A DNA stretch of 64,000 bases, from contig JAWQFM010000001.1 of the NCBI GenBank assembly GCA_033442325.1, positions 1,734,138 to 1,798,137 on the forward strand, read 5' to 3'. The notes beneath the pieces were generated by a model. The model was not told the DNA's origin and did not search any database. It saw only the letters and a program-made list of their open reading frames with translations. The DNA comes from Salpingoeca rosetta. Lineage: Eukaryota; Protista; Choanoflagellata. The translations under genes were made by a program, and so were the position numbers. Positions within the stretch are counted from its first letter, which is position 1, and the number at the start of each line of letters is the position of its first letter. Positions 1-64,000 of this stretch are shown here, piece after piece.

Positions 1-695
1 GCAGCCTGTCGTGCAGCCTCCTCTTGCTTGTACATCTCCTCCAATCTGTCGCGCCGCTGTCGCCGCTCGCGCCCAGACCGCCGCAGCCCAAACAGCTCTG
101 GATTTGCAATTGCCTCCTCCACCACCGTGTCGCGCGCGAACCGCGACTTGCGGGCTTTGTTCCCTCGTAGAGATGCCGGCTCATCAGAGCCACTGTCACT
201 GGTGGACTCGTTGCTGTCGTGATATGCGCCGCTGCCATCATCATTGTCCCCATCGTCGTCATCATCATCTTCCTCGTCCTCCTCTGCATTGTACGATGTG
301 TCGCTCATGCGTCGCTGTCGGCTGCTGTCATCGTTCTCACTCTCATCGTAACCGTTGCCAGTGTCCGCATCGGGCTGCGTGTGCTCGATGCTCTCGGTGG
401 CAGGCGAGTCTGAGGTGGCAGCTTCGGCTGCACTGCCACTGCATCACAGGCAAGCAAGATCAGCAGGGGTGCGCGAAGGATGACGGGTGAGTGAGCAGAG
501 TTGGTTCGTGGCTTGCCGTTCAGTTGCAAGGTCCACGCAGAAACAGGAGCGGGGTGTCTGTGTGCGTATGTGTGTGCGTATGTGTGTGTGTGTGGTGTTG
601 AGGTTGCGCAGATAGGTGTGAACATACGTTGCTGGGGACACCTGCTGCGACTTGCCCTGAAAGGCAAACTCATCCAACTGCAGCTCTGATGCCAT
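1..695 (-). CDS. CHD1: CHD1/CHD2-like chromatin remodeller, 5' end only (continues beyond window start)
   Basis: Exon 1 is 695-642 (MASELQLDEFAFQGKSQQ|GT). Exon 2 (~430-1) reads an acidic tract then EEAIANPELFGLRRSGRERRQ, matching the P-x-[LV]-[YF]-G-[LV]-R-R-S-x-R motif at the N-terminus of Chd1/CHD2. Not in the ORF track because it is open to the edge. Confidence 0.6.
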
Positions 696-1486
696 GGCCA
701 AGAAAGGGCTGCGTAGTTTTGTGCGTGTGTGTGCTGTGTTGTGTTTGAGGGGTGGGGTGGGGACGTTCAATGACTCGTCTATCCTCCTCGATGCTGCCTG
801 ACGCTGGGTTGGTGGTTGCTTGCCACTCCCTCACTGTTGGTATCAGCAGACGCTTGTCGTGTGTGTGTGTGTGTGTGTGTGCTGGTGGATGGCCACACTC
901 TCCCAGCAGTGCTGGTGGTGGTGGCTGCTGATGAATAAACACAGGCTCGCGCGCATCAACATGCACACGCACACACGCACCAGTGACACGCAGTGGCAAG
1001 CAAGCAAGCAAGCAAGTGACGGGGGTTGTGTGTGGCTGGCTATCGCTGTGCGCTGTTGCCGGTGGTGCGCTTTGCTCGCTCGCTTGGTGCGCGGTTGTGT
1101 GTCACACACAGACCTGGTGCAAACGGTCGGTTTTTCAGAAGAAGAGGAATTTAATTTATTGTCTGGCCAGTAAGGATTCCATGTACCGTTAACTGGACAG
1201 TGCCAAGTCCTTGAAATGGTTCGTGAATTTTCGTTCGCCCGCAATCCAGTCGCACAAGCCCAGCGTGTCTGTCACACACTCGCCACCAACCCATCCACGT
1301 GGTCCAAGCTGAGGTCGACCCCTCTGTGCTCCTTCTCCCTCTCTCCCTCTCCCCACCGCCTCCTCTTCACGTTCCTCGCGAGCAAATAAGCAAGTGCGGC
1401 GTGCCTTTGGACACAAGTGTGCGTGTGAGAACTTGTCTACTTCTGTCTATTCCACTTTTGCCTATTTTTCTCTGGCAAGCGGTAGG

Positions 1487-3268
1487 ATGTTGACGGTCGC
1501 GGATATGCTGCTTCTGGCCGAGGGCGAGGAAGCCCTGTACGCTCAAGAGCCGTACGAGAGTGACGACGACTCGGATGACGAAAGCAGCAGCAGCAGCGAT
1601 GACAGTGACAGCGATGACAGTGACAGCGATGATGATGGTGATGATGATGACAGCTCTGACGATGATGAGGAGGATGACAAGAAGAAGGATGACAAGAAGG
1701 ATGACAGCTCCGACAGCGACAGTGACAGTGACAGCGACAGTGACAGCAGCGATGATGAGGAGGATGACAAGAAGAAGGATGACAAGAAGGATGACAGCTC
1801 CGACAGTGACAGCGACAGCAGCGATGATGAGGAGGATGACAAGAAGAAGGACGACAAGAAGGATGACAGCTCCGACAGTGACAGCGACAGCAGCGATGAT
1901 GAGGAGGATGACAAGAAGAAGGACGACAAGAAGGATGACAGCTCCGACAGTGACAGCGACAGCAGCGATGATGAGGAGGATGACAAGAAGAAGGATGACA
2001 AGAAGGATGACAGCTCCGACAGTGACAGTGACAGCAGCGATGATGAGGAGGATGACAAGAAGAAGGACGACAAGAAGGATGACAGCTCCGACAGTGACAG
2101 CGACAGCAGCGATGATGAGGAGGATGACAAGAAGAAGGATGACAAGAAGGATGACAGCTCCGACAGTGACAGTGACAGCAGCGATGATGAGGAGGATGAC
2201 AAGAAGGATGACAAGAAGGATGACAGCTCCGACAGTGACAGCGACAGCAGCGATGATGAGGAGGATGACAAGAAGAAGGACGACAAGAAGGAGGGTGACA
2301 GCTCCGACAGTGACAGTGACAGCAGCGATGATGAGGAGGATGACAAGAAGAAGGACGACAAGAAGGAGGGTGACAGCGACAGCTCGGACAGCGACAGTGA
2401 TGGTGATGGTGAGCAGTCTGCCAAACGACCCAAGAAGGAGACCGATGACAAAGACAGCAGCGATTCTGATTCTGACTCAGACTCTGACGAGGATGAGAAG
2501 GAGAAGAAGGAAGAGGAAGCCGACAGCAGTGACTCTGACAGCTCCGATGACGAGTCGGATGGCGAGCAGCCAGCGAAGCGCGCGAAGAAGGAGAGCGATG
2601 ACAGCAGTGATGATGACGACAGTTCTGATGACGATGATAGCAGTGGCGATGATGACGATGAGAAGAAAGACGATAAGAAGGCCGACAGCAGCTCTGATAG
2701 CTCCGACGATGATGACGATGATAGTGATGACAGTGACGATAGCGATGACGAGGACGATGGCAAGGCGAAGAAAACGAAGAGGGAGGAGAAGAAGGACAAG
2801 AAAGCGGGCATCAACGGCAAGTCTGTCAAGCGCTCTGCTACCAGCAAGGCCGACTCCTCCGATGACGATAGCGACAGCAACGACAACGCACAGCACTCAA
2901 CCAAGCGAGCCAAGTTGTCGGCAGACAAATCGAAGGTATGTTGAATGAGTTCCTGCAAAGAGTGGGCGCCCTTTCGCTGTGTTATGTTTTGCTGTTGTAC
3001 TTCTTTCCAAGTTGAATCGTTGTGTTGATCTTTTCATGGATGGCACTCACACGCATACGGCCTATTGTCTCTGCCTGATCACCAGTCGCTGCCAACGACG
3101 CCTGCAAACCAAGTTCGCAGCAGCCACGGCAACGGTCACGCTGCACCCAAGACGACGCCGGGCAAGCGTGGCAGCCGCAAGCCCAACGTCCCGTACCGCC
3201 GCGTGCGCGCCGAGGAAGTCACGGTTCGTTGCACACATGCTGCTTAGTGCTCTGTGCGTGTGTGTGTG

Positions 3269-3312
<44 letters not shown>

Positions 3313-3633
3313 CCTCTGTGTGCGTGTGCGTGCGTGTGTGTGTATGTGTGTGCGTGTGTGTATGTGTGTGTGCGTGGGACACACGCGGGCGATTTGACTC
3401 GTGCATGTCGCTGTTTGCGCCATATTCCCCAGGTGAACCCAGCGCTGGCAGACAACTCGTACGAGGGCACGTGGGGAAACGAGGGCTGGGGTGCGCGGGC
3501 CGCGGAGCAGCTGAAGGTGACACGCGGCAAGTCATTCCGGCACGAGAAGACAAAGAAGAAGCGCGGCAGCTACCGCGGCGGCCAGATTGACACCGTCTCT
3601 GTCAACTCCTTTACGTTTGGTGACGACTGGTGA
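1487..3633 (+). CDS. NOLC1: Nopp140/SRP40-like nucleolar phosphoprotein
   Basis: Exons ~1487-2935, 3086-3223, 3433-3633. Ser/Asp/Lys low-complexity body followed by SRP40 C-terminal domain ([52 protein letters not shown]). Confidence 0.9.
1661..2380 (+). repeat. Coding tandem repeat, 72-bp unit ([24 protein letters not shown]), ~10 copies
   Basis: Unit starts at 1751 and 1823 are 72 bp apart; copies are near-identical with small indels. Confidence 0.9.
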
Positions 3634-4020
3634 AACAGCCACGCACGCACACGCATGCACGTGTCCATGTCCGTGTGTGCCGTTGTCGTTGTTGTGGCTT
3701 TTTTTTGAATGCATGCTGTATTGTGCATGGTGGCGAATGCCCTGCTTGTGTACTCTTGCATGTGCGTGTGCGTGATTATGTGCTAGGATTTGAAGAGGAG
3801 GAGAGGAAAGAGGTCACGAGGAGAAACACTGCGAGGTACGCTGGTTGACTTGTGTTGGTGATGGTGCTGTTGGCTGTTGCTTTGTTTTGTCTTGGCTCTC
3901 AAATGCATCAAATCAATCGACACAGCAGAGGCAAAGACACAAAGAGAGAGAGTGTGTGTGTGTGTGTGTGTGCATTGGACAGAGCGAGCACAAAGGAGAT
4001 AGAGTGCACATTGGAAAGAG

Positions 4021-4081
<61 letters not shown>

Positions 4082-4186
4082 CCTCTGATGAAATTTAACG
4101 AATATCAACCATTAAATTTCTCCGTGCTTGGAAACGACAACGCTGCCAACAGCCAACACCCTTTGTGTATCCGACCATCGTCGAGC

Positions 4187-5794
4187 ATGTCGCAAGTGAG
4201 CGTTGGGGAAGCGCTGGATCGGCGCAGCAGCCTGTTCTCGATCAGCCGACCAGAGATTGCCGCCACCAGCCAAGTTGACGCCAGCGATGTCCCCGACCAA
4301 GACGTGCGTGTGACTTGTTGTTTTCCTGGGGTGCAATTGGAGTTGGTGATAATGTTGGTGTTTGTGGTGCGATGGGTGTTGGTGTTGTGGTTGTTGGTGG
4401 TGGTGTTGCACTGCGCTACAAGAGCGCGGGTACCTGTTGGAAGAGGTTCTTGAACCCGCTCTCCCCTCGCAAGCCGTGTGTGCTGCACACAGTTTCCGTG
4501 CTTGCACACAACCCTCACTCAATCAGCCCCACATGCCCTCGACCATATGCATCGCTGCGAACACCACCACCGCCGTCGCTGACAACAACAACACCAACAG
4601 GAGGGCCCAAAGAGGCCTGTCACTCCGCTCGAGAACACATACCAGCTGGACCCGGACAAAAAGTTCAGCGAAAGCGCAGTGACAGCAATTATCAGAGAGG
4701 TGCTGGAGGGTCAACTCGAGGAGGAGAAGTACGATGCGAGAGCAACACGACAGGTCAGCCGCTCGCTTCATGTTTTAGCTCGCGCGCGCGTGTGTATGCG
4801 TGGAGTGGGTGAGTGAGTCGATTTGTGTGTGTATGTGTGTGTATGTGTGTGTGTTTGTTTGTTTGTTTGTGTGGTTGTGGGTGCGCGCTCGATTGTGTGC
4901 GCGTTTGTGTGAGTGCACTTGCGTTGCGCATGAGTGTACTTGCGTCGCATGAGTGTTGGCTTGCGTGGTAGAGTACTGTGCGGTCTGTAAGTGCGCGCGG
5001 TCTATTATCGATTGTCTCTGTCTGCGACTGTCTTGGAGTTAGGAGGGCAGTGCCGGTTTTGGTTGCAACTTGCTTATGGACCCATTCACGATTCCTACTA
5101 ATCTCGAGTGCCTGCTTGCGGTGCACGTCGTTTACCATAGATGTCGAAAACGCTGTCAACCATCATCACAAACCGCGTCAAAGCCCTCGAGTACACAAGG
5201 TTGCGCACTGCGTGTGCATGTTGTGTGTCTGTGTGTGTATGCGTGAGTGTGTGTGAGCAATGGGTTAGTGAGTCAGTCAGTCAGTCAGTCAGACAGCGTG
5301 TATGTGTGTGCGTGTGTGAGCGCGTGTATATTCGTGTTCTTGCTCACCATGACCGCGGCCCCGTCATGTTTGCTTGCCTGCTTGCAGATACAAAATCGTC
5401 ACAGTAGTTGCGTTGGGGGAGGCAGCAGATCAAGGCGTCACAGTGGTGAGTTCAGCAGCTTCGCTCAAGAAACAAACAGAGAGAGAGAGTGTGTGTGTGT
5501 CTGTGTATGTCTGTGTCTGTGTCTGCGCCTGCGCGTGTGTGTGTCTGTGTATGTCTGTGTCTGTGTGTCTGCATGTCTGTGTGCGTTTGAGTGGCTGTGT
5601 TTGTCTCTTTTTGCTTTCGTTCTGCTGTTCTCTCATCCCTTTCGCACCTCATCACCACCACTGGTTGCATTGTGCCTGCGCGCTAGGCATCCCGGTGCTT
5701 GTTTGACAAGGACAAGGATAACTTCGCCTCTGCGTCGTACCGCAACTCCAACTTGTATGCTGTCGCCACTGTCTATGCCTGCTACTACGAATGA
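4187..5794 (+). CDS. Tctex1-domain dynein light chain (TCTEX1D1/D2-like)
   Basis: Exons 4187-4303, 4601-4753, 5141-5199, ~5388-5445, 5687-5794 give ENTYQLDPDKKF..IIREVLEGQL..Y..RQMSKTLS..VK..RYKIV..SRCLFDKDKDNFASASYRNSNLYAVATVYACYYE*, a typical Tctex-1 signature. Confidence 0.88.
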
Positions 5795-6264
5795 ACGACC
5801 GGAACCCAACAAACGTGTCATTGTGTGTGTGTGTGTGTATGTGTGTGTGTATGTGTGCGTGATGTGTTTGCTCTTTCGTTGTTTCTTGTGAAGAGTGCAG
5901 TCGGTCAGCTCTCTTGTCTCTGATGTGTGCGTGTTGTGTTGAATTTCTTTCCTTCCGCTGTTTGCATGCTTCTGTCAACCCGGCTGTTTGCCTGTCAGTG
6001 CAATTACATGAAGCACCAGAACATCCACTTCCTCACTTTCCCTCTCCCACATGAAAAAGGGTCGGTAGCGTTGGTGTTGTTTGGTCTTCTATCCATGCAT
6101 AAGGTTGGTGTTGGTACAGCCAACAGACAGAGGCAGTAGGGTCTCAATACAGCAACGCCCATCAATGAAACATCACACGCACATACACACGCAGACACAC
6201 AGACAAACACACACGCGCACACACACACACACACGCGCGCGCGCACACACACACACACACAGAG

Positions 6265-7705
6265 TTAGAGGAGGTCAAAGTCATCGAGCTTGTCGTTGTA
6301 TTTGAGGACGTGGCGGCGGATCTTGGAGTTGTCCACCCACGTGACGAGATCCTCGCGTTGCCTGCAAGCACAAAAATGGGAACCGACAAAAGGGGGACGG
6401 TGAGGGCTGGCAAAACCATCATGAGACGACCCTGCCTTCACACACACACAGACACACAGACACACAGACACACACAGACACACACAGACACACACAGACA
6501 CACACACACACACAGACACACAGACACAAACGTGCGCAGACCTGGTGACGAGGTATGCGGGGTCTGTGACGGGATCGGGGCCAACACGAACATGTCCTTG
6601 TTCAACCAACTTGACGGCCTCCTTGACTGTCTGCGCCATCTTGAGTCGCACCTGCACCCAAACACCACGATCACCACAAAGATTCAGCAAAGATCCAGCA
6701 CACTTGATGCAAAGCAATCATCTCACACGCACGTGCAAAACACTCTCACGCACGCGCAAAACACTCACACACATACTTTCGCTCGAGCACACACACACAC
6801 ACTCACACACACACACACACACACGCATGCACACACACACACACACACACGCAAGCACACACACACCACGCACCATGACGACTGGGAGGCGGCGGGCGCA
6901 GAAGCGGGACGTCGACAGCTGCTCACAATCCGACAGCTGTGTTGTCTTGTTAGTCAGCACCCCCATCGCGTACCTGGCACACACGACAGTAGCAGCAGCA
7001 GAAACAAGAACACCAACAGCATGATGACGCAGCAGCAGCAAGACAACAGGCATGCGTGAGTTTTCGCGTGGGCGAGGGTCACAGAGAGGCCCCAATACGC
7101 ATGATGCATTCACACGATATTGTGTCGAATGTACGCGGAGGTAAACGTACAGCTTGGTGAGGAGGTGGTCTGTGGTGACTTGACGGATCTTGTCGTTTGG
7201 ATCCAGCTCCCGGAGCATGGCCACCAGCTTTGTGACTGGCAATAATGGTGGAGGTTGGGGGAGGGGGAAGGGGTGAGTTGATCGTTGGTGAGAACAAGGC
7301 GGATCTGCAACACACCAGGGATTCACGCAAGTGCACAGCGGACAGGCGGCACTCACTTTTGCCTGCCAAGCGGTTGTATCTAGACGCGGCATAAGGAGTG
7401 GAGCGTGGGCGTGTTTGTGCGATTGTGAGTGAGTGTGTGTGTGTGTGTTTGCGTGGTTGTGCGTTTGCGCTTGGAGCGCAACAAAACGCAACTCCCCCAC
7501 GCACAAGAACACAAGAGCACAAGCAGGCACACAGCCACACACATGCATGCACACAAAAACACACACACCCCTTAAAGACGCACTTTGTGTAGTCCTCGCG
7601 GTTCTGAATGTGGTAACGACGCATAATCTCTCCCGCGCGGAGCTTCTTGTCATAGAAGTCCACCTTCCTCAGTAGCTTCTTCTCATGATGCCTGAGTTTC
7701 CTCAT
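6265..7705 (-). CDS. IMP3: U3 snoRNP protein IMP3
   Basis: MRKLRHHEKKLLRKVDF..RRYHIQNREDY; S4 domain [45 protein letters not shown]; ends TWVDNSKIRRHVLKYNDKLDDFDLL*. About 6 exons. Confidence 0.95.
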
Positions 7706-7968
7706 CGTGAGCCGTCTGCGTCAACCGCGATAGGTGGTGTGGTGGTGGTCTTGGCAGCAGCGCAACGTGCTTCTCGTCTTCCTTCTGGTTGCCTCGTGGG
7801 TAAATGTCAAGTTTGACTTTATGTTGACCCGCAAAGGCAAAATTGACTTTACACAGCAACCAATACACAGCAAAGTCCCAGCACACCATTCCATCCACCA
7901 CATCCATTGTCCTATTGTCGGCAGCGAGCAGTATTGACAAGGGCAGCGAACAAGAAGGAAGAAGCGTC

Positions 7969-10379
7969 ATGGCGTCAAGCACAGACCCATACTTTGTCGT
8001 GAAGGAGTACGCTTGTTTTGAATCTAATGCCTTTGCAATGCGGTTGCCTTTCTCCACGTTCTATGCGAGTTTGTGGTGTTTGTATTGATTTGAACCAGCT
8101 GGCTGTTGGTTCGAGATGCTTGACCATGCTCCTTGTGTGATGAACGCTGCTGCTTTCGCTCACGCACACGCATACACGCACACGCACGCACGCACACGCA
8201 CGCACGCACATATGCACACACACGCACACACGCACACACACACGCACACACGCACACACACACACGCACACACGCACACACGCACGCTCACGTTCCTAGG
8301 GAAGTGGAAAACTCGATTGCCAATGCAGAGCGGTTGTATGCAAGATGGCAGCGCATGTTCACGTCGCGGTCGGCAGATGACGCAGAATTCAAGCACACCA
8401 CGGAACAGCTCAAGACCAACATCAAGAGCATCGAATGGGACCTTGAAGACCTTGCGGAAACCGTCAGCATCGCCATGCGCGAGCCCCACAAATTCAACGT
8501 GTGTCTGAAGCTCGATGATGGAATCGTGTTGGTGATGAAAACCATGTGATGCGTGGTGGCGTTTCATATGCATGCGTGTGTGCGTGTGTGAGGGACTGAG
8601 CTCGTGAAACTGCTTGGGAGGACTCATGCTTGTTCATGCGCCTGGGCTCGATCTTCCCTCGTGTGGAACATTCATGCGCTGCCGCGCATACACCCACCTA
8701 CAGCTGTCCCAGTCTGAGCTTTCTAATCGCAACGACTTTATTGAGACTTCCAAGCAGAAACTCAAGGTGTGACATGCATCACCCACGGTTTGCTTCGCTT
8801 TGCTTGACTTTGCTTGCTTTGCTGTGTGCAACGGTGGATGTGGTGGTGGCAGCAGCAGGAGCAGCACTGGTTAGTTGCCTGTTTCCGCTTCATCTGTGCA
8901 TCATCGCGTGTTCATTAACCTGTCTGTGCATTGCAGGCGCTGAAAGATGGCACATCAGACGCGAGGATCAAAGCCAAACAAGAGAAAGACCAAAGATCGG
9001 TGCGTGCATGTGCCTGTCTCATGTGCATTATGGCGTGTGCATTATGGCGTGTGCTATGTATGTGTGCGCTATGCGTGCTGTTTGTGAGTGTTACGCGTGC
9101 GTATCCCATCACAGCTGACGTGCGCGCCTTTGTGCCTCTTCCAACACCACATTGCCGTTACGCTTTCTATGTACCCTCCTGGACCCTCCCCCGCTTCTGA
9201 ACCAAACTGCTGGTGTGCATTGGGCGGGGACACAGGATCTTATGGGCCGCAGCAAATACTCGCGCTACGAGAAGCTCGAGCGTGAAATCCAGGCAGAGAA
9301 CCAAGGTGTGTGCGCATTACGGGGATGTGTTGTGCTGTTGTTCTGTGCGTTGAATTGGCGTTGATGTGCATTTGTCTGGACGCATCTGGAAACTCCGCTT
9401 TTGCAGTGCGATCGCCAGCCCGTGTGCTCGAGTTTTGAGTACAACACACACACACACATATATTTGTGGCTTGGCGCGTGATGCAGGGTTCATTGATGAC
9501 CAGCAGCAGTCGCAGCAGATGGTGATGCGGGAGCAGGACACGCAGCTGCAGGAGGTTGGGCAGACCATCGGCGTGCTCAAGAACATGGGCATCATGATTG
9601 GCGACGAGCTTGACGAGCAGAACGAGTCAGTTGCACACGCGCGCAGGAATCAGAGGGGGGGGGGTTGTGTGTGTGTGTGTGTGCGTGTGTGTGTGTACCT
9701 GTGTGTACCTGTGTGTGTGTGTACCTGTGTGTACCTGTGTGTACCTGTGTGTGTGTGTACCTGTGTGTGTGTGTGTGCGTGTGTGCGTGTGTGTGTGTTT
9801 GTGTGTGTGGTTATTTTATCCCCTCTTGTTGCCCTTCGCTTGCTTCTCTTCTCGAGTGAGCCAGCACCCATGATAGCCTTGGTCGCATGTGCTTACCGCC
9901 CCCATCACCACCCCCATCACCGGAGCAGCATGCTTGAGGAGATGGACGAAGAGATGACGTCGACCTCCGACCGCTTGCGCGGCACCCTCAAGAAACTCGA
10001 CAGGACACTCGCCATCACCAGAGGTCGGCCGTGTGGTGTGTGTGTGTGTGTGTGTTGTGTTGTGTGTGTGTGTTGTGTTGTGTGTGTGTTGTGTTGTGTT
10101 GTGTTGTGTATTGCATTGTGTTATGTTGTGTTGTGTTGTGTTGTGTTGTGTATTGCATTGTGTTATGCTGTGTGTGTGTGCATGTTAGTGCGCTTCATAT
10201 TGCCCTTTGCCCCTTGCACTTGTTCTTGCGTGCTCACAATCGCGTCCTCACCCCCTCCCCTCCCTCCACCGCGCATGCACGTGCACGTGTACATATGTGC
10301 AGATGGAAAGCAGTCGTGCTGCATCTGCCTTCTCCTCCTCACACTCATTGTCCTCATCATCGTCTACGTCTCAAAATGA
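7969..10379 (+). CDS. STX6: Syntaxin-6 (Qc-SNARE)
   Basis: [25 protein letters not shown] (Syntaxin-6 N domain); SNARE motif [39 protein letters not shown]; C-terminal [22 protein letters not shown]. Confidence 0.93.
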
Positions 10380-10884
10380 TGCACACACACACACACACAC
10401 ATGCTGGCATGCACTGCCTCCATATCCCCGTTTCGTTCCTGCCTTTCGTCCGTCCCCTCTGCTCTTCCTGAGTGTATGTGTGTGTGTGTGTGTGCGCGCC
10501 ACTAGGACAGAGACCTTGCTTGCTCCCTCCCTCCCTCTCAACCGGTACAACACCGACCTTTCGTCCCACTTGCTACTCGTCGATGCCTGCTGTTTCTTAT
10601 CCTTCTGTCCTTCCCCCCCCCCCACCCTGTCATCTGTTTGCTCACTTGTGCCTCGGTCGCACCACAGTTACGCCAAACTCTCTGCTCTGCCCCCTTGCTT
10701 GCTCTTGCTTTGTTTGCTCTCAATTGACAATAAAGAGTGGACACATGTTGGAAGCCATCGTGCGTGCGTATATGTGTGTTTGTGTGCGTGTGTGTATATG
10801 TGTTTGTATGTTGGTGTGTATGTGTGTGTTTGTATTTTTGTGTACGTGTGTTGTGTTTGTTTGTGTGTACGTGTGCGTGTGTGC

Positions 10885-10954
<70 letters not shown>

Positions 10955-11400
10955 GAGGAAGACAAATATATTGTGTGCGCGTGCTTTCGTTCCTTGTATT
11001 GTAGTCTCCCTTGAATGTACACCCATCACTGAAACAAAACCAAGCGGGAAGCATGCAAGCGAGAAGGGTGACAGCAACACCAGCAACAGCAAAAGCCACG
11101 ATGATTTCCACAGCACTGCAACAGGAACGAACACAAGAGTGACTCAAGCAGCAACAGCACCAAGATGTGCATTGCATGGGCACGACCCAGCCACTCGACA
11201 ACAACGACAGCCAACAACGGCAAAGACGAACACTAAAGACAAAGACAAACACTGGCGACAACGACACCAACAACGACAGCCAACAACGACAGCCAACAAT
11301 GACCTATACCACCCCCCCCCCCCAATTCAGCACCCGTCAACCCCGGCAGAAGCCATCATCACCAAGACATCCATCCACCCAGCACAGCGTTACTCAATGC

Positions 11401-12518
11401 CTAGAACAAGCGCTCCACAATCAGTTCGTTGACACCCCAATCCTGCGGAAAAGGATGCGGCGGATGGCAGTGAGCATCGCAAGTTGACGGGTCACGTGAT
11501 GGACACACACACATACACACACACACACTCTCTCTCTCTCTGTCTCTCTCTGTCTCTCTCTCTTACTCTCACACACAGACACAGACACAGACACACTCAT
11601 ACACACACACACTCTCTCTCTCTTTCTGTGTATGCCTGGGAGCAAAACAATGAAGTGGTAGGGCAGGCCAAACATGAGCATAGGGCGTACCTCGTAACTT
11701 GGGTTCTCTGGCGTGTGGTCGGGAAGGTACCGGCGAATGATCATGGGGATTTTGCCCGCGCTGTGAACGACGATGGTATTGTGCATACGCGTGGCAGAAG
11801 GGGTGAGCGAGAGAACGATGGACAAAATGACAGGAAGCAACAAGCTGCGACATGAAAAAGCACACGCGCAACACATGCCAGCATGCGTAAGAAGGATCAC
11901 TCACAGCAGCTCCTTTTGCGCGATGCGAAGAGGATCTGTCTCGCCCTCAAGCTCGACCATGAGCGGCGCGTTCATGCTGTTCAAGGAAGCAGAATGGCGT
12001 TAAAAACAATGCAATCAGATGTGAGGCTCAGCAGCCACAGGAGCACGGTGTGTAGCGATCAACTACCGCACCCAGCACGCAGGCTTGCACGCAAGTGCAA
12101 GCGCACAGACAGAGAGAGAGACAGACAGACAGAGACAGAGTCAGAGAGAGACAGACAGACAGAGACAGAGACAGAGAGAGAGACAGAGAGACAGAGACAG
12201 AGACAGAGAGAGACAGAGACAGAGAGAGAGAGAGAGAGAGACAGAGAGAGACAGAGAGAGACAGAGACAGAGAGAGAGACAGCGAGACAGAGACAGAGAG
12301 AGACAGAGAGACAGAGCAAGGAGAGTGCAAACACACACACAGAGCACGTGCGGTGCGAACCTTATTTGAAGGGCTCGTGCGCCGAGTACGCGGGCACGCT
12401 CATACTTTGTCATGTAACGGGTAGTGACCTGTATTTCCCACAAACAAGGAAGCAACAGCGAGGCGGTGAGTTAACACCGAGCACCTGCACATCATCGACC
12501 TGCTGCATCGCAGCCATG

Positions 12519-12617
<99 letters not shown>

Positions 12618-12753
12618 AACTCACTCGGGGCTTCGAAGGCTTCTTCACTTCCGAGTCTGTGGTGTAGTATGCGCAAGCAAAGGCACATGTGTCAGAGCAG
12701 CTGCACACACACACACACACATGAAGATTATGTGCGCCTCTTCTCCACAAACA

Positions 12754-12793
<40 letters not shown>

Positions 12794-12873
12794 AGCTTTC
12801 GAAGCGCACCTGTAGTGATGATGTCCACATCTGGCTGGTTTGGCGGCTGTGTCGACTGGTCCTGGTCAGCCAT
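11401..12873 (-). CDS. POLR2F: RNA polymerase I/II/III common subunit RPB6
   Basis: Spliced: [75 protein letters not shown] (stop 11401-11403). Confidence 0.93.
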
Positions 12874-13156
12874 CGTCGGTTGTCAGTGTTGAGGTGTTAA
12901 GGGAGGCGAGTGAGGCAGGCGCGTGAAGGCGAGTGTGCTGCTGTGGCTGGTGCGTTGTCGTCTGGGGTTGTCGTCTGTCTTTGTAAATGCGCATGTGTAG
13001 CTTGCGACTGAATTCAGTCTACACCACAACACAGGCAAAGCAGCACCACAAGCAGAAGTGGAAGAACGTTCACGCTGGTGGCTCTGAAGCACACACCACA
13101 CACACCCATCACATCACCACACACACATCACATCACACACACACAGACAGAGCGGC

Positions 13157-20390
<7,234 letters not shown>

Positions 20391-20444
20391 CACCGTCATG
20401 TGTATGTGTGTTTCTACGTGTGTATGTGTGTGGGTCTGTCTGTC

Positions 20445-20566
<122 letters not shown>

Positions 20567-20970
20567 GTGTGCACCTATTCCCCACCCCCATCCCCCACAA
20601 TACACACACACATCTCTCCCCTGTCACCCTCAAGTGTCGCAGTTCGGATTGACCTGCTCTGCGAGTTTAGACCTGTTCGTGTCGCCACCCCACTCCCATC
20701 ATGGGTGCTGTCTTTGCGCTTGTTCCGTCCACAAGCTTGTATTGCTTTTTGTGTTTTGAGCGCTGCTGCAGCTCAAGAAGAAAAGACAATGGCAAAACCA
20801 CCACAAGACAACGGCAACGGTAGCGACAGATGCGCACGCCTGCACGTGTTCAGCAGAGGAAAGCCGTGCATGGGACGAGAGGGAAGAAAGCAGGCGACAC
20901 TGTGTGGGGAGAGGTGGCGTGGAAGACCAACCTTGACAAAGACAGAATGGGTGAATTGAGGTTCGGAGGC

Positions 20971-21051
20971 GACAATCGCAACCATTCATCAGGCAAAAAG
21001 AACCATGGCAGCCGTTAAGCTTTCGCCATGTGCCATCACAACTTGTCTGTC
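20971..21051 (-). promoter_or_regulatory. SECIS element (type II-like) in the GPx 3'UTR
   Basis: Minus-strand RNA: GACAGACAAGUU-GUGAU-GGCACAUGGCG-AAA-GCUUAACGGC-UGCCAUG-GUUCUUUU-UGCC-UGAU-GAAUGG-UUGCGAUUGUC. It has a [AG]UGA..GA core, 11-bp helix II, unpaired AAA and an apical ministem, ~330 nt downstream of the stop of a gene with in-frame UGA. Confidence 0.75.
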
Positions 21052-21381
21052 GAGGGAGAGACCAACACCACTCACACCAACAATGCGCTTGCTTCAAGCG
21101 CCTCTTGAGCAGCAATACACGGCAACACCACCGCTAACATACACACGCAAACCCCGCGTCCAGGGACAGGGCAGCGCAAGGTAAGAGGGGGAAACGGAAG
21201 AAGCAACAGGAAGACGTGCCATTCAGACAACAGCAGCTATAGAGCGGAACGGGAAAAACACACACTGATTTATTGGAGGCGGAGGAAAAGAGGGGGTGAA
21301 GTCAGGGTGGGGGAGATTAAGGTGGCTGGAGACGGGCAGGCAGTTGAGCTGGGTCTCGGCCATGTCACCTCGTCCGCGGCC

Positions 21382-22941
<1,560 letters not shown>

Positions 22942-23788
22942 CACGCTGGCAACCTGCAGCCGCATGCAAAACAAGTAAACATCGCAAGGTCATCAAGTGG
23001 ACTGTGAGGAAGCATGCAGCAGGTGAAGATGCATGTGTGTACAAAAGGCATGCATGCGTACAAAAGGCATGCTCAGCACAGCGGACTAAACTTGAAACAG
23101 TGGCTGGCTGGACGCTGCATGTGTCCAATGTGTGCAATGTGTGGTCTGTGTCTGTGTGTGTGTCTCACACACCATCACGACAGCTGCTGTTCATAGTACC
23201 TCGATGGATGGATGGATTGGATGGATTGCCGGTTTCTGCCACTGCAATACAGTAGTCGAAAATCTATTGAAATTTAAACAAATTTTCATAGGTATCACAG
23301 CCACATTTCCGTCTGTCGTGTCTTTGTAAAGCGACACCACAAAATAGTATATTGAAACCATTCGTGAATATTCGTGAGGACCACCTTTGTCTTTTTTGTT
23401 TGGCTTGTTGCCGCTTGGCGCCCGTGCGTGCCCCTTTGGGAAGCGAAGTTGCGCACACATTTTGCGCTGTCTCCGGCACCCCGCGTCATCTCGCCTTATC
23501 AGAGGTGCTGACCACCTGCGCGAATGACTTGCTCGTTGCGTTGCGGCTGTGGGTGTGCTGTGGGTGTGCTTGTCGTGCGGCGAGAGCGCGCATACAAACC
23601 CAAACAAACCAGGGCCTCGTTTTGCTGCTGCATGCATGCGTCGTTCCTCCCTCACGTCAGTCGGTCATTAACATCGTCGTCGCCGCCATCACCAACTTGC
23701 TTGTCATTGTATTGTCGCATTTACAGCACAACAACTTCCGGTCTTCTTCTTCGTTTGCTGCTCCACTATCCAGAAGAACAACGCAGAC

Positions 23789-24689
23789 ATGTCCAAGGTG
23801 TTCCACCTCAACCTCAGCACCTGCGGCCTTGGCTTCACCATCGCCGGTGGTGTCGACGCCCCTCTGGAGGATGGTATGTTTGTTTTCTCCTGTGTCTATG
23901 TGTGTGTGTGTGCATGTGTGCGTATGTATGTGTGTATGTATGTATGTGTGTGTGCGTGTGTGTCTGTGTGTGCGTGTGCGTGTGCGTGTGCATCCGCCCT
24001 CACGCGTAAGCACACGTGCACTCGCCCCCAACTCACCCGCACGCCCTTCTCTCTCAACTCTCTCAGGTTCGACGGCCATTGTGGTTCGCGACATCCACGA
24101 GTGTGGCGCTGCACGCAAGGCCGGCCTCCATGTTGGCGACAAGCTCATCTCCGTCAACCACAAGCCGCTTGTCAACGTCACTCACCAGGATGCTGTTGAG
24201 CTCATCAAGGACGCCATCCCTTCCCAGGTGCGCACATTCACGCCGTGTATGTGTGTGTGTGTGTGTGTGCTCTGTGTCACGTTGTTTCTTGGCTTGTTTC
24301 CTGCTTCGTTTTCCAAGAACACACTCACACACGCATCCAACTCCCTCTCCACTCCCTGTCCACTTCCCTCCCCTCTCTCGTCAATACGCTCGTTAGCACG
24401 TGACGCTTGAGGTGGATCGCGCAAACATGATGTCTGACGTCACCGTGGACAAGGGCGACGGCGCAGCGGCCGACCGCCTGACCCTTGCTCGCAAGGCCTT
24501 TGAGGCGCATGACCCCGAGCTGTCTCGCCTGGCCCACGAGCTTGGCGCAGCGCCAGAGCGTCACCAGACCGAAGCCGGCCAGTACGTCAAGGCTGCTGTG
24601 TTTGGTGGCATGGATGGCATTGTCACCACGTTTGCCGTCGTCGCCTCTGTCAACGGTGCCGACCTCGCAACTGGCGTCGTCATCATCAT

Positions 24690-24749
<60 letters not shown>

Positions 24750-25502
24750 TTGTGCCTTTGCGCGCGCGTGTGTTTGCTTGCTTGCATGCTTGTTCGCATG
24801 CATGCTTGTTCGCTGGCTTTTGTGTTCGTCTCCACCCCAAACCTCAGTCCCCAATTTCTTTCTTACCTCACACCTCGATCCCAACTCCTCGCACCCACCC
24901 AACACCGCACGCCAGGGCTTTGCCAACCTGATTGCTGACGGCATCTCCATGGGCATGGGCGAGTTCATGAGCGCCCTGTCCGAGTCCCAGTACACTCTCT
25001 CGGAGCGCGTGCGCGAGGAGTGGGAGTTTGACCACAACCCGGAAGGCGAGATCAAGGAGATGGTGGACCTGTACATGGAGAAGGGCTTCTCCGAGGAGGA
25101 GGCGACACAGATTATGACCATCATGGCAAAGCACCGCGAATTCTTCATTGACCACATGATGGTGGAGGAGCTCGGTCTGATGCCACCGGACGAAGGCGAA
25201 TCCCCCGCAAAGAACGGCCTCGTCATGTTCCTCTCCTTTGTCGCCTTTGGCCTCGTCCCTCTCCTTTGTAAGTGCTGACACACAATTCGTGCATGCGTGA
25301 GCCGGGCGTGCCGCGTTTCGCCTGCGCCTGCTGCATGTGCACTATTCCAATCTGGAGTGCCGTCTCGTTCTCTCCCCCAACTACACAGAATGTGCTTTCG
25401 TTTCCCTCACTTTTCACCACCCTCTTCTCTATTCTCACCTGCCATCCTTGCCTCCTCATTTCACGTGGTGTCTGTGCGCCTGTGTGTGTGTGTGTGTGTG
25501 CG

Positions 25503-25561
<59 letters not shown>

Positions 25562-26097
25562 CGTACCTTGCCCTCAGCACCGTCGACTTTGGCAGCAACA
25601 AGAGCGACGCCCTGTTTGGCATTGCCTGCGCCATGACCGCTGTTGCCCTGTTCATCCTCGGTGCTGTCAAGAGCCGCTTCTCCACCCAGTCCTGGTACAT
25701 GTCGGGCTTCTCCGTCGTCATCAACGGCGCCGTCTCCGCTGGCGCCGCCTACCTCGTCGGCCTCGGGTGCGTATCTTGGGCCATCTCTGCATGCTTTCGC
25801 GTCAATGCACTCTGCTGTGCTTGGTTTTTTTTTTTTTTTGCGCGCGCGTGTGATTGTGTTGTAATTTTATGTGTGTGTGTGTGTGTTTACGTGCGTTGCT
25901 TGTATGAACGTGAGGAAACGTTTCTGTGTGTGCTTTTGTTTGCCGATGTGCACATGCACGCATCACAAACTAGTGAGCACGTGTTTTTCTTGAACGTGAA
26001 CCAATGCTAACGTCCCGTCTCCCCTCACCGCCTCACAACCTTGCCACCATGCATCTTCAGTCTTGAGAACCTCGTGAGCTTGAACGATTGCCCATGA
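23789..26097 (+). CDS. PDZ domain fused to VIT1/CCC1 vacuolar Fe/Mn transporter
   Basis: Exons 23789-23873, 24067-24227, 24397-24690, 24916-25267, 25562-25766, 26061-26097. PDZ: GLGFTIAGG..GAARKAGLHVGDKLISVN..VTHQDAVELIK..VTLEV. VIT1: VFGGMDGIVTTFAVV, GFANLIADGISMGMGEF, ERVREEWE, MMVEELGL, FGLVPLL. Confidence 0.9.
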
Positions 26098-26928
26098 GCG
26101 AAGCAATGCCCCAACGTCAACCGTGCATCCATATCCACATTGCTTTTGGTTTCCCCTTTCGCTTACATCTCAGCCAGACCCTGTTTCCTTGAATTTTTTT
26201 TTTTTTTTTGGTTTTGGCCCCCATTTCTTCCTGACTCTCCTTTATTCTGGAACCTTTTCTTGTTTGAACTGCCCCTTGATGTTTGTCTTTGTGCCACTCC
26301 TCTTGATGCGTGGGCATGCACCCACCCACCCAATACATGCACATCGTTTCCCTTTGTCTCCCTCAGTCTTCTTTTCCTGTTTTGTATTATGAAAAGTAAC
26401 AACCACACTTCGTCCATCTGTCGTTTGGCTGTTTGTTGGTTGGGTGCTTGTTCTCCCAACTGTGCTGTGTGCTGCGTTGTGTGCTCAGTTTTGGTTTATC
26501 GAGACAGGAGCACGCAAGCCCTTGTTCCAACCGTGCGCACGGAACACACCCTCACGAATTACACAGCAACACACGATATCACTCGCAGGGCAAAGAGAAA
26601 AGGAAGCGAACCAAACTGTGAAGAAGGAACAAAGAAAGAACACGTGCGAAGAGAGAAACGAGCATGAAAACACACACGCACACACACACACACACACACA
26701 CAACCTATCATCAAGCAATGTGCAGAAAGCAAAACCAAAAAGGAGGAGAGGTTTGGGTGGACGAGTTGATGACAAACGACAACAAACCGACAACAGGCCA
26801 CAGTTGAAAATGATGCGATGGCGAGCGCACACCAGCCTTGGCACAAACGCGAGTGTCAACATGACACAACACCACTCCCCTCCCCTCTTCCAAAATGCGG
26901 CACAACCATGTTCAGCGCGTGCGGCACA

Positions 26929-30968
<4,040 letters not shown>

Positions 30969-31028
30969 TGCGTGCTGTGTGTGATGTGATGTGTGCTAGG
31001 TGCACGTGTGTGTGTGTGTGCTAGGTGT

Positions 31029-31069
<41 letters not shown>

Positions 31070-31475
31070 AGAGTGTCCCAAACAAGATGGGGTGGATGGA
31101 GGTGGAGGGGTGTGGATGTTGTTGTTGTTGTTGTTGGCCCAATCTCAGCAGCGAGCGAGCGTCAGCCAGTCAGCCCAGTTGTCGTGGTGGATAGAGCGCC
31201 AACGCCAGAGTGCGTCCCTGCGGAAATCTGCCGGAAGACTTCAGCACAAATCTTGGAATTTTCTGGCAGGCCACAACACCACAAGTTAAACCGGAAAAGA
31301 ACCCCAAACACTGCAAGCGCGAAGCAGCGAGCAAACGCACCAACCAAGACAGAGACACGTTGCTGCACACCACGTCTCATTCACCCCACATCCAAGACAC
31401 AGCCAAACCAACAATAATACTCTTCTGACTGAGAGCGTTGCCACGCGCGTCTTCCCAAAGCACACGTTAGCAGCC

Positions 31476-31610
31476 ATGGCCAAGTGGGGAGAAGGGGACC
31501 CGCGCTGGATTGTCGAGGAGCGTCCAGACGTCGCAAACGTCAACAACTGGCATTGGTGAGCCCCAGGGGCGGGTGGGGTGATTGTGTTTGGAATGTGAGA
31601 CTGCGCGGCC

Positions 31611-31691
<81 letters not shown>

Positions 31692-31996
31692 TGTGTGGGT
31701 GTGTGTACGTGTGTGTACGTGTGTGGGTGTGGGTGTCGTGTCGTGTGTGGGTATGTGTGTGTGCACTTTGTTGCTTGTAAGCCGCTTGCGCCCTCTATCG
31801 TGTGTACCGTGCACCAGTTCACTCAACGTGTTTGGCTGCACGCTGCTGCTGCCGGTAGGACGGAGAAGAACGCCACACCTTGGTCCAGGCAGTTTCTGCA
31901 ACAGGAGCTCAATGGGCTGGAGGTCTCCTCGGATGCAGGCACCGTCACCTTCTCAGATGTCCAGGTCGAAGGTGAAGCCACCGCCAAGTACGTATT

Positions 31997-32068
<72 letters not shown>

Positions 32069-33204
32069 TCACCCCACCGACCACACGTGTGTGTATGTGT
32101 AGTGTATGTGCATGTGCTGTCCGTGCTTCTGCTTGACCGCATGCTGCCCGTGCTTCTGCTTGACCGCAAACACATGTTCATGTGTTAATGTTGCTTCAGG
32201 ACGCTTGTGCTTGCTTGCTGTCCACCTCGCTTGCGTTTTCTCACACTGAATCATGGTCACACACGCTCACTACAGCAACCGCAAGGCAAAGCTCATCTTC
32301 TTCTATGAGCTGGAGGTCTCCATGAAATGGAAAGGTTCGCTCCCTTGCCTGCAGCGGCTGCAGCTCTGCTCTTGCTGCAACACTTCCCCTCTTCCCATCT
32401 CACCTTTGTTGCTTCGGGTCCTCTTTCCCTTGTGTCTCACAACGGTTACCGCCTCCAAAATGGCTGCGCAGGCAAGACAGCGGATGGCAAGAGTGTAAGC
32501 GGCAAGTTCAAGGTGGAAAATCTCAGCGAAGAGTACACCCCGGATGAGTTTGAGGTGCGTGTATCCGCTTGAGATGGAGCGCAGACATGTGTCTACTTTG
32601 TGGTTCGTGCACAATATCTGCGTTTCGTGTGCACGTGCCTGCGTGTGCCCAGCCGGGCCCACATTGCTGTATCTTTGATGTTGTTGGCCTTCTTGTTGCC
32701 TTTTCCCTGTCTCTTTGCTCTTGTTTGTTTGCAAGCTACTGCTTCCTGCTGTCTTCTCCTCGCTCAGCCATAACGCTGGTGCTTGCACGCGTGCATGTGG
32801 TTTGCAATGTGTGTTGTGTGTGTATTCATGTGTGTGTCTGTGTGTGTATTCATGTCTGTGTGTGTGTGTGTGTTGTTTTCGGTTTTCTTCCCCAGTTTGA
32901 GGTGAACATGAGCAGCGAGGAGACGCCAGCGAGGCGGGCGGTGAAGGAGATGGTGCGCAAGGCCGGCGCCGAGGCCGTCAGGGCAAAACTCGACAAGTGG
33001 TACAAAGTGCGTATCCCGCTCACACGCATGACATCGCGTCATCAATGCACGCACACAAGCACATCCTTGCACATGCATTTTTTTTTGTTTTGCGTTACTA
33101 TGTGAGAGTGTGAGCACCACTAACAGTGCTATCGCACTGCTTGGCCGTGTTGTAGGAGCTGCGCGTGGAGTTTACAAAGGGCATGATTCTCCCAACAAAG
33201 GCGA

Positions 33205-33245
<41 letters not shown>

Positions 33246-33391
33246 GTGTGTGTGGTAGATTGCGTCAATGTCGTCTCAGCCCTGTGCCTGGGTTTGGTCG
33301 AGTGCACTCGTGTTTGCAGTGAAAATCCCAAGACAGCGGCCCCACTGCCCTCTATATGAGTCTCCTAACCCCTGTCACCTGTTTGCTTTGT

Positions 33392-33431
<40 letters not shown>

Positions 33432-33740
33432 CAGGCTACCCCGAGCGCGCCGACAAGTGGGGTGATCATCCACTCTGAGAAGAAGGACGCATCGTCCTCT
33501 GCTGTGGAAAAGAAGGAGAAGGAGGTGCAGCCGCGCGGGTCCTTTGAGATGGACGAGGAATTTCTCTGCAGCCCATCAGACCTCTTTCAGTGCTTTGTCG
33601 ACGAAAACGTGCGTACACCCTTTCGCCTTGCATGTGTAGACTGCTGCTTCTTGGCTGGTGTTTGGGGCGGGAGGATGATGTGCGGTTGGTGCATGTTGTC
33701 TCTTGTTCATGATCCGTGCCCTCATCTCCTGGCAACAACC

Positions 33741-33815
<75 letters not shown>

Positions 33816-33973
33816 CGGGTGAAGGCGTACACGCAGGCTGACGCGAGCATTGAGGCGAAGATGGGCGGTTCGTTTTCGCTCTTTGGTGGGAACGTCACGG
33901 GTGTCATCAAAGATCTGATTCCAAACGAGCGCATTGTGCAGGCCTGGCGCTTCAAGTCCTGGCCCGAAGGTGC

Positions 33974-34023
<50 letters not shown>

Positions 34024-34220
34024 CTGCCTGTGTGTGTGTGTCTGTCTGTCTGTGTTCTTGCTTCATTGGGTTTGCCTTACTGACTCTCATGTCACATCAC
34101 CCATGATTCACAGGCATGTACTCTGAGGTGACAATGAAGTTTGTGCCCGGTGATGGCTGCACGCACCTCAAGCTCACACACAACAACATCCCCGACAGCG
34201 ACCTGGAGCGAGCAAAGGTT

Positions 34221-34311
<91 letters not shown>

Positions 34312-34486
34312 CTCCTTTCACCTGGTGTGCCGTTGTTCTGTCCCAGCTGGCGTTGACCGTACCGTGCTCGCTGACTCACTGTTTTGTCCCCGTTGCGTGC
34401 GTACACAGGAGGGCTGGAAGCGCCATCAGTTTGAGCGCATCAAGGGCATGTTTGGCTTCGGCACCTCGCTCGCTGGCCTCATGTGA
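31476..34486 (+). CDS. AHSA1: Activator of Hsp90 ATPase Aha1
   Basis: MAKWGEGDPRWIVEERPD..NVNNWHWTEKNA; NRKAKLIFFYE; START-like C domain FSLFGGNVTG..IVQAWRFKSWP; EGWKRHQFERIKGMFGFG. Confidence 0.95.
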
Positions 34487-34972
34487 ACACCGCCCCGCGA
34501 TGATCATGGCATGTGTGTGTGTGTGTATGTGTGTGTGTGTGTGTGCACGGGTGTGCACTGCATACCACGCTGGTATCTGTGTCACTTGTCATTGCTGTCG
34601 CCGTTTCGCCTCGTTGTGCTTTGCTTGCTGGCTTGCTTGCTTGTTGTCATGTCACGATACTCGTCGTAGTTGGTTCGGTGTACTGGAAGAATACAACCTC
34701 TTTGAGATGCAGCTAGTGAGCGACTACGAAGCAGGGCAGTAGAAGTGAAAGGAGAGGCTGGAGTACAGGTGGAAAGACGAGGTGGGGAGGGAACAGGCGG
34801 GAACAGCGGTGGCGTCTGGCCTGCAGACGAGAGAACGCAAATGTGGAAAGGGAACAGGCGGCAGGGGATGGACACTGCATGTGGCTATGAAGGAACTGAT
34901 AAGAGGGACACTGACACGGAGAGGCACGCACGCACAGGTACAACGGAGAGGTCACAGCACACACGCATGAGT

Positions 34973-35006
<34 letters not shown>

Positions 35007-35337
35007 CTGTGCACAGATGCACGCATGCAACACACACGCACAGACACATGCACACAGACACATGCACACAGACACACACACACATGCACGCACACACATA
35101 CACACATGCACGCACACACATGCACACACACACACACACACGTGTGACCTCGATTGCCAACCCTGACTATGAGCGGCTGCTTTACACCGTCAACGTGGTG
35201 AGCGCAGTGTCTTCAAGACAGTGTGGGTGGGGGGGGGAGGGCAGCACGCCAGATGTGTCAACTCATCGTCGCATGGCGTGCTGCGGTGCTGCTGTGCTGC
35301 GGTGCTGCGGTGCGGGCGTGCTTGTGCTGTGCGGTGC

Positions 35338-35571
35338 TCAGGCGAGGACGGACCGCGGCTCGCAGGGCACGTGTGGCGGGCACAGGTGGCACGCGCCCGA
35401 GTAGCAGAGCAGGGCCAGGATGACGACGAAGATGGTCAGGCAGCGGTAGCACACATTCTCAATGTACACGAGGTAGGCAATGAGCAAGAGGATGAGCTCT
35501 TTAGGAATGAGGCCGCCGGCTTGCGGGGACGCCACCAGCCATGCAGGCAGCATCAACACCAAGCACATCAT
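35338..35571 (-). CDS. BLCAP/BC10-like small membrane protein (77 aa, single coding exon)
   Basis: MMCLVLMLP..L plus hydrophobic segment and E-x-x-C-x2-C-(hydrophobic)-LLCYS, resembling BLCAP ([31 protein letters not shown]). Confidence 0.6.
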   Translation of the reverse strand: MMCLVLMLPAWLVASPQAGGLIPKELILLLIAYLVYIENVCYRCLTIFVVILALLCYSGACHLCPPHVPCEPRSVLA

Positions 35572-35984
35572 GGTTGCAGATTGCCTTGTTTGTTGCTGTT
35601 GTCTCTTTTGTGTGTGGTTTTGGTGCGGAAGTGAGACGTGGTTTGGTGCGTGTTGACGTTGTGGTGTTGGGATGTGATTGATGTGATGCGACTCTTGGCG
35701 TGTTGGTGCTCCATTTCATGTCACGTTGACGACAGGTGTTGTCGTGATGAGAGTGGACTTGGGGAAGCGTGGACCGAAACAAGCCATTTGTGTGTCATAC
35801 AAACAGCAACAGCCTTGACAGGACAAGACAGCGACAGCGACAGCGACAGGACGACACACAAAGCAGGTCGGTTGATGGGTGAACAGGTGCTGGTGCAGGT
35901 GAACAAGGGAGGGGTGTTGAACGCAGCAAGGGTACGGGCAAGAAGCCGCGGTCCTGGCTCGCCGGCCATCTTGCTTGGTTTGGT

Positions 35985-36756
35985 TTAGTCGAGGCGAATG
36001 CCGCCAAACTGGCCCGTGATGGCGACGACCATGTTGGTCACCGCCTGCAGCTGGGGACCGGCCTTGACGGTGTATTTGAGGTCCGTGTAGCCCCACCTGC
36101 GCACCCATCACACGCGGAAGGGGGGGGAAGAACACGTCGCAATCGGGTGTGTTTGTTGATCAGCGCAATGAGGAAGGCAGGGAAGGCATGTGCAAAACCG
36201 ACGAGAAGCGAAGAGGACATGTGCAACATGGAACAACATGGAACGTAATGCTGTGCCGCAAACGTGTGCGCAAAACAGCGAGAGGGGGGAGAGAGGAGGC
36301 ATGCATGCGATCAATCAAGCAAGCAACCAAGCAAGCAACCAAGCAGGTCAGGGGCAGACATGCGTGCAACCAAAGAACGCCTTTCAGATACAAAACGAAA
36401 CAGGCGTCCTCAAGTGCACAAGACGGAGGCAACGCACCAGTCAAAGCAGCCTTGTGGATTCTCCGGCATCATCATGGACTTCTTCACCTAGTGCATGAAG
36501 AGCAAGCAAGGGACAACAATTGAAAAGCGGATGGAGCGACGAACGCATTAGTTTGCCATGAGCGCACCCTCAAGATGAAGCAATGGTGTGGCAGCAGGTG
36601 GCACTTGTTGAGATCACACGCACAGAAGCGCATACATATTCAGACAGAGACGGTCGCAGACGCAAAGAAGCACAACACGCAGTAGTGACAGAGGCAGAGG
36701 TAGAGATGCACAACGAGACTTGCACACAGACGTGCACATGCACACGCACACATGCA

Positions 36757-36787
<31 letters not shown>

Positions 36788-37907
36788 TACCTGTGGGTAG
36801 AGGATGACGAGGTTGTTGGTTTCGGCGTACTCGTTGAGACCGTTGTGGACGACAAACTCCTCGCCAATGGTGCCAATGTCCTGGTTGCAGCCATGGAAGG
36901 TGACAACGAGACGGCACTTGGTGCCGCTGGAGCACTGGCGCGGAATGTACGCAAACCCGGCCTCGCCAAAGCTGATGTGGCCGGGGCTACCGGTCTTGAC
37001 ATACTGGGACTGCTCGAAGCGCAGCATGTTGCCGGGAACAAAGGTGCCTGCGGGCTTGATGTTGCCGTCGTAGATGTGGTTGAGGAAGTCGCCCACGGCG
37101 TCGAAGCTGCAGTTGTTGATGTACGGGTCGCCCAGGAAGTCGCACGAGTGGCCATACGTGGTGGTGATCCAGGCGTGCTCCGCAGGGTAGCTGTCGATGT
37201 ACTTGATGTTGCTGGTGTTGTTCACGAAGCGCTCGTAGAACTCCTTTGTCTTCTCAACAACGCCGGACTTGACAACCGTGTCGCGCTTGCCCGTCCAGAT
37301 CCAGACCTTGTCCCCGCTCATGTTGGAGGTGTCGTCGATGGCGTTGAGTGTTGCCGCGGTCTTTGCGGCCTGGACCAGCTTGTCCACCTGGATCAGCATG
37401 GGCTCCTTCATGCAGTTCATCAGGGCGGCTTCCATGTTGGCGTGGGCGCAGTCGTACGGTGGGCCGGCAAAGATGGCCGCCCCCACAAGGTTCGAGCTGT
37501 GCGCAACATGGAACTGGGATGCAAACGCTCCACCAGCACTGATGCCTGGCCAGTGAAAAAAAGAAAAAAGAAAAAAAAAAAGCAGGTGGGCGGTGGATGT
37601 GAACGCGCGCGTAGATGTGAACGCGCGCGTGAATGAGAACGCGCGCGTGAATGAGAACGCGCGAAGATGTGAGCACACGCACGAGCACACGAGCACACGC
37701 ACGAGCACAAACACAAGCGCGCACAAAGCACACACACAAAGCACACACGAAGCGTACACAAGCAGGACGCTGCACTTTTTCGCTTTGTGGCTCACCAGCA
37801 ACAGAGATGGCGTCAATGTCGATGTTCAGGCGAGGGAGAGGATCGGCAAGAGCTGCAGTGCTGCCCACTGCCAGCACACACGCAATCGCAAACCACTGGC
37901 CACTCAT
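35985..37907 (-). CDS. Secreted poly(3-hydroxybutyrate) depolymerase-like esterase (type II catalytic domain)
   Basis: Exons 37907-37796, 37545-36791, 36487-36438, 36096-35985. Signal peptide; lipase box G|ISAGG; AGPPYDCA; GKRDTVV (Asp); AEHAW (His); YINNCSFD; CRLVVTFHGCNQ; YAETNNLVILYPQ; NPQGCFDWWGY..Y..K.GPQ. Confidence 0.9.
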
Positions 37908-38117
37908 ATTGGGTATCGGCGCAACAGCAAACAACAAACAACAGGCAGGACAGCTTCGAGCTTGGAAAATTAATGGACATCGTTTATGGAAAATCGATGG
38001 CGGGGAATGCACACAGCGAGGTGGCGGAGACGAGCGGAAGAATTGAGGCAACACACGACAACACACGACAACACACACACACACGCATACACACACATAC
38101 ACATACACACACATTGT

Positions 38118-39484
38118 CTAGCTGAGCAAGTAACGAATCAGGATGGCGCACACAGCGGCAACGGCAGCCCACGTGAGACCGCGCATCAGGTGGCCTTTTC
38201 GCCACTCTTCCAGCGCTGCCTCGTCCATTTCCTCGCCGTCATCCTCGTCCTCATCATCGCCGTTCCCAGGTTTGCTCGGATCAAGCGCAGAACCCATCAT
38301 ACGCTTGTACATTCTGCTCACAATTGCGCACGCGCGTGTGTGTGTGTATGTGTGTGTGTGTGTGTATGTGTGTGTAGGGGGGGGGTTAGGGGGGACAATA
38401 CAGAGCCATCCGCATGAGCTAGGATCAAAGACGTTGTACGCATGCGCATGCGAGTCACACAACGACAATGGTCATCAGCGTGTGCATCATCGTACTCGGC
38501 TTGCTGTTCCCTGTCCCGCTGCTGCTCCATGCGTGCACGGTGCAGGAGTGGCGCAAACAACTGCATGCATTGCATGCACGTGGAGAACGGGAGAACAAAA
38601 CATGTCAGCGCACGTCGACACACTCCAACACCACACACACACATGCACACACATGCACACACATGCACATTCTCTTCTAAACACACATACACGTGTGCAC
38701 CTTCTTGTTCTGTGGCAATCCTTGTTCTGCGACCTCTCTCGCAGCATCAAACTGCTTCAATCCAAGCAGTGCCTGTGCAGAAACACTAAAATCAGCACAG
38801 TGGATGCACAACACCAGGGCTGCATGCAAACCACACACACACACACATGCTCATGAACATGTGCGTGCACATGCAGAAAACACGGCAACGGCACGGCACC
38901 TGTGCCTTGCGGAAGAGGGCCTTGGCGTTGTCCTTGTCCACGCTCAGCACAAGGTCACACTTGTCGCGCGCCAACGCGTGTTTGTTGAGCTGAAAGCAAT
39001 GCACATGCCAACAACGCAGCAAACAAGAATGACCATGTGAATAGAAACAAGCACAGCTGTTTGCTGAAGCAAGCAGCGACACCAACATGCATGCACACGC
39101 AGTCACACGCATGCACACGCAGTCACATGCATGCACACGCAGTCACACGCATGCACACGCAGTCACACGCATGCACACGCAGTCACACGCATGCACGCCC
39201 ACCTTGACAAAGATGAGGGCGATGTTGTTCCAGAACGGAACGCACGTGTTTCGGAGTTCCTCCTCCTCTGGCATGGCCTGTAGCCCCGCCATCATCAAAA
39301 ACGTCATTTGCAAATGGGAAAAAGGCGCAACAACAGAGGAAGCACGGGAGACCGACAGGGCCAGATCACCAGACTGGCTGACAAACGGACCGACTAAATC
39401 ACAGACTGACAGACTGACAATTAATTGACAAACGAACAGAAACGCAGCGCACGGACGCTTTCCTCAACAGAGGACACCCCACGC

Positions 39485-39553
<69 letters not shown>

Positions 39554-39554
39554 G

Positions 39555-39635
<81 letters not shown>

Positions 39636-41060
39636 CGAATAGACAGTCCATGAGGTCGCTTGTACCGTTGATAACACGCGAGCGCCGAGTGCAGGTCTCC
39701 TTGCTCAAACTTGGCTCTTCCTTGAGTGCGTTTCTTTGTGCTGTGTCCAGCAAACAAAGCAGAGTGGTGACACGGCGGGTGTCTGTGAGCTGCAAAGTGG
39801 GACGTGCGTACGCGCGTGTTTCCAGCTGCGCATCCATGCACACAGCCCACTCACCCACTCACTCACTCACTCACTCACTCACTCACTCACTCACTCACTC
39901 ACTCACTCACTCACTCACTTACTCACTCACTCACTCACTCACTCACTCACTCACTCACTCACTCACTCACAATGGTGACCAACTCACGCAAACTCGATGC
40001 GCTGCTCAGTGGTCATGAGATCATCTGGGGTTGTCTCCTCGAAGGAATGCAGTTGGATATCAAACACAATCTCCGGCTCATCGCCCAAGTCTTCCTTGTC
40101 AAAGCTGTGGGCAAGAGCAAGTACAGGGTCCGACCATATTCTCTGAGACGTGTAATCACATCAGGGCAAGAAAGGACAAGATAGGAAATGGCAGCACACA
40201 TTCGCAAGCAGACACATATGCGCGAAGCTCACATGCCTGCACACACAATCACCACACACCCTCTCACTACATTGTCGTCACCTGACAAAGCGTTTCTCCG
40301 TCTTGATGAGTGCATGCTCGCCCTTGACCATCAATGGCACTGCAATGTCCCAGGCTGTCAACAGGGGCAGGTGCGATTTCAGGGAGCACATGCGACAACA
40401 AGCACAGGGCAACTTCGTGAGACAAAACCGGGCTGTGCCAGCTCCACATGTGTGCGCGTGTAAGTGTAAGTGTGCGTGTGCGCATATGTCAGTGTGAAAG
40501 TCAGTGTTGTACGTGCGGGCGTGCGTACACCTGTGTGTCGTTCTCCTTCGCCAATCTGGAACTGCGTGCGCTCCTCTTCCATGAGGTTCTTGTCATTCAC
40601 GGTACAAGACACCGTGATATCCGCAATGCATCCGCGCATGGGCCGCACCCCATCGGCATCGCCGGCAGCCAACACCTGTGCACGTACACGTGTGTGTGTG
40701 TGTGCATGTGAGCATGTGAGCATGTGAGCATGAAATTGTGCATGTGCGCGTGTGTGCAGGTACACATCTGGCGTGGTGTTGTTCGAATGCAAACCATACA
40801 AGAGCCTCATAAGCACAACAAAGACACTGTCTTGGGCAAACACCTCCTTCTACACATGCGCGCACACACACGCACACACACGCACACACGCACACGCACA
40901 CGCACACGCACACACGCACACGCAAACGGTGTATGATACAGCACCCTACCTTCTTCAGCAGGGCGCCTGTGCCCAGGATGTCCTCCCATTCTCCGTCATC
41001 GCCGCCACTACCATCGCCCACCTCAGCCACATCAACCACCTTGTCTTGATCGCTCGTCAT
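38118..41060 (-). CDS. FKBP8: FKBP38-like (FKBP domain, TPRs, C-terminal tail anchor)
   Basis: [37 protein letters not shown]; [32 protein letters not shown]; MYKRMMG; [21 protein letters not shown]. Confidence 0.82.
39091..39196 (+). repeat. 20-bp minisatellite (ATGCACACGCAGTCACACGC) x ~5 in an FKBP8 intron
   Basis: Seen directly. Confidence 0.85.
39848..39970 (+). repeat. (TCAC)n tetranucleotide repeat in an FKBP8 intron
   Basis: Seen directly. Confidence 0.9.
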
Positions 41061-41148
41061 CTTTGTTGCTTCCTTGCCGAAAGTTGTTGGAAATGCCAGC
41101 GCAATTTCTACAATCGAGGTGAAACAACAACAGCCACAACAACGGGCA

Positions 41149-53826
<12,678 letters not shown>

Positions 53827-53877
53827 CATGTGAGGCGAGGTGCGGGTTCCGTTCATGTCCGGTTTTGTGTTGAAGAT

Positions 53878-54031
53878 TTCGAAAATGGCGGGGAGAGCGT
53901 GCTTGGGCCCGTTGCATATAGCTGGGCTACGTGCTGTGGAACAATCGCAATGTCGCCCATAGCTTTTCGTCGGCCGTTACGGCACCGCCGCCAGTTTTTC
54001 AAACAAAAATAAAAAATTTTACTGGCGAAAA
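53878..54031 (+). promoter_or_regulatory. Candidate E2F/CHR-like cell-cycle promoter elements upstream of cyclin A
   Basis: TTCGAA 53878-53883 next to TGGCGGGA 53886-53893; CCGCCGCC 53985-53992 next to TTCAAA (TTTGAA reverse) 53998-54003; TGGCGAAAA 54023-54031. Confidence 0.35.
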
Positions 54032-54680
54032 ACAGACGCCCCAACGCTTGTTTCCGCACACACTTCTCACCTCGCACTGGCAGTTGCGGGGGAAAGGCAG
54101 GCACAACGACCAGCACAAGCACAAGACAGCCAGCCAACTCTAGCAGCACCACACACACTCATACACACACACACACACATACACATACACACGCGACTTG
54201 CTCTTGCTTCTTCATATCATCTCGAGGAGGGAGCACCAAGGCAAACCACCCAAGCGTGTGTGCGTGCGCGTGTGTGCGGTCGAGCGTCCGACGCCGTGTG
54301 CGTGTGAGTGCGAGCTTGTACGTTTTCAGCTAACGGAGGGGAGCAGTCGACTCAAGAAACAAGAGCACAAACGCACAAGCTAGCGCAAGCAAGCAAGCAC
54401 CGACCGACGACCGAGGCCGACTTTCCATCGCACCAACAAGACTCAACCGCAACGACATCAGGTCTCTCCTTGGCGTGAGGCAACCAAGCTTCAAGAAGAA
54501 CATCAACCACCTGCTGCTGCAGAAGATCGTCGCTCCCCAGCGTCTCTGGACCAAGCAACTACCATTTGTTGCCGCATCAACTCAAACTCGAGGTATGTGT
54601 CGTCCCTATGAACATTTGCGTTTGCCCACCATTTATGAGCACAGGCATCAACCTTTCTGTACACGACGACGACGATGATG

Positions 54681-54712
<32 letters not shown>

Positions 54713-55009
54713 GCCTGCTATTCGTGACCTGCTTCATGCATCCATAGATTGCACCGTGCCCCATCACCGTGTATTGTGACCGTTCATGTCGTGGTGTGGC
54801 CTTCTTTTTCTTTTTCCCCCCTTCGACACCGCCGTTCGCCTGCACTGCAACTCCCTCAATCACACACACGAACCCCGCTCACCCGCATGCAGCCATACTC
54901 ACGCCTTCTCTCCCCCTCTACCCTTCTCCTCTGCTCGTCCGATATGCGATGCAGGTGACTTTGTTGCATTACTACTCCCTGAAGCGCCACACCAACCACA
55001 AAGCCAACC

Positions 55010-58005
55010 ATGAACCCACACCAGCCGGCCGACCTGGCAACCTCGGAGCCTGCCCCCACGCGTCAGCCTGGCGGCTCCAAGCGCCTGCACGATGAAAGAG
55101 CAGATGGACAAAAACTCAAGCGAAGCGCCTTGCAGGACATGACCAACAGCACCACATCAGGACAGGTGCGGCACTTGACTTGGTCTGCACGTGCATGCGG
55201 TATTTTGCTTTCTGGCTATCGTATCTGTTGAACTGTACGCTTCCACTGTGTCGAGAGATCCGTGATCAGGTGTATGCGCGAGCATGCCCCACCATGAGGT
55301 CCCTCACCCGTCTTTTTTTTTTTTTTGTTTGTTTGTTTTTGAGTTCACACGCTCCGTACTACTGCCTTTCTTGCCTTTTGCTGTGATGGCTTGCCTCCGC
55401 TCAACCTCTTTGCTCACATACACATACACATGCACACACACATACACATACGCGCATGCACATACACATGCGAACCATGATATCCATTGCGTCATTGCAG
55501 ACGGCATCGCGAATGGCAGGCGCAACCTTCACACGAAGGACCCACATCCAGCCAGACACGACGGGTCTGCCCGAGCTTGCCGCCCGCCGCGAACGGGAGG
55601 AGAGGCAACAGTCGCGTCCAGCCACAACTGCGGCCACTGCCATGCCAGACCTGCGCGTGCAGCAAGACGATCAGACCCTGCCGCCTCGCCAGCCCACCCA
55701 GCACATGACCAGGCACCCCGTTGCTTTCGCTCGACAGGACGTGCGGCCAACGCCTGCGCTCACCCACTTCCACCCTCCCTCTCAGACGACGACGACAACG
55801 ACGACAGCACTTCCTGCGGCAACGCGTCTGAGCAGAGGTTCCTCGGCCGCTTTCACTCAAGCACGCCAGCACCAGCAGCAACAGCCTCTTCCACAGGGTC
55901 CTGCGTATGATCGAGCTTACTCGCACCCTTCTGTTGCGACCGCGTCCACCTGCGCCCCCGCCACAACAGCTGTGGTCCCTCCAGTCTCGATGCCAGTGCC
56001 CGTCTCACGCACAACTTCGTCCTCATCCACTTCTTCCTCTTCCTCGTCGACCACACTTGCTTCCACCTCTGCATCACTTAGTGCTGCCCCCTCCACGACT
56101 GCCGTTATGCCCAACCATCAGCACCACACAAGTACAAGCGTTGCTTCGGTCGTGCCACAGCAGCAGGGACTGACTCCACTCCCGGCCCTGCTTGGCAGTG
56201 CAGATTTTGTTGACATTGATCGCCCGTACGCGCATGACGAGGGCCGTGTTACCGAATATGTCGAGAAAGTTATGACTTACCTGCGTCATCTGGAGGTGCG
56301 TTGTTGGCTGCACATGCACATGTGCCAAAAAAAAAAAACAGGGGGGGGGTTCAGTCTGAAGCGGTTGTGTTGCGTTTCATTGATTTGTTGTTTATCTTCT
56401 TAGCTGGTGTTTCATCTTTGCTTGAGCTGTCTTGCGTATGCGCGCTGCGTGTGGGTGCTGTTGTGCTCACTTCGGTGTTTCGTATTTCTGCTGGTGACCT
56501 CACTCTGCGTGCTGGCGTCGTGCTAACAATGACTCGTGTTGCTGCAAACCCCATTTTTTCTTCTCATTGTGCGCTTGTGTGCATGTCTGTGTGTGAGCAG
56601 AAGAAGTTCCGTCCTCATGCAGGCTACATGGGGCGCCAACGCGACATCAACCACAACATGCGGTCCATCCTGGTTGACTGGCTGGTGGAGGTGACAGAGG
56701 AGTACCGCCTGCAGCTGCAGACGCTCTACATTGCCGTTGGCTACATTGATCGCTTCCTCTCGAACATGGCGGTGCAGCGCAGCAAGCTGCAGCTTGTTGG
56801 CGTCACGTGCATGCTTCTTGCGGCAAAGTACGAGGAGATTTACCCTCCCAGCGTCAACGAGTTTGTGTACATCACAGACAACACGTACCGTCGGGAGCAG
56901 GTGCTGAAGATGGAGCATGTTGTGCTCAAGGTGCTCCGCTTCGACATGGGCGCCTGCACCGCCCTTACGTTTCTTGTGCGCTTCATCCACGCCGCGTCCG
57001 CCACCCCTCCCTCCCACTGTCTCGCCCTGGTATGAGATGCACGACCTGCAAAATGCTTGCTGGCGTATCATGTGTGTGTGTATGTGTGTGCGTGCATGCG
57101 TGCGCGTGTGTGTATTACGCTTGTGTGTGTGTGTGTTGTTGTATGCGTGTGTGTGCAAGTACATGTGTGCTTGCGCGTGGCTGCCTTTCCGTGAAAATGC
57201 TTGCATTTGATGGCTCATTGTCGTTTGCTGTCGTTGTATTCACGTGCACTTCTGCCCGCCAACAACACCCAACTAGTATTTGGCTGAGCTGAGCCTCCTC
57301 CTTGGCAACAAGTTTATTCAGTACCTGCCGTCGGTGAAGGCAGCCGCCGCCATTTGCCTCAGCCAGCATACGTTCGCCCGCCCCGTTTGGGTGAGTAATG
57401 CTGTGCTTGACGCGTGCGATGCTGAGTGTGTGCCGGAAGCGTGTGCTTGTTGTTGATGTGCTCTGTCGCTTCGTGTACCTCACGCGTGCTGCGGGTTGCT
57501 GTGCATATATTGGCTCGGGCACTCACTTGCTTGGTGCTTGCGCTCTGGGTTGGTGCGTGTGCAGACCCCGACCTTTGAGCGCTATTGCCGCCTGTCGCCC
57601 GAGGAGGTGCAGCCATGCCTGAACGATATGTTTGAGGCAATGACGTCTGCTCCTCACCTTGAGTACCAGGCTATTCGTGAAAAGTACATGGAGCGCCGCT
57701 TCCACTCGGTTGCCGGCATTGCGGTGAGTCAACCCACTCGTATGCTTGGCACCTCGGTCCGCCTGCCCCTGTGTCTTGTCTGTGGTTGGCCCGCACACGC
57801 AATCTGTTTGGTCTCGAACCATTCCTGTCCCCTTGCTTTGCCTTTTTCTTGGCATGTTGTGGTTGGCTTTGTGTGTGGAGGTTGCCATTCCGTGTCGATT
57901 GCGCTCACATCACAGCACGCTTTCGTTGATTTTTCTTGCAACGTGTGGCAGGCCCCGACTTCCTGCCCTCGCCTCGTGGATCTGCGAGGTGGCAGCCAGG
58001 TGTGA
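55010..58005 (+). CDS. CCNA: Cyclin A
   Basis: D-box RSALQDMTN; cyclin box [57 protein letters not shown]; YLAELSLL; QAIREKY. A 5'UTR intron is likely at ~54592-54954. Confidence 0.93.
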
Positions 58006-59187
58006 GCACGCTGTTGCCTGGTGCCTCGGGGTGCCGGACAAGTTCGCTTTTTTGAATATTTTCGCGCTGATCGACCTCCCTTGTTGAAGTGTTCGCATCG
58101 GTGGACTAATGCCCTGGTATGGATCACCGAGGTGGCTCTTCAACTGCTTTGTCGTCTGCTTCCTCCCTTGCTTTGTTGGTTCTTTGCCTTCATGGTTAAA
58201 CGCCTCCTCCCTCTTCTCTCTTTCCTTCCTCCCCCCCCCCCTCCGTTCCTTGGTTGTACGCCGTTGCCACCCTTTTGCAGTGGTGGGATGGTGATGGGCC
58301 TTGGGTCTCATGATGTCACACACATACATGAGTGGCATTCCCTGGCCCTTCAGGCCTTCTTTATTTTGTTGCCCCTCTTTTTCCTTTTCCTTTTCCTTTC
58401 CCTCTCCCTTTTCCCTTTTCCTTTCTTTCTTTGTGCCTTTCCCCTCCTCGCATGCATGTTCCTCTTGTGGCTCTTCGCTACGGGCTTGTATTTCTGTGCT
58501 TCGTTTAATGGGCGTGTAGTATGTGGCTGTGTATTGTGTGCTGGATGGTTAGCTGTGTCGGGGATGTGTCACGTTTGCGTTGGTTATCCCTGACACCGAT
58601 TGGTTGATTACTCGTCTCTCCTTCGCCCGTTGGGTTGCTTGTTCATGTTTCTTACTCGTGTCGCTGCTTATCATCGTTCCTGCTGTTGCGCCTCTTTGTA
58701 CTGCTTGGTTGATAACACAAATAAACATCTCTCCTCTTGTTTCAAGCTGACGATATCCGCGGTGTGGTCTCGGAGAACAGTGGGGTATTCATCATCTTCT
58801 TACTCCCCTGCGAAGACGTGCATGCTCTCCTTTTTACGCTTCATGTTCACGCATCGCTGTGCGCGGTCATGTCCATTTCACCGTCTACCCTGTCCCGTAT
58901 GGAGGGGGGGGGGGGTGACGTGCAACCCGGCGAGCTACGTGCCGGGGTAAAGTAGAGTGCGAGCGTGGAACAGCTGCGAATGCTGTTCAAGACTGCATAC
59001 TGTGCAGCGTGCCCCGGCCAGAGGGTGTCGTCTTGCGCGCGCTTATGTGGCGTGAATCAACCGTCACCGACGGTTGCTCTGTTGTCCTTACCTTCCTTCC
59101 TGTTATAGTGTTATCCTCTTCCCTTTTCTGCCCTTGCAGACGACGTTTGCTGTTCACTCTTCACCCCGATGACAGGACTTATTGTTT

Positions 59188-59248
<61 letters not shown>

Positions 59249-59752
59249 GTGTGTCCGTGTTTGTGGTTTTATCACGCGCCGTCTCGACATTGCATGAGAG
59301 TGACGTCACGCGCACACAATGCTGGCAACGACTGCACCGCATAACTGCTTAATGAAATGTCCGGTCTTGTTGTTGTTGTTGTTGCGTGGCGTCGTTGCAC
59401 GCTGCGGTTTGGCGCCCCCCCGTTGTACCAAGGGATGGCGGGAATTGTCTACGCTGCATGCGTGCATGCACGCTTGTGCCGCTCTGTGCGGGTATTCGCT
59501 TCAGCCGCCGGCTTCTGGAAGCGATTGATTGTTTGCACGCGTCGTCGTGTGTGCTTCATTTCTCGCTCGAAGGTGTGCTGCATGTAGTTCACCCTGCCAC
59601 GCGCCCCATCTATCTTGTTTGGTGGGCAGCGGTGCTGTCTTGCAGCCCTGCATCAGCGTATGTCTGTCTGTGCACGTGTGCCATCCTTGCGTATTTGCTC
59701 TTCGGCTCATGGCCCAATCCACTTGCACGGCGACATGCGCACGCACACACGT

Positions 59753-59894
<142 letters not shown>

Positions 59895-59974
59895 TACGAA
59901 CGGACCCCCACTGTCTTCTTGAGCAGGATCACGTGCCTACTTGCCCACGTGCCAACTTGTAGCAGCATCGCGCC

Positions 59975-60721
59975 ATGGACAACGCGCTTCCCGGACCGAA
60001 TGCCCGTTCGTTGCTGGCCAAGCTGGTAGACTGGCTGCGGGCGTTTGAAGAGCAAGAGGAACGGCATCGCGTCCTTTGGCGTGACGCCGCCACGGTTGCT
60101 CGCCTGACGCTGGTGAACGATGCCATCATGGCTATTCGAACGCGCCAGTCTGCTGGGCGCATCCAGCGGTTGGTCGGCGAGCTGCAGCTGTGCGCCTGGT
60201 GCGCAGCACCTCTAGCCAGCTGTGACAACTGCCAGCGGCAGCGCCTGCCAGGATCCCACGAAGACGATGCCGACGAGCTATCGCGCTATCGTCGCTTTCG
60301 CCTCCCTGCCATCCGCATCACGCGTGCCTGCCCGCATGACAACGAGCCCCGGCCACAGCCACCAACGCCAGCCGCGACAGGTACGTTTGCTTGTGTGTGT
60401 TGTGCACCTGGGCCTGCTTGAACACGGTTGCTTTCTTTGTGTGGGCGTGCACGTGTCTGTGTTTTGCTCGTCAATTCTCCTTGCATGCATGCATGCATGC
60501 ATGCATGCATGCATGCAAGGAGACAGTAGCTTGAGGCGAGAAGGTTGGGCAGGTTGGAAGGAGGATAGGAGGATGCTTGTCTTCCCATGTTAATGCGACA
60601 GCCAGTGTGACGCTGTGACATTGACGCGAGTTATTCGCATCATCGACTTCACGCTTGTGCGTCGTCCTGTCCTGTATTTGAAATCTCATGTTTAGGTGGC
60701 AAGGGCCAGCAGCAACGCTGA
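59975..60721 (+). CDS. Hypothetical protein with CxxC-x6-CxxC motif
   Basis: Non-repetitive coding-like ORF from a gccATGg start; donor ACAG|gtacgt at ~60380; possible short last exon GGKGQQQR* at ~60695-60721. Confidence 0.35.
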
Positions 60722-61210
60722 TCACCGACTGCAGCGTGCACACGCGCAAGCAGCACAACTGCATGCGAATTCTAATTGCTGTTGGTTTGTTGCATCTTCT
60801 GATCTTTGCGTTGTCGTTCACCTGTGCAAGTACAGTCTGTTCACTGTCAAGTGTTGTGCTCGTGCCATCGGTCGGGTTTCCGACCTGGCTGCTTCCACTG
60901 TTGAACGAACGTCTGAACGTACCACCTCCAATTTGCACGCAAGTAGTGTGAGTAGCCTGGCAGTGCAAGAAGTGATGTCATTTACGTTACAATGTCAACA
61001 AATCGCGTGCGTTTGGAAGACTCCTTCCTGGGATAAGCACAAAATTAGCCATTGGGGAACGAAAAATGCACCCGCGAACAAAAGTGCACCCCAGAACGCA
61101 GCCAGAGAGGAAGGAGCTGACTTGAAGGCTATGAGTGTCAAGCACAGTGTTGTGCATCATCCCTCGCCGTAACGTAAACTGCCATCATTGAATTTGTCGA
61201 ACCATGCGGG

Positions 61211-61859
61211 ATGATGTCCGCTGGGGAAAGAGCCTTCTGTATCCAAGAGACCGGCCTCCGCGCTGCATATGAAGCCTTAAAGGTGGGCAAGACACTCACA
61301 TTTGAGCACTTGAGCTTCCAGCTGGCCCGAATCGCAGTCCACAAGGGCCAACACCACAAGGTAGTGTTGTGACTTAACCTTCAAACTAGACGCGATGTTC
61401 CTACCCGTGTATGCGCACGTTCACACGCACGCACGTCTGCACGTGCTTGCCGCGTGCATTCTTGGCACATCAGCGACCGAGCTCACGTTCGAAGTGACTT
61501 CTCCCTTGCATTGTTCTTGTGTTACGCGTCGTCAGGTGAAGAAGAAGAATCACAAGCGGTTTCAAGTCGTGTGTTGCAAGCGTGGATGCGAATACAGAGT
61601 GTACACGGTGATCCAATCCGACGCCACCCCTTGCCTATATCGAGTGACACAGGTTCAAAAGCACACATGTGCCGTGACCGAGAAGACTGTCAAGCCGAAG
61701 GTGCTTGCAGCATACGACGCCAGCATCATGGGCACGGCGAAGGTAAAGGTTGCGGCTGTCAAGAAAAGATACGGCATCAGCGTCACGGTGCGGCAGATGC
61801 AGTTGTACGCCAGTCACCTGAACAGGATGGCACTTCCAACACCACAAAAAGTAGCGGAT
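61211..61859 (+). mobile_element. Mutator (MuDR)-type transposase N-terminal zinc-finger DNA-binding domain; no catalytic DDE domain
   Basis: Exon 61211-61360 spliced (phase 0) to 61536: LKVGKTL..LARIAVHKGQHHK|VKKKNHKRFQVVCCKRGCEYRVY..YRVTQVQKHTC..VKKRYGISVT, the MuDR pattern vG..F..vkks..r..C-x4-C..HtC. Confidence 0.65.
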
Positions 61860-62093
61860 ATGGCGGACACTGGACGGCGGAGCAGCGCTGCTGAGGCTGG
61901 CAATGATGACGCTTCTGACGCTTGCCATAGCAGCGGACCCGCACCAGCACAAGCACAAGAACAGGCCGACGAAGAGCTGGTGCGTCCAACAAACCATGTA
62001 CACAACTGATAATACAACCTGGAGCAAACAGACGGTGAACGCGGCATTTTCAGGTCGTTCACACATCTCACCCTCGTTGTGTACGCCCACAAT

Positions 62094-62159
<66 letters not shown>

Positions 62160-62501
62160 CACACACACACAACGCACGATACCTGGCATTGCTTCCGTAT
62201 GAAGGCGCACTTCCGTCGAGTGCAACAGGCCTTCTCGTTCTATGAGGACCATGCCATGGCGAGGCTGTCGCGTGCGCTGACGGCCTTCCACCGACTTCCG
62301 CAGCACCACCAAGACATGCTGCCCAAATTCTCTTCAGACATGCGGCGCCTGCGAGAAGCCATCGCGCACAATGCTGCATTTGTCGCTCAAATCACCAGCG
62401 GTCTGGACTTTCTCGAAATGGTACGAAGCATGCAGTGGGCATACATGTGTGTCTGCATGCGCGTGTGTGTGTTTATATTTCAAGCACAGGTGCGTCCATC
62501 C

Positions 62502-62536
<35 letters not shown>

Positions 62537-62733
62537 CAGACAGACACGCAGGCGTACAGACACACTCAGGAACACTGACACACAGACACGCAGACACACA
62601 CGATCGCCTCATGTCCTGTTTTCTACCCGCCTGCCCATTTGCTGCAACAGGCTGATGCCGACACGGATTTACAAGGTGAAGGATCCCGACTCACCAGCGC
62701 CCAAGTGGCATCACGCCCACGCAACCCTGTTCC

Positions 62734-62818
<85 letters not shown>

Positions 62819-64000
62819 CACACAGATGAGGTGCCGACAGAGTTTTTTATGGATAAGGTGTGCACGACCATCAAGCAGTTTTACCGGGACTGGTCTGCAG
62901 AGGTTAGATGGAATGCCACTGTACAGCAAAAGGATGCGTTTGCTGGCACTCAACACAACATCAATATTCATCGCCCCTGGCTCCTGTATGTTCCTACCAA
63001 ACACGAGGAGAAGCGAATCCCCCCCCCCCCATTCACACCCCCTACCCTCCGTGCATTGCACACAACAAGGGACAAGCAGAGCGGCAGCAGTGCTATGGAC
63101 GCATATTGGAGGCCGTGGACCGACTGTTTGCGGAGCGAGATCGGTATGAGACGTGCTCTTGGACATCGTGACTGGCACAACAAAAGCACAAGAGCAACAC
63201 CCAGCAACCACTGCGCAGCTCATGCCAGTACGCGTACGTGTTTTGGGGCGCGGGGATACTTGAACAGGCACGACGTCGCTATCCTCACACCAGGTGCCGG
63301 GCTTGGAAGGTGCGACAATGGGGCTCCGAGCGAGAATGGTGCCCTCTTCATGCGAGTGAAGTGAACAAAGGCGCACGAAAGACGAAACATCATGACGGCG
63401 GCAATATCCGATCACACTGACATCACTGTTATCCTTCTTTTCGCCGCCGCCGCTTCTGTGGCGCTCTGCTTCATGACGCAGGCTGACGTGGGAGTTTGCA
63501 AAGCGCGGTTACAGAAGCCAAGGCAACGAGTGGAGCGCATTCATGCTTTTTGCCTCCAACTTTATCCTCAACAGGTCAGGATGCCTGCAAATGCTTGAGT
63601 CGTGTGTGTGTGCGTCTGTGTGCGTCTGTGTGCGTCTGTGTGTGTTTGTGTTTGTGTGTGTATGTGTGTGTGTATGGAAGGGTTGGTTGGGATTGAAGGA
63701 TCGCACTTGCACCAGCAAGTGTGCCGTCGTCTCTTCCATCTCCCTACCGGGCGATGCACGTCGACATACATGTGCCGACACCTGCACACAGAATTGCACA
63801 CATGCACGTATCCCTGCACAGTTTCAATTGCACATGCACACATGAGCACGATCTCAGCGTGCACGTAACCATCAAGCCACACACCTCCACACACCAGTCC
63901 AAATCCGCCGAAATCCATCACCATCCACCCGTTTGCACACCTGTTCAGCAACGTTACGTCACGCGACGCACAGGTGATGACATCAGCTGCGCCCTACGCT
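61860..64000 (+). CDS. CARNMT1: Carnosine N-methyltransferase (N2227/C9orf41 family), 3' truncated by window
   Basis: EQADEEL|[31 protein letters not shown]; [23 protein letters not shown]; [36 protein letters not shown]; TIHPFAH.FSN. Confidence 0.9.

What the first reader, a model, noticed from the sequence alone, without database searches (positions are those of the whole stretch)
20971..21051. Atypical SECIS: GUGA core and an 8-nt one-sided bulge in helix II
The core is GUGAU/UGAU rather than AUGA. Helix II is GGCA+CAUGGCG paired with UGCCAUG+UGCC, interrupted by unpaired GUUCUUUU on the 3' strand; AAA and a GC/GC ministem cap it. The 5' strand keeps 11 nt between core and AAA, as expected. 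Standard covariance models may miss this variant.
Basis: partly seen in the sequence, partly recalled or inferred. Interest (0 to 1): 0.7.

Follow-up and report, generated by a model that had tools for sequence, protein, structure and literature searches.

The report
Bulged SECIS of a choanoflagellate GPx
This is very probably the real RNA signal that lets a Salpingoeca rosetta glutathione peroxidase mRNA read UGA as selenocysteine. Its GUGA core is normal for this species, and the only odd feature is an 8-base one-sided bulge in its main stem.

Summary
On the minus strand at 21039-20988 lie a GUGAU/UGAU kink-turn quartet, a 4-bp lower stem, an 8-nt 3'-side bulge (21003-20996), a 6-7-bp upper stem, unpaired AAA and a ministem.

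The element sits 343 nt after the stop of a four-exon glutathione peroxidase gene whose catalytic codon is TGA (22701-22699). Stranded RNA-seq covers it; the mRNA ends near 20726.

It is the only such candidate in the 3'UTR, in 128 kb of window (both strands), and in 2000 shuffles.

All 11 orthologues examined keep the TGA. The ten with enough 3'UTR each carry a SECIS. The closest one (75% identical protein) shares the 5' half at 96% identity in an otherwise unalignable UTR.

The "atypical GUGA" reading fails:
- All four other S. rosetta SECIS I verified (MsrA, PRXL2C, SelK, TrxR) start GUGAUG.
- The published consensus already allows A or G at that position.

The bulge is genuinely unusual. 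Asymmetry is +8 here against at most 2 in 13 comparators, and larger still in the closest orthologue.

Rfam misses this element, but it misses nearly all choanoflagellate SECIS, bulged or not.

Earlier notes of this scan had flagged the gene and other GUGA-type SECIS in this genome. Function remains untested.

The parts
21035..21039 (-). 5' side of the SECIS core: G + UGAU (R-UGA-N)
   Evidence: Sequence read. The same GUGAUG occurs in four other S. rosetta SECIS.
21031..21034 (-). Helix II lower stem, 5' strand (GGCA). Pairs with 20992-20995.
   Evidence: MFE of the inner region, pair probability about 0.75. The first two pairs are purine-pyrimidine, as SBP2 prefers (PMC1874613).
21025..21030 (-). 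Helix II upper stem, 5' strand (CAUGGC). Pairs with 21004-21009.
21021..21024 (-). G + AAA: the conserved apical AAR motif, 12 nt after UGA
   Evidence: The spacing is the most common value among the 14 comparators (8 of 14).
21010..21021 (-). Ministem (helix III) and apical loop UAAC, making this a type II layout
   Evidence: The ministem is kept in L044.
21004..21009 (-). Helix II upper stem, 3' strand (GCCAUG)
20996..21003 (-). 8-nt unpaired bulge GUUCUUUU on the 3' strand of helix II, the atypical feature
   Evidence: The bulge letters read the same in all RNA reads, with no indel or splice.
20992..20995 (-). Helix II lower stem, 3' strand (UGCC)
   Evidence: L044 has UGCU here, so G-C becomes G-U and the pair is kept.
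20988..20991 (-). 3' side of the SECIS core: UGAU (K-G-A-W)
   Evidence: Fits UGAN/KGAW (PMC3753652, PMC2647825).
20726..21381 (-). 3'UTR of the GPx mRNA, ending at a poly(A) site near 20726
   Evidence: Stranded RNA-seq depth, poly-T loose ends at 20726, and a transcript contig spanning 20718-21723.
22699..22701 (-). In-frame TGA (Sec codon) at the GPx catalytic position, 1 nt before the exon-1 donor
   Evidence: The TGA is conserved in 11 orthologues.
21382..22941 (-). GPx gene. Exons: 22941-22698, 22514-22423, 22292-22253, 21722-21382.
   Evidence: My reading. Pfam GSHPx matches exons 1 and 2. The exon 3/4 junction is seen in reads. Exons 2-4 equal PTSG_00411.

Best explanation
The element at 21039-20988 (minus strand) is the functional type II SECIS of a Salpingoeca rosetta selenocysteine glutathione peroxidase mRNA.

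Inferred mechanism:
- The GUGAU/UGAU quartet, with the four Watson-Crick pairs stacked on it (GGCA/UGCC), forms the kink-turn platform bound by SBP2.
- The uninterrupted 11-nt 5' strand of helix II keeps the usual distance to the unpaired AAA motif.
- The complex recruits eEFSec with Sec-tRNA, so that UGA at 22701-22699 is read as Sec.
- The 8 extra nucleotides on the 3' strand loop out above the SBP2 platform. They are tolerated, and perhaps lower efficiency.

Shown here: the sequence anatomy, its presence in the mature mRNA, the catalytic in-frame UGA, orthologue conservation, and the tRNA-Sec gene.

Inferred: SBP2 binding, actual recoding, and any effect of the bulge.
For: 1. Host gene. Exons 1 and 2 match Pfam GSHPx on either side of the TGA. 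All 11 orthologue contigs keep TGA in the same NVASF-TGA-G context.

2. Position. The element starts 343 nt after the stop and lies inside the mRNA. Stranded depth is about 55-300 reads across it. The poly(A) site is at about 20726. There are no variants, indels or splices in the UTR.

3. Uniqueness. It is the only quartet-plus-helix candidate with an AA motif in the UTR. It is the only descriptor hit in about 430 kb of S. rosetta sequence, and appears in 0 of 2000 shuffles.

4. Conservation. Each of the ten orthologues with enough UTR has one SECIS there. Against L044, the closest orthologue, the only significant UTR similarity is 27 nt at 96% identity over the SECIS 5' half (E = 5e-8). The block U-run + UGCY + UGAY is also kept.

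5. Species style. The same UGUGAUG ... AA ... YGAUG pattern occurs in the MsrA, PRXL2C, SelK and TrxR SECIS.

6. Independent model. A covariance model built only from three non-rosetta orthologue SECIS ranks this site second in the window (15.7 bits, E about 0.03).

7. Machinery. A tRNA-Sec gene with a UCA anticodon scores 67 bits.

8. Fit to SBP2 rules. A U.U pair tops the G.A tandem, followed by purine-pyrimidine Watson-Crick pairs (PMC1874613).
Against: - There is no functional test.
- No Rfam SECIS model matches, even at E <= 10 on 141 nt. The control shows Rfam is insensitive here.
- The 101-nt fold is no more stable than shuffles (z = 0.04).
- Helix I is weak in the immediate flanks.
- The orthologue-trained model aligns the 3' strand in an alternative register that lacks the 3' GA.
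- In L044 the equivalent lower stem is thermodynamically disfavoured (probability about 0.05) and its upper stem has two mismatches. So there is no compensatory covariation for the bulged fold, only one G-C to G-U change.
- SECISearch3 discards candidates with too much one-sided insertion in helix 2 (PMC3753652). Mismatches in helix 2 lower recoding efficiency in human SECIS (PMC2761289).
Confidence: 0.85

Rival explanations
1. It is a decaying or very weak SECIS. The element descends from a SECIS, but the 3'-strand insertion has crippled it. UGA then mostly terminates, and the gene is on its way to losing Sec or function.
For: - Large asymmetry occurs only here and, worse, in L044.
- L044's fold is unstable and mismatched.
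- Helix 2 irregularities reduce efficiency in human SECIS (PMC2761289).
- The public annotation treats the UGA as a stop.
Against: - The TGA and both flanking coding parts are conserved in 11 lineages.
- The mRNA is well expressed and reaches past the element.
- The SECIS 5' half and 3' core are the only conserved islands of the UTR, which argues for purifying selection.
- The inner fold energy of -14.0 kcal/mol is mid-range among 15 SECIS.
Confidence: 0.08
2. The element works, but not in the drawn fold. Two versions are possible. In one, helix II adopts the register-shifted 10-bp form (GG/UC plus a 2x2 loop). In the other, the U-run 21000-20996 pairs with GAAAG 21024-21020 and masks the AAR motif, acting as a switch.
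For: - The orthologue-trained model chose the shifted register.
- CUUUU is complementary to GAAAG, and the U-run is conserved in L044 (my reading).
Against: - The shifted register leaves no 3' GA next to the helix, so no quartet can form.
- RNAfold prefers the bulged fold (probability about 0.75).
- The loop-to-bulge pairing would be a pseudoknot with a 0-nt and a 3-nt connecting loop, which looks sterically strained (inference).
- The AAR motif must be unpaired in known SECIS.
Confidence: 0.05
3. It is a chance hairpin, and the true SECIS lies elsewhere or there is none.
For: No Rfam hit. z = 0.04 for the 101-nt fold.
Against: - 0 of 2000 shuffles give such an element, and no other hit appears in about 430 kb.
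- The homologous element in L044 is 96% identical over 27 nt.
- There is no alternative candidate in the UTR.
Confidence: 0.02

Closest known systems
Canonical eukaryotic type II SECIS (consensus of SECISaln / SECISearch3)
   Same: - UGAN/KGAW quartet with R before it.
- G and Y at the first helix II pair.
- Helix II 5' strand of 11 nt.
- Unpaired AAR motif and ministem.
- Location in the 3'UTR.
(PMC2647825, PMC3753652)
   Different: - Helix II has 10-11 bp, at the low end of the published 11-16 bp range.
- It is interrupted by an 8-nt bulge on the 3' strand only. SECISearch3 filters against this kind of asymmetry as "bending".
- Helix I is poorly defined.
Other S. rosetta SECIS: MsrA (C1:2354188-2354232), PRXL2C (C11:1730404-1730455), SelK (C3:1395075-1395128), TrxR (C3: about 739546-739593)
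   Same: - Identical UGUGAUG 5' core and YGAUG 3' core.
- AA motif at 12-14 nt.
- Ministem.
- Inner fold energy of -13.6 to -16.8 kcal/mol, against -14.0 here.

   Different: Their helix II asymmetry is 0 to 2 nt. Here it is 8 nt.
SECIS of the closest GPx orthologue (L044:820-878, metatranscriptome contig, protein 75% identical)
   Same: - Same 5' half (27 nt at 96% identity).
- Same 4-bp lower stem (one G-C to G-U change).
- Same U-run before the lower stem.
- Same site of discontinuity on the 3' strand.

   Different: - Its 3'-strand insert is about 17-20 nt and may form a small extra hairpin.
- Its upper stem is weaker.
- Its 3' core is UGAC.
C. elegans thioredoxin reductase SECIS (G instead of A before the quartet; Buettner et al. 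1999, cited in PMC2647825)
   Same: It is cited as the exception to the unpaired A before UGAN. That it reads GUGA is from my memory, not from a text read here.
   Different: It is a single exception in its genome, as far as I recall. In S. rosetta, GUGA was found in 5 of 5 SECIS examined.
Kink-turn motifs bound by L7Ae-family proteins (U4 snRNA, box C/D)
   Same: Tandem sheared G.A/A.G pairs with a U.U on top and Watson-Crick pairs beyond (PMC1874613).
   Different: A SECIS has a large internal loop, a long helix II and the AAR motif. The binding partner is SBP2.

Membership tests
Eukaryotic SECIS element | Lies in the 3'UTR of an mRNA with an in-frame UGA at a position where homologues have Sec or Cys | tested here: met
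   The TGA sits at the GPx catalytic position. The element is 343 nt after the stop and inside the RNA-seq-defined UTR.
Eukaryotic SECIS element | Quartet UGAN/KGAW able to form tandem G.A/A.G pairs, preceded by R | tested here: met
   G-UGAU at 21039-21035 and UGAU at 20991-20988. Consensus taken from PMC2647825 and PMC3753652.
Eukaryotic SECIS element | Watson-Crick pairs stacked directly on the quartet (at least 2, purine-pyrimidine first) | tested here: met
   G-C, G-C, C-G, A-U. Rule taken from PMC1874613.
Eukaryotic SECIS element | Unpaired AAR (or CC) motif at a fixed distance on the 5' strand | tested here: met
   AAA at 21023-21021, 12 nt after UGA. This is the most common value among comparators.
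Eukaryotic SECIS element | Helix II of 11-16 bp | tested here: inconclusive
Range taken from PMC2647825.
Eukaryotic SECIS element | Typical but not defining (a predictor's filter): little difference in insertions between the two sides of helix II | tested here: not met
   Asymmetry is +8 here, against -2 to +1 in 13 comparators. The filter is described in PMC3753652, but its threshold was not available to me.
Eukaryotic SECIS element | Conserved at the same place in orthologous mRNAs | tested here: met
   Ten orthologue UTRs each carry a SECIS. The L044 element is sequence-homologous.
Eukaryotic SECIS element | Binds SBP2 and directs UGA recoding | not testable with these tools
   Needs a reporter assay, 75Se labelling or a binding assay.
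Type II SECIS | Additional ministem (helix III) above the AAR motif | tested here: met
   AGCU/GGCU with loop UAAC, or alternatively GC/GC.
Rfam RF00031 SECIS_1 (and SECIS_2-5) | Score at or above the gathering threshold (35 bits for RF00031) | tested here: not met
   No match even at E <= 10. In the control, PRXL2C, SelK, TrxR, L044, L045 and L049 are also missed. MsrA scores 25 bits and L048 29.5 bits.

The most novel reading that the evidence does not exclude
The interruption of helix II on the 3' strand, just above a 4-bp SBP2 platform, is a conserved and functional feature of this GPx lineage: 8 nt here, about 17-20 nt in the nearest relative, always preceded by a U-run. It would show that SECIS function needs only the quartet, a short lower stem and the 5'-strand ruler to the AAR motif. 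The U-rich bulge could tune efficiency, bind a factor, or transiently mask the AAR motif by pairing CUUUU with GAAAG. Together with the all-GUGA usage in S. rosetta, this would define a lineage-specific SECIS style that current predictors reject.
Probability: 0.2. Interest if true: 0.5.

Novelty: new variant of a known kind. Interest (0 to 1): 0.33.

Why it matters
- It completes the case that PTSG_00411 is the truncated tail of a selenoprotein GPx. The gene now has a transcribed, conserved SECIS.
- It gives a natural example of a SECIS with a large one-sided bulge in helix II. Prediction pipelines are built to discard this geometry, so selenoproteins may be under-called in choanoflagellates and other protists.
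- S. rosetta SECIS use GUGA throughout the five examined. Rfam misses almost all of them, and the genome does carry tRNA-Sec. These points are useful for re-annotating the selenoproteome of a model relative of animals.
- The biology itself, a SECIS serving a Sec-GPx, is ordinary.

Tried and rejected
- **Rfam scans.** I scanned 7 kb and then only 141 nt around the site. No SECIS model hit.
- **RF00031 over the whole genome.** It found only the two MsrA-type copies, at 25 bits.
- **Metagenome scan with P0001.** This was meant to find close relatives. It was swamped by bacterial GPx at about 30% identity through the generic NQFGHQEP word and gave nothing useful.
- **Look-up of P0003, the second-closest orthologue.** It is not on record. 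P0004 is listed from EukProt only and was not looked up. So the bulge could be compared with only one close relative.
- **MAFFT alignment of the SECIS set.** It could not align the 3' strands. I therefore seeded a covariance model from one sequence (R1) and then from three (R2).
  - R2 finds the site but in a wrong 3' register.
  - R2 over the whole genome gave one weak hit inside a GC-rich stretch whose nature I did not check.
  - I did not build a third model.
- **ARAGORN on the tRNA-Sec locus.** It found nothing. Infernal found the gene.
- **Pfam Rdx and AIRS_C searches of the genome.** No match, so SelW/T/H and SPS2 SECIS were not examined.
- I repeated it with coordinates only.
- **Spliced model.** I never joined the exons or read them through the TGA.

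Full report
**Organism and host gene**

The window is G000:C1:1734138-1798137 of a 55.4-Mb genome. A protein search with exon 4 returns PTSG_00411 of Salpingoeca rosetta at 100% identity, so the organism is this choanoflagellate.

On the minus strand I read a four-exon gene. Its exons are 22941-22698, 22514-22423, 22292-22253 and 21722-21382.
- Exon 1 ends ...NVASF-TGA-G, one base before a GT donor.
- Exons 1 and 2 match Pfam GSHPx at profile positions 6-31 and 36-63, on either side of the catalytic residue.
- I searched the exons separately by reference and did not join them.
- The public 153-residue model starts after the TGA.

**The element itself**

Coordinates are in the parts list.

- energy of -14.0 kcal/mol;
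- 4 bp, then an 8-nt 3' bulge, then 6 bp;
- G-A-A unpaired;
- a 4-bp ministem with a UAAC loop;
- probability about 0.75 for the lower stem.

The same helix II survives in the unconstrained fold of 131 nt. It does not survive in the 101-nt slice, whose energy is no better than shuffles. Helix I is weak in the immediate flanks.

**Is it more than chance?**

In the 991 nt after the stop, only four pairs of UGA...GA sites have at least 3 bp stacked on them. Only this one has the AA motif and a sensible span.

A stricter descriptor finds this site alone in three backgrounds:
- both strands of the 64-kb window;
- about 300 kb of other S. rosetta loci;
- 2000 dinucleotide shuffles of the UTR (0 hits).

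The thresholds were set after seeing the element, and the descriptor is too strict to catch the other genuine SECIS. It therefore shows specificity, not sensitivity.

**Is it in the mRNA?**

Three stranded RNA-seq runs cover 21730 down to about 20726 on the strand expected for a minus-strand transcript.
- Depth over the element is about 55-300 reads.
- Poly-T loose ends, which correspond to poly(A), lie at 20726.
- There are no variant letters, indels or splice joints in the UTR.
- A 1388-nt transcript contig spans 20718-21723 and runs on into exon 3.

The bulge is not an intron or an assembly error.

**Orthologues**

Seventeen relatives at 59-75% identity all have ORFs of 148-163 residues, consistent with truncation at the same place.

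In the 11 contigs I fetched, the in-frame TGA in the NVASF-TGA-G context is conserved. One contig (L056) has only 45 nt of UTR. Each of the other ten has one SECIS in its 3'UTR: three with GUGA and seven with AUGA.

Against the closest orthologue (L044, 75% identical):
- The only significant similarity between the two UTRs is 27 nt at 96% identity. It starts 4 nt before GUGA and covers the SECIS 5' half (E = 5e-8).
- On the 3' side, the block U-run + UGCY + UGAY is also kept.
- L044 is interrupted at the same point of the 3' strand, by a longer insert of about 17-20 nt that may form a small hairpin.
- Its lower stem is thermodynamically weak there.
- The only change within a pair is G-C to G-U. 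There is conservation, but no compensatory proof of the bulged fold.

**Is GUGA atypical?**

No. I verified four other S. rosetta SECIS behind genes with an in-frame TGA:

| Gene | Evidence for the gene |
|---|---|
| MsrA | PMSR match with one TGA inside |
| PRXL2C-like redoxin | AhpC-TSA_2; U-x-x-C motif |
| SelK | C-terminus G-G-U-G-R |
| Thioredoxin reductase | C-terminus G-C-U-G |

All four begin UGUGAUG and end YGAUG. A whole-genome pattern built on this style is about ten-fold enriched over its control (36 against 3).

The literature consensus has R before the quartet, with only UGA/GA invariant (PMC2647825). The core is given as UGAN/KGAW (PMC3753652).

**Is the bulge atypical?**

Yes. 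I counted unpaired bases on the two sides of helix II in 15 SECIS folded the same way:
- 13 comparators lie between -2 and +1;
- this element is +8;
- L044 is larger still.

The 5'-strand distance from UGA to AA is 12, the most common value. The inner fold energy is mid-range.

SECISearch3 discards candidates with too much "bending", defined as exactly this asymmetry (PMC3753652). Irregular helix 2 lowers efficiency in human SECIS (PMC2761289). SBP2 needs the non-Watson-Crick triplet plus at least two Watson-Crick pairs, purine-pyrimidine first (PMC1874613). The 4-bp lower stem provides these.

**Covariance models**

No Rfam family matches, even on 141 nt at E <= 10. As a control, Rfam also misses the PRXL2C, SelK, TrxR, L044, L045 and L049 elements. 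It gives only sub-threshold scores to MsrA (25 bits) and L048 (29.5 bits). The miss therefore says little about this variant.

A model built from three non-rosetta orthologue SECIS scores the site at 15.7 bits (E about 0.03, second in the window). But it aligns the 3' strand in a register without the 3' GA.

**Machinery**

A tRNA-Sec gene with a UCA anticodon is present at C34:611578-611663 (67 bits against a 47-bit threshold).

**Verdict**

This is a genuine but untested SECIS of a Sec-GPx. Its core is ordinary for the species. Its 8-nt one-sided bulge is unusual and is shared, in larger form, with the nearest known relative. The confidence that it is the functional SECIS is about 0.85.

Noticed in passing
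G000:C34:611578-611663 (+), = L043:1501-1586: S. rosetta has a tRNA-Sec gene (Rfam RF01852, 67.1 bits, anticodon UCA). ARAGORN misses it. A 2018 paper (PMC6188563) reported that no tRNA-Sec gene was found in either choanoflagellate genome.
   Followed up: yes
G000:C1:2354188-2354232, C11:1730404-1730455, C3:1395075-1395128, C3:~739546-739593: All four other S. rosetta SECIS examined (MsrA, PRXL2C, SelK, TrxR) share the core UGUGAUG...YGAUG. With the GPx that makes GUGA 5 of 5, whereas seven of ten orthologue SECIS from other choanoflagellates use AUGA. Rfam SECIS models miss nearly all of them.
   Followed up: partly
G000:C1:2346669-2346713 (-), L001/L014: A second, identical copy of the MsrA SECIS lies 7.5 kb from the MsrA gene. 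It is preceded by about 139-bp tandem repeats, with no PMSR match reported nearby. It may be a duplicated 3' end.
   Followed up: no
G000:C17:394367-394829 (+), L004:2399-3144: Another GPx gene has an in-frame TGA at the catalytic site. I found no SECIS candidate in the 745 nt after its stop, which hold long (CA)n runs. The signal may lie further downstream.
   Followed up: partly
window 20714-20750: The 3' ends of the minus-strand GPx mRNA and the convergent plus-strand DEAH-box helicase mRNA (stop at 20390) meet here. Reads of both orientations overlap over about 30 nt.
   Followed up: no
window 21024-21020 and 21000-20996 (minus strand): The U-run of the bulge (CUUUU) is complementary to GAAAG, which contains the AAR motif. 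The U-run is conserved in L044. This could be coincidence, or it could allow transient masking of the motif.
   Followed up: no
window 37614-37654 (+): A GC-rich 8-bp hairpin flanked by GUGAA and UGAA scored 17.6 bits with my orthologue-trained SECIS model. It has a 10-nt loop and no helix long enough for a SECIS, so it is probably chance.
   Followed up: no

What the first reader, a model, noticed from the sequence alone, without database searches (positions are those of the whole stretch)
23789..26097. PDZ domain fused to a VIT1/CCC1 iron/manganese transporter
The last PDZ strand (HVTLEVDR, from 24397) is in the same exon and frame as the VIT1 N-terminus and TM1, so this is not a mis-join of two genes. 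VIT1/CCC1 transporters are known from fungi, plants, protists and prokaryotes and normally lack such a domain. A PDZ could tether metal transport to vacuole or phagosome partners in a bacterivore (inference). It is head-to-head with the Sec-GPx, pairing iron sequestration with peroxide defence.
Basis: partly seen in the sequence, partly recalled or inferred. Interest (0 to 1): 0.75.

Follow-up and report, generated by a model that had tools for sequence, protein, structure and literature searches.

The report
PDZ domain fused to iron transporter
This choanoflagellate gene really makes one protein that joins a PDZ protein-docking domain to a VIT1/CCC1 vacuolar iron/manganese transporter; the fusion is transcribed, conserved in several choanoflagellates and already in public gene models, but nobody seems to have remarked on it or tested it.

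Summary
A six-coding-exon gene (ATG 23789, stop 26097, + strand) encodes 377 aa: a canonical class-I PDZ (residues 1-91), a variable linker, then a complete VIT1/CCC1 transporter. Raw stranded RNA reads and RNA contigs from three further studies join every coding exon. Two single contigs run from exon 1 to exon 6. No transcript start shows in intron 2 or exon 3, and the spliced 5'UTR has no upstream ATG.

The product is identical to the public Salpingoeca rosetta protein XP_004998958.1 (UniProt F2TWE3), "vacuolar iron family transporter", so the model is not new. The genome's only other VIT1 gene (XP_004989180.1) carries the same PDZ and shares both intron positions that could be compared. PDZ-VIT1 also occurs in Hartaetosiga (two species), Microstomoeca, Barroeca, Salpingoeca infusionum and nine unnamed or environmental sequences. 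The two acanthoecid VIT1s found, and one from a filasterean, lack it.

The PDZ is under constraint: 45% mean identity against 14% in the linker, with the GLGF loop and alphaB1 His kept. By VIT1 topology it faces the cytosol.

My best reading is a partner-docking or targeting module on an iron-sequestering antiporter; that part is inferred. The proposed functional pairing with the neighbouring GPx has no support. No paper I could search mentions the fusion. The scan also flagged the paralogue elsewhere in this genome.

The parts
23473..23504 (+). 5'UTR first exon (start approximate)
   Evidence: Read ends pile up at 23473. A joint 23502>23725 (cut +2, GT..AG) is seen in 41 raw RNA reads and in the X9 contig. 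It holds no ATG.
23505..23726 (+). 5'UTR intron, retained in about a tenth of reads
   Evidence: Joint. Depth is about 11 inside against about 120 in exon 1. The X8 contig starts unspliced at 23615. The retained form carries upstream ATGs, read from the sequence.
23727..23873 (+). Exon 1: rest of the 5'UTR, then ATG at 23789 and PDZ residues 1-28 (GLGF loop), phase-1 end
   Evidence: The translation equals P0001 residues 1-28.
24067..24227 (+). Exon 2: PDZ core, residues 29-82
   Evidence: Pfam PDZ E 9.8e-12. Joints at both ends in raw reads and three contig sets.
24397..24690 (+). Exon 3: last PDZ strand (83-91), variable linker (92-107), VIT1 N-terminal helices and TM1 (108-180)
   Evidence: There is no read depth in intron 2 and no depth step inside this exon.
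24916..25267 (+). Exon 4: TM2, the cytosolic glutamate-rich metal-binding domain and the start of TM3 (residues 181-298)
   Evidence: Pfam VIT1 E 1.8e-37, profile positions 37-153. The exon 3-4 junction is shown by 27 loose-end reads and by the X8 and X9 contigs.
25562..25766 (+). Exon 5: TM3 end to TM5 (residues 298-366)
   Evidence: Pfam VIT1 E 1.2e-11, profile positions 160-213. 101 loose-end reads match its start, and the contigs cover it.
26061..26576 (+). Exon 6: last 11 codons, stop at 26095-26097, then 3'UTR to a poly(A) site near 26576
   Evidence: Joint 25766>26061 in 543 reads. A poly(A) loose end follows 26576 in 32 reads. Translation checked.
23789..24423 (+). PDZ domain coding span (residues 1-91, interrupted by introns 1 and 2)
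   Evidence: Model pLDDT is about 85. TM-score is 0.92 and rmsd 1.4 A to human DLG1 PDZ2, at 41-43% identity. phmmer against PDB gives DLG4, DLG1, SYNJ2BP and Scribble PDZs at E 1e-20 to 1e-8.
24472..26094 (+). VIT1/CCC1 transporter coding span (residues 108-377, interrupted by introns 3-5)
   Evidence: phmmer to EgVIT1 6IU3, E 3.8e-25 over residues 138-364. Foldseek to 6IU3/6IU4 gives target TM-score 0.68. The model has five TM helices plus three cytosolic helices.

Best explanation
Shown: the locus is one expressed Salpingoeca rosetta gene. Its 377-aa product has an N-terminal canonical PDZ domain, a poorly conserved linker of about 16 residues, and a complete five-helix VIT1/CCC1 transporter with its cytosolic glutamate-rich metal-binding domain. 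The fusion is old. Both VIT1 genes of this genome carry it, with the same intron before the last PDZ strand, and so do several other choanoflagellates. The PDZ peptide-binding residues are conserved.

Inferred from family knowledge: the VIT1 part works as a dimeric Fe2+ (possibly Mn2+)/H+ antiporter that moves cytosolic metal into an acidic endomembrane compartment. Two membrane passes separate the N-terminus from the cytosolic metal-binding domain, so the PDZ sits on the cytosolic face. A dimer would display two PDZ domains.

Inferred mechanism: the PDZ is of class I (GLGF loop, His at alphaB1). It docks the C-terminal S/T-x-hydrophobic tail of a cytosolic or membrane partner. This would fix where the transporter resides, or which protein it is coupled to: targeting or retention in a particular vacuole or food-vacuole membrane, or assembly with another component of iron handling. 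It is the animal arrangement of a PDZ scaffold binding a transporter's tail, but with the PDZ built into the transporter itself. The partner and the compartment are unknown.
For: The gene is real.
- Pfam domains are colinear.
- Every coding junction is seen in RNA, and two contigs span exon 1 to exon 6.
- The first ATG of the spliced mRNA is the PDZ start.
- The product is identical to public protein P0001.

The fusion is conserved.
- 16 PDZ+VIT1 proteins head two searches at 590-670 bits for the full-length ones, against 502 or less for PDZ-less relatives. The truncated Barroeca model scores 486.
- The genome has only two VIT1 loci, both fused.
- The paralogue shares the intron before the last PDZ strand and the one at the TM1/TM2 turn, after residue 180.
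- An AU test does not reject a single clade holding all PDZ-bearing copies (p 0.36).

The PDZ looks functional.
- Mean pairwise identity is 45%, against 14% in the linker.
- The G-L/V-G-F loop is kept in all 15 sequences that cover it, and the alphaB1 His in 15 of 16.
- The fold matches DLG1 PDZ2 at TM-score 0.92.
- The in-frame Met93/Met94 after the PDZ is not conserved in orthologues.

The transporter looks intact.
- The equivalents of EgVIT1 Asp43, Gly44, Gly69 and Met80, the acidic residues of the metal-binding domain and Met149/150 are invariant. Their roles are taken from PMC7714665.
- The homodimer model scores 0.53 against a best control of 0.00. Runs agree in at least 85% of contacts and partner pLDDT is 74. 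That mark was reached by 21 of 30 proteins solved as pairs and 0 of 23 solved as single chains. TM1, TM2 and the metal-binding helices form the interface. The result may come from memory of 6IU3.

Context.
- Topology (N-terminus cytosolic, C-terminus luminal) is stated in PMC7714665.
- No ferritin Pfam match appears in the genome, so VIT-type sequestration may be the main iron buffer.
- Leon et al. 2025 report both paralogues expressed, as vit1 and vit2.
Against: There is no experimental or computational evidence for any PDZ ligand, for the compartment, or for transport.

EgVIT1 Glu72, implicated in metal and proton movement, is Asn184 here. An invariant Asp188 lies one helical turn further on, so coupling may differ from the plant protein.

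Read depth is 2-4 times higher on exons 4-6 than on exons 1-3. I read this as 3' bias, but a minor internal transcript is not excluded.

Microstomoeca roanoka has a close PDZ-less paralogue with a complete ORF (P0007), and the two acanthoecid VIT1s found lack the PDZ. The PDZ is therefore dispensable for VIT1 function as such.

The inter-domain geometry of the model is uncertain (pTM 0.48, linker pLDDT below 50).
Confidence: 0.6

Rival explanations
1. The PDZ acts in cis as a regulatory lid. Instead of recruiting another protein, it binds a segment of the transporter's own cytosolic face (the metal-binding domain or the conserved pre-TM1 helices, in its own or the partner protomer) and gates or senses metal loading.
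For: The PDZ and the metal-binding domain are on the same side of the membrane (topology from PMC7714665; model). The pre-TM1 helices next to the PDZ are conserved at 54% mean identity, with invariant Arg109, Asp121, Ser125, His129, Glu136 and His138. The dimer would bring two PDZs close to two metal-binding domains.
Against: The pre-TM1 motif is also present in PDZ-less relatives (P0007 and P0014), so it did not co-evolve with the PDZ. The protein's own C-terminus is luminal and cannot reach the groove. The linker varies in length from about 16 to about 110 residues (P0010), which fits a flexible tether better than a fixed lid. The conserved residues are those of the canonical C-terminal-peptide groove.
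Confidence: 0.15
2. The PDZ directs the transporter to a non-storage membrane (plasma-membrane domain, contractile vacuole, Golgi or ER). The protein would then serve metal efflux or detoxification rather than vacuolar storage.
For: The closest PDZ relatives (DLG, Scribble) are cortical polarity scaffolds. VIT1 homologues are not always vacuolar: Plasmodium VIT is mainly in the ER and bacterial homologues are exporters (PMC7714665). The Glu72 to Asn change hints at altered coupling.
Against: H+ antiport as in EgVIT1 needs an acidic trans side, which seawater does not provide. The genome shows no ferritin match, so some intracellular store is expected. Leon et al. place Vit1/2 at vacuoles, but only by homology. 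Nothing here addresses localisation directly.
Confidence: 0.2
3. The fusion is an artefact or a neutral relic. Either two genes were merged by annotation or read-through, or the PDZ is a decaying passenger with no function.
For: Domain shuffling is frequent in choanoflagellates. One species has a PDZ-less close paralogue (P0007).
Against: Every junction is supported by RNA from four studies. The last PDZ strand and TM1 share one exon, and there is no transcription start between the domains. The fusion is kept in both paralogues and across genera, with binding-site residues invariant and a PDZ-to-linker identity contrast of 45% to 14%.
Confidence: 0.04

Closest known systems
EgVIT1 / AtVIT1 / yeast Ccc1 (VIT1/CCC1 family, PDB 6IU3/6IU4)
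   Same: Five TM helices with a three-helix glutamate-rich cytosolic metal-binding domain between TM2 and TM3. The equivalents of Asp43, Gly44, Gly69, Met80 and Met149/150 are kept. A dimer is predicted with TM1 and TM2 at the interface.
   Different: It carries an N-terminal PDZ domain. Glu72 is replaced by Asn, with an invariant Asp four residues later, and Pro48 is replaced by Thr. Identity to EgVIT1 is 26%; the VIT1 part is closer (about 50%) to short prokaryote-type and protist VIT1s.
MbfA-type erythrin-VIT1 fusions of proteobacteria
   Same: A soluble cytosolic accessory domain is fused to the N-terminus of a VIT1 transporter (PMC7714665). This shows that the family tolerates N-terminal domain accretion.
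   Different: The accessory domain there is a di-iron ferritin-like ferroxidase that acts on the substrate. Here it is a protein-protein interaction module with no metal chemistry.
SYNJ2BP / OMP25 (single PDZ anchored in the mitochondrial outer membrane)
   Same: A lone class-I PDZ is held on the cytosolic face of an organelle membrane by a transmembrane segment of the same chain. Its PDZ is among the best sequence and fold matches (E 1.3e-10, 38% identity). That it recruits cytosolic partners to the organelle is from my own knowledge.
   Different: SYNJ2BP has only a tail anchor and no transport function. The domain order is the same, but the membrane part is unrelated.
PDZ scaffolds that bind transporter tails in trans (NHERF1, PDZK1 with URAT1 or CFTR)
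   Same: PDZ-mediated positioning and coupling of membrane transporters; for example PDZK1-URAT1 (bioRxiv 10.1101/2025.07.21.665923, listed).
   Different: There the transporter supplies the C-terminal motif and the PDZ is on a separate soluble scaffold. Here the transporter carries the PDZ and an unknown partner must supply the tail.
DLG/PSD-95 PDZ1-2 and Scribble PDZ domains, including Monosiga brevicollis Dlg PDZ2 (6X1P)
   Same: GLGF loop, alphaB1 His, same fold (TM-score 0.86-0.92), 33-43% identity.
   Different: Those PDZs sit in multi-PDZ cytosolic scaffolds (MAGUK, LAP), not in a polytopic membrane protein.

Membership tests
VIT1/CCC1 transporters (Pfam PF01988) | Significant match to the family profile over its whole length | tested here: met
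   Exons 3, 4 and 5 match profile positions 1-35, 37-153 and 160-213. Exon 4 alone scores 129.7 bits against a cut-off of 28.1. phmmer to EgVIT1 gives E 3.8e-25.
VIT1/CCC1 transporters (Pfam PF01988) | Five TM helices with a cytosolic three-helix metal-binding domain between TM2 and TM3 | tested here: met
   The AF2 model has helices 152-170, 174-220, 222-235, 240-251, 254-266, 277-302, 308-335 and 342-370. Foldseek to 6IU3/6IU4 gives target TM-score 0.68.
VIT1/CCC1 transporters (Pfam PF01988) | Pathway residues Asp43, Gly44 and Met80 (EgVIT1 numbering), described as near-universal in PMC7714665 | tested here: met
   Asp155, Gly156 and Met192 align to them and are invariant in all 16 fusion proteins.
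VIT1/CCC1 transporters (Pfam PF01988) | Glu72 of TM2, implicated in metal and proton movement in EgVIT1 | tested here: not met
   It aligns to Asn184, which is invariant. An invariant Asp188 lies one turn further on. The review reports that several EgVIT1 pathway residues (Asp43, Pro48, Tyr175) are absent from some VIT1 groups, so I do not treat the Glu72 change as excluding membership. It is a real difference in the pathway.
VIT1/CCC1 transporters (Pfam PF01988) | Homodimer with TM1 and TM2 lining the pathway | tested here: inconclusive
   The complex model scores 0.53 against a best control of 0.00. Runs agree in at least 85% of contacts and pLDDT is 74. The mark was reached by 21 of 30 proteins solved as pairs and 0 of 23 solved as single chains. 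The interface includes residues 151-209 and 233-269. A solved relative exists, so the pass may be from memory.
VIT1/CCC1 transporters (Pfam PF01988) | Fe2+/Mn2+ transport coupled to H+ | not testable with these tools
   Needs yeast ccc1 complementation or proteoliposome assays.
PDZ domain (Pfam PF00595), class I | Significant match to the PDZ profile and the PDZ fold | tested here: met
   Exon 2 alone gives E 9.8e-12, 45.5 bits against a cut-off of 23.2. The model matches DLG1 PDZ2 at TM-score 0.92 and rmsd 1.4 A.
PDZ domain (Pfam PF00595), class I | Carboxylate-binding loop (G-L-G-F type) | tested here: met
   Residues 13-16 are GLGF. Across the fusion proteins the loop reads G-[LV]-G-[FLA] in all 15 sequences that cover it.
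PDZ domain (Pfam PF00595), class I | His at the first position of helix alphaB, which selects Ser/Thr at ligand position -2 (established PDZ knowledge) | tested here: met
   His68 is kept in 15 of 16 fusion proteins; P0012 has Tyr.
PDZ domain (Pfam PF00595), class I | Binding of a C-terminal peptide | not testable with these tools
   No ligand is known. Needs peptide display or pull-down.

The most novel reading that the evidence does not exclude
PDZ-VIT1 is a choanoflagellate-specific invention in which the cell's only iron-sequestering transporters are wired, through a built-in class-I PDZ, to a defined partner on a defined membrane, for example the maturing food vacuole. Iron released from digested bacteria would then be captured at its source. 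This would be PDZ-based transporter positioning, a hallmark of animal epithelia and synapses, working in cis on an organellar transporter that animals later lost.
Probability: 0.25. Interest if true: 0.65.

Novelty: new variant of a known kind. Interest (0 to 1): 0.45.

Why it matters
VIT1/CCC1 transporters are the main iron-detoxifying store of fungi, plants and many protists, and animals lack them (PMC7714665). Choanoflagellates are the sister group of animals. In S. rosetta both VIT1 copies carry an animal-style PDZ domain, and the genome gave no ferritin match. That gives a concrete handle on how a phagotroph places its iron store. It is also a rare natural case of a PDZ built into a polytopic transporter rather than onto a separate scaffold.

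S. rosetta is genetically tractable and its iron physiology is already under study (Leon et al. 2025, who named the genes vit1 and vit2 without noting the PDZ). Localisation, a PDZ-deletion allele and ligand identification are therefore directly feasible.

The finding is a lead, not a surprise of the first order. Domain shuffling is common in this lineage, and the gene model is already public.

Tried and rejected
- Frame slip. My first Pfam call failed because I mis-set the frame of exon 2 by one base. I corrected it.
- PDZ-only word search. Searching with residues 1-100 of P0001 found only P0001 and P0004. The 5-mer index is too coarse for this domain, so it says nothing about where the PDZ came from.
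- ESM Atlas. The search by features gave no usable hit. By structure it returned only a VIT1 cluster and DLG clusters, and no PDZ+VIT1 cluster. Clusters under 50 members are invisible there, so this says nothing about novelty.
- First tree. It lost most PDZ-less rows to an over-strict motif filter of mine. I redid it.
- GPx co-location.
  - The six-frame Pfam GSHPx scan of the genome did not even list the window's own GPx, so it cannot exclude a GPx near the paralogue.
  - I therefore read the paralogue's upstream 8 kb directly and found a guanylate cyclase.
- Literature. The supplements of Leon et al. hold no vit1/vit2 identifiers, so I cannot say whether this gene is their vit1 or their thecate-induced vit2. 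The two Monosiga PDZ catalogue papers do not mention an iron transporter.
- Promoter scan. The bacterial promoter/terminator scan is irrelevant to a eukaryote and is ignored.
- Not run: the exhaustive representative search.
  - It returns only the 150 best scores without domain content.
  - Multi-PDZ animal proteins and the many close VIT1-only proteins would fill that list, so it could not establish absence of PDZ+VIT1 elsewhere. The operators also flagged its cost.
- Not done: joining the exons into a spliced protein myself. The identical database protein P0001 stood in for the spliced product.
Full report
**What is in the sequence**

The region is eukaryotic, with (GT)n-rich introns. Translating the open stretches in frame gives six coding exons on the + strand:
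- exon 1: 23727-23873, with the ATG at 23789
- exon 2: 24067-24227
- exon 3: 24397-24690
- exon 4: 24916-25267
- exon 5: 25562-25766
- exon 6: 26061-26097, ending in the stop

This is 1134 coding bases, or 377 codons. All five coding introns are GT..AG.

Pfam, run exon by exon by reference, puts PDZ (PF00595) in exon 2 at E 9.8e-12. It puts VIT1 (PF01988) in exons 3, 4 and 5 at profile positions 1-35, 37-153 and 160-213, in that order. Exon 3 begins with the last PDZ strand and runs on through a linker into the VIT1 N-terminal helices and TM1.

The spliced product is represented by the database protein P0001. Each exon's whole-codon translation is an exact substring of it, at residues 1-28, 30-82, 83-180, 181-297, 299-365 and 367-377.

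**Is it transcribed as one unit?**

I laid four runs on window 23100-26700 (3,601 letters): one stranded raw-read RNA run and Logan contigs from three other studies.
- Introns 1, 2 and 5 are reported as GT..AG joints in the raw reads (35, 70 and 543 reads) and in all three contig sets.
- Introns 3 and 4 border (GT)n repeats, and the tool dropped their joints. Loose-end consensus sequences at 24915 (27 reads) and 25267 (101 reads) spell the end of exon 3 and the start of exon 5.
- Single contigs of 1445 nt (X8) and 1535 nt (X9) run from exon 1 to exon 6 with exactly the expected offsets.

Depth inside intron 2 is essentially nil once the exon parts of those bins are discounted, and there is no depth step within exon 3. 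I see no transcript that starts between the PDZ and the transporter.

A 5'UTR exon (about 23473-23504) is spliced to 23727. Neither UTR piece contains an ATG, so the first ATG of the main mRNA is the PDZ start. About a tenth of reads retain the 5'UTR intron, which carries upstream ATGs. A poly(A) tail begins after 26576.

Depth rises 2-4 fold from exons 1-3 to exons 4-6. I read that as 3' bias. A transcript starting in intron 3 would lack TM1 and is unlikely to matter, but I cannot exclude one.

**Whose gene is it, and is the model known?**

A word-index protein search used the stop-free stretch 24400-25275, which reads through intron 3. It returned P0001: 377 aa, named by NCBI and UniProt "vacuolar iron family transporter [Salpingoeca rosetta]", with precomputed Pfam domains PDZ and VIT1. 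Its accessions are XP_004998958.1, EGD72389.1 and F2TWE3. The public gene model therefore already contains the fusion.

A six-frame Pfam scan of the whole assembly (55.4 Mb) finds VIT1 at only two places: this locus and one on contig 31. The second encodes P0010 (477 aa; XP_004989180.1, F2UP56), which also has PDZ and VIT1. Mapping P0010 back onto its locus shows the same intron before the last PDZ strand and the same intron after residue 180 at the TM1/TM2 turn. The fusion therefore predates the duplication.

The scan's own notes flag the paralogue independently (s1-438758 and s1-440519).

**How far does the fusion reach?**

Two searches gave the same 16 PDZ+VIT1 proteins: the single-sequence search and a profile search with an alignment of the 16 fusion proteins. 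In the profile search the 15 full-length fusions score 590-670 bits, and PDZ-less relatives start at 502. The truncated Barroeca model scores 486.

Named sources, besides S. rosetta with two copies, are Hartaetosiga gracilis, H. balthica, Microstomoeca roanoka, Barroeca monosierra (a truncated model) and Salpingoeca infusionum. One transcriptome protein (P0012) has no species label. The rest are environmental.

PDZ-less relatives are:
- the acanthoecids Didymoeca costata and Stephanoeca diplocostata, both with complete ORFs
- the filasterean Pigoraptor
- every more distant eukaryotic and prokaryotic hit

In a maximum-likelihood tree of the VIT1 part, all choanoflagellate sequences form one clade (100/98) that is sister to Pigoraptor (99/87). 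Inside that clade the PDZ-bearing groups and the PDZ-less acanthoecid group meet at an unresolved node. An AU test does not reject a single clade holding all PDZ-bearing copies plus two nested PDZ-less ones (p 0.36).

So one origin is compatible with the data. Whether it lies at the base of all choanoflagellates (with loss in acanthoecids) or within craspedids is open. M. roanoka has a PDZ-less copy (P0007) that is sister to its own PDZ copy (96/88), which points to a secondary loss or a different first exon.

The two listings show only the best 120 of capped candidate sets. "Absent elsewhere" is therefore an observation on near relatives, not a proof.

**Are both halves in working order?**

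PDZ:
- Mean pairwise identity among the fusion proteins is 45%, against 14% for the linker.
- The carboxylate-binding loop (GLGF at 13-16), Gly20/Gly21, the Gly-Ala-Ala and Ala-Gly-Leu turns, Gly52/Asp53 and His68 at the start of helix alphaB are invariant or nearly so.
- The AlphaFold model gives the PDZ a pLDDT of about 85.
- Foldseek matches it to human DLG1 PDZ2 at TM-score 0.92, rmsd 1.4 A and 41-43% identity. It also matches Scribble, SYNJ2BP and Monosiga Dlg PDZ2. phmmer against PDB agrees.
- By established PDZ rules, the alphaB1 His makes it a class-I domain that prefers S/T-x-hydrophobic C-termini.

VIT1:
- The alignment to EgVIT1 (6IU3), read with the review's residue list, shows the equivalents of Asp43/Gly44 (Asp155/Gly156), Gly69 (Gly181), Met80 (Met192), the acidic residues of the metal-binding domain and Met149/150 (Met261/262). 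All are invariant in the fusion clade.
- Glu72 is Asn184, with an invariant Asp188 one turn later. Pro48 is Thr160.
- The model has five TM helices and three cytosolic helices.
- A two-copy model of residues 108-377 scores 0.53 against 0.00 for the best of three controls. The runs agree in at least 85% of contacts and pLDDT is 74. The mark was reached by 21 of 30 proteins solved as pairs and 0 of 23 solved as single chains. The interface is TM1, TM2 and the metal-binding helices. Because 6IU3 is solved, this shows likeness rather than independent proof.

**Topology and mechanism**

The review states that the VIT1 N-terminus is cytosolic and the C-terminus luminal. This also follows from the two membrane passes between the N-terminus and the cytosolic metal-binding domain. 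The PDZ therefore faces the cytosol, beside the metal-entry side, and cannot reach the protein's own luminal tail. A dimer would present two PDZs.

The linker is unconserved and ranges from about 16 residues to about 110 in the paralogue. That fits a flexible tether.

I therefore favour a partner-docking or targeting role (confidence about 0.6 for the whole statement, and much higher for the gene itself). The rivals are a cis-regulatory lid, targeting to a non-storage membrane, and a functionless relic. Nothing here identifies a ligand or a compartment.

The genome gave no ferritin Pfam match (six-frame search, so short exons could hide one). This fits VIT-type sequestration as the main iron buffer.

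**The GPx neighbour**

The selenoprotein GPx lies on the opposite strand at 21382-22941 (note s1-440316; the ORF with the GPx N-terminal motif is). Its start is about 530 bp from the VIT 5'UTR exon. That is head-to-head adjacency and no more.

The paralogous PDZ-VIT1 gene has a soluble guanylate cyclase (HNOB, HNOBA, cyclase) upstream on the same strand. I have no co-expression data.

**Literature**

Full-text searches gave the following:
- PDZ with "vacuolar iron transporter": 0 papers.
- PDZ with VIT1: 4 unrelated papers.
- PDZ with CCC1: 5 papers, of which the 4 listed are unrelated.

Leon et al. 2025 (PMC11934334) name the two S. rosetta genes vit1 and vit2. They report both expressed, with vit2 4.4-fold higher in thecate cells, and place them at vacuoles by homology. 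They never mention a PDZ.

The family review (PMC7714665) lists N-terminal erythrin, basic, P/S-rich and Cys-rich elements but no PDZ. It also states that animals lack the family.

**Verdict**

It is not a discovery of a new gene, because the model is public. It is an unremarked variant of a known transporter family with a plausible but untested mechanism.

Interest is moderate (0.45). Novelty class: new variant of a known kind.

Noticed in passing
L006:1846-4628 (G000 contig 31, 754.8-757.6 kb, minus strand): Directly upstream of the paralogous PDZ-VIT1 gene lies a soluble guanylate cyclase: HNOB and HNOBA (E 1e-27 and 4e-57) followed by a cyclase catalytic domain (E 1e-52). It is on the same strand as the VIT1 paralogue.
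   Followed up: partly
window 24691-24745, 25478-25558, 23886-24001, 24239-24281: Nearly every intron of this gene carries a long (GT)n microsatellite. Intron 3 starts with it directly at the donor, and intron 4 ends with it just before the acceptor. The read tool had to skip these stretches. Whether such repeats affect splice-site choice here is unknown.
   Followed up: no
whole assembly G000: A six-frame Pfam scan finds no ferritin (PF00210) in the genome, while all 14 control genomes score. If true, this organism would resemble fungi (VIT store, no ferritin) rather than animals. Short exons could hide a gene.
   Followed up: partly
window 23505-23726: About a tenth of the RNA reads retain the 5'UTR intron, and one study's contig starts inside it at 23615. 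That form carries upstream ATGs that overlap the main start out of frame, which could be a translational brake.
   Followed up: no
window 24915-26600: RNA depth on exons 4-6 and the 3'UTR is 2-4 times that on exons 1-3 in the raw-read run, and about 1.5 times in one contig set. This is probably 3' bias, but a minor internal start in intron 3 was not excluded. One low-depth contig covers 24757-24944 unspliced.
   Followed up: partly
P0007 against P0004 (Microstomoeca roanoka transcriptome): The same species has a PDZ-VIT1 and a closely related complete VIT1 with an unrelated 40-residue N-terminus and no PDZ. They are sister in the tree (96/88). This is a natural with-and-without pair for comparison.
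   Followed up: partly
P0009 and P0017 (JGI metagenome proteins): Two environmental PDZ-VIT1 proteins are named 'DNA damage-binding protein 1' by their source. That looks like an annotation error.
   Followed up: no
C-termini of the fusion proteins (alignment A1, columns 490-515): The luminal tail keeps a Cys four to a dozen residues from the end. In several orthologues it is followed by a Thr-rich stretch ending in Ala-Pro. This may be a luminal modification or disulfide site.
   Followed up: no
whole assembly G000: The six-frame GSHPx scan listed three other GPx loci (contigs 26, 17 and 9) but missed the window's own Sec-GPx. The contig 17 locus has an in-frame TGA and may be a second selenoprotein GPx.
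   Followed up: no
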